Made by a program: the position numbers and the translations under genes
NCBI GenBank assembly: GCA_951406725.2
Contig: OX597827.1
Coordinates: forward strand, 5,146,001-5,210,000
DNA length: 64,000 nt
Reading direction: 5' to 3'
From: Octopus vulgaris
Taxonomy: Eukaryota
Notes under the pieces: generated by a model
Told to the model about the DNA's origin: nothing
Seen by the model: the letters and a program-made list of their open reading frames with translations, nothing else
Databases searched by the model: none
In this document: piece by piece, positions 1 through 64,000 of the stretch
Position numbering within the stretch: position 1 is the stretch's first letter
How the letters are laid out: the number at the start of each line of letters is the position of its first letter

Positions 1-228
1 CTCCAGAGAGAGGTAATTAAATTGATGGATCAGCTTATGAAAGTTACTGAATGAGTTAACAAAGTAATCACTAGAAATCCATGCACACCATGTAAAGGGA
101 TACTGTTAGCAATGAATTCAGCCAGAAATTGAGCATGCAAGCAAGTGTCTATCAGGCCATAACCGAGGAATTTAAAGCTAGCTTCTTACAGGGACACCTG
201 TCAGCCATGGACTTAGTTATAGTTGAAA
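1..228 (+). pseudogene. Possible highly degenerate RTE-like RT fragment
   Basis: Translation includes VSNEFS and QAITEEFK, resembling the RTE RT region upstream of YADD. Confidence 0.35.
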
Positions 229-229
229 C

Positions 230-850
230 AATCATCATCATCATCATCATCATCGCTTAACGTCCGTTTTCCACGCTAGCACGGGTTGGACGGTTCGACC
301 GGGGTCTGGGAAGCCAGGGGCTGAACCAGGCTCCAGTCTGATCTGGCAGTGTTTCTACAGCTGGATGCCCTTCCTAATGCCAACCACTCCGCGAGTGTAG
401 TGGGTGCTTTTTACGTGCCACCTGCACAGGTGCCAGGGGGGGGGGTCCGGCATCGGCCATGATCGGTTGGTGCTTTTAACGTGCCACCGGCACGGAAGCC
501 AGCCAAGGTGGCGCTGGCATCGGCCACGTTCAGATGGTGCTTTTTATGTGCCACCGGCACAGAAGCCAGTCGAGGCGGCGCTGGCATCTGCCACGTTCGG
601 ATGGTGCTTTTTATGTGCCACCGGCACAGAAGCCAGTCGAGGCGGCGCTGGCATCTGCCACGTTCGGATGGTGCTTTTTATGTGCCACCGGCACAGAAGC
701 CAGTCGAGGCGGCGCTGGCATCTGCCACGTTCGGATGGTGCTTTTTATGTGTCACCGGCACAGAAGCCAGTCGAGGCGGCGCTGGCATCGGCCACGTTCG
801 GATGGTGCTTTTTATGTGCCACCGGCACAGAAGCCAGTCGAGGCGGCGCT
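230..850 (-). mobile_element. (GAT)n-tailed retroposon (SINE family 4) with internal 67-bp tandem array
   Basis: The tail GGACGTTAA(A/G)CGATGATG is shared with 42476-42735, 53875-54214 and 55915-56066. About six 67-bp units lie at 467-850. Confidence 0.85.
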
Positions 851-1926
851 TAATCTTCTCGTTATTTACTTTTTTATTGATATATAATCACTTTTCTGAT
901 TCTGATATTAATCCCTGATGAACTCTGATTGCACACACCTATTGGATTCAAAAACCTTTATACAACCGCAGAATGAATAGTTTGTGTGTGTGTGTGTGTG
1001 TGTTAGTGGGCAAGGGATGTATCTGTGTTTGTACACACACATGCATGCACACCCTCACACATACTCATATATATGCATACACACACAGATGCATATTTAT
1101 ATACATATACATACATATGTGGAAACATACATAAGCTGTGTTATATCAGATAAAACTTTAAAATTTCTCAACTTAATGAACACAGTAAACTAGGTTGGGT
1201 ATAGTAATATGCTGAAAATATTTGATAAATATTTCATTACTACACAGAACACTATTTTTGACTGAACTGGGCGGCAGCAGTTCACAGGCACTGGAAGCAG
1301 ATAAATCAGTAGATATTTTTATGTGTTTGCTGCTCACTCTCTTTGAAAACTGGAAAACAGAGAGAGAGTGAAAAACATCTAAGCATGGCTTTCTGTTAGT
1401 ATCAGCAACAGAGCTTTTCCTTAAGTTTTTAAACTGATGAGAGCCTTTGCCAGTTACAGAAGTAGAAGGAACTGTCAGACGTGTTGAATGTATTTTGTGA
1501 TTGAACTTCAACATTGAATGTACAGCATTCAAAGTGAAAGTAAAACCAAGGCTAATAAATAAATGTACAAATGCAAATGTTGTTGTTGTTTTTTTTAACC
1601 CCAGTTCAACCTTGATGTGAGCAAAGCTATGATCAAAGACATTCAAGCCATGGCTATCCTGTCTTTTCAGACATACTGCATCTCAGACTAAAATAGCTAA
1701 TATGTATTTCCATTTTCCGAGAGAGATTTGGTTGTTGTTTCTAACAAAATGAGGGATTGCAGAGAGGCACTCCCATTAGCAAATGTTGTGTCTATAGGAA
1801 GCTGTGCCAGGGTAAAAGAAAGGAGATAGAAATAAATGTAACAGCAGCAGGGTCATGTGGTGGATTGTCGTATCAAGAAAACTCTGCTTCCATTGGCTTT
1901 TCAAGTTGTTGATGCTATCAGTTACC

Positions 1927-2145
1927 TCTCTTTTACTCTTTTACTTGTTTCAGTCATTTGACTGCGGCCATGCTGGAGCACCGCCTTTAGTCGAGCAACT
2001 TGACCCCGGGACTTATTCTTTTTTTTGTAAACCCAGTACTTATTCTATCGGTCTCTTTTTGCCGAACCGCTAAGTGACGGGGACGTAAACACACCAGCAT
2101 CGGTTGTCAAGCAATGCTAGGGAGACAAACACACACACATACACA

Positions 2146-2183
<38 letters not shown>

Positions 2184-2352
2184 CATATATACGACAGGCT
2201 TCTTTCAGTTTCCGTCTACCAAATCCACTCACAAGGCATTGGTCAGTCCGGGGCTATAGCAGAAAACACTTGCCCAAGATGCCACACAGTGGGATTGAAC
2301 CTGGAACCATGTGGTTGGTTAGCAAGCTACTTACCACACAGCCACTCCTGCC
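1927..2352 (-). mobile_element. tRNA-headed SINE family 1 (representative of ~20 copies)
   Basis: Head GGCGCAGGAGTGGCTGTGTGGT (A-box-like), GGTTCAGTCCC (B-box-like), internal (TA)n(TG)n and tail GAAACAAGTAAAAGAG. Other copies at ~3255-3515, 7370-7772, 17246-17615, 21045-21240, 22710-22895, 29443-29870, 53495-53865 and 61040-61535. Confidence 0.9.
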
Positions 2353-3312
2353 CAATCCTTGAGAGAAGTGCAATAATTTTTCTTTTTCAGTAGTAGAGTG
2401 GAATTTGAACTCAGAATGCTCAGAATCGGAACAAATATTGATTTCAAGTTTTGGTGCAAGGAAGAGAATGAGTTGATGACATCAGAATCAGTGCTCAACT
2501 GATACTTATTTTATCAATCCTGAAAGGATAAAAGACAAAGTCGACCTTGGTGGAATTTGAACTCAGAACATAAAACTCGGAAATGCTGCTGAGCATTTTG
2601 CCTGGTGTGCTAGCATTTTGCCAGGTGTCGGAAAAAAAATTTTAAAGTCGGAAAAAAAATTTTAACGAGCATTCCATCTAACCCTCTGACAATTCATTCC
2701 TTTATTCCACCAGTCTGGACTGGTCCTTTTTTAACCCCTGATGGAGGAAAGGTAAACTTGACTTCAGCAGGATTTGAACTGTATGTGCAGTGTGTCAGAA
2801 CAACTACGATGGGGTATTTTATCCAACTCGCTAATGTCTCCACCAATTTACTACTGTTGGGGATGGGGGTGGATATAGAAGGGGAATAAAAGGATTGAAT
2901 TAAATATAAACCACAATTTGGAAGATTTCATACCAATGCCATTTATTAAGGTAGTGTATGATGTTAAAAGACATTGTTCATCCTTTAGTTTTATGACTAT
3001 GAATGAGAATCCAGTTGCAACTTACACAGAATTTAATGTATTTGTTACATATGACAATGTTCAAAATTGTATGTTTAAACTCAGTAAATGTAAAACATTT
3101 AAAATTAATGGAAAAAAACTGCTTTCAGTATTTCATATTAGAATGATTTTGCTCTAATAATTTCCAAAAATTTTTGAATTTGCAGAACTACTCAACACAT
3201 AGTGAGTACTCATTTGGTTGATTAGCTGAAGTTCCAGCTCATTGAATTAGTATTGTTGACAAGCAGTGTGTAGGGACAAGCACAAACGCAAAGACATGTA
3301 CATTATCATAGT

Positions 3313-3364
<52 letters not shown>

Positions 3365-3723
3365 TATATGATGGGCTTCCACACAGCTTCTGTGTACCAA
3401 ATTCATTCACAAGCCATTGTTCAGGCTGGAGCTATAGTAGAAGATTCTTGTCTAAGATGGTACCCTTTGGGACTGAACCCAAACCATGTGGCTACAGAGT
3501 GAGCTTCTTACCACACAAAAAAAATTTTGAAAATTGCATATAATGAAATGTTTTAACAGGATTTCGAAAACAGCCCCATTTTTTTCAATTAAATTGTTAG
3601 ACGTTTAAATGAACAACAGAGGGTTTAATTCTTCACAGTTGGCATGTAATGTTCATCTTAATATGTAGCTATTCTATAACGTGGTGCAACAATCTAAGAA
3701 CGTTAACAATTATATATATATAT

Positions 3724-4037
3724 ATCATCGTGATCATCAACGTGACCGACCAGTCTATCAGATGTTTCTACACATCGCTGGTCACAATGCTCTTCGCATT
3801 GTTTTAGCCTTTCAAATGATGCCACCCCACTGGCAAAGCGAGCAGGCCAACAGAAGAAAGAGTGAGAGAAAGTTGTAGCGAAAGAGTACAGCAGGGACCA
3901 CCACCACCCCCTGCCAGAGCCTCGTGGAGCTTTAGGTGTTTTCGCTCAATTAACACTCACAACGCCCGGTCTGGGAATCGAAACCACAATCCTACGACCG
4001 CGAGTCCGCTGCCCTGACCACTGGGCCATTGCGCCTC

Positions 4038-4038
<1 letters not shown>
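3724..4038 (-). mobile_element. tRNA-headed SINE family 2
   Basis: Minus-strand head GGAGGCGCAATGGCCCAGTGG (A box) and GTTTCGATTCCC (B box); homolog at 25962-26272 (+). Confidence 0.85.
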
Positions 4039-4083
<45 letters not shown>

Positions 4084-4509
4084 AATATATATTATTACAG
4101 ATGTATGTGTATTTTATTTATATATGTGGTTACATATTGGTAAAATCATATCTACCTATCTACCTATCTACTAGACAGGTAGTAGTTACTACTGGTTAAA
4201 ACAGTGAATATAATATCATGCTTCTTTAAGCTATTGTGCTGCTACAGGTGGGAATGATCTACTGAAGTTGCACAGATCCCACAATGGTTTTTCTGTGCAG
4301 AGTAGGAAAAGCAAAATCCATATCTTGACATTAATAACTGTCACAGTGTTTACAATATATAGCCGTACTAACATGAAAAGAATACAATATTCACAAGAGA
4401 GGGAAGCTGTGTTACAGAGAGAGATCAAGCAATTCCGAGAGAAGAGGTGAACAGAAATACTATAGAGAAATGGGCAACTTTGATCTATGACACTTTTATA
4501 CCTAGATCA

Positions 4510-4627
4510 TGTGTGGGTGTGTGTGTGTGTGTAAGTGTATAGCTTATATATCTTTTTTATTATTTATAAATATGTGTGTGTGTATACATGCATATATCTG
4601 TATATGTTTTTATTATGTGTGTGTATG

Positions 4628-4676
<49 letters not shown>

Positions 4677-4876
4677 GTATACATACACACATATAGAAAT
4701 ATATGTTATACATTTATGTGTATGTATATATTTAAATGAAAGTATATTTCTATATTTCTAAGTGTATGTATGCATGTATGTATGTATGTATGTATGTATG
4801 TATGTATGTATGTATGTATGTATGTATGTATGTATGTATGTATGTATGTATGTATGTATGTACGTACGTATGTATG

Positions 4877-4917
<41 letters not shown>

Positions 4918-5025
4918 ATGTGTGTGTATGTATGTACACATACACACATATAGAAATATATATGTTATACAGTTATGTGTATGTATATATTTAAGTGAAA
5001 GTATATTTCTATATTTCTACGTGTA

Positions 5026-5061
<36 letters not shown>

Positions 5062-5065
5062 CATG
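4510..5065. repeat. Compound TA/TG/TATG microsatellite with a duplicated ~85-bp unique spacer
   Basis: 4680-4760 is repeated at 4936-5019; (TATG)n runs 4765-4880. Confidence 0.9.
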
Positions 5066-5557
5066 CACAATTTAAATGTAAGTGTGTATATGTGTAGCAA
5101 TCATAATACAAACATAATACAATGCCTTTGAATCTATACAAATAAAAAAAACTCCTTCCTACATTTCTGCTAAATGTAGAAGGTATCAACTCAGAAATAA
5201 CATGAGCAAAAATGGAAGACTGCTTATGTAGATGGCTGGATTGCTCAACCCCATCCCTTTATTCTAGGAAACAACTGCTGCTATATCTATCACATGCATA
5301 CTGTACTGAACATTACAGACTTCACTTCTACTCACACAGAATGAGCAGGCTATAAGAAAAAAAAGGAAGTAAAGCCAGCATTTTCCTCCATGATACACTT
5401 AACACAAATGCAAAGGTTACATTTTCAAATGGCTACTGTGAGTCCTGTACCTAACCATTGAGGTACAGGGATCCCTGTACCTAACTATTGAGCTCCACAT
5501 GACATCCCTAACAGAGCTTCTGTAAGTACCCTAATGAAATAAGTCCTTCATATAAAT

Positions 5558-6059
5558 CAGTGGTTCCCAAACGTTTTTGGACAGTAAACTTTTAGGTTTT
5601 ATTTCTATTTCTTTTTGTTCTTTGATTATATTCAAGAAAACAAGCAACTTTATTCAGATTATTCAGAGATGCAGCACGGATTTTTGTCAGTGAACAGGTC
5701 GCGGTCTTAAAGTGAAGAAAATATTTTGACAAATTAAACTTAAATGTTGAAGTGAATCGAACGGCTTTTGTGTGTTTCTTAAATGACTTACGAACACCTT
5801 CCACACTGCAATTGTTTTCGTTTCAGCACACGATCTCAGATCAAATCACTTGCTATGCAAGTACATCTCCTTTATTCAGATTGATTTTTTTAAACTGGAG
5901 TTTACCATTGAAAAATAAAAGAGGCATTGCCATTCGTTGCCCCCACCCCTCATTTTGGCCATCCTTTTACCATCCCATTTTTCTTCAGCACCTCCTTGTA
6001 TCTTTCCAGTCTCCCATCCCAGGGGGGACAGTGTACACCACCCACTTGGCGAACCACTG
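5558..6059. mobile_element. hAT-type MITE
   Basis: Termini CAGTGGTTCCCAA / TTGGCGAACCACTG. The 8-bp flanks ATATAAAT / ACATAACC match at 5 of 8 positions. Confidence 0.6.
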
Positions 6060-8274
6060 ACATAACCGGACAGTTTATTGATTGTGTCTGGTATCTGTGT
6101 CTCTTATCAAAAGTTCCTACCTTTGGGCTCCATCCATTCCTCTTTTCCTGGATATGAAGCTTCCTGTCAGATTGTACCATTGCAGTGTGAGTCGACAGGG
6201 CTCTTTCTGAACCGTTTTTGATTTATTCGTGTGTGACCCAAGTTCAGTTTTGTCCTGCACTCTCTTCTACATACCAAAGATCTACTTACAATCACATCCA
6301 CTAATGCATTCCTGATGTACTTGTCTCTTGTCCTCTTAATCCTCATTGCTTTTTTGTCCAACCGACTAAACCCCTAACTGACCACTGCATCCCAGTTCTT
6401 CCTCCTCAGAACATCATCCCTCTGGAACCTTTTACTTGATCTTCTTTTTCCTTCGGGAGTCAATTTGAAAAAGTTTAAATGGCAACATTAACAGTATGAC
6501 TCTCTCATTCTCTGTCTCACTCACTCACTCTCTCTCTTTTCCTCTCATCTTGGACACACTGCAACAAAGACCATGGGCTCTGCACTTTCCTTAAAAGTCA
6601 TTAAAAGCAAAAACAAAATAAAGTCACCCATGATTCTTTCCCATAGAGAGGTTAGATGAAAGTAATGTCACCTCACTTGGCAAAAGCAAAGGCTTTGAAC
6701 CTGTCTGCTCTAAGGATCCTCTAATTAAGTTGTCCATGTATGAGTTTAATCAGTGCACTTGTGGTGCACCTGAGCGCTGTATGCAATAATTTCATTATTA
6801 TTAACATTGACTGAAAGTTTTATGTCAGATCACAACTTGGCAGTGTGTGCTGATGGGACTCTCACGGATCCTCCTTATATCAACTCTAGTTCCTTCTAGG
6901 GTTTGCTATGTCTCTCACATTCTAAAATTTACACAAAGGAATACCTCCCACCCACATGCACACACACACGCATAATATTAAATGGATGGTGCTAGAAAGG
7001 AAATCCAACCAAAGTAGATATTGGAATATGATACAGTCTGCTGGTTTGTCAGTCCTGTTGAACCAGCGAAGCCATACCAACAAGGAAGATAGACATTAAA
7101 CAATGATGATGATAACAATGGTGATGATGAAGATGACACACACACACACACACATATACAGTTATATAAACACACACACATACTTGCACACTCACAAATA
7201 CAAAGACATATGGGTGTTTAATTTATAACTGTGGGCCCAACAAAATGTACCTCACACACACACACACACACTTTTATTCCTTAAGCAAGAATGTTGTTCA
7301 TAGTGACTTTTAGGTATTGTCGCATGGGCCAAAACTTCGAAGTCAATTCTACCAACATTCTTACACTATTACTTTTTTTCTTGTTTCAGTCATTTGACTG
7401 TGGCCATGCTGGAGCACCACTTTTAGTCAAGCAAATCGACCCCAGGACTTATTCTTTGTAAGCCTAGTAATTATTCTATCAGTCTCTTTTGCCGAACCAC
7501 TAAGTAACGGGTATGTAAACACACCAGCATCAGTTGTCAAGCGATGCTGGGGGGACAGAAACAGACACACAAACATACATACATATATATATATCTTATA
7601 TATACATATATACGATGGGCTTCTTTCAGTTTCCTTCGACCAAATTCACTCACAAGGCTTTGGTTGGCCTGAGGCTATAGTAGAAGACACTTGCTCAAGA
7701 TGCCACCCAGTGGGACTGAACCCGGAACTATATGGTTCCTAAGCAAGCTACTTACCACATAGCCACTCCTACTCTAGAAATGTATAGAATAATCCATCAG
7801 ATTAATGGGAAATGAATTTTATTATAACTGAAACTAAAAACAAATATTAATGTGTGTGTGTTTGTGTGTTTGTGAACTCTATAGAATTCTTGATTCTTGA
7901 GATTATCTGCCCTGCTCAAGTGGATCTAGTCTTAATTGCCATTTGGTAATTCTGACATATTGTCTAAAGGTGGAGGTAATTTTAATAACTCTGAAATTTA
8001 TGTCGAATACTATTTTGTATATCTTTGTTTATCTATGCTGTTCAAATCTATGCAATTGGCCACTGTTAGTTATTTCTTTCAAATCATTTTTGCTTAATAT
8101 GTGTGTGTGTGTGTGTGTGTGTGCGTGGGTACATATTACGTGTGTGTGCGTGTGTGTGTGTACATATTACGTGCGTGCGCGCACTTATACACATCAATGG
8201 AAATTGTGACGCATATTTCTTTTAAAACTTAGTATAAAACAAATTTTGTCTTTATTGTAAACAAGTTATTGAAA

Positions 8275-8676
8275 TCTTTATATATAAAAGTGAGGTTGTG
8301 CGCTGTCTGTCTCCTACGATTTAGATTCCTAACTACTCCCACATTTTGCGGTGCAGTTTAACCAAAACCGGGTATCTTATAGTCGTGATTCATATCGAGC
8401 CCTTCTGAGTATTAGCGCGTGTCTACGATGAGTCTACGATTTTAAAAATAATTTACCATAATTTTTTTCCCTTTTTAATGCATTTTTTCCGCTATTATAT
8501 AAGGGAAGTAACTCTCTAAAAATGTCTACGATGAGTCAACGATTTAAAAAAAAATTTACCATAATTTTTTTTCATTTTTAATGCATTTTTTTGCTATTCT
8601 TTGGCTATAACTCTCTAAAAATGCTTATATAGTTATTTCCCTTACAAACCCGAGCAACGCCGGGCGATACTGCTAC
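8275..8676 (+). mobile_element. Non-autonomous Helitron (body A)
   Basis: A|TCTTTATATATAAAAG 5' end; 3' hairpin CCCGAGCAACGCCGGG then CTAC|T (CTAG variant); no TSD. Confidence 0.85.
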
Positions 8677-9097
8677 TAAATTATAAGAGTCACTGGAAAA
8701 ACTTGTGTGCTTGTGTATATTTGTGTATGCTCACGTGTGCGTGTTTGTTATGTTTGTACGTGCGTGCGTGTGTGTGTATATGTTCCCGCTTGTTCTTGAT
8801 GACCCGCATGTGTGCGCTCCTTTGAGTGGAGGTGTCTTAATGTGTATGTACGTGTGTGTATGTGCGTGTCTGTCTGTGCGCGCGTGTCCCTGTCTGTGTC
8901 TGTTGCATGTGTGTGTGTGCACATGTATATCCAAGTACTTGCTTGTGTTTGGGGCCCATGTGGGGACAGGCACGTGAGATCTTGCCTATATTTGAGCATG
9001 TGCGTTGATACGCATGTCCTGTATGTGTAAAAGCATGTGCGAACATGTATATGTATACGGGCGTGCGTCTGTGTGTGTCCCCTTGCCATAGCGTGCA

Positions 9098-9135
<38 letters not shown>

Positions 9136-9659
9136 GCCATAGCATGCAGCATGTGTGTGTGTGTGTGTGTGTCCCTGCCATAGCGTGCTGCATGTGTGTG
9201 TGTGTGTCTCTGCCATAGCGTGCATCATGTGTGTGTGTGTTGTAGAATGCTGAATGCAAGTTTTGTGTATTTATAAGAATTATCTAAATCTGCCGATCAT
9301 GTAAAGCCATTTCAAAGACTCGATACAGAGAATAGTTATCTCCCTTACACAACCTTTTATAGAATGTGAATTGAAATTCCAATATCAGAAATGCTTCTAA
9401 TTTTCTCATTCCATACAACTAAGTTTTAAAATCTTTACTTCTTCGTTTTTCCTCGATTCAGTCATCGGACTCCAACAATGCCAGAGCACAGCAATCAAGG
9501 ACGTGAATTGATCATTTCTCTATACTTTTTTTTATCTTATTGAACTGCATCGAATGACTAAACTGTTCCTTGATAAAAATAGATCCAACCACTTCATACC
9601 GGTGTATTGGAAAAGCAGACATAAACGAGCGTGCACACACACAACTTAGATTTATGCAT

Positions 9660-9910
9660 CAAACTCCCGGCATCAGTTGTTAGTTGTCGGAGCACTGCAT
9701 CCTTCAAAACTTCCATGATTCCTGAGATTCGCCAACACTACACCTGATTTTCTCCCCTCCATACACACACAAGCATGTATCTGACTCATACACTGTTCAC
9801 TTTCCAGACATTTGTACATTACTGCATATACTTTATACATACTTTTGACAAGTTGTGGTGCACCTGAGCACTGTATACAATAATTTCATTATATTATTAT
9901 TATTATTATA

Positions 9911-9943
<33 letters not shown>
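9660..9943 (+). mobile_element. CR1/L2-type LINE 3' end with (ATT)n tail
   Basis: Near-identical to 12060-12320. Confidence 0.75.
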
Positions 9944-9946
<3 letters not shown>

Positions 9947-10420
9947 TAGTTTTATTTTTATAGCGTGCTTTCACTTCTCTACCGAGCACAGCTCTGTGTG
10001 TCTTGGGTATGTGCTGTGATTTGTTGTGATGCTCTGATGGTTACTGTATTGAAAGTGTTTTGCATAGGATGTGTGCAGTGCCTAGTAGTGCAATTTTCTG
10101 TATGTTATATGTGTTTAAACATATATACTTACACACGTGTGTAAATATTTTTTTACATACATGAATGATAAGTGAAAAGATGTTAAAGGATTTATAGATA
10201 ATAGGTACATACAATGGGTCTCCAGAATACCCAAGTGAATAAACTCCTTTATGTGCAGGGAAGCAGGATCCACATTAAACAAAAAGAGTTGGTTATAGGC
10301 AATTTATCATTTGAGCTGATGTGGTTGTAATAGGATGAAACATGAACATTTAGTCCCACAGCATCAAATTAATTCATAATATATCTATTTATGTATTGAA
10401 AGAAGTTATATATAAATATA

Positions 10421-10822
10421 TAGGTGTAGGAGTGGCTGTGTGATAAGTAGCTTGCTTACGAACCACATGGTTCCGGGTTCAGTCCCACTGCATGGCACCT
10501 TGGGCAAGTGTCTTTTACTATAGCCTCAAGCCAACCAAAGCCTTGTGAGTGGATTTGGTAGACGGAAACTGAAAGAAGCCCGTCGTAAATATGTATATAT
10601 ATATATATGTATGTGTGTGAGTGTTTGTGTGTATGTTTGTCCCCCAACATCGCTTGGCAACCGATGCTGGTGTGTTTACGTCCCTGTAACTTAGCGGTTC
10701 AGCAAAAAAGACCGATAGAATAAGTACTAAGCTTACAAAAAATAAGTCCTGGGGTCGATTTGCTTGACTAAAGGCTGTGCTCCAGCATGGCCACAGTCAA
10801 ATGACTGAAACAAGTAAAAGAG
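10421..10822 (+). mobile_element. SINE family 1 copy
   Basis: Full-length match to the family pattern. Confidence 0.9.
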
Positions 10823-10889
10823 AGTGGAGGAAGTTATATATAAAAATATACAAAAATGTATATGAAGAAACCATGAAAGATCCATAGGG

Positions 10890-11960
10890 TTCACTCTGTT
10901 GTGTTGCCAGCAATCTGTGGCAGGGAGCTCCATCATGCTGGAAAGTCTCACCTTCATCTAAATCTGGTATCAAATTGTCCTTCAGCAACTGGATGTATTT
11001 GACACAAGTCAAATTACCAACAGTTTTAACCAACTTTTTTGAACCATCACTTTTTATGTGTCCCCAAAGCATCAGACTCTTACCCCCAAACTTCACTGTT
11101 TTCATAATGTAACATGGGTCATTTCACTTTCTTAGAGGCCTTCCGACAAATTCTCGCTTATTAGAAAGCAAAACAACCCATGTTACACATGATGAAAACT
11201 GTGGAGATTTGGGGTAAGAGTCTGATGCTCTGGGGATACAGAAGAAGGGATGGTTCAAAGAAGTTGGTTAAAATTGTTGGTAATTTGAATAGTGTCAAAT
11301 ACATCCAGTTGAAGAAAGGACAATTTGATGCCAGACGTGGATGAAGGTGAGATTTTTCAGGATGACGTGCAATACAACAGAGTCTGGCTAATTAAGGTGT
11401 TACCGGATTGAAAGATTGGCCAGCTCAGAGCCCTGACTTAAATATCATTCAGCAAATGTGGACGGAACTAGAGAGAAGAGTTTGTCAGAAGAATCCATGC
11501 AATCTTGAAGAGTTGTGGGAGCTCAGCCACAGAGAATGGCATCTCATACTTGTGAAGATGGTGAAGGATTTGTACTCATCTCTTCCCAGGTACATTGAAG
11601 CAATTATTTAAGCTAAGGGAAGCCACATAAAATATTAACAATGTACAGTAACTTCTTCAAATGAACATTATGTAATAAACTTTCATTATAGACATTTTTC
11701 TGTTTTAAAACACTGTATCTTGATTGGTTTATGTGAGGTAGCCGGAAACATTTGCATGGCCTTTTTAGTGGTCGTCTTGCATCTTCCCCTCTCATTCAGA
11801 ACCCCTGCTACAAAATATAATGATTAGGTATGGAAATGACTACAACAGAGCCAATGTTTCATCTGTAAAAAACGCAATGTGAAACATTCACTTATAAGTT
11901 GGCAATTAGTAGAAATTTACAATAGTTTAAAGTGGCCAAAGACTTTTGCACGGTACTATA
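10890..11960. mobile_element. Tc1-family transposon relic with an inverted duplicate segment
   Basis: Minus 10890-11170 encodes TVKFGGKSLMLWG...FQHDGAPCH. Plus 11175-11637 encodes the same region, then WPAQSPDLNIIQQMW...AIIKAKGSHIKY. The right end CTTTTGCACGGTACTA-TA resembles a Tc1 TIR. Confidence 0.88.
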
Positions 11961-12037
11961 TATATATGTATAGATAGATAGATAGAAACACATATATATG
12001 TATATGAACATAGTTGTTGGTGTCTGTGTTTAGACAA

Positions 12038-12322
12038 AGAGTTGCTGAAGCATGGAACAAACTGCCGGCATCGGTTGTTAGTTGTCGGAGCACTGCATCC
12101 TTCAAAACTTCCATGCTACCTGAGATTCGCTAACACTACACCTGATTTTCTCCCCTCCATACACACACAAGCATGTATCTGACTCATACACTGTTCACTT
12201 CCCAGACATTTGTACATTACTGCATATGCCTTATACACACTTTTGTCAAGTTGTGGTGCACCTGAGCACTGTATGCAATAATTCCATTATTATTATTATT
12301 ATTATCATCATTATTATTATTA
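12038..12322 (+). mobile_element. CR1/L2-type LINE 3' end with (ATT)n tail
   Basis: Translates RVAEAWNKLPASVVSCRSTASFK, typical of a CR1-like ORF2 C-terminus. Homologs lie at 9660-9943 and 6750-6805. Confidence 0.75.
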
Positions 12323-12474
12323 TAAATCAAATTCCGCCGAGGTCGACTTTGCCTTTCATCCTTTCGGGGTCAATAAATTAAGCACCAGTTGCGTACTGAA
12401 GTTGATCTAATCGACTGGCCCCCCCTACCCCAAAATTTCGGGCCTTGTGCCTAGAGCAGAAAAGATTATTATTA

Positions 12475-12538
<64 letters not shown>

Positions 12539-13701
12539 ATAGTAATGATTTTAAAAAAGGGGACTTCTGTGATTTATGTTTGTAATATCAACATCTGCCA
12601 TATCCCTTTTCCACCTTAAGTTCAGTGGTTTAAATTCTCAGTATCTTCAGGTTTCGTGTCAACGTATTTTCTCCCACCAGTTATCTCCCTTATTCAATAT
12701 ATCCAAATTAGTTTTTTCCATATATTTTTCTCTTTTCCTTATATTTTTCAGAAGCTCTCCATGTGCTTATTTTCCTCTAAATCTGCAAACTATTAGAGAT
12801 GATGTATTATACAAATAAATTACTTATCTAAAGAAGATAGAAACGATATTTTTAAAATTCAGAAACATATTCTGAGATCGTCCCTGATAGTTGCTATTTT
12901 TTAAGACTTTCCAGTTTAATTAACAAAAAAAAAAAAAAATAAATAATAATAATTAAGACAATATATTTATCTTCCAACATTGAAAACATACAGTTAAAAT
13001 TATTCATATTTATAGAATTTGTAAAGATGGCAAAACCTGAAATTTTTCATTTATAGATTAGATTATAATTGATTAAAAGCTAATCATAGATTAACTGCTT
13101 GTGTCTTGAATTATTTGTTATTGGAGACACAGGTAATATATTTATAGAAGAAATAATTTAACTGATTGATAAATGTATCAATTTTACCTCCAGTTCATTC
13201 TGTTGGTGCCTATCTAGATGTGCACGGGGAAAGAGACCTGCTCAACCCCCACATCATCACCTTTGACCCTGTTGAGCATCCAGGATGTGGTGGGAGAGAG
13301 GGTTGTACCAGTAATTGGTTATTTCATATTGTAGCTAAGTGGAATAGGTTAATGTGAAATGAAATGCCTTGTCCAAGAGCACAACACACTGACAAGTCCA
13401 GGAACCAAAACCATGACAATTAGCCAGACACCCTAACTGTAGGGCCATGTGCCTTTTCTCTATTACCAGACAGCATTTTGTTTATGATACACGCAAAATA
13501 GTGAATCTTTTTTGTGCAAGATAAAAGAAAAAAAAAACCTCTTTGCTGCTAAAGACAGAATTTCTATAAATATTTTACTGCTTTTATTAATTCTAATTTT
13601 GATCCCAAGTCCTGATTATGTTACATAGGGGACAAAATCTCTTATTTACTCCTGTCTGTCCAACTTCTCCCTATCTCTCTATCTATACTTATAATTTTAC
13701 A

Positions 13702-14084
13702 TCTCTCTATATATAAACGGCAGTTTGTCTGTGTGTGTTTCTGTGTGTCTGTTAGGTTGTACCCTCACCCTGACCACAGCTTTCAACCGATTCTGATGAA
13801 ACTTGACACACACACAGCCCAATGTCATAATTCAAAACTAACGCAGAGAAAATTTTGAAAAGTACCCCAGTTCTGAAAAAAATCGATAAATTCGACATGG
13901 GGTCGAGAATCAGAAACACAAACCACAGACTTTCTAGGGAACGCAACTCGACCTTTTTAACTCTCAAAAAAATTTTACCATAATTTCCCCCCCATTTTTT
14001 TGCTATTTTTTGGCTATAACTCTCTAAAAATGCTTTATAGTTATTTCCCTTACAAACCCGAGCAACGCCGGGCGATACTGCTAG
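13702..14084 (+). mobile_element. Non-autonomous Helitron (body B)
   Basis: A|TCTCTCTATATATAAA 5' end and the same hairpin followed by CTAG|T. Confidence 0.88.
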
Positions 14085-14651
14085 TATAATTATAACTGCA
14101 ACATCTTCTGTATTTAGGTGCCAACTATGTGAAAATTACTTCAGCAAACTCGGTATCATAGAAGTGTTGTCAGACTTTTTGGTATGGCTTCATACCATTA
14201 AATGTTTGCAGCTTTCATAGTCTCCATGTTTCAAATTTTCCAGTCTTCCTAAATATTTCTTAAAAAATGCAATTAGCAAACACTATTACAGATCCAATAA
14301 CTTTATCCTTGAACCATGCAAAAGTGTTATTGCCTATTTTCTTCAAAATTCATAAATGATTTGTCCTCATATTTCTGAATTATTTAAGAAATATGTACCT
14401 ATCTCATGACAAGAACAACAAGAAATATTATTAATTTTTCCAATATTTATATTGTTTAGAGAATGGTGAGAGGGTGGGAGAGAGATATTCTCAAATAAGA
14501 TGCCTGACACAAATGTTAACAACTGGACAGTCTCCACTAAAATCACCCAAGCACCATATGAGGTGTTAAAACTGAGTAGCCTGTTGGGTCAGCAACCCAA
14601 TCAGGCTAAGAATTGTTCAGAATGCAAAGAGTTGGAAGAAATACTGTAAGC

Positions 14652-15073
14652 CGGTGATTTTCAGACTTTTTTGTCATGACCCATTTCATTTATCTCGCGA
14701 CCCACTGAAGGGGTCATGACAAATAAAAAAGAAAGAAAAAAATGCACTTGCATATTTTTTCTTTCCTTCTTATTTGTCATGACCCATTTTATTTATCTCA
14801 TGACCCACCAAAGGGTCAGGACCCACAGTTTGGAAAACGCTTTATATGCTGCACTGTGCACCCACTTGCGTTTTTCTCTTTCCTTCTTATTTGTTATGAC
14901 CCATTTTATTTATCTCATGACCCACCAAAGGGTCAGGACCCGCAGTTTGGAAAACGCTTTATATGCTGCACTGTGCACCCACTTGTGTTCTCTTTCCTTC
15001 TTATTTGTTATGACGCATTTTATTTATCTTGCGACCCACTGAATTGTCGGGACCCACTGTTTGAAGAACACTG
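14652..15073. mobile_element. hAT-type MITE with internal ~119-bp tandem duplication
   Basis: C(G)GTG...CACTG termini and a perfect 8-bp TSD CTGTAAGC (14644-14651 and 15074-15081). Confidence 0.85.
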
Positions 15074-15318
15074 CTGTAAGCCATCCTGTCTAGCACTCTA
15101 ATGACTCTATCTGTTCATCACCCTTTCATACATCTGTGGTCATTAAGTTGATATTATTAATTGTTGTTTCCTGCAATAATTGATTGAGATGATCACCTAT
15201 TGCTGAATTCTTCTCATGACACAGAAGTCAAGTAAAATACTATGGTAGTCTACGATAAGAATATGGAAAAATTTTGGAGATCACAGGAAAATATTTCCTT
15301 TAATATTTACTCAATATC

Positions 15319-15662
15319 TATGGAAGCACTTCGTCGGTTACGACGACGAGGGTTCCGGTTGATCCGAATCAACGGAACAGCCTGCTCGTGAAATTAACGT
15401 GTAAGTGGCTGAGCATTCCACAGACACGTGTACCCTTAATGTAGTTCTCGGGGATATTCAGCATGACACAGAGAGTGACAAGGCCGGCCCTTTGAAATAC
15501 AGGTACAACAGAAACAGGAAGTAAGAGTGAGAGAAAGTTGTGGTGAAAGAGTACAGCAGGGATCACCACCATCCCCTGCTGGAGCCTCGTGGAGCTTTAG
15601 GTGTTTTCGCGATCCTATGACCATGAGTCCGCTGCCCTAACCACTGGGCCATTGCCCCTCCA
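15319..15662 (-). mobile_element. SINE family 2 variant with a different tail
   Basis: Shares head and core (15525-15662) with 3860-4038, but 15319-15520 is different. CTCAATATCTAT is repeated on both flanks (TSD). Confidence 0.8.
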
Positions 15663-15794
15663 CTCAATATCTATATGCCTTATTTGAAACCATTATTATT
15701 ATTCTCTTTTCTACTTCAAAATGTAATCATGTTATTTTTCATATATCTTAAACTATGAAATATATTTTAGTTGCAATGATTCATCATGATATAA

Positions 15795-17150
15795 ATCAGC
15801 CGGGAACAAAATCAAGATCTCTACACTGCATTCATTGATCTGATCAAAGCTTTCGATTCTATTAACAGATAAGACCTCTGGAAAATGATATAGAAATTTG
15901 GTTGCCTATACAAATTCATTAACATGATGCATGTAGGCATTAACATGATCATGTTGGCATGCAAGCTTATGTCTTGAATGATGGAGAATTCTTGGCACCC
16001 TTCTCTGATACTAGTGGTGTGAAGCAGGGCTGTGTTCTAGTACCCTTCCTCTTCAGTTTCCTGTTTAGCGCAGTGCTTTACAATGCATTCTCCCATGAAA
16101 CACCTGGCAATCAGATTAGATGAAGTAGCTTCTTTGTTGCTGATGATTATACTCTGAATGCAAACTTCGAAGCAGATCTTAAACAGATTTTAGATGACTT
16201 TGCTTGCATCAACTTGTGATAATTTTGGATTTACAATCAGTCTCAAAAAGAACTGAAGTTATGTACCAACCTGCTCCTGGAAAAAAAAAAACAACTTTAC
16301 ATTGAATCACTCCTGAGAGTCAACAATCAACCTCTGCAAGCTGGAGAGAGATTAACCTGCCCCTGGAGTATACTGTCAGGGAGTGTTCACATTGATGAAA
16401 TCAGCTTCCTTTTGGATGTCTTCATCACAAAGTTTGGAAAAGACCTGGTCTGACTATAAAAACGAAACTCCACATATACAAAACTATCAAGATGACTACA
16501 CTACTTAATGGTTGTAAAGCCTAGACAATTTACTAAAGACATGCCGAAAGAAAAAACTTCCCCACTTCCACTTAACATTCCTCCAAAAAATTAACATCAG
16601 GTGGCAGGATAAGGTTCTGAACACTGTGCTCAGGAGAGCTAATATATCAAGCATGTATGCTTTCTTGAGCAAATTCTAGCTGTATGCCGAATGATCCCGG
16701 AGACATCCACCTGCCGACTGCTAGCCCTCAATATAGTCTGGACCCCCTTGGGGTGCGACGGGCACCTAGAGCATGACTATCCAGCGTGGGCCGACCCGTA
16801 AGCTTACGGGTCGGACCACGTCGCTGTATTTACCTGGTGCCATCTCCAGATTCTCCAAATAGATCTTCTTTGGTGACCTAGCAGCTGGTTTTCAGTCACA
16901 TGATGGACCAAAGAAGAGATACAAAGATATGCTGAAGACATGAAAGAGTGTAACCTAGAGCAGTTTTCTTGGGAGTATCTTGCTCAGGAGTTCTGGATTA
17001 CAAAGCTCCGAATTTAATAAGACTAGGGAAGCTAAAGAGAAGAGGGCTACATGGAAAGCAAGGGTCCCGTTAGGGCCTGACTCTGCTATTATGTACTTCC
17101 ACTGTAAGTGTGGATTCCATGCCAAATTGGCCTAACAAGCCACCTTAGAG
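15795..17150 (+). pseudogene. Degenerate RTE-clade LINE RT and C-terminal region
   Basis: Manual translation gives EQNQDLYTAFIDLIKAFDSINR, SGVKQGCVLVPFLF, a FxxADD-like motif and IFFGDL...GPKKRYKDMLK, with many stops and frameshifts. Confidence 0.85.
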
Positions 17151-18324
17151 TGGTTCCATAGTGGCTTTATACTGCATAGAGTGTAAAGCTGATAACCACC
17201 AGGTCGTCTTCAAATACATGAAAGACAAACCTAATAATAAATCTGCAGGTATGGTTGTGTAGTAGGAAGTTCACTTCCCACCCACATGGCTCCGGGTTCA
17301 GTCCTTCTGCGTGGCACCTTGGGCAAGCGTCTTTTACTATAGCCTCAGGGTAACCAAAGCCTAACAAGTGGATTTGCAAGACTGAAACTGAAAACAGTTT
17401 GTCGTGTGTGTGTGTGTGTGTGTGTATTTGGGCCCCACAATTGCTCAACCACCTGTGTTTATGTTCCCGTAAACTAGCGGTTCGACAAAAGAGACCGGTA
17501 GAATAAGCAGGTGGCTTTGAAAAAATAATGGTTCTAGGTTCGATTCGCTTGCTTAAAATTCTCGAAGACGGTGCCCCAGCATGGTCGCAGTCTACTGACT
17601 GAAACATGCAAAAGATCAAAATAGTTAACTATTAAACCTGTACTAGTTGCCTCCCTTACCTACATTACCGCTGCACTTTTGCCTTATTTCCTGTCATTTG
17701 CTTCGAATGGTCTCTTGACAGTTGCTTTGTATTTTTCTTCACGTAACTCAGGTACGTCTTCCATATAGATAATGATAGTTAAACTTATGTCGATACATCG
17801 AATCCAGGGAGGATTAATTAAGAATTATTTACATCTGACTTATTTAATCTCTAAATAGTTAAAATTTTTTTTCTGACCAGTGTCCAATCTAATCCATTTT
17901 CTTTGTCATTTCTTTCACATCTACTTTGATAAATGTAATGAAATCTAAAAATGAGATTATAATAAAACAAAAACTAAAGTATGCCTGTAGTTGACAAAAA
18001 ACTTGCTACAAAAATGAAAATAAATGCAAAGTCTCTAATTGTGAAAATTTTAAATTTTAGCAATGACCAGAAAATAAAATCTAGCAGATAATATCCTGGA
18101 CCTGATTGATCTACAATAACTGTTTGATAACATTATCTGTTGGAATAATGAGTAGATTCCGCTGTATTTGTTAATGAATAAAGTTTTTTTTTTTTCACTG
18201 TCTAATATAACATATTGGTTTTATATCTGGCTATTGGTAAGCACTATAGTATTGTTAGCATTCAGCACATAACTCGAAGACTCTGACTCAGTTATTATTA
18301 GCCTCAGTGAGATTTGAATACCAT

Positions 18325-18768
18325 AGATTTGCTTGTCAGTTGCTTGACCTTAACCAGTTGAGCATGTCCCTTAGTGGCTGATGATATGTGCATCTCTGAT
18401 CACGAGCAGGGGTTGTGGGGGAGCATCATAGCCATATGTTGAGAGGGATTTTGGGGGGTTTGGATAATTCGCTTCTGGAAACATGGATGTTCTGTTCAAC
18501 ATCCTTAAACAACCCTTATTCAGGGACCTTTTGAGCGGGATGAGTTACTCGACCAGAAGAAAATTCTAACTGGGCCCCACCTGCAAGGTCATATGCTGTT
18601 TATCTTGATTCGAGATCACCATGTCGCGCACATATGGTTGTGATGCATGTCCCTAGTGTATCCTTATCAGATGGGTAGTCATGATGGGTATACTGAGCTT
18701 CGTATATTTTACCCCAGAGTAACTTTGATGGCATGCACTGCTCTCTCACTCAATAACAATAATAATAA
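18325..18768 (+). repeat. Probable retroposon 3' segment with (AAT)n tail, unclassified
   Basis: A GC-richer block ending CTCTCTCACTCAATAACAATAATAATAA; single copy in this window. Confidence 0.35.
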
Positions 18769-19527
18769 AGAACTTAGTGTATATGGTGCTCTACAGTTCA
18801 TCAGAAAAAGTAACCAAACTTACATGAACAGTACATAGAATATGCACAGGAAGTGAACTGAGAATAAGTCTACAAAAAAATTAAAAAACTAAAAAATAAA
18901 GAACAACTCCTCACTTTTTCTCAAACTGAAGATATGAATAGGATGTATGAAGCACATGAAGGAGAGAGAAAAATGAGTTTATAAGGAAATCTGTATGTAG
19001 TCCATGACCTTTCTACAGATAATTGTCAAATCTCTTGCTAATCATACATTAAATAATGTTAACTGAGATATGCAAAAAGTTGGATGGTCACAACTGGAAT
19101 GTTTCTTTCTTCATAGCTTTGCTTCATCAGTGATTATCTGAAGCTAGGCATCAAAGTGGAATGGTGGATCTAATGTGACAAAACAACAGAAAAGTTGAGA
19201 AAAAAATAAATACAAAAGATATATCAAAACAGAAGTGTAAACTTACTAATGAGAGAAGAGAAATAAAAGAGAATAAATTCCCTCTATGGTCACTATCCCA
19301 CAAAATTTAACAGGGAGTATATTTATTAATCCTTGTCAAAGTTTACCAAGACTCAAAAGGTCCAGAGATAAATGACAAATGGAAAGTTAGATTTTAGCTC
19401 ATCAAAATTAATGTCGAACCTCAAAAATACTGACAAAATAAAATAATTAAGCAAGGGATTAGCATTAACATAATGTAACACTTGGCTACATCATTTCTGA
19501 CTGCTCAGCCCTTGCACATATAGAATA

Positions 19528-19919
19528 CTAGCAGTATCGCCCGGCGTTGCTCGGGTTTGTTTCGACCCTTTAGAATTGGAATTTTTGAAAAGTAAAAATT
19601 TTGCATTATGTAGCTTGTTATTCTCTTTAAGTGAACATTTTTCTGGTTTAAATACACCGATAAGTGGCGACACAGCAGTCAAAAAATCGTAATAAATAGG
19701 GATTTTCATAGAAGAAAAGCTCCTTTTTGATGTAAATAATTTTTGGTGTTAACATGGTCCGATTTGAATTTTTTCTTCTATAGAGGGAAGAGCAAGCCTT
19801 CTTCTATCATACTCTCAATTTTGGTCCACTTGTGTCGCAGGGTCTCGGAGGAGATGGGGTTAGTTGAAGACTGCCAAACCTGCCATACACAGACAACTTC
19901 AGCTTTATATATAAGGAGA
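19528..19919 (-). mobile_element. Non-autonomous Helitron (body C)
   Basis: Minus strand reads A|TCTCCTTATATATAAAG ... CCCGAGCAACGCCGGGCGATACTGCTAG|T. Confidence 0.85.
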
Positions 19920-20444
19920 TATTTACAGAAATTACAATGTTAGTAAGAGACGTGCATTGACCAACAATGCAAACAGTCCCATATAAATATATAAATAAGC
20001 GAACTTAGATGTAAGGGAGAAAACTCAGTATGTATGAACTATTGCTTCGTTGTTAAGGTAGGAAGTTTCTTTTGCAACGTGCTTATACATAAATCGATTT
20101 CTTTCTACTAGACACAAGAAAAAGTATTTTTCTAAGAGTAGAGCTATTGTTATGAGAAACAATATCGATTTTTAATTCTGACAGAAGACCATACACATAT
20201 TAGGGCTATGGAATATAGTTTATAAGACGCAGTATATGACTGGTACTTATTTTATCATCTTACCTCCTAAAAGATGTAGGTGAAATTGACGTCTGATAGG
20301 AACGAACTCAGAACGATAGTATCTAAACACCACGAAGAGGTTTTGTCTACCTCATAGCTGGTTCTACCTTTTCAGACCCTTATAAAGTTCATTATTTACA
20401 TTATTTACATTTGACGGATATTTGTCCAAATCGTGTTTGTTGTT

Positions 20445-20490
20445 AACACAACGTTTCGGCTGATATACCCTCCAGCCTTCATCAGGTGTC
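20445..20490 (-). ncRNA. Minimal type I hammerhead ribozyme, canonical core
   Basis: Minus strand reads GACAC-CTGATGA-A-GGCTG(GAGGGTATAT)CAGCC-GAAACGTT-GTGTT, with stems I and II intact and an ACGT palindrome. Confidence 0.85.
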
Positions 20491-20587
20491 CTGGGGGAAA
20501 TTTGGAACATGGGTTCTCATTCCTAAGGTATTTTACGACGTTATTATTATTGTTGTTGTTCTTGTTGTTATCGATTCCAGGCAGCGA

Positions 20588-20646
<59 letters not shown>

Positions 20647-20696
20647 GCATCGAAAAATACCTTAGGAATGAGAATCCAGGCTCGAAATTTCCCCAA

Positions 20697-20740
20697 GATA
20701 CCTGATGAAGGCTGGAGGGTATATCAGCCGAAACGTGTTA
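20697..20740 (+). ncRNA. Hammerhead motif, degenerate (3-nt deletion at the cleavage site)
   Basis: GATAC-CTGATGA-A-GGCTG(...)CAGCC-GAAAC-GTGTT. It is the inverted homolog of 20445-20490. Confidence 0.7.
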
Positions 20741-21249
20741 ACAACAAACAAGATGAGGACAAATATCTGTCAAATGTAAATAATGTAAATAATTCCTCAT
20801 AAATATAGAACTGTATTACCTCATAAAGTTTTATAAAAGTCACGGCACTCTAAATAAAAGAAGGGCAGGCAACTATGCTGTGATTAAACAAAGAATGCTA
20901 CAACTTCATATTGACTTAAAATTTGAGAAGGAATTCCTTGGGAATACAGAGACATAAACGGTGATGACATTAAAGATTTTGGAAGAAATGTGTGTTTGAA
21001 TCTTCTTCATGTGTATCTGTGTTTAGTTTAAAGAGATACATCTTATATCTTTTCCTTGTGTCAATCATTGGACTGTGAACACAGTAGCTGTCCCTTGAAC
21101 TGGTTACTCAAACAAAGCAAGCCCAATATTTACCTTTTTTAAGTTTAGTACTTACTTTATCAGTCTCTTTTACCAAGCCACTAAGTTACAGGGACATAAG
21201 CAAACTAACACTGGTTGTCAGGTGGTAGTGGTGGAGGGACAACCCCTCT

Positions 21250-21301
<52 letters not shown>

Positions 21302-21324
21302 TCATATGTATATACATACATAAA

Positions 21325-22705
21325 TAGGGAGAGTTTATGAAAAAAACAAAAGACGAAGACAGGTGGTGTAGAAAACAAACAGATGTATAAGTATAATGCT
21401 CAGGAATTGAAAAAGTCTTTTATGTTTCGAGCCTATGCTCTTCTACAGAAAGGGACACAGAAAGAAACAAGGAGAGAAAAAAAAAATGTATGTAGTGGCT
21501 ACCGATCTATCATGGCAGCTGCTGGACAGAAGGGTCACACAGGAGAGCAAAGAAGTAGGGGAGATAACAAAGTAAAGGTGATCCCCAAAACGAGGGTGTG
21601 TGTGTGTGTAAGAAAATACATATGTGCGTATGAAATAGGGCTGGTGGTCTTGACGTGTGCGTGTATGTATGTGTAGGTGTGAAAATGTGGGGATGGAAAT
21701 TGGTCAGGGGTGGTGTGTTGTGATGTGATGTGTAGTGTGGTGTGATGTTGTTGGGAGGAGGGGGAGGCGAGAGTGGAGAAAGCATGGGGGTGTGTGGGTT
21801 AGGCTGATGGTTGGGGTATGTGGGTAGGCAGAGCATGGGGGTAGAGGTGGGGTTTGTGGGTAGGCAGTGGGTGGGGTATGTGAGAGAGGGTGTAAGGGAT
21901 GGGATGGGGTGGAATGTGAAAGATAGAGAAGGTGGAGTAGGAATGTGTAGGGGTGGGGTGGGCTTATGGGGGAGTGTTGACGATGAAGGAGGAAGGGGAA
22001 GGTGGGTATGAGAGAAGAGAGAAAGGGAGTAGGGGTGAAGAGAAGTAGGAGTAGTAGGAGTGAAGAGAAGTAGGAGTCAGAGCAAGAGAGGAGAGGTGGG
22101 TGGGAGGAAGTAGGAGGGAGGGGGAGAGAGGCAAGAGGAGGAGGTTAGATGAAGAGGGAAGGAGAGTTGAGCCCATATGGCATAAAAGAGCAAAGAGAGA
22201 AGATTAATCCCAGTTCACAGCGCAAACTGGAGTCCAGATGGCCTCTGTGCAAGGACAATCCGAACATGGACAGGTGTTGCAAAGAGTGACCGGTAGAGCG
22301 GAAATGGCGTGAGACCGGGGTGTCATTGCCGAGGCAGATGTCCCGGAAGTGTTCCGTGAACCGGTCAGCCAAGCAGCGTCTTGTTTGTCCAATGTACAGA
22401 GAATGGCAGAGAGAGCAGGAGATGCAATAGATGATATTGGTACAAGTGCAGGTGAAGGAGTCAGTGATGTGATAGTGTCGATGATGGGTGCCGGTGAGGT
22501 GGGCGGTGTTGGAGAGGTAAGGGCAAGTGCAGCAGCATGGGCGGGAGCAGGGGAACAAGCCAGGTTGGGAGGTAGAGTTGGGGAAGAAGCTGTGGACCAA
22601 GAGGTCTCGTAGGTTGTGGGCTCATTTGAAGGAGGGGAGGGGTTGGTTAGGGAAGATGTGTGAAGTGGATGGGTCAGACTGGAGATGCCAGAAAGTTCGG
22701 ACCAA
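21325..22705 (-). mobile_element. Truncated copy of a related Neptune-type PLE (GIY-YIG domain, 3' UTR, terminal repeat)
   Basis: ORF 22145-22600 (SQPGLFPCSRPCCCTCPY...IIYCISCSLCHSLYIGQTRR...GLNSPSLFI) aligns with 34350-34804. The terminal repeat with HHR at 21325-21515 ends next to (TA)n. Confidence 0.92.
21417..21452 (-). ncRNA. Minimal hammerhead motif (core variant CUGUAGA)
   Basis: Minus strand reads CTTT-CTGTAGA-A-GAGC(ATAG)GCTC-GAAACATA-AAAG. The ACGT palindrome has decayed to ACAT. Confidence 0.65.
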
Positions 22706-23071
22706 AGCCTTGACAACCAGTGATGGTGTGTTTTTGTTCCTGTAACTTTTCTGTTCGACAAAAGAGACTGATAGAATAAATACTAGGCTTAAGAAATAAG
22801 TCTGGGGGTCAATTTGTTTGATTAAAACCCTTCAAGGTGGTACTCCAGCATGGCTGCAATCAAATGAATGAAACTAGTAAAAGAATAAAAGAATGTATAC
22901 ATACACATACTCACACACATGTGTAAAACAGGCTTCCACACATTCTCTCTTCTAAATTCATTCACAAGACATTAGTCAACCAGTGATACAGTTAAAGACA
23001 TTTTCCCAAAGTACTGGGCAGGATTCATCAGGTTTTGAGCTCAGACTGTAAAGTTTAAGCTATCTTTTCGT

Positions 23072-23631
23072 TCCGGAAAGTTCGTGCCAATTTATAGTAG
23101 CTTACCTTTCGACTTATTTTAGAACATGGTTGAGTCCATAAAATAGGATTTTACTACACCTCCAGTTAGAGCACAGTTTAAGCTATCTTTTTGTGGAAGA
23201 AGGTTTATGTTCCTATAACCTGTGTTAATTCTGTAACCCTTTAAAATGGAACATAAGAAAGTTCATTTTAGGCACTTGATGCTTTGGGAACCAGACAAAC
23301 ATTGCTGCAGCTCGGCTGGGATGTGTTACCCTACCCTCCATATTCACCAGATATTGCTCCTTCGGATTTCCTCTTATTCAGGTCTCTGCAGAATAGTCTT
23401 AATGGTAAAAATTTCAATTCCTTGGATGACGTAAAAAGATACCTCGATGAATTCTTTGCCTTGAAACCACCTCAATTCTGGGAAGAAGGTATTTTCAAGT
23501 TAAAGGAAAGATGGAGATGCATTGTGCAACAAAATGGTTTACATTTGGTTGATTAAAAATGTAATGGCAAGTATTTATTGACCTTTTTCTTTCCTTTAAA
23601 AATCGGCATGAACTTTCCAGACAACCCAATA
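23072..23631 (+). mobile_element. Internally deleted mariner element
   Basis: N-terminus MEHKKVHFRHLMLWE is joined to the C-terminus LGWDVLPYPPYSPDIAPSDFLLFRSL...ERWRCIVQQNG. TIRs are TCCGGAAAGTTCGTGCCAATTT (partial) and AAATCGGCATGAACTTTCCAGACAACCCAA-TA. Confidence 0.92.
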
Positions 23632-24021
23632 TTTTGTTTGTCTCTCAACAAGACAGACTTGATTAATTATTAAATTATAAATTTACACACAAGGTAAATA
23701 TAGATAAACTATGTAGGGCTTCCTTTCATTCTTTTATTTGTTCCAATCATTGAACTCTATCCATGCTGGAGCAACATCTCCAAGGTTTAGGCAATTAAAA
23801 CGTCTGCAGTAATAACTTATTTTAGATTGGAATTTATTCCATCCATTTATTTTTGCCAAACAGATGAGTTACAGAGATGACGTAAACAACCACCGATTCA
23901 CACAACTGTGCACCTAACATCAGATGAGATGGTCATGTCCTATATGCCCACAAAACTTTTAAATCATGTGAAATATTAGAAATATATGCAACTCTTACCA
24001 GACGTGTTGAAAGTTCAGTAT

Positions 24022-24862
24022 ACTCTTACTCTTTTACTCTTTTACTTGTTTCAGTCATTTGACTGTGGTCATGCTGGAGCACCGCCTTTTTAGTCGAGCA
24101 AATCAACCCCGGGACTTATTCTTTGTAAGCCCAGTACTTATTCTATCGGTCTCTTTTGCCAAACCGCTAAGTGATGGGGACGTAAACACACCAGCATCGG
24201 TTGTCAAGCAATGCTTGGGGGACAAACACAAACACACACACATACACACATATATATATATACATATATACAACAGGCTTCTTTCAGTTTCCGTCTACCA
24301 AATCCACTCACAAGGCTTTGGTCAGCCCGGGGCTATAGCAAAAGACACTTGCCCAAGATGCCATGCAGTGGGACTGAACCCGCAAACATGTGGTTGGTTA
24401 GCAAGCTACTTACCACACAGCCACTCCTGCGCCTATACTCCTACTCTTTTACTCTTTTACTTGTTTCAGTCATTTGACTGTGGTCATGCTGGAGCACCGC
24501 CTTTAGTCGAGCAAATTGACCCGAGGCCTTATTCGTTGTAAGTCTAGTACTTATTCTATCGGTCTCTTTTGCCGAACCACTAAGTTACGGGGACACAAAC
24601 ATACCACCATCGGTTGTCAAGCGATGTTGTGGAGACAAACACAGAAACATACACACACACACACACACATGTATATATATATATATATACTTATATACGA
24701 CAGGCTTCTTTCAGTTTCCGTCTACCAAATCCAATCACAAGGCTTTGGTCGGTTCGAAGCTATAGTAGAAAACACTTGCCCAAGGTGCCACGCAGTGGGA
24801 CTGAACCTGGAACCATGTAGTTGGTAAGCAAGCTACTTAACACACAACCACTCCTGCGCCTA
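24022..24862 (-). mobile_element. Two head-to-tail SINE family 1 copies
   Basis: Copies at 24022-24435 and 24440-24862, with a third at 25209-25615. Confidence 0.9.
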
Positions 24863-25961
24863 TATATATTCATTCTTTTTCTTTATTGTAGTTAATTTGC
24901 CTGACAACTGATTTCAGTTGTCATTATAGGTTCGAAACTGAGTAAATTGAATGACCAAAAAAAAAAATTAATGCTACTTGTGTCAGAGTCTCTGATGAAA
25001 GTAGCATTAATTTTTAGGTCGTTTAACTTTTCACAAACTATGAATGGGCTGACTAAGCAAACCTATCAATAACGAACCCATAACGACTACTGGTAACGGC
25101 TACATTTGTAGCTGTTTCCAGTAATATTAATAGGTTTGTTATTGATAGGTTTGCTCATTTAGCACATTCATTGACAGTCATTGCATATATCCAGTAGTCA
25201 TTATATATACTCTTTTATTCTTTTACTTGTTTCAGTCATTTGACTGCAGCCATGCTGCAGCACCGCCTTTAGTCGAGCAACACGACCCCGGGACTTATTC
25301 TTTTGTAAGCCCAGTACTTATTCTATCGGTCTCTTTTGCCGAACCGCTAAGTAACGGGGACATAAACACACCAGCATCGGTTGTCAAGCAATGCTAAAGG
25401 GACAAACACAGACACACAAACACACACACACATATATATATACATATATACGACAGGCTTCTTTCAGTTTCCGTCTACCAAATCCACTCACAAGGCATTG
25501 GTCGGCCCGGGGCTATAGCAGAAGACACTTGCCCAAGATGCCACGCAGTGGGACTGAACCCGGAACCATGTGGTTGGTTAGCAAGCTACTTACCACACAG
25601 CCACTCCTGCACCTATACAGTCTTCCTGATGATTTCTCTAATAGGAAATTCCTTGTATGTCTATTATAACCTGTAAATCTTGGTGATTTTAAATAGAAAA
25701 TGTAACACCTGTAATGGAGAATAAATAATACCATAAAATTCCCGTTTTATTATTTTGTTCATTCCACAACTCTGCAACTGATATTGCCATAATCCTCAAT
25801 TTTATTGTGTCTTTTGATTTACATACAACAGTAATAATGGATACATAGTGATTGTAAAAATGAGATGAGCAGATGTGCTTCAAGAAGAAACAGCTGGGAT
25901 TTACCCTAAACACATGAACATATACGTATACATATACATAAATATATATATGTGTGTGTGT

Positions 25962-26268
25962 GAAGGTGCAATGGCCCAGTGGTTAGGGCACCGGACTTGT
26001 GGTCGTAGGATTGTGGTTTTGATTCCCAGACCAGACGTTGTGTGTGTTTATTGAGCGAGAACACCTAAAAGCTCCACGATGCTCCAGCAGGGGGTTGTGG
26101 CGATCCCAGTTGTACTCTTTTGCCACAACTTTCTCTCATTCTTTCTTCTGTTGGCCTTCTTGCTTAGCCAGCGAGGTGGTGTCATTTGAAGGCTAAAACA
26201 ATGCGAAGCACATTGTGACCAGTGATGTGTTGCAACATCTGATAGCCTGGTCGGTCACGGTGATCACG

Positions 26269-26272
<4 letters not shown>
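25962..26272 (+). mobile_element. SINE family 2 copy
   Basis: Reverse-complement homolog of 3724-4038. Confidence 0.85.
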
Positions 26273-26314
<42 letters not shown>

Positions 26315-26944
26315 GTGTATGTATATATATATGCATATATACATACATACATACATACATACATACATACATACACACATACATACACACAGGCAGACAG
26401 ACAGATAGATAGATATGTATATGAAAAGCTTCCACAAAATTTCCATCTATCAAATTTACTTACAAAACAACTGATTAGCACAGGGTTATTGGAGAAGACA
26501 CTTGTTCTAGGTACCATGCAGGGAAACTGAACTCAAAACCACATGTTGGTAAGCAAGTTTCTTAACCACACAGCTAATTATAGAATAAGAGAAGTCAATT
26601 AAATCTTCCTGACGACCATGCTTGTATTAGAGTGGACCATAAATAAGTTTGCTCTGCTTTGTCGCTCAAATTCTTCATTTAGTCACTTTGTATCGCATTT
26701 TTATGAACCACAAAGGGTAGTTGATTACAGGTTGTCAGTCAGGATATAGGAAGTTGGCAGGCAATTATGGTTCACTGCATTTGTTATTTTACAAAAATGA
26801 TGAGGGAGAGTCTGTGCAAATTGGGTGGAACAAATAATCCACATGGGATTTTTACTTGGAAACAGTTGTTTAACAGTTTTCTTGCCAATATTTACAGCTT
26901 TTGCTGAGATACTTTTGTGAAAAACTCTCTGTCCCCGCGCTCTC

Positions 26945-27004
<60 letters not shown>

Positions 27005-28729
27005 TAAATTATCAAAGTTGTTAAAGCACTGGATATGGTATCTTGTCATATTTGGATAGAGTATCTTGTTGTGTGTGTGCTCAAAGTTCCAATCTCATCA
27101 AGGTCAGTTGTGTCTTTTATCCTTTTGTGGGGTCAATAAATAAAGTGCTGGTCAAATACTTTGGCCTTTTCTTTCTTTCTTATCTCCTTCTCTCTCTCTC
27201 ACACACACACACAGAGCCATAACTTGAGTGTGTCCTGCCTTGGGCAACCCTTATGCTTGTTCAGTATCATTTGTTACACGTACTGGTGGTTTTATTCCCT
27301 GGTAGGATGTTATCCTTCAAATAAACAAACAGCTTGTTGAAATGAATAGAAATATCAAGACTTATCTCAGCTATATCAGCGCTGATTGAGAAGATCTATA
27401 ATACAAAAATATTTTAGTCACGACCATTCTCTCCTCTTTCCTGTATAACATTGATTACACTATCCCAAAGTATTTCCTTCTTTAAGGTGATGGGATATAA
27501 ATCGAGAGGCATTTAGCTGTTATTTCTAGCAGAGGTGTTCCAACATGGGCACATGTCAAAGCATTTAAATATTGTTTATAAACAAGTTATTGGTTTTAGT
27601 TTGGAGTGTGAATAGTGTTTTGGGAGGAATTATTGATATGTCTCTGTTCTCAAAAGTATGGGCCATGTGCCTAACTTAGAAACAATAAAGGCAGCAAACT
27701 GGTAGAAATATAAGAATGCCAGACCAAATGTTTTGAAGTATTTCTTCTTCTTCCCTTTTACTTTCTTAGTTCAAATTCCACAGAGGTCAACTTTGCCTTT
27801 AATCCTTTTGGAGCTGATAAAATCAATATCAATCAAAGTAAGTGACTATCCCTCAACCCCTAAAATTAGTGGACTTGTGTCAAAATTGGAAAGAATTATT
27901 ATCCTTCAGATGATTGAGGAAATAAGTAACAGTTAAGTATTAGACTTAGTATAACCAATTGTCTCGGTCTCCTAAGTGTCTGACTTTGTGCCTTGGTAGA
28001 ATCATTTGAGTGTTGGACATAATACTTTGCAGTGTTTGTTGTAACTGTTTATGTTCAAAGCTCAGATCTTGCTGAGGTGCACATACACAGTGGTAACTGA
28101 GTCAGAGTCTTAGAGTCATAAGCTGAATGCAAACCAGTGCTACAATGCTTCCCAATAGTCAAACAGAAACCAATATGGTATGTTAGGGTAGTGAAAATAA
28201 AAGACAACAGAATTTCACTGATTAACAAATACAACAAAATCTACTCAATATTTCAACAGATGATATTATCCAACGGTTATTGTAAATCAATTATACTTAG
28301 GATATTGCCAAATAATCTGCTAGATATTATTGGTTGGTAAACACACCAGCATTGGTTGTTAAGCGATGTTGGGGGGACAAACACAGACACACAAACATAT
28401 ACACACAGATACATATATATATAGCATACAAGGGAGATCATCATTTCTTTGTAGTATTTGGTGGGATTAAAAGTTTGAATTCGAAATTACGGAATAAAGA
28501 AAAAAAGTTGCTTAGAAAATGCATTTATTTCTTTTTATGCTTAATCATTATGAAGTTCTTAAAATTTCTAAAGAGTGATACTCATGCGTAACACTATTTC
28601 ATTCTATTTTAGAAATCATCAATATGACATAACCTGAGGTATATTAACACAGCTGTAAATATGCAACTTCAGAGATGGCAAATATTACACATTTGGCTTA
28701 AATGGTGATCATCTAGTGTACTTACACTT

Positions 28730-29066
28730 GCTTCCTTATGAGAGCTCAAAATCTCTCGTGGAAGCGTCATCCAACCAAAGTACAAATATATGGGAAATTA
28801 CCACCTGTATCATCTCTTGTTAAAGGTAGAGGAGTCCAGTTTGCTGGACATTGTTGTAGCGCTGAAAACGAGGTAATTTCTACTCTTCTCCTCTGGAAGC
28901 CATCTACTCACGATACCAGAGGGCACACACTCTCCTACCCTGATGTAATCTCCAGGGATACAGGCATCCAGCAACGGGACCTCCGTAATGCTATGATGGA
29001 CCGTGAAGTCTGGTGTAACATAGTAAATTCCATTGTCTCGACCACGGTCGAACAATGATGATGATG
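28730..29066 (+). mobile_element. LINE 3' fragment (RTE/RTEX-like) with (TGA)n tail
   Basis: RAQNLSWKRHPT...QFAGHC...LLLWKP...AMMDREVW...VEQ*, followed directly by TGATGATGA. Confidence 0.8.
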
Positions 29067-30639
29067 AGTGTACTTAAATCTGAGGAAACCATACAAAAAA
29101 AAAACAAACACCTGCAACAAATATTCTTTAAATATTGCCCCAGTTTCCATTTTGATGAAGAATATTTGTAGTTGTTTGAACCTTGTTTTAGCAGTAGAAG
29201 AAAATTGAATTATCACCAATGGAACCATTGATACAATTCTGTACACTATGTGTTGCAAGGTACTTGACTATAATCATTAAACACTTATGATTGGGAGATA
29301 GGAGCACTCACTGTAGGATTAGCCAAGGGTACTGAATACCCTGGTATTGTCCCTGTTCAGACATGATGTAAAAAGGATATTTTCAGAAGCAATTGACCAT
29401 TTTATATTAATTTTTTCAATTAATTTTTTTCTTTTGTATATTTAGGCGCAGGTGTGGCTGTGTGGTAAGAATCTTGCTTTCCAACCACATGGTTCTGGAT
29501 TCAGTCCCACTGCATGGCACCTTGGGCAAGTGTCTTCTACTATACCCTTGGACTGATCAAAGCCTTGCGAGTGGGTTTGGTAGATAGAAACCAGAAACTG
29601 AAAGAAGCCTGTCATATGTGTGTGTGTGTGTGTGTGTGTGTGCCTGTGTAAGTGTCTTTGTCTCTGTGTTTGTCCTCCACACCCACTTGACAGCTGGTTT
29701 TGGTGTGTTTACACCCCTTATCTCAGCATTTCAGCAAAAGAATAAGTACTAGGCTTAAAAAAGAAAAAAAGTCCTGATATTAATTTGTTTGACTAAACCC
29801 CTTCAAGGTGTTGCACTAGTATGGCCACACTCAAATGACTGAAACAAATAAAAGATTAAAGATAAAGATAGGATGGTCAATTATTACTGAAAATATTCTT
29901 TTTGATCATCAGTGATGTTTTGCCTTGGAAAATCTATATTTGCAGAAAGAAATGCTCTTCAAAATCATTGCATGTTTTTATATAAATATATATGATATAT
30001 GTATGGAGGGATAGATTGGTGGGTGTATCTATGTAATATCTATGTACGTTTGTATACTTGTATACATTTACAGACTTACACAATGGACTTCAACACAATT
30101 TCTGCAACTAAATTTTCACTTGTAAAAGTTAATTAAGCAATTTTTCCTCTTGTAGAAAGCTTTTTAGTCAAGGTTCTCCTACAGTGGTTGAACTTGCAAC
30201 CATGCAGTTATAAACTACTTAGACATACTGTTTTATCACCAACCGCATATCATTCTGCTTTCTGTTTCTTCCTAAAAGCTTATGGTAACCAATAGATACA
30301 TTAACCTTTAAAAATATTCATTTTATAGAAATCTGTTTAGATCAGAACACAATAACATCATAGGTTGTTTCCTGGGTTGTGGATGTTTAAGTAATTCCAA
30401 CAGTTGCCAAATGAATTAGAAGTAATTACATCATTCTGTGTATTACAGAATAACTCTAAGATTATAAACAGTATTGTTCCACTGATTTAAATGATAGATA
30501 AGTTCTTAAAATACATTTTATACCTCAATTAAATCTCAGTACAAAACACTTAATGAAATGATAATGATAATGTTTAATTAATTTCCTGTGAAGGTCATCT
30601 TAAAACTATAATTTTCTTTTTTGAAATTTATTTCTTAGA

Positions 30640-30968
<329 letters not shown>

Positions 30969-31465
30969 AACACACATACAGGTTCTCCGTATGTTTTCAG
31001 TATAAATATATGATGTATAAAAAGCAATAATAACTCTTAAATTAAATCATATTTTAAAATGGTTTCTTCTCATCCATCAAAAACTGTATATTTTGAATGT
31101 TTTTCATTAAAAGAATTTATTGATAGTGATGGGTAAGAATTCAGTTGTTAAGACAATAGATCATAAGAGAACTGGATTTGAGTTCTTTAAAAACATTACC
31201 AGAACAAATCTGTCAAAAGTTATTACTTTTAATATCAGAGTAATACAGAATAGGTTTTTGAAATGGAAATTTAACTTCAACATCAGAAATGGAATTAAAA
31301 CTAACATTTGCTTGGAATGGAAAATAATCCTATGCTCTCTCTCTCTCTCTCTCCCTCTCTCCCTCTCTCTCTCCCTCTCTCTCTCACTCTCTCTCTCTCT
31401 CTCTCACACACACATACACACACATACATGCACACACACACATGCACACAATATGTATGTATGCG

Positions 31466-31547
<82 letters not shown>

Positions 31548-31971
31548 AAATATATAATGGGACAAGAATGCAAAATATCCAGACAACTAGGTGATACAGT
31601 TCACTCTCCCCACCACATACACACATGCGATGGACCATAGCAATAAAACAAATATTTTTTCTATTCTTTCTGTAATTATTATATTTCTTTTATATTTCTT
31701 TTTATTTCTACTAATATTGGTTTCAAATTTTGGCAAAAGCCCAGCAGTTTTGGGGCAGAGGAAAAGTCAATTACGTTGACCCCAGTGCTCAACTGGTACT
31801 TATCTTATCGACCCTGAAAAGATAGAAGGCAAAGTTGACCTTGGTGGAATTTGAACTCAGAATGTAAAGACAGTAATGATTCTGTCAGTTGGCCACCTTT
31901 TTTATTCTAATATTACTTAAACACATGCACACATACACACATACATATATACATATATATAAATATATATA

Positions 31972-32357
31972 TACTCTTTTTTTTTACTTGTTTCAGTCAT
32001 TTGACTGCGGCCATGCCGGAGCACCGCCTTTAGTCGAGCAAATCGACCCCGGGACTTATTCTTTGTAAGCCCAGTACTTATTCTATTGGTCTCTTTTGCC
32101 GAACCGCTAAGTGACGGGGACGTAAACACACCAGCATCGGTTGTCAAGCAATGCTAGGGGGAGAAACACACACACACAAACACACACACATACACATATA
32201 TACATATATATATACATATATACGACAGGCTTCTTTCAGTTTCCGTCTACCAAATCCACTCACAATGCACTTGCCCAAGATGCCATGCAGTGGGACTGAA
32301 CCCGGAACCATGTGGTTGGTTAGCAAGCTACTTACCACACAGCCACTCCTGCGCCTG
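31972..32357 (-). mobile_element. SINE family 1 copy abutting the PLE 5' truncation point
   Basis: Family match with a small internal deletion. Confidence 0.9.
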
Positions 32358-32364
32358 TGTGTAA

Positions 32365-34804
32365 CTCCTCCACCACCCTTCTCCCCTCCCGATAGGCTCC
32401 ATCCACCCACACCTAACCCCACTGCCCCTCCCTACAACCCCTTCTCCCCTCCCTACAACCCCTTCTCCCCTCCCGTTAGGCTCCATCCACCTACACCTAA
32501 CCCTACTGCCCCGCCCCAACCACCCCCCACACACCTCTCCAATCCCTCCCCCTCAGACCTCCACGAGACCTACCACCCCTCCTACTTCTATTCCATCCAC
32601 CCCTTCTCCACTTCCGTCTGTTGTTACCATTCCCCCCGATCTTCCCCTCTCTGCGGCTGAACGCTCCGTCCTTGGTAGGGGTCTGCGTTTCATCCCCCTC
32701 ACTCCATCCTGTAAGGAATTCCAGACGCGAGTTGATGTCCACAGCTTTGTGCGCCGTGTCCGGTTGGGTGTGCATTACCACGACTCGCCACCCACACCCA
32801 ACGAAGAGGACGACTGCTTCACTGGCCTGGGCCACCGACCATCCCCGTGGACGCCTGCCCCTGGCCAGATCCTAGCAGTGGATCTTTTCGCGGGCGCTTG
32901 TCAGCGTGCATTGGAGCGGTTCAACTTCTCCAGGCGCCAACGCCGCCTCAACATCTCCCCGGCTGAGCTCTTGGCTCTTCGTTCCCTCCAACGGCGCGCT
33001 GACATTATCATCAAACCGGCTGACAAGGGTGGAGCTGTAGTGGTGTGGCGCGCGGACCTCTATAGGGCCGAGGCTTTCCGCCAACTCAATGACACCTCCT
33101 TCTATTCCCCTCTGCCCTCTAACCCCACACGTAGCTACCAACAGACGGTATCCTCTACTGTCCAAGACCTCATCTCGTCCTCCCGTCTCCCCCGCACCGC
33201 ATCCAACCTAATTGTGCGAACCCCACGTACCTCCACCATTTACTTCCTCCCCAAAATCCACAAACCCAACAACCCTGGCCGCCCCATCGTCTCCGCCTGT
33301 AACTGCCCCACGGAGCTCATCTCTAAATACCTCGACCGTGTCCTTGCCCCCTAGTGGCATCTCTTCCCTCCCACATCCACGATACCAACCATGCTCTCCG
33401 GCTTTTCAACTCTTTCTCCTTTCCTCCCGGCTCCTCCAAAATCCTTTTTACTATGGACATCCAAAGCCTCTATACTGTTATCCCTCACCACGAAGGACTG
33501 CAGGCCCTTCGACACTTTCTTGACCTCCGCTCTAACCCTGTACCTGACACCTCCACACTCATTCGTCTGGCCGAACTTGTCCTTACTCTGAACTGCTTCT
33601 CGTTCGCGGGCGAGTTCTACCATCAGGTCTCGGGAGTGGCCATGGGAACGCGAATGGGCCCCAACTATGCGAACCTGTTCGTTGGCTATGTTGAGGCCCA
33701 AATATTCTCTAATTTCACTGGTCCCACTCCTGAACTATATGGTCGTTATATTGACGACATTATCGGTGCCACCTCACTCTCCCGCGAACATCTAGATTCC
33801 TTCCTCTCTTTCGTCCAATCTTTCCATCCAGCCCTCCACTTCACTTCCACTATCTCCAACACCTCTGTCTCCTTCCTCGACATTTCGGTTAGCATTCTTC
33901 ACTCCACTCTTACCACCTCCATTCACTACAAACACACAGACTCACACTCATACCTCAACTTCTCTTCCTCCCACCCAGAACACACCAAGCTTTCCATCCC
34001 CTATTCCCAATTCCTCCGTCTACGTAGGCTCTGTAGTGACGACCATGACTTTGAGACTCAGTCTCAACGTATGGCTCACCACTTCACCCTACGTGGATAC
34101 CCCCTCACCACTATCCACACCGCCCTTGCCAGAGCACGGTCCGTGGACCGTGTATCTGCTCTCTCTCCCCGAACCCGCCCTGTAGTCTCCCGCCTCCCTT
34201 TTCCCCTCACTTACCACCCCACGACCCTACGTCTCCAACGCACCATTCTTCGAGCTTTCCGTCATCTCCAGTCCGACCCGTCCACTTCACACCTCTTCCC
34301 TAACCGACCCCTCCCCTCTTTCAAACGAGCCCACAACCTTCGGGACCTTTTGGTCCATAGCTCCTTCCCTGACCCTACCTCCCAACCCGGCTAGTTCCCC
34401 TGCTCCCGCCCACATTGCCGCACTTGCCCTTACATCTCCAACACCACCCGCCTCACTAGCACCCACCATCGACCCTATCCCATCATCCACTCCTTCACCT
34501 GCACCTCCAGCAATATTATCTATTGCATCTCTTGCTCTCTCTGCAATTCCTTGTACATCGGACAAACGGGACGCCGCTTGGCTGACCGGTTCGCGGAACA
34601 CCTTCGTGACATCCACCTTGCGAACGACACACCGGTCTCACGCCATTTCCGCTCAACCGGTCACTCCTTGCAACACCTATCTGTGTTCGGTTTGTCCTTA
34701 CACAGAGGCCATCCGGATTCCCGTTTGCGCCGTGAACAGGAATTAATCTTCTCTCTTCGCTCTTATACGCCATTCGGTCTCAACTCTCCCCCCTCCTCAT
34801 CTAA
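32365..34804 (+). pseudogene. PLE reverse transcriptase / GIY-YIG endonuclease ORF with three lesions
   Basis: The frame is open from 32365 through ERSVLGRGLRFIP to 33354. Lesions are a -1 frameshift in a C run at ~33350 (VLAP/LVASL), an in-frame TAG at 34392-34394 (TTG/Leu in the 22 kb copy) and a -1 shift in a C run at ~34790 just before the natural TAA (34802-34804; GLNSPSLFI* in the 22 kb copy). Confidence 0.92.
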
Positions 34805-35395
34805 CCTCACCCCCTCCTCACCTATCCTTTCTCCCCCGACCCCTACTTCTTCAGTCCTTCATCCTTTCACCCCTACTCCCCTTCCCTTCTTCCCTCTTTC
34901 TCCCTCCCTCTTCCCCTTCCCTCTGCTCCCTCACTCCCTCTCTCCCCTTCTCTCTCCCCCTCTCCCTCTTTCCTCCTTCATCCCCCTCATCCCCTTCCTT
35001 CTCCCCCATCCTCTCCTCTCCCCCTTCTCCTCCCCTCCTCTTCCCCTCCCCTTCTCTCCCCCTCTTCTCTCCCTCCCCCTCTTCTCCCCCTCCCCCTCTT
35101 CTCCTCACTACACTACATGACTTTACACATCACATCACATATGATGTGCCATACTAATACACACACCAACTAATACCTACTAATACGTACTAATACATAC
35201 TAGTACATACTAATACTTACACCAACCCTATACATACACACGTCCAGACCCCGCATACGCACTTATACTCTCTCACACACACACACACACACCTATACAT
35301 ACCAATACGTACTAATACATACTAATACATACTAATACATACACCAACCCCATACATACGCACGTCCAGACCAATCTTACGCACTAATACTCTCT

Positions 35396-35430
<35 letters not shown>

Positions 35431-35666
35431 ATACATACTAATACATACACCAACCCTATACATACACACATCCAGACCCCTCCCACGCACTTTTAGCTGG
35501 TCCCTCAACCCTTTTATCAACCCTATTATCTCCCCTTATTTCGCTCTCGCGTCTCATGTTTGATCTTTGACCTCTGGCCGAAATCAGATCGCCATGTTGA
35601 TTCGTTAGCTACTGCACGCATTTTTTTTTTTCTCTCCTTCTTTCTGTGTTTTTCTCTCTCTGTGTA

Positions 35667-35704
35667 TCTTTCTGTTGAAGAGCGTAGGCTCGAAACGTTA
35701 AAGA
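35667..35704 (+). ncRNA. Minimal type I hammerhead ribozyme motif (core variant CUGUUGA)
   Basis: TCTTT-CTGTTGA-A-GAGC(GTAG)GCTC-GAAACGTT-AAAGA: stem I TCTTT/AAAGA, stem II GAGC/GCTC, palindromic ACGT in place of stem III. Confidence 0.75.
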
Positions 35705-36539
35705 CTTGTTTTATTTATATTTCCTGAGCGCCATACTAATACAATTGTTCGTTTGTTTTCCACCTGCCTTCGTCTTTTGTTTATTTTCATAAAGCTTCCC
35801 GTTATATATATATATATATATATGAGGCATGTATGTGTATATGTATGTGCATGCATATACATGTATGAATATATTTATGGATGTGCATGAGCATGCATGT
35901 ATATATATATATATATATGTACGTGTATGTATATGCATGTATATATGTGTGTGTATATGTATGCATATGCACACGTGTATATGTACACGTGTGCATGTGT
36001 ACGTATGTCATTATACCTTCTTTCCTCCTCTCTGGTTCCTACCTATCACACTAACCTATACTATCACATACATCTATTTATAGAAATTTGACATCCTTCT
36101 ATTCTTCTCTCCTCTTTAAACTTTACTACTAAAATTACTACTCAGTTTGGTAACACCCCACTCATAACTTCACTTTACCCATCCCTTAATGCAGCTCTAT
36201 CATATCACCCCTACTCACACAGCTCACAGTTATTCACTCCTCCTCTTCTCATCTCTCCTCCTATCCCTCCCCCACTCCTCTCCCATCCCCTCCTCACATT
36301 ATCTTGACCACCAGCTAACACTCCTTTTTTCACTTCTTTCACCCTCTCTTCACTGTTTTCTTTTCACTCTTTTCACTTTTTCTCTCTTTCTTCCTCTCAT
36401 TTTCTTTTCCTATTTTCATTTTGACCTATCTCCCCATTCTAAACATACACATCTCTCCCCATCCCCTATCTGTCCACAAATGCTACCAATACATTCTCAA
36501 ATTTTCGTTCACACAACAAGACCCTTTCGAATGAGTAAC

Positions 36540-36925
36540 ACAGAATCCACGGCTCTATAATTTGAAATGACTAAACATGAACTACTATTGGAGCTTATAC
36601 ACCATGTATAGGAAACATTTTTACCACTTCTATACTCCACTTTCCTCGATTAGTGGAACTGCAACTACAATATCTTTATATATTTCATATTTTTATTTCT
36701 ACTTTCATTCTCTTATTTCCCTGTATATTCCCTATCTCCCCTTTTTCTATAACAATTCCTTATTTTTAACTCAAATATTTACCTCTGTTTAACAATCTCA
36801 CATCGTCTCTGATGAAGAGATATCCATAATATCCCCCAAAACATCTGTAAGCCTATATATCGTTTTCCTTATAAATGTCCTGAAAACTCCTCCCAGCCTT
36901 AGTTTTGTTATCTCATTTTGTCAAA
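36540..36925 (+). mobile_element. Degenerate PLE-like 3' region with decayed hammerhead (36805-36852)
   Basis: GTCT-CTGATGA-A-GAGATAT(CCATA)ATATCCC...AAAACATCTGTA-AGCC. Homologous to 45900-46200 and ends at (TA)n. Confidence 0.55.
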
Positions 36926-36927
36926 TT

Positions 36928-37067
<140 letters not shown>

Positions 37068-37502
37068 GTTTATTTCCATTAGGCAGCAAGGATATTTAAA
37101 TTCAGTTTTATCTTCAGTAAATCTAAATTTTGCAACCTCTATATGTAAGTAGAAATAAAAGTTTGAAAAATCACTGAGTTATTTAAGAAATCGCTATTAA
37201 TATTCTGCTAAGATATTTCTAAGGGTTAACAAATATATTAGTTTTAAGTAGAACATGCTTAAATAGTTATGGAAGTTTATTGCAGGCTATCAGATTTAGA
37301 ATATTCTGTTTAGTGTTATTTAATTCGAGCAAACATGGCAGACAGAATGGAAATAATGATTTGTTGAAAAAAGCAAAAAGGCAGCAGGAAGATGAAAAAT
37401 ATCTCACTGGTTGAATTTATACACACATGCGTATGTGTGAGTATGAGTGTGTATACATATAAATATATATGTGTGTATATATTTGTGTGTGTGTGCATGT
37501 GC

Positions 37503-37561
<59 letters not shown>

Positions 37562-38589
37562 ATACATATATATATATATATACAAAATCTTATTTTAACA
37601 ATAAAAGTAGTGATAAAAATAGCTGCAGACTATCATTAGGTAAGTTATTTATAAGAATTCATGTATTAACTTCTAGCTTCTAGTGTTAATAACTATAATT
37701 TCTCTTAAAGGCATTAATAATGCATTTAACATCACATTTATTTTTAAGTTAACTGACAGTCAACACATATGATCTGTATGTATGTGTGTGTTGCTCAAAC
37801 TGTCTTCAAAATATCCATCATTTGAAGACTGAATATAGATTAGTTATTATAGGCTGCATTGATTGGATTATCAATGTCAGTTTTTCTGTTTCTATTCACA
37901 CTACATTTTGACTAGTAAAGTCTCTACCTATTTTCGGGTGCCATAGTTTTACCACTTATGCATGCTTACAGATGAATTTGAACTACAAATTTTTTTTTCA
38001 TTTGTAATATATCATCTTTTTGCACTTAACCACTTGTCTAAAAGTATTGAGTTATTAATCATTTTGTAACAGAAGGATCTTGCCGACTGAATAATTGAAA
38101 TATTATACATCATCTTGAAGGTTCAAACAGTATACAGTAAATGTTTACAATATTGTTGTTGGTGGTGGTGATGGTGGTAGTGGTGTTTTGCCTGCAAGTC
38201 AGTCCTGATTGAACAGATCTAGCATCAGAAGATGAAGATTCATGGCCTAATGGTAAGACTGTTGGATGCATGATCACTAGGTTATAGGCTCAGTTCTTGG
38301 ACTAAGTGGTATGTTGTGTCCTTGGACAAAGCACTTCATTTTACTTCAGTCCAGTCCATTCAGCTGAAAATGAGTTATGTCTGCTTTAGAGTGGCACCTT
38401 GCAGACTTTTAGACTAAATTCTTGTGATTACAAAATCTCAGCAGCTCTTTATGGCTACAACACACTAGTTGATGATAGTTATCAAAAGCGTTCATCTTGT
38501 CTTTTGTTTTTCAGGAATAATGTGCATTAGACCACATTTATTAAATGTGCCTGGCTCTTAGTTATTAAGCCCTATTGGAACCATATCTT

Positions 38590-39001
38590 TCTCTTTTTTA
38601 CTCTTTTTACTTGTTTCAGTCATTTGATTGCAGCCATGCTGGAGTACCGCCTTTAATCGAGCAACTAGACCCCGGGACTTATTCTTTTGTAAGCCCAGTA
38701 CTTATTCTATCGGTCTCCTTTGCCGAACCACTAAGTAACGGGGACATAAACACACCAGCATCGGTTGTCAAGCAATGCTAGGGGGACAAACACAGAAATA
38801 CAAACACACACACACACATATATACATATATATATACGATGGGCTTCTTTCAGTTTCCGCCTACCAAATCCACTCACAAGGCTTTGGTCGGCCCGAGGCT
38901 ATAGTAGAAGACACTTGCCCAAAGTGCCACACAGTGGGACTGAACCCGGAACCATGTGGCTGGTAAACAAGCAACTTACCACACAGCCACTCCTACGCCT
39001 A
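38590..39001 (-). mobile_element. SINE family 1 copy
   Basis: Full-length family match. Confidence 0.9.
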
Positions 39002-40536
39002 TATCTTTAAGAATTTTTTAAAATTATCATGAGAAATTTTTTAAAATAACCATTTTTTCAATTACTGGTGTAGGAAACACATTCTTACATAAAATCATAA
39101 AAGGAAAATTCAGTTCATTTATGAATACTTTAGAAGAAGCAGTTCTGTATTTTTGAAGCCAGGTGACCTCAGAAAGATTGGTGTAAGAAAAGAAGTCTGG
39201 TTTGGGGGGAGAATTGGTTATCATTTCTATTAGGATGGACGACCACATGGAAACCTCTTTAAGTAGCCTTACTAACCAACTTCAGTAGTACTTAGCTAGT
39301 TTTGGTTCCATTTGTACATGTAAAATGGGACTATCCATTGAGGGTTATAAGACTGGGGATGCTGTGACTATCATGCCTTCCGTGATTGTGTTTGAGATGT
39401 AAACAAAGTAAGATTTCATATGGGAATTAAAATCAGCTTATAGCTATATATCTAAATCAAGCTTATCTCTATCATACTACAGTCAAGATTATTTGACCAA
39501 TACAAAACTAGTTAGTAATCTGAGATTAAATAGAGATTCATGTGAATTCTGCTATACTTTAATGCAATACTTATTAAATAGTTTGTTTCACTAAAGCTAG
39601 TTGATTAACAATTCCACTTCACATTTGAGTATTTGGTATCAAAATGAAGATATAACATAAAAAGTCTCCTGTAATGTTTACAAATATGTATACTTGTAAA
39701 AATATATCCAACTGAAGTTCATAATCAAAACATCTGTATTAAAAGATAAAATAAAAACTATTCTAATATCAAATACCTTTTAATGATTTCATTATATTTG
39801 TTATTTTGGAATAAACTATATTATATATACTTATATCAGTAATTTCTTTTTTTTCAATAGAATACATTTTTGTATTAAGAAGTTGTTTTGGAAGACACAT
39901 AAAGTTCATTGGTTTGCTAAGATGACTGATGAGTCTGGTGAAAAAAACCTTATTAGTCCTGCTTGTTCTGGTATAAAATCCATCTCTTCATTGAATAGAT
40001 TATCACTATGATGCCTCTAATTTAAATTCACTGAGTGACTCAGCTTCGTTTTTAGCCTCCTATTATTTCCATCTCAGTGATTCAAGAATTACTTTCTACC
40101 CAACAATGTGATGCTGCATAAAAAAGTCTTGATTGTCAAATTTTACCAGCTGAGCATTCCATTGTAATGTCTTTTGCCAAATATATTTATATCTGTCATA
40201 AAACTAACATTAACACTGCGAAAATTATTATAATCTTTTAAATAACACTTGCCAGAATATAATATAGTTAAGTGGTTTTCTTTATTGTTCTTTAATAGGA
40301 AATATATGGCAAGATTTTGTATATTGAATAACCCTTATGTGACCCAACCGTTTCAGTGCATAAATAAGAATACCGCATCTGAACGGTATCAGAATGAATT
40401 TACTAAATCAATAAAAATATTCACTTTCATGTAGCGCCTTCAGAGATAATGGATATGACCTCACTTATAAGAGGAATTTCATAGCAAAACTTGTAATTTT
40501 ATATAGTTCTTTTTAAATAATGAGAAGTTATTATTA

Positions 40537-40588
<52 letters not shown>

Positions 40589-42126
40589 CATCTTAATTTT
40601 CATTTTGTACCTGCTTCTCACTGAACAAGCATGGGTAAGATCAATTTGTAAGTTTGAATAATGTTTGAATAGGAGGCAAAATGCTTTTAATCAGGTGAGA
40701 CTGGAGGTGAGAGAGTAGTTCTAACTTCAGGTAGAATGCAGTGCTTTGTTCGTTTGGCATCCTAGCTATTCAAGCATAATGATGATTAAAAAATAAAATT
40801 TAATGTTCTGGTGACTACTAAGAATTTGTTATAATTTATTTAAATATCTAAAAAAAAAAAAAGACCCTTATCTCTAGAAAAATGATAGTTTGTCCATATA
40901 GTCTTACAATTTGAAGAATAATTAGTATTGAAGTTAACAGTTATGGTGAAAATTTTGGTCAAGATATGCATGAAAAATGCTAGGAGCATATTGTTAGCAA
41001 TGTTGGTGTTTAACCACAAGTCAGCCCTGATCAAGCTTGCCTCTGATCAAAAGTTTTCCACTGTGTGTTTCTTGGCAAAACATACTCACCACAACTTTAA
41101 ACACTGTGTCCTTCCTTTTTTTAAAAAAATTTGATTGGGAGTGATTTGAGTTTTGGTTACTTTCTTGGTAGGTCAAGTCATTACATAAAGGTGCTCACTC
41201 TGTAAGTATCATCGTTAAAACCACAAGCTCACAAATAATATCATTTAGGTAACAGAAACTTTCTACAATTTCAGGTGAATCATTTCAGCAGTTCACAGAC
41301 TTAATCCCACGTTTGTACCTACTGTTACCTACTCCTGTGCATCTATCATATCTCTTAGTTTCATTGTAGTCTGTACAGTTGTGTGAGTAATGCTTGTAGT
41401 AGATATATATTACTAAGTTATTCCAACTTCTTTCTTAACCGCTAAGCAAGGCTTATGTTTACAATACAATGCAATTTTGTGCTCTGTTATAAACTGTTAC
41501 TATGGTCTTTACCACATTGATCTTTAGGTCTGTTTACCTAATAACATTTTCCTCATTATTGACAATGCTTTGTTTTTGTTTTTTTTTTGTCAGATTTCTG
41601 TAATTTAAACTATGTTATCAGTACAAAAAGGACTTTTATGTCAAGTGTTAAATAGTTTTCTTGGTCACATTGAGTGATCACGTATGCTACTGATTAGTGA
41701 AAGCTTTTTAACCTTATGGTGTACAAGGAAGCTTGATTAGTGCTGGTAACCTGATAAATTGCACTCAGTACACTCTGTAAAGTGCAGAAAAACAAAGAGA
41801 GACAACATATTGTTGAAGGGACACTTTAATCTTATTAAGGACAACAACCTAGAGTAGGTGCTATAATAAAATACACTCAGTACCCTCTGCAAAGTTGTTG
41901 CTGTTAGGAAAAGTTATTTAGTCATGGATATTGAGCCGAATATGAAACATAGTAGTGAAAATGGACTGAATAAGAACTGACTAAGAATTTAACAACCCAT
42001 CAAACCCATACTGGCATGGAAAGTGGATGTATGGGGATGATGACAGCTGCAACAGTGGTGCTGACAAAAGTGATGAGAACAACAAAGACAATGATGTTTA
42101 ACAAATTTCCAGGAAATTACCTTTAA

Positions 42127-42348
42127 TCCTTTCGTTACTGTATTTATTTTGAGATGCTCTGTGTTTTGTTCAATTAATTTTAAATATAACAAAGAATTTA
42201 GTAAAATAACTCAGTTATCATTAAGCTAGTGTTAAGAACATAAATTGTGACAATGGTTTGGTGGAAGATTTTAATTCAAAACTTAAAAAAACAAGACATT
42301 TGTACCACTGAACCAGAGCCGGTTTCAGCCGGGTTGGTAATGAAAGGG
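42127..42348. mobile_element. piggyBac-type (TTAA) MITE
   Basis: TTAA-TCCTTTCGTTAC ... GTAATGAAAGGG-TTAA; homologous to 42972-43188. Confidence 0.8.
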
Positions 42349-42475
42349 TTAAGGCTTTATCAAACGTCTATTTACAGAAATGGAAAACAGGCCTTATATT
42401 TAACAGTCTCAGATTTACAATCTGGGACATGGGAATAAAAAAAAAAATTTCTGTAAAGTATAAAGGAATAATAAT

Positions 42476-42734
42476 GTGTCGGTGGCACATAAAAAACACC
42501 ATCTGAGCATGGCCGTTCGCCAGCCTCGTCTGGCACCTGTGTCGGTGGCACATAAAATCACCCACTACACTCTCAGAGTGGTTGGCGTTAGGAAGGGCAT
42601 CCAGCTGTAGAAACATTGCCAGATCTGACTGGCCTGGTGCAGCCTTCGGGCTCCCCAGACCCCAGGTGAACCGTCCAACCCATGCTAGCATAGAAAGCGG
42701 ACGTTAAACGATGATGATGATGATGATGATGATG
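42476..42734 (+). mobile_element. SINE family 4 copy with 16-bp TSD
   Basis: ATAAAGGAATAATAAT occurs at 42460-42475 and 42735-42750, flanking a (GAT)n-tailed copy. Confidence 0.88.
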
Positions 42735-42971
42735 ATAAAGGAATAATAATATGTAATAATTTTCTTAGTTTTTCAGTTCTGCTTTTTTATCATATTTGAA
42801 ATGGATCTGCTAAAATTGATGTTTACTGTAAATATAACTTAATTTATCTGATACCAACCCATCTGAAACCACCTCCGTTGGTTTGGGAAACAAACTTCCT
42901 GTTTGAAAGTGATCTAAACTAAAACCTTCATCAGAATTTTATGTTAATTAATGTTTCAAACACCAAATTAA

Positions 42972-43188
42972 CCCTTTTGTTACCATATTTCTGTTGAGAT
43001 GCTCTGCGTTTCAATTATTTTAAATATGACAAAGAATTTAGTAAAATAACTTAGTTGTCATTCAGCTAGTGTCAGGAACATAAACTGTGACTAAGATTTG
43101 GTGGAGGATTTTAATTCAAAACTTATGAAAACAAGACATTTGTACTACAGAGCCAGAGCTGGTTTCAGCCAGGTTGATAACGAAAGGG
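42972..43188. mobile_element. piggyBac-type (TTAA) MITE
   Basis: TTAA-CCCTTTTGTTACC ... GATAACGAAAGGG-TTAA. Confidence 0.8.
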
Positions 43189-43382
43189 TTAAGAATGACA
43201 AAGTTCTTAATTTTTTCCAAAATTGATTGACTGCAGGAACCAATAAGTGAGCAAGAAGCCCTATTAAGTATGTTTTAGAAGACTAGAAATTCAAATCCAA
43301 ATGCTTTCAATAAGATGAATATTATAAAGGGAAATGGTCACACCCTGCCGTGCACACATGAATACCCAAACACAAACATACA

Positions 43383-44168
43383 TAGGCGCAGGAGTGGCTG
43401 TGTGGTAAGTAGCTTGCTAACCAACCACATGGTTCTGGGTTCAGTCCCACTGCGTGGCATCTTGGGCAAGTGTCTTCTGCTATAGCCCCGGGCCGACCAA
43501 TGCCTTGTGAGTGGATTTGGTAGACGGAAACTGAAAGAAGCCTGTCGTATATATGTATATATATATATATAAGTGTGTGTGTATATGTTTGTGTGTCTGT
43601 GTTTGTCCCCCTAGCATTGCTTGACAACCGATGCTGGTGTGTTTACGTCCCCGTTACTTAGTGGTTCGGCAAAAGAGACCGATAGAATAAGTACTGGGCT
43701 TACAAAGAATAAGTCCCGGGGTCGATTTACTTGACTAAAGTCCGTGCTCCAGCATGGCCGCAGTCAAATGACTGAAACAAGTAAAAGAGTAAAAGAGTAA
43801 AGAGTAAGATACATACATACGTATGTATATATGTATATATGTATGTACATACAAACAAACAATCATATCTCTGAGTCCAATGTATTTTCATTTTCGCCTG
43901 TAATATTTCCATAGATTTCTTTATATTTCCTATGTAGATGAGTAGATTATGGCCCATGATATTTGCCAAACCGCTAAGTGATGGGGACGTAAACACACCA
44001 GCATCGGTTGTCAAGCAATGCTAGGGGGACAAACACAGACACACAAACATATACACACACACTTATATATATATATATATATATATACGACAGGCTTCTT
44101 TCAGTTTCCGTCTACCAAATCCACTCACAAGGCATTGGTCGGCTCAGGGCTATAGCAGAAGACACTTT
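43383..44168. mobile_element. Inverted pair of SINE family 1 copies
   Basis: 43383-43806 (+, full length) and 43962-44168 (-, partial) are near-identical. Confidence 0.9.
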
Positions 44169-44397
44169 CTGAATGGCATGCTTAACAAAATTTATCTTGA
44201 GTTTCTTTGGTGGAGTTGTCTGCCTGGTGATGAGTTATGTCACATGCAGCCCAACTATCAAAAAAAAGGTTGTCCATGCCTACCCTAGAGATTTATTTCT
44301 CATCCATTTGATACCATAATACTAGGATTAGGTGGTAGGCTTCATTGAGTTCTTGTAGATGAGGTTTCAAATAACTTCCTTACTGCTCAGGAGACGT

Positions 44398-44447
<50 letters not shown>

Positions 44448-44569
44448 GAGGGAGAGTGAGAGAGAGGGAATGAGATTGCTGTTGACTATGTAGTAATACT
44501 CAACCTACGCTTATATATGTATATACACACACACACATATACATATGTTTTTATGCACGTATGTGTATG

Positions 44570-44621
<52 letters not shown>

Positions 44622-44811
44622 TATACATATATATATATATACATAATGTAAAAGCAATATTATTTGACTGAATCCACACTTTGTTTCATTCATTTATCAG
44701 GAAATATTGTTCATATAATCAGTCAGTAACATGAAACTCAGAGTTTTTATTCAAGAAGTTTCATGTTTTAATAATATATAGGAACTCTACTTTACGCACA
44801 TACACATGCAC

Positions 44812-44854
<43 letters not shown>

Positions 44855-45839
44855 TTCTCTCTCCCACCACTGCTGTTACACATCATCTCGTCTTCGAATC
44901 CTATTCTTTTCTAAGACATGATTCAAGTCCTATAATATGTCTCCTTTGGCCAAAATCTATTCTGGCTATCCCTTGTGTTACATCTCCCACATCACATCAG
45001 AAAATTGTGTCTCATCTATTAGCATTGCTTATACATATTTATTAAACCTGGCGATGTCTGTGTATTCTGAAAGCATGTTTTCTTTACCTGGAGATTAAAA
45101 TTTATTCAAAAGGGAGAAAGATCTTGTTACAGATTGTTTCTATGAAGGAAGAAACTTTATTCTATTCCTATAAAACATACAACAATGTACTTACTTTTTC
45201 TATAACAAAATTTCACACTGAAGGATTATATAGATATTCTGTACGTACACATAACATTACACAAATTCTTGTTACTACTTTATACATATATTCACAAGGC
45301 AAAAGACACTGTTATTAGCATTATTTTTTGTTTTCACTTTGAATATGCTATTTGGCAGCAGTTTTAAAAGAAATCTTTACATGCTTATAACAAGCCAGTC
45401 TTGGAAACCATATTAGAATTTCAAAACTGGAACATGTTATTTCTAGCAGTGTGCTTTCTCTTGTGTACATACAGGTGTGTGTGTGTGTGCATGCGTATGT
45501 GCACACACACAAAATACCTGTAAGTGACAGAGGATTCCATATCTATGTAAAATATATGTATTTATTGAGGGGATGCAGATGCAATTTGCCACTGTGACTG
45601 ACCAGTTTCGTCATAACAGATAATCATTGTGATTCTTCACTGATGTGACACGAATTAGTGACTGAAAATTTGTACCTTCAAACCCCCGACTAAATATATA
45701 TACATTTGTGTATACATATATATATATATATATATATATGAGAGGTAATGGTGTCAGTGAGACCCAAAGATGTCAGGTAATGCTGAATAAGTTTTCAAAT
45801 TGAAAACAGGAAACAGTTTCCGATTTGACCTTACTAATA

Positions 45840-46205
45840 CATTCCCTACTTCTCGGTCACTTTAAATAAAACTCTTGATTCAATAACACTGTGTATAAAC
45901 TCTATACTTGGAATGACCAATTTTAAATACTATTGGATTTTACTCATAAGGTATTGGAATTTTACATGTATACCATTCTGCCTAAATAATGGATCTACAA
46001 ATACAATATCCATGCATATCTCACATCTATTTTCACTCCTCCACCTCACTCTCTATTTCGTATCTTATCTAAATTAACTATTGCTTAACCATCTTCTCAC
46101 ACCATCTCCACTGAAGGGATATAATAAATATCCTAGAAACAGCTGTGAGACCTATTTATAAATGTTCTAAAATCTACACAGCCTTAGTTTTTTATTACAT
46201 TACGG
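45840..46205 (+). mobile_element. Second degenerate copy of the same PLE-like 3' region (HHR relic 46104-46151)
   Basis: GGGATAT(AATAA)ATATCCT-A-GAAACAGCTGT-G-AGAC, followed by TTATAAATGT...CAGCCTTAGTTTT shared with 36870-36910. Confidence 0.5.
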
Positions 46206-46222
46206 AAAAATTTATATATATA

Positions 46223-46389
46223 TAGGCGCAGGAGTGGCTGTGTGGTAAGTAGCTTGCTTACCAACCACATGGTTCCGAGTTCAGTCCCACTGTGTGACAT
46301 CTTGGGCAAGTGTCTTCTGCTATAGCCTCGGGCCAACCAATGCCTTGTGAGTGGATTTGGTAGACGGAAACTGAAAGAAGCCTGTCGTA

Positions 46390-46431
<42 letters not shown>

Positions 46432-46650
46432 CGTGTGTATGTTTGTGTGTCTGTGTTTGTCCCCCTAGCATTGCTTGACAACCGATGCTGGTGTGTTTAC
46501 GTCCCCGTCACTTAGCGGTTCGGCAAAAGAGACTGATAGAATCAGTACTGGGCTTATAAAGAATAAGTCCCAGGGTCGATTTGCTCGACTAAAGGCGGTG
46601 GTCCAGCATGGCCGCAGTCAAATGACTGAAACAAGTAAAAGAGTAAAAGA
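46223..46650 (+). mobile_element. SINE family 1 copy
   Basis: Full-length family match. Confidence 0.9.
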
Positions 46651-48998
46651 GATATATATATATGTATGTATGTATGTATATATTGTCAAGGAGTATATTC
46701 CTGATTTTGGTGTATATTTGGATTTGTTCAGATTGTTACCTATGTTTTCATGCCAACTATTGTATTTGTCAATATTGATGCTTCCTCAAATATGCTCCCA
46801 GCCATGAGGTGGCATCAATATTGCAAAGTGCAATATCTTTTTCTGACTGATGGACGGGTAACTGATAATACATATATGATTGTGTTGTGTGTGTGTGTGT
46901 GTGTATACATATATACACTCATGCATATACACACATCCAATATACCAATATACATTATTTACTACAAGCATATCCCATGTTTGTATTATACATTTGTTTG
47001 CATTCAATTTAGCAAGTGATTTAAGTGACGATAAAGCTTTTAAATGCATATTTCTTCGCATTGTTAGTTATCTGTGTCATTTAAATTGCTTCCTTTAAAA
47101 ACTTGACGTATTTATTGTCACTTCTTCAAAACATATATTACAATAGCCACATGCTTTTTGCCTCTTTCTTCATATTTAAAATATAATTGCTTCTGTTTTG
47201 TATGTTAAGTGTAACTGTCTGCATGCATTTATATGTGTATATATGCAGCTGCTACAAGTATGAGAATGTATGAGTACAGCTCTCTATAGTCATATATAAT
47301 ATATATGTGGTTGTATGCATGTGTGGCATGTTTGTATGATGCTGTCTCCATATGTATACATATGTACATATATATATGCATATATATATGTGCATATATA
47401 CAGGGTGCTATTTTATATTTTTCATACATGTGCATCATTTGTTTGTGATTTTCTTGACTACACAGTATAGTAGGGTCAGTTGGGTACCAACTGTGAGAAA
47501 AACAAAACCATGATGCAATTCACTCTGCTAGAAATTTGGAAACAAAAGCTCCATTATGAACATTTCAGAGTGTTTGGATGTCAATTTGAGGACATGTACC
47601 AAAAGTGATAAAAATCAAACATCCAGTCAACATCATGGTGTTTGGAGTCTGACTGAGCAGACCTACTACCAGTGACATTCCAGCCCATCATTTTTCAAAT
47701 ATAATATAGTTAGGACTGCTCTATATTATGCCATCAGCTTTTTTTATTTTAAGGCAGTAAAGTGTAATCTGTATAAGTTGTAGCTGTTATTACTAGCAGA
47801 TCGAGTGGTTACATATAGCTGTGGTTCTTAGACTCTTTAAATTTTTGGTGCACTGAAAATCAAATGATTTCTTATTTGTTGGACATGGGCTTGAAAGCAG
47901 AGGTGCTGGGGGTGCAAGCACGTCTAAAATTTTTGTCGGGCAATGAAAATGCTTTGAACATCTTCCTGAAAAACTTCAACAGATTTAGGCTTTCCACACA
48001 CTCGGCAAATTTTGTTCCTGCACTTATTGGGGTACTTTGTTCAGAAAGTTGGAAGGAATAAGACAACATAAAAAAGAATGTAGAACAAGAAAAACAAAAC
48101 TATATTTAAGCGTTAAAAATTGCCTATGTTTTAATGCTTAGCTTATGATTTGAGAGTAATATGGTTGCTACTTCTAACAGGTTGAGCTACCATGTAGAGT
48201 AGTGGTTCAATTAAAACAACTAACATGTTCATTATTAACCGTTTTATTTTTTTTATCGTTTAATCAAAATAGAAGGCTGTACTCATTACCCTATTTAATA
48301 TGAAAAATTTTTAATGTTTCACACCAAATTATGTGACAGCTCATAACACAAGATAAGCCTCTGCCCTTCATCACTCATTTATCCATGTTTTCCATCATTC
48401 TTTATTCTAAGAGTGATCTCTTTTGCTTTTTGTATTACAAATTTTTGAGTTATCAGTTGGATAAAAATATTTTGTGTAGATTATTTACAGTTTATCTGAT
48501 TTTAGTGTCCGGAGTGATCTTCTAGTTTTCCTACTGCACAGCACCAGCCCTACTCCCTAATAATACTAAATGCTTTCCTCTATTCTTTGGGGTTATATCT
48601 GTTCATTCATTCCTTTTATTCCCACTTGATCTGATTGCAAGAAAGCCAGAATGAGGGAATGATAGAAGTGAGCAAACAGAACAGTAAGCTAACTGCAAAA
48701 CTCAGTTACATGATGGTTATTGGTAAGGAGATTTAATAGACACACACATACTCTACACATGCTAACATAAAAGGATGATGATAGTGTATGGTGCATGTTG
48801 AACATTTCATTGCTTATGTTTGTGTGTGTGTGTTTGTATCTGTGTAGAACTCTGTAAGTGAATAATACTTATTCTTAATGTGGATGTGTTAAAGTGTGAA
48901 ACATACTCATGTCTTGTGCCAGCAGCACACACAAATGCACACTTATGCATATGTATATATATCTACACACATGTGCATACACCTTCTTCTATACCTCT

Positions 48999-49079
<81 letters not shown>

Positions 49080-50739
49080 GTATGCATGAATACCTTGTCA
49101 TTTTCATTTTACCATAGATGATTTGGTTTTGTAGAATTAGCATATTTTTAGAGTAAGTATAGCAAATGGGTTTTTTATATGTCTATATCTAATTGCATTC
49201 AATTGACAATGCCAACCAAGGATAAAACCAGTATGACACCTATTTTTCACTTTGTCAGATGAAGACAAGCAGAGTAATATATTTTACCTTGTAACGGGTC
49301 ATCTATCAATCACGTATGACTTGAAGCTAGATTAGTGTTATTGTAACAGGACAGAGAAATAGATTGGTAGTCATGAATAAAATGTCAATCTCTAGAGAGG
49401 AATGGGCCTCTTGTCACAGATTAATGGTGAATTGAGTGTAAATTACATAGAAACATGGTACCATGGATTAAATTCATTCATACAAAGTGTTATTGTCCAA
49501 CTTGAGATTAGCTGTGATGGAACAAATACGTTGTAATTAATCCATCTGTTTTAAAACACAGTGTACCAAGATGATCCTTCCTGCTGTCATTGTTTAGCCC
49601 CAAGTTGTCACTGATAAATTAGAGCCCTGATTAAAGGCATTCCAATCATGACCATTCCATCAATTTGTATATTAGGAACTTCACTGCCCAATGTGCACTT
49701 ATTTTATATTTTGATAAAGTATAATTTGAGGGAAATTTAGCTGCTACTTCCAGTAGATTGAACAAACACACAGAGGTCTCTTTATTAGTTTAAATGAATG
49801 TTACACTGCTAATGTGAAATTCTCAAAATTCCTAATAGACAAAACTTCTTCCTTTGAGTAGTATATTCAAAGAAAGCTGTATTGTTTCTTCATATAATGC
49901 CAGAATAACTGGAAGAAGCAAAATTCAGTTGTCATTTCTAGCAGTCATAAAGACTATATAAAGGTTTCTTCATTGGCTTGCGTATAGCATGTATATTCTA
50001 TGGCAGCTATATAGCTATCTTTGTTGTCATCTATACTGTGCATCTTAGATTCTTCTACATTACAAGGTGACATTTTTATTATATAGAATATCATCGGAGA
50101 AAATCCTGTTTAATTTTATGCATCTCTACAACTATTGTATCTTTGAAATAAGAAAAAGTAAAGACAAATTTCAAAAACATTATATAAATAGTTCGCTTTT
50201 AGGAAGTTGTAATACTTCAATTTCGATAAGTTTGTATGCTATGTGGAGACAACAGTCCTGACATTTTGAGAATGCTGTTTAATCGTATTTGCTAGTATTC
50301 TGCATTCACTTCAACATTTTATCTGGATAAGCTCCACAAGGAAATATTTAAATTATTGTCTTTTAATACTTTACGTTTCAGAATATATAAAAATAAATAA
50401 ATAAATAACATATACACAGTTATTTGGCTAGACCAGTAGTTTTTAAATGGTGCATTGCAGCAGACTGGTGCACTGAAAGGAGTATCTAGGTGCACGATAA
50501 ATATTTCACCTTAGTGAGGGTGGTGAAACAGGGACTCTGACTTCTTAATAGAGGACAAAGACCATTCAGTTCGATTGATGTTGGTAAGGACAAACAATGT
50601 CAAGCTGAGGACATGTGAAAGCTAATATGGCACAGGAAATTCTGTTGTGGTGAAATTCACTTCAGTTGCTCTGCTTGAATAAAAAGGTGGCTTTTTAAAA
50701 CTACAATTTAATGCTTTAGAAAATTGATGTTAATGGATT

Positions 50740-51028
50740 GGCATAGGAGTGGCTGTGTGGTAAAGTTATAGGTGTAGGAGTGGCTGTGTGGTAAGTAGCT
50801 TGCTTACCAACCACATGGTTCTGGGTTCAGTCCCACTGCATGGCACCTTGGGCAAGTGTCTTCTACTATAGCCTTGGGCCAACCAAAGCCTTGTGAGTGG
50901 ATTTGGTAGGCAGAAACTAAAAGAAGCCTGTCATATGTATATATATATATATATATACCAGAGTAAACACATAAATCTGTTACTCTGAGTAACAGGTTTT
51001 GTTGAATTTTCTGCTGCCTTTGAATAAA

Positions 51029-51086
<58 letters not shown>

Positions 51087-51318
51087 GTATGTATGTATGT
51101 GTGTGCATATGTTGTGTGTGTGTGTTTGTCCCCCCAATATTGCTTGACAACTGATGCTGGTGTGTTTACGTCCCCGTAACTTAGTGGTTCAGCAAAAGAG
51201 ACCGATAGAATAAGTTCTAGGCTTACAAAGAATAAGTCCTGGGGTCGATGTGCTCGACTAAAGGCGGTGCTCCAGCATGGCCACTGTCAAATGACTGAAA
51301 CAAGTAAAAGTGTAAGAG
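50740..51318 (+). mobile_element. SINE family 1 copy with duplicated head and an insertion in its microsatellite
   Basis: TAGGAGTGGCTGTGTGGTAA occurs twice, and foreign sequence lies at 50958-51030. Confidence 0.85.
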
Positions 51319-51386
51319 GGTATATAGTGGTATATACACTTCTAGAGAGTACCCCGACATTGCCACATTCCAATGATTGAAACAAA

Positions 51387-51784
51387 TCTTTATATATAAA
51401 AGAGAGGTTGTGTGCTGTCCGTCTCCTATGATTTAGATTCCTAACTACTCCCACATTTTGAGGTGCAGTTTAACCAAAACCGGGTATCTTATAGTCGTGA
51501 TTCATATCGAGCCCTTCTGGGTATTAGCGTGCGTCTACGATGAGTCTACGATTTAAAAAAAAAATTACCATCAATTTTTCCCATTTTTAATGCATTTTTG
51601 GCATATATAAGGGAAGTAACTCTCTAAAAATTTATTATTAAATCTCAGAACGTAAAAAGCTACAGTAACACCCCGCCCCTTTGTGGTTAGCCATATTGAG
51701 ATGGCTATTATACTTTACATCTCTAAAAATGCTTATATAGTTATTTCCCTTACAAACCCGAGCAACGCCGGGCGATACTGCAAG
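51387..51784 (+). mobile_element. Non-autonomous Helitron (body A) inserted in a SINE tail
   Basis: Same termini as the other copies (CAAG variant). The flanks rejoin to GAAACAAA|TAAAAGATAAAA. Confidence 0.88.
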
Positions 51785-52290
51785 TAAAAGATAAAATATA
51801 GTATGATAAATAAAACAAGGGATGCAATAGCTTTATGTTTTTGTTTCTAAATTTTTATCTTTCAAACAGCTTATTCTTAAAAAAAAAAATCCCCCTATGA
51901 GATGTACACTTGTATTATATTTGTTTGAACTCCTGTACAACAAATAGTCAAAAACATTCAGAACCACTGAGCTAGAAATATTTGTTCAATCATTTAGTTT
52001 CCATGCTTTTAATTAGCGTTATCTTCTAATTATAGTATGAAGAATGGATTGGTCCATTCCATAGAGTGTTGGACGTAATGCTTTGTAGTGTTTAGTTACA
52101 CCTTTTCATGTTTTGATTTCAAATACTACCAAGGCCAGACTTCTGGGACCAATAAAACAAAGGCCAGTTTATTATTGGTTGACATCTAATCAACTATACA
52201 CACTACCTTGCAAATTTAATGCTTTGTGATTATGTATGAAATAGATATTTAATTAATAAATCTGTCAGGAGGCTATTCTTATCTTGAACA

Positions 52291-52373
52291 GGTAAACGTG
52301 ATCAAGCAGTCTACAGCACTGGTTTAAGGCACCAGTCTCTTCAGAGGCATGGGTTTGAATCACAGCTTTGCCA
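52291..52373 (+). pseudogene. tRNA-Leu(AAG) pseudogene
   Basis: GGTAAACGTGATCAAGCAGTCTACAGCACTGGTTTAAGGCACCAGTCTCTTCAGAGGCATGGGTTTGAATCACAGCTTTGCCA aligns end to end with metazoan tRNA-Leu(AAG). Many differences are CpG transitions, and the A/B boxes are damaged. Confidence 0.8.
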
Positions 52374-53337
52374 TAACTAATTAATCTTATACAATAAACA
52401 TACATACATACATTTAGCCTCGTCACAAACCTCAAATTATACATATACAGTATGTGTGTGTATGTGTATAGGTTTTGTGATGTCAACAGGAGAATAGAAC
52501 TCATAACGTATATATGTTTTTTATTAATGATCAGCAAATGTCATAGAACGACTAAGTGATTTTTTTACGTGACTTTTTGCGACAAACTTTTTGTACAGTA
52601 ACAAATTTTATAATCTAAAGGTTAACTTCATGAGTAAATTAAAAACATTCCGGGCCGAATCCGAACCTGCAATCCTGAAATTTTGGATTACTATGTTTTC
52701 ATTAATATGATTGTTTTTGGCAATTTTTTTTTACATGATTTCATATGCCATAGCATCAATATTTAGCTGGTCTGTGATCACAGGATGCCTGCTGCTGAAG
52801 AAGTTCAGTAGACTGAAATCACATGATCTGGTAGTTCAGACACCTGTTACAGATGATTCTTGATTGCAATATATATGTCTCTGCTTTTAGGCACCATGCA
52901 TTTATATGAGAGGACCTCTCAAGGTTAATACTGCCGTATTCAGCATTCAAACTAGTCCCCCATATTAAGTTGGTTATAAAAATAGTTGTTTGGTACTAAT
53001 ACTGCTTCTGTCACTGCTGTGCGCCTCCTTGCCTCTGCCCATGTAGCTGGGATCGTATCTCCACCTAGTGCTTCCTGTCTGACGAAGACCATGCGTTTAT
53101 CCTTGCCTATCTCAATGACATTTCCAACATACACATGTATGATGTGTGTGTATGTATATATGTGTATGTATATGTATGTGCGTGTATATATACATATACA
53201 TAAACATATCTATCTATCCAACTGTTCATTTGTCTGTCTCTCTGTATATGTATATGTGTGTCTGTGTGTGTATGCATGTATCTCTATCTCTCTTTCATTC
53301 AATCTCTGTCTGTCTGTCTCTGTCTACCCCCCCTCTC

Positions 53338-53388
<51 letters not shown>

Positions 53389-53432
53389 GATCATTATGAA
53401 GTTACCTTTAATTCCTTTTTATATCTACACAG

Positions 53433-53485
<53 letters not shown>

Positions 53486-53632
53486 GTATATGTATAAGGA
53501 GTGTTTGTATGGTAAGAAGTTTGATTCCCAGCCCCTTGGTCCTGAGTTCAGTCTCACTACATGGCATCTTGTGAGTGGATTTGGTAGAGAGAAACTGATA
53601 AAAGCTCATTATGTATATATATATATATATAA

Positions 53633-53664
<32 letters not shown>

Positions 53665-53874
53665 TTGTCCCTCACCACAGCTTGTCAACTGCTGCTGGTT
53701 TGTTTATGTCCCCATAACTGGTTTGGTAAAAGAGACCGATAGAATAAGTACAAGGCTAAAAGAAACAAAAGTACTGGAATTGATTCATTTGACTGAATTC
53801 CTTTAAGATATTGCTCCAGCATGGCTGCTGTCTAATGACTGAAACAAGTAAAAGAATAAAAAGAATATATATTT

Positions 53875-54214
53875 CCGCCTCGACTGGCTTCTGTGCCAGT
53901 GGCACATAAAAAGCACCATCCGAACGTGGCCGATGCCAGCCCCGCCTCGACTGGCTTCTGTGCCAGTGGCACATAAAAAGCACCAACCGATCGTGGCCAG
54001 TGCCAGACCCCTCTGGCACCTGTGCAGGTGGCACGTAAAAAGCACCCACTACACTCGCAGAGTGGTTGGCGTTAGGAAGGGCATCCAGCTGTAGAAACAC
54101 TGCCAGATCAGACTGGAGCCTGGTGCAGCCCCTGGCTTCCCAGACCCCGGTCGAACCGTCCAACCCGTGCTAGCGCAGAAAACGGACGTTAAACGATGAT
54201 GATGATGATGATGA
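53875..54214 (+). mobile_element. SINE family 4 copy
   Basis: Reverse-complement homolog of 233-600, truncated within the tandem array. Confidence 0.85.
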
Positions 54215-54444
54215 TTTCCTCCAGAGACATACCAAATCTTGCAATACATTATTCAGGAAATATTTGAAGTTTGTTGTATAAGTTTGTATTTTAGTTCTAT
54301 ATTAAAATTTATTACTCTTGCATGCTTTTAACTTTTTAACTGTTTACATTCTCTTTTCTGCATTACCATCTCCTCTTGCATGCTCTCTCTTCTTTTTTGT
54401 CTTACTTATGTGAAATGCAGATTAAAATAAATTTTATAAATAAA

Positions 54445-54835
54445 CTAGCAGTATCGCCCGGCGTTGCTCGGGTTTGTAAGGGAAATAACTATATAAGCAC
54501 TTTTAGAGAGTTATAGCTAAAAAATAGCAAAAAAATGCATTAAAAATGGAAAAAAAATTATGGTAAATTTTTTTTTAAATCGTTGACTCATCGTAGACAT
54601 TTTTAGAGAGTTACTTCCCTTATCGAAAAAAATGCATTAAAATAGAAAAAATGATGGTAAATTATTTTTAAAATCGTAGACTCATCGTAGACATGCGCTA
54701 ATGCCCAGAAGGGCTCGATATGAATCACGACTATAAGATACCCACTTTTGGTTACACTGCACTGCAAAATGTGGGAGTAGTTAGGAATCTAAATCGTAGG
54801 AGACAGACACACAACTTCTCTTTTATATATAAAGA
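54445..54835 (-). mobile_element. Non-autonomous Helitron (body A)
   Basis: Reverse-complement homolog of 8275-8676 with an intact CTAG|T end. Confidence 0.88.
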
Positions 54836-55209
54836 TGTATTGCAAAAAAATACTAAGCTTTGTTTTTGTTTTAATCTCTCACTCCTCCACACACTCACAC
54901 TTGCAGAAACAGAAGCTTATTCTGTCATAGTCATACAGTTACAGCATCTACAAATCACAAAAAGCATTCAATGCATTTATATTTCTTTATAGATTTTTTT
55001 ATTTCAAAGGCTACTTAAAACATAGAAGGCATTTCATCTTGCAGACAACGTAGCTGTTTCTAGAATCAGGAGAATTTAGGTGTAATATCTTAAATTCTGA
55101 TGGCTCTATAGATATACCTATGGTCTCTCTTTGATGAGACATTTTGCAAGTTGAAAGCAACTGCATATACACACACACATATATATATATATACATACAA
55201 GCATATATA

Positions 55210-55425
55210 CAAGGGAGTGTTGAAAATCTCCTGGCTTTAAGGGTATCGCGAAAGGCCTAGTTGGAGGTCCAACCTTCCTAGTTCTTGTACAGGGCTTAGA
55301 ATGACTGAAAGTTCTGCTGTTATAGGTGTGTGAATCCGTGAGGGGAATATGTTGAATAAAATCATATTTAACTGATCTTTCTGTATTTTCTTTTACCCAA
55401 AGCCATGAACTTTTCAACACCCCTG
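55210..55425. mobile_element. Mariner-type MITE
   Basis: Imperfect ~27-bp TIRs GGGAGTGTTGAAAATCTCCTGGCTTT / AAAGCCATGAACTTTTCAACACCCCT, with TA on the left. The right end abuts a PLE terminal repeat. Confidence 0.65.
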
Positions 55426-55613
55426 CCATGATAGATTGTTAGCCACTACACACATTTTTTTTTCTCTCCTTGCTTTTTTTTGTGCCCCTTTCTGTAGAAG
55501 AGCATAGACTCGAAACGTAAAAGACTTTTTCTACTCCTGAGCGTTATACTAATACATCTGTTTGTTTTGTACACCACCCGTCTTCGTCTTTTGTTTTTTC
55601 TTAAACTCTCCCT
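55423..55613 (+). mobile_element. Solo PLE terminal repeat (pLTR) with hammerhead motif
   Basis: Closely matches the reverse complement of 21325-21517, is homologous to 35590-35800, and ends in TATATA. Confidence 0.85.
55488..55523 (+). ncRNA. Minimal hammerhead motif (core variant CUGUAGA)
   Basis: CTTT-CTGTAGA-A-GAGC(ATAG)ACTC-GAAACGTA-AAAG. Confidence 0.65.
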
Positions 55614-55748
55614 ATATATATAGTGTAAACAAGAGAGACAGAGAAAGGCTGAAACAAGGAAAATGCCACTTATATTTGAACACTATACAAATATTCTTTT
55701 AAAAAAACTTTTCTTTTAATTTCTCTAAATGTAATTATTTAATCGTTA

Positions 55749-55786
55749 CAGTTGAAAAGGTCTCAAAATGACCGAAACCGGTACTG
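55749..55786 (+). ncRNA. Hammerhead motif with U3-A8 core covariation
   Basis: CAG-TTGAAAA-GGTC(TCAAAAT)GACC-GAAACCGGTA-CTG, with stems I and II, palindrome ACCGGT and a GUA cleavage triplet. Confidence 0.6.
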
Positions 55787-55914
55787 AAATGTTTTTTATA
55801 AAATTATTTTAGCATTTTCTATCTTGACTTGTTTTTTCATATACATATATATATCGGCACTCACATAGACATGTGTGCATGTGTGTGTATAGTTGTGTGA
55901 ATGTGTGTGTGTAT

Positions 55915-55949
<35 letters not shown>

Positions 55950-56117
55950 TTAAGGTCCGTTTTCCATGCTGGCATGGGTTGGATGGTTTGATAGGAGCTG
56001 GCAAGTCTGGGGGCCACACCAGCTTCCATTGTCTGTTCTGACATGGTTTCTACAGCTGGATGCCAGCTTTCTTTCACCTTCACCTATTGAACATACATAC
56101 AGTATGAAACACCAGAA

Positions 56118-56156
<39 letters not shown>

Positions 56157-56475
56157 CTCTCAATCTCTCTCCCGCTATCCCTCCGTTTTTCAACTTCTGT
56201 AGAAACTTGTTTTCTCTCTCTGTTTCTTTCACTCTTCTCTCTGTGTTTATCTCATTCAGTCACTCACACATATTCTAGAAAGGTCATAATGTTAAATTTT
56301 TGTAATGCAAATACGTAAATGAAAATAAAGTTTATTTGGTAACCAAAAGATTACTAAATCTTTTGACACCTCATATGTTAAAACTGGCAACTCAGTTTTT
56401 GAATCCATAAGGAATATACACACACACACAAACTCTATTTTATATATTAAGATACACACACACACATTCATACAT

Positions 56476-56511
<36 letters not shown>

Positions 56512-57961
56512 ATATATACATGTGTGTATCTGGATAACTGGTCAAAACTTCAAAGTCACTGTCAATAATATCCGTGTTTAAGAATAATAACCAAGGTATT
56601 AACAAATTCATATTCTGCAGTGAGTCAGTTTCTATTTCATTATCACGACTCTGTTGGTTGAATATTAAAAAGAAAAACAACCTAATTAGAAATAATTATA
56701 TTCTGGTGATGAAAAGACATTAACTTATGACTAATATTGTTGCAATTATTTCAACAAGTAAGGGAGACAACTGCAGGCATGTTTCAGTCTTATTAAACTG
56801 CTTTGACAAAGTCCAGACTTCCATTTTTAACAATCAGGCACCCCTTGCTTGCCTCTCCTCTTCTCATTAGTCATGTTATGTCCACCCTTAACTATTTCAT
56901 TAACCACTCCAACCAGTCCTTCCTTCCCAGAATATCTCCTTCTGAAACACTTTCCCTCTTAAGTTTTTTCCCACAGGTGACGACTTGTAAAAACAATTAA
57001 AGCAGAACATGATAGGTATTAATGTTATTCGTGATGGAGTTCCTGTGAAAGCCATATTTACTGCCCCTTTCTCCAAACTCACCAAAAGATACCAAAACGG
57101 TAACATGTATAGACATTAAGGCGGCGAGCTGGCAGAAACATTAGCACACTGGGTGAAATGCTTAGCAGTATTTTATCTGTCTTTATATTCTGAGTTCAAA
57201 TTCCGCTGAGGTCAACTTTGCCTTTCATCCTTTTGGGGTCAATAAATGAAGTACCAGTTGTGCACTGGAGTTGATCTAATTGACTGACCCCCTCCCCAAA
57301 AATTTTGGGCCTTGTGCCTAGAGTAGAAAAGAATATGTACAGGCATGAAAATTTAGTATAAGTATAAAAAAAATGGAAGAAGTCACGGAACAGAAATTAC
57401 TCAGTGATGCCCTCTGCATGAAAAGCAAGAGTAAAGTTAATCTTAATGTATTTAAAGTAGTCCAAGGTGGCAAACTGGCAGAATTGTTAGCATGCTGGGC
57501 AAAATGCTGCTAAGTATTTTGTCCGTCTTTATGTTCTGGGTTCAAATTCCGCTGTGGTTGATTTTGCCTTACATCCTTTTTTGATAAATTAAGTACCAGA
57601 TGAGTACTGGGATCGATGTAATTGACTTACCCTCTCTCCCTGAAATTGCTGGCTTTGTGCCAAAATGTGAAATGAGTATATTTAATGTAGTGAGATAATT
57701 AAAATAATGTTGACCACTGAGCTTAGTCATTTTCTCAAACATTAATACTAAATTATTAGTGTACTGTAACTTTGTTATAATAATATAGGGTGAGATACAA
57801 CACCACCTCATACATTATAGATTACACTAAAGGTATTAATGTCTTTTATACAATATATTCATTTAACTTTTAATTACTATACTGTTCATGAAATAGTGTT
57901 GTTTAATACTTCAACATTCATGTCCTACAAGGGTGCAAGACAACAATAGCTATACTGGAAA

Positions 57962-58372
57962 TAGGCGCAGGAGTGGCTGTGTGGTAAGTAGCTTGCTAAC
58001 CAACCACATGGTTCCGGGTTCAGTCCCACTGCGTGGCATCTTGGGCAAGTGTCTTCTGCTATAGCCCTGGGCCGACCAATGCTTTGTGAGTGGATTTGGT
58101 AGACGGAAACTGAAAGAAGCTTGTCGTATATATGTATATATATATAAGTGTGTGTGTATATGTTTGTGTGTCTGTGTTTGTCCCCCTAGCATTGCTTGAC
58201 AACTGATGCTGGTGTGTTTACGTCCCCGTTACTTAGCGGTTCAGCAAAAGAGACTGATAGAATAAGTACTGGGCTTACAAAGAATAAATCCCGGGGTCGA
58301 TTTGCTCGACTAAAGGCGGTGCTCCAGCATGGCCACAGTCAAATGACTGAAACAAGTAAAAGAGTAAAGAGT
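57962..58372 (+). mobile_element. SINE family 1 copy
   Basis: Full-length family match. Confidence 0.9.
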
Positions 58373-58970
58373 ACATTATCAAACGTTTCCTTTAAATTTT
58401 TTAGGCAGTAGATTAATGTATGAATGAAAATCAGCTGCTGTTTTTAGCAAGTTGAGCAACCCTGTACAAACTTACTCTTTTGCTGAACCAGTACCTACAA
58501 TGTCTTTGAAAGCGAATAGCAAACAACTTGGCAGTAAGTGTTAATGGAAACAGTGAAGATGGTTATAGCAAATATAATCATTATATACTTTTCGCAAAAC
58601 CTCAGAGGTGAGGTGATAGAAGGAAATGAAGATCAAAGCAATTATAATAAGAAAATATCCTGGAATAGCGATGGCATTAGCAGACTTATATCTACTGAAT
58701 TGATAGTATCCCCTGTAATCATCAATTATCTGTGAGTTTTATTGAGATATTATATTTATTAGTTGTTTATCTTATCTTTTATCTAAAAAGGTTCCCATTC
58801 AACTTGCTTTTGTTCATCATGAAAAATATTTTTAAAAAATGAAACAAAAGAAAAAACAAAGCAAAAGAAACATAGAAACAGTCAAACAAACAAACAAACA
58901 CTATCTGTTTGTAACAAATTAACAGAAGAGAACAGGGACATAGGAACCCATTACTTTCTGAGAGTGTTTA

Positions 58971-59637
<667 letters not shown>

Positions 59638-60052
59638 AATGATAGAGATAGATAGATTGAAAGATACCAAGGACAAGACAGACAGACAGACAAATAGAGT
59701 TAGATAGAAAGATAGATAAAGAATGTTTGAAATTTAAAACACAGATTAACCAACTGACCGGTGGGCTAAAATGTAGATACATACATATTTTCTTTCATTA
59801 TCATTACTTCTTTCTCTTTTTTTCTCTTTCATCCCCTCTCTCTCTCTCTGTCTTTATTTCTCTCTCCCTCTTTCATTTATCTACTCTTACATTTCCTCAT
59901 TCTTTCACACACACAGATAACAACAATGATATTGATTTCTAATGTAGATGACCAAGATAATAGTTAGCTTAATTGACACCAGTGTCCAGTGTCGGACTGG
60001 TACTTTTTATAACAATCTCGAAAGAGTGTGAGGTAAAGTAAACCCTATCAAA

Positions 60053-60138
60053 TCACCACCACCACCACCACCACAACCACCACCACCATCATCATCATCA
60101 TCATCGCCACCACCGCCACCACCACCACCACCACCACC

Positions 60139-60172
<34 letters not shown>

Positions 60173-60242
60173 TCATCACCATCATCATTACCACCACCAC
60201 CACCACCACAACCACCACAACCACCACCACCATCACCACCAC

Positions 60243-60284
<42 letters not shown>

Positions 60285-60354
60285 TACCACCACCACCACA
60301 ACCACCACCACCACCACCACCACCACCATCACCACCACCATCATCATCATCATC

Positions 60355-60386
<32 letters not shown>

Positions 60387-60475
60387 CATCATCATTATCA
60401 CCATCACCACCATCACCACCATCACCACCAAAACCACCACCACCACCACCATCATCACCAGCATCATCATCATCA
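60053..60475. repeat. (CAC)n/(CAT)n compound trinucleotide repeat
   Basis: Direct reading; a related (CCA/CCG)n tract lies at 60811-60997. Confidence 0.97.
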
Positions 60476-61039
60476 TTTTTGTGTTTGTTTTTCTCAGTTG
60501 GTATCAGTTGGATGGATCTTCAAGGGCTGTGTTTCACAGTGGAATGCCCTTCCTGTTGCCAACCCTTTTCACCACCTCTTATAACCTCCAGGATTGTGAT
60601 GTGATTGTAAACCGATACCAAGGAAAAAGATAAATTAATTAATTAGTTGTTAAAAGTGGAAAACACTTAGTGTAGAGAATTAAGGTTTTCACATAGTGAG
60701 AAACCTGATGAATTATGAAAAATTCAGTTTTGTAATTAATTGCAACAATAACTCTATAAAACTATATAGTTATTAAGATGCCAACCCAAATTAGGATAAA
60801 ACCAACCTTCGCCACCACCTCCACCACCACCACCACCACCACAACCACCACCACCACCACCACCACCACCACCACCACCACCGCCACGCCGCCACCATCA
60901 CCACCACCGCCACCACCACCACCACCACCACCACCACCACCACCGCCGCCACCACCACCACCACCACCACCGCCGCCACCAACACCACCACCACCAACAC
61001 ATTATATGTTTACATTTCAAGCTTACGCTCTTATATTAT

Positions 61040-61092
<53 letters not shown>

Positions 61093-61271
61093 ACATCTGT
61101 GTTTGTGTTTGTCCCCCATCACAACTTGACAACTGGTTTTTATATTCCTGTAACCTAGCAGTTTGGCAATAGAGACTGATAGATTATGTGTCAGGTTTGG
61201 AAAAAAGAAAAAGTGCTGGAATTGACTTGTTTGACCCTTTAAGGTGTTGCCCTAGCACAGCTGTAATCCAA

Positions 61272-61502
61272 GGCGGCGAGCTGGCAGAAACGTTAGCACG
61301 CCGGGCGAAGTGCGTAGCCGTATTTCGTCAGCTGTTACGTTCTGAGTTCAAATTCCGCCGAGGTCGACTTTGCCTTTCATCCTTTCTGGGTCGATAAATA
61401 AAGTACCAGTTTCACGCTGGGGTCTATGTAATCAACTTAATCCCTTTGTCTGTCCTTGTTTGCCCCCTCTATGTTTAGCCCCTTGTGGGTAGTAAAGAAA
61501 TG
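61272..61502 (+). mobile_element. SINE family 3 with 10-bp TSD, nested in a family 1 tail
   Basis: GAGTTCAAATTCC B-box and core GTCGACTTTGCCTTTCATCC; TSD TGTAATCCAA at 61262-61271 and 61503-61512. Other copies at ~2430-2630, 12326-12465, 27690-27900, 31715-31870, 57117-57335 and 57463-57670. Confidence 0.85.
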
Positions 61503-61563
61503 TGTAATCCAATAACTGAAACAAGTAAAAGATAAGATATATATATATATATATATATACACA

Positions 61564-61884
61564 CATCATCATCATCATCATTGTTCGACCGTGGTCGAGA
61601 CAATGGAATTTACCATGCTACGCCAGACTTCACGGTCCATCATGGCATTACAGAGGTCCTGTTGCTGGATGCCTGTATCCCTGGAGATTACATCAGGGTA
61701 GGAGAGTGTGCGCCCTCTGGTATTGCGAGTAGATGGCTTCCAGAGGAGAAGAGTAGAAATTGCCTCGTTTTCAGCTCTACAATAATGTCCAGCAAACTGG
61801 ACTCTCCTACCTTTCACAAGAGATGACACAGGTGGTAGTTTCCCATGTATTTGCATTTTGGTTGGATGGCGCTTCCACGAGAGA
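61564..61884 (-). mobile_element. Second copy of the same LINE 3' fragment
   Basis: ORF 61578-61901 is near-identical to 28738-29058 and has the same (TGA)n tail. Confidence 0.8.
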
Positions 61885-62260
61885 TACACACACACACACA
61901 CATACTTATGTACATTTATATATATATATATGTATGTCTATTGATCTATCTATTTATATATGTTTACATATTGTGTGTGTGCATGTACCATACATACACA
62001 CACACACACACATACATATAGATATATATAAATACAGATACATAATACACACATCCATCCGTATATATATATTTATCGATCGATTGATTGTGCAAGAATG
62101 TACATGATTATCAAACAGGAGAGCCATAGACATACACAAACACACAGCAGTCAAACATACACTCATAATACACAATCACTTGTAAATAGTCTATTTACTT
62201 CTTTCATCACAGAAATAAAAGAAAGATTAATTTGAGGTACAAATTTTCAAGAGCGAACAT

Positions 62261-62462
62261 AAGCACAGGAGTGGCTGTGTGGTAAGTAGCTTGCTTACCA
62301 ACCGCATGGTTCTGGGTTCAGTCCCACTGCGTGGCACCTTGAGCAAGTGTCTTCTACTATAGCCTCAGGCGGACTAAAGACTTGTGAGTGGATTTGGTAG
62401 ACGGAAACTGAAAGAAGCCTGTCGTATATATATATATATGTGTATATATATATGTGTATATA

Positions 62463-62512
<50 letters not shown>

Positions 62513-62736
62513 TGCGTGTGTATATATTTGTGTGTGTGTGTGTGTGTCCAACATCACTTGACAACCAATGCTGGTGTGTTTACGTCCCCGTAATTTAGTG
62601 GTTTGGCAAAAAAGACCGATAGAATAAGTGCTAGGCTTACAAAGAATAAGTCCTGGGGTCGATTTGCTCGACTAAAGGCGGTGCTCCAGGATGGTCGCAG
62701 TCAAAATGACTGAAACAAGTAAAAGAGTAAAAGAGT
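62261..62736 (+). mobile_element. SINE family 1 copy
   Basis: Full-length family match; an opposite-strand copy lies at 63457-63836. Confidence 0.9.
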
Positions 62737-64000
62737 ATAGGAAAAAACAAAAACAAAAAAAAAAGCTAAAAAATTATCAGCAGTTCTACATAAAACAGAA
62801 GTGTGTTTCAATCACTGTATGATATTACAGCTAACTAATGGAAAACATTTTAAATCTCTTATTAGTAGATTTTTTAAAAACTTTTTTTGCTTTTTCATCA
62901 GTAATATATGAATTTACACTATTATTGTCTTAGGTGCAGTGTACCACTAGAGGTACCAGATTTTGAAAGGTTTCTTTTGAGTAGTATGGAAACCATATAT
63001 TTTAAAGGGTCAGGAGAAAGTGGAACATATGATCTTTGTTTATTTCTGAGATACATTACTGGTGTAAGAGAAATGGTATATTTGCGACTGAAATTGGAAA
63101 CTGTATTGGAAGTTGAGTATATTTTGCTCAACACACTTTAGCAGTGCATTGATAAAAATCATCAGAATTTGAAGCAGGATAGGGCTGCATGTGGGGGAAT
63201 ACAAGCATGGCTCCATGATAAGGGCTTATTCTTAACAATCACTTGGTTATAGGATCAACCTCACTATGCACTGCCTTAGGCAAATGTTTCTCAATATAGC
63301 TTCGGGGTGATAAGTCAGTGCCGTGTATGTGTATGTGTGTGTGTGTGCCTGTGTGCATCCCTGTGTGTGTGAATATGCACACACCACACACACATGCACA
63401 TATATATATATATATTAAAATAAAAATGATTGTAAACATATATTTTGCTGGTGTATACTCTCTTTCTCTTTTACTCTCTTTTACTTGTTTCAGTCATTTG
63501 ACTGCGGCCATGCTGGAGCACCACCTTTTAGTACTTATTCTATCGGTCTCTTTTTGCCGAACCGCTAAGTGACGGGGACGTAAACACACCGGCATCAGTT
63601 GTCAAGCAATGCTAGGGGGACAAACACAGACACACAAACACACATACATATACATATATATATATATATATACGACAGGCTTCTTTCAGTTTCCATCTAC
63701 CAAATCCACTCACAAGGCATTGGTCGGCCCGGGGCTATAGCAGAAGACACTTGCCCAAGATGCCATGCAGTGGGACTGAACCCGCAACCGTGTGGTTGGT
63801 TAGCAAGCTACTTACCACACAGCCACTCCTGCGCCTATATTAATGAAAATTATAAATATTAACAAGAAACTCATTAAACCAGTACTTTCATACAAAAACA
63901 CATCTCATTGTTTGTTCTGCACAAGTTTCGCTGACACTCCCTTATCCACCTCACTGCCATATATGGCCTGAATCAATCATTGGCCCATTGGAAACTTGTA

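Follow-up and report, generated by a model that had tools for sequence, protein, structure and literature searches.

The 64,000-nucleotide stretch of Octopus vulgaris DNA analysed here (the window; contig OX597827.1, positions 5,146,001 to 5,210,000) contains at 20391-20815 what is probably, judged from its sequence, a dead head-to-head pair of terminal repeats (pLTRs) of a Penelope-like element (PLE) that encodes a reverse transcriptase (RT) and a GIY-YIG endonuclease, and whose repeat opens with a tRNA-derived head in which an A and a B box likely form an internal RNA polymerase III (Pol III) promoter. While it is already known that PLE repeats carry minimal hammerheads, occur as inverted pairs and give rise to repeat-only derivatives, the best reading of the present family would be that a PLE captured a tRNA-type promoter and sheds SINE-like copies.

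The locus itself, read from its letters, is a broken head-to-head pair of PLE terminal repeats and not a separate SINE. Both inverted arms described in the earlier note are real: an inverted, 5'-truncated pLTR arm on the minus strand (20391-20570), which runs from family position 238, the tail-less end, back into an (AAT)n-like run, and a plus-strand arm (20571-20814) that aligns with it over about 165 nt. The plus arm starts at head position 55, inside the B box, with a 3' remnant of the tRNA-derived head that is devoid of an A box (20571-20591; family positions 55-75); the B-box remnant recognized there previously, TCGATTCC at 20571, is indeed the 3' part of a B box and continues upstream in other copies. 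The remnant is followed by an (AAT)18 tract (20592-20646, plus strand), a constant component of the pLTR that separates the head from the start codon and varies in length, and by the coding part of the pLTR (20668-20814, plus strand), which comprises the start codon and the first ~50 codons of the PLE open reading frame (ORF), the rest of which is not joined here. The plus arm alone also carries the PLE 'tail' (20794-20814; family positions 239-264 with a 5-nt loss). The view that the locus has no coding sequence therefore holds for the copy at 20391-20815 only, as the stretch from the ATG at 20668 onward is homologous to those first ~50 codons of the PLE ORF. The flanks suggest a possible target-site duplication of 12 bp, with the left copy at 20378-20389 being identical to the right copy at 20819-20830 at 11 of 12 positions. 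As it has no A box and its B box is cut, this copy can serve neither as promoter nor as source, and the locus is one among thousands of dead PLE fragments.

With regard to the hammerhead, the minus arm carries, as had been claimed, the full minimal type I layout (20445-20490, minus strand), with a 5-bp stem I (GACAC/GTGTT), the core CTGATGA at 20485-20479, one unpaired A, a stem II of 5-6 bp, GAAAC, an ACGT palindrome and a GTT site, with the cut predicted after the GUU that ends at 20450. The plus-arm motif (20697-20739) has the 3-nt loss noted before, i.e., it is without GTT at the cleavage site, and is predicted to be inactive. These were the only matches, one per arm, in a hammerhead motif scan of the whole 64-kb window, and Rfam scored neither of them. 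The conserved core, stems I and II, the palindromic stem III remnant and an NUH site are present in the minus arm and in the family majority; predicted folds of the family hammerhead do not display the active form. Loss of the 3 nt at the cleavage site is common in the family (13 of 38 ORF-linked arms and 23 of 112 short arms) and independent of subfamily markers, which suggests recurrent slippage. The proposal that the hammerhead serves as a tail in place of a LINE tail has to be abandoned, as the motif sits within the coding start of the PLE, 85 nt upstream of the 3' end. In sequence layout the ribozyme motif does not differ from the metazoan PLE minimal type I hammerheads described in the accessible parts of Cervera and De la Pena 2014 (PMC4209133), with which it shares the core, the extra base before stem II, the G-C closing pair and the palindromic stem III remnant; the same source describes opposite-strand hammerhead pairs 100-700 bp apart.

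Two observations identify the locus sequence as a PLE pLTR: the repeat ending at family position 264 joins the ORF in frame, a junction present at 135 places in the genome, and the peptide that is read through the hammerhead, from an ATG upstream of it at family position 110, matches the N-terminus of an 847-aa homolog (E 3e-20). The family unit consists of a pLTR, a 2,345-nt ORF body, a 23-nt spacer and another pLTR, and hence is a partial tandem with a repeat before and after the ORF and the ORF start inside the repeat. Each pLTR (about 270 nt) is made up, in this order, of a palindrome (GCCC-AC-GGGC), the tRNA-like head, (AAT)n, the ATG, the hammerhead and a 26-nt tail. One of the first 30 loci (L004) reaches upstream past the head into the ORF, and when 29 other loci were fetched by their ORF end, the family repeat was found after the stop codon in 28, usually in the order stop codon, 23-nt spacer, palindrome, head, (AAT)n and hammerhead; the one exception is broken by another insertion. 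The single ORF to which the pLTR is linked has an RT part and, C-terminally, a GIY-YIG part; its longest frame (569 aa; full-length homologs have 813-855 aa) matches RVT_1, and its C-terminal endonuclease part, in which Pfam misses the domain, aligns with a GIY-YIG-bearing homolog (E 2e-19). From its domain order and motifs the element would be Poseidon-type. A PLE that shares the hammerhead end, which the earlier note had proposed to look for, thus exists in the same genome.

The family is abundant, with 3,634 first-look candidates for the repeat and 3,032 candidate relatives of the ORF; exact probes matched the 2.8-Gb genome 2,705 times (hammerhead 30-mer), 986 times (head 31-mer) and 409 times (31-mer near the ORF end), with 0 matches for the reversed-sequence control of each probe. 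A search of sequencing runs for the family listed no RNA run that contains it. Contigs of four further runs carry the family, with the listed pieces spanning ORF end and head in three, and no head-less relative was found among them. Many copies are internally deleted minis (L276-L345) that consist of a repeat, the first 26-300 nt of the ORF and a second repeat, and several of these jump to the exact first G of the palindrome.

Upstream of the B-box remnant, other genome copies continue into a full tRNA-like head with an A box, as the earlier note had anticipated. In these fuller copies the head is 73 nt long with A and B boxes intact, and both boxes fit the A-box and B-box consensus, which 0 of 20,000 shuffles did; the patterns used for the consensus also fit 33 and 27, respectively, of 35 tRNAs from the same genome. 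Compared to tRNA-Arg genes of its own genome, the head matches at 49 of 73 letters (35 tRNAs sampled, an incomplete set), with a score of 64 vs 34 ± 4 (maximum 49) in 200 shuffles. A likeness to tRNA-Thr was not supported, as a targeted pattern yielded only family copies (21 matches) and the scores of Thr genes were lower than those of Arg genes. Neither in the locus nor in the full head was a tRNA called by ARAGORN or the Rfam tRNA model; since the boxes nevertheless fit the consensus, the head has kept its boxes and lost its cloverleaf. The tRNA-derived A/B-box head that characterizes tRNA-derived SINEs is hence present family-wide, with part of the B box retained in the locus copy, and in the fuller copies it likely acts as an internal Pol III promoter. 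Other A/B-box repeat heads of the genome match it at 47-49 of 73 positions, about as closely as the tRNA genes do. This resemblance is what would be expected if the repeat were an ordinary PLE repeat carrying a passenger, i.e., a SINE head captured long ago, with the accumulation of copy ends described below reflecting a Pol II start or RT stopping or folding back at a hairpin, an explanation that we regard as rather doubtful but serious; the intact A and B boxes in a head that has lost its cloverleaf speak against it.

The ends of copies were examined in the first 90 of the 986 head matches, reduced to 89 by dropping L103, which represents the same insertion as L102; as an exact 31-mer is required, this sample favours young copies, and some of its arms are not independent insertions. 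In agreement with the earlier note, most head-bearing copies (77 of 89) begin at the head, between positions -7 and +15, where a sharp edge lies 13 nt upstream of the A box and the end rate is ~10x that upstream (p 1e-13); 2 start in the spacer and 10 run into the ORF. Continuation into a PLE ORF had been named beforehand as an outcome that would count against a separate non-autonomous SINE/retrozyme hybrid, and this proposal indeed gives way to one in which the unit, with its head, belongs to the autonomous PLE as its terminal repeat. Two subfamilies can be told apart by linked variants at positions 64, 148 and 217; they are about as common among the 151 short arms as among the 56 ORF-linked ones, and no diagnostic base separating short from ORF-linked arms was found in this set, suggesting that short copies track the PLE's own sources; the absence of diagnostic bases would also suit a head that is a passenger.

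An independent PLE-mobilised SINE lineage, with master genes of its own and a sequence that it shares with the PLE, could still be proposed from the ~87% of head-bearing copies that are without ORF sequence, from a reversed loop GT seen only in short arms (11 of 56 vs 0 of 47, p 0.0008) and from the lower divergence of short copies (4.3% vs 5.2%, p 0.04, in a comparison affected by sampling bias). Two GT-loop arms, L139 and L147, have no partner, as if short copies sometimes acted as sources, and are the only such hint. We nevertheless consider such a lineage unlikely, as the linked variants are about equally frequent in short and ORF-linked arms, the ORF-bearing element contains the whole unit with its head, and fold-back within one insertion explains most GT loops. 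The distinct lineage by which a tRNA-derived SINE would be recognized was thus not found among these arms, and the unit appears to be SINE-like at the level of its short copies and not as an independent lineage, the tRNA-type head being the likely explanation for the many SINE-like short copies. A SINE composed of head and AAT tract only was also considered and rejected, since 73 of 89 heads are accompanied by a hammerhead part no more than 1 kb away, and among the remaining 16 several are interrupted by insertions of a LINE or something else. As a separate observation, a zf-RVT-domain LINE or other repeats often interrupt the (AAT)n tract of the repeat (L069, L091, L110, L134 and others); a LINE that targets AAT is a possibility.

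The palindrome is present in 121 distinct arms, of which 53 have the PLE spacer and 68 lack it. In the latter, 20 arms end exactly at the first G of the palindrome (16 after A, some of them after A runs), 37 continue by copying the head backwards, 7 show one T and 4 show at least 2 spacer letters. This clustering and the sharp edge 13 nt before the A box would point to a true RNA 5' end, and the distance from the cluster to the box is that expected for a type 2 promoter, which counts against a passenger head. Spacer and head can, however, fold into a hairpin (-13.5 kcal/mol), which according to this fold could stop RT, and which, like the weak inversion of the head's first 25 nt by the spacer (shuffle p 0.03), favours a passenger; on the other side, the ends cluster beyond the hairpin loop, at one G, with the at least 2 spacer letters being confined to the 4 of 68 short arms mentioned above. 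Palindromic pLTR 5' ends are common in PLE repeats, and PLEs devoid of tRNA heads are known to have them as well as fixed repeat boundaries (accessible parts of PMC3846280), while the Penelope promoter is described as LINE-like and internal (accessible parts of PMC2377424), so that the edge need not be a Pol III start. RNase P-type cutting as a source of the 5' ends was rejected, as the tRNA-like +1 is 6 nt downstream of the edge and neither the acceptor stem nor the T stem pairs. The inverted copy of the head start in the spacer between stop codon and head is seen, e.g., in L047 and L059, and may be a relic of head capture through a fold-back insertion.

With regard to the inverted pairs, an adjacent inverted arm is present in 53 of 89 head-anchored copies, the family has two 3' ends, at about 264 and about 238 (451 arms), and the tail is found on one arm only in 67 of 72 head-to-head pairs. 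Partner arms have fixed outer and scattered inner ends, which indicates that a pair represents two cDNAs primed at the 3' end. The two 3' ends and one-sided tails match PLE descriptions in the accessible parts of PMC11167929 and PMC8557442; for Poseidon_Ac, two internal RT start sites and cutting and extension of both DNA strands have been reported in vitro (Frangieh et al. 2024, PMC11167929, accessible parts). In the scenario that we favour, transcription would begin 13 nt ahead of the A box, with the first G of the palindrome as the first RNA base, the PLE protein would begin reverse transcription at two repeat sites (family positions 264 and 238, as in Poseidon_Ac in vitro) and two cDNAs would be joined in head-to-head orientation. 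A cDNA extended as far as the RNA 5' end would stop there, add A's, or jump or fold back on the palindrome, yielding thousands of SINE-like repeat-only copies. These could derive from short Pol III transcripts, which any intact repeat might produce, or from the long RNA, through internal priming within its 5' repeat. At the locus in the window both cDNAs would have halted early, the B box being the stopping point of one and the AAT run that of the other. The hammerhead would be uncut in the template of these copies and is predicted to need a dimer or protein help. A second accumulation of 5' ends, seen in 16 of about 440 arms (e.g., L287, L293 and L311), lies at family position 218, which is 46 nt short of the 3' end.

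Cleavage by the hammerhead is central to a retrozyme-type cycle, in which tandem transcripts are cut into unit-length circles that are then copied. A retrozyme-like, head-less head-to-tail array of this family does exist (L016, L017, L019, L020 and L024; G000:C2:2.73 Mb), with ~215-nt units of AAT run, hammerhead and tail; in addition, 2 of 70 repeat-ORF junction loci run past the repeat into a previous ORF end, and among 451 arms the interior of the hammerhead (146-179) is poorer in 5' ends than the stretch just 3' of the cut site. In the same 451 arms, by contrast, there is no surplus of ends at the cut site that could be a fossil trace of cleavage, as the end rate just 3' of it (0.0053 per nt) is not above that upstream of the hammerhead (0.0050 per nt), and most arms pass through the cut site uncut. 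The locus, moreover, is inverted and not the direct tandem that defines a non-LTR retrozyme, and no circle-type joint occurs among the joints listed for three raw RNA runs under a related label, whose library type is unsuited to finding one. Together with data on Poseidon_Ac, in which the ORF begins at the hammerhead and insertion in vitro did not need hammerhead cleavage (PMC11167929, accessible parts), this makes such a cycle very improbable here.

Absence of Pol III termination signals was assessed through T4 runs. None is found in the repeat. For the majority ORF body (2,345 nt; depth at least 32), 2.8 are expected under synonymous shuffling and 0 are present (p 0.03), in a post hoc test in which shuffling was out of frame over the first ~400 nt and for which there is no matched head-less control family, as the other hammerhead families found have T-rich strands; an earlier computation gave p 0.02-0.04, and T2, T3 and A, C and G runs of the ORF body are as expected. 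These 2.6 kb without T4 runs count against a mere passenger head and weakly suggest that even the long RNA may be a Pol III product. At six of the 70 repeat-ORF junction loci the upstream repeat passes the AAT tract unbroken; 3 of these six end at the head start, 1 ends inside the head and 2 are those that continue into a previous ORF end. In the three raw RNA runs, reads fall about equally on both strands and there are no sharp molecule starts or ends, in libraries that are poorly suited to, and say little on, short or uncapped RNA. Tentatively, then, it is possible that the autonomous PLE is transcribed end to end (about 2.9 kb) by Pol III from a captured tRNA promoter, with a coding strand free of T4 and an uncapped RNA translated from the ATG behind an (AAT)n leader, and that it gives birth to SINE-like elements.

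To our knowledge, PLE promoters are known from few cases only, and SINEs are described as partners of non-LTR (LINE) elements. If real, a tRNA-type promoter in the repeat of an autonomous PLE would reveal a direct path by which PLEs can give rise to SINEs and would identify a partner for the 'Pol III promoter plus hammerhead' arrangement found in schistosome repeats. It would also offer a simple way to test if Pol III can drive a retroelement that codes for protein; repeat libraries may file short PLE copies as SINEs. A full-text literature search found neither a PLE with a tRNA-derived repeat nor a PLE-mobilised tRNA SINE, with Repbase, Dfam, SINEBase and paper supplements as places that may hold the family, and the accessible parts of PMC13282606, PMC7229834, PMC4758252 and PMC2377424 contain no description of a tRNA-headed PLE repeat.

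As far as the accessible parts of the sources extend, the octopus element resembles Poseidon_Ac (PMC11167929) and Adineta Pen2a (PMC3846280) in having one ORF with RT and C-terminal GIY-YIG that starts in the pLTR and overlaps the hammerhead, two 3' ends defining an optional tail, an inverted 5'-truncated neighbour copy and a 5' palindrome; unlike theirs, its repeat opens with a 73-nt tRNA-derived A/B-box head and (AAT)n, and in those parts of both papers tRNA has 0 mentions. The schistosome Sm-alpha and Sj-alpha repeats, as covered in the accessible portion of a review (PMC6765202), likewise combine, within a single short repeat, a Pol III promoter and a hammerhead downstream of it, but are non-coding and often tandem, whereas the octopus unit is the coding terminal repeat of an autonomous element and occurs in inverted pairs. 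In the TRIMp3 elements Cassandra, Helenus and Ajax, a small-RNA-derived Pol III promoter also lies within the terminal repeat and is proposed to come from SINE insertion into it; by contrast, these are non-autonomous LTR elements, with autonomous partners argued to need Pol II and not expected to share the repeat, while here the autonomous, ORF-bearing PLE itself has the head (Kojima 2024, PMC10886601, accessible parts). Finally, animal non-LTR retrozymes are also short hammerhead repeats from PLE pLTRs, but are defined as direct tandem arrays, and no tRNA head or Pol III promoter is described for them in the accessible text of bioRxiv 10.64898/2026.07.22.740005 and PMC7229834.

The window also holds other hammerhead-like families. 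One, with a different stem II and a T-rich strand, lies ~600 nt from the locus at 21371-21500 (minus strand), with a second copy just before 55640. A third short family at 55640-55855 (plus strand), for which no tRNA head or ORF was found in 25 loci, has 1,116 candidates, with the top copies being 96-98% alike; in its hammerhead-like motif T and A replace the usual C3 and G8, and the match to Rfam HH9 is weak. In addition, a different PLE ORF lies in pieces at 32365-35117 (plus strand), with RVT_1 and GIY-YIG matches and a pyrimidine-rich sense strand, and is only 23-33% like the tRNA-headed octopus PLE family.
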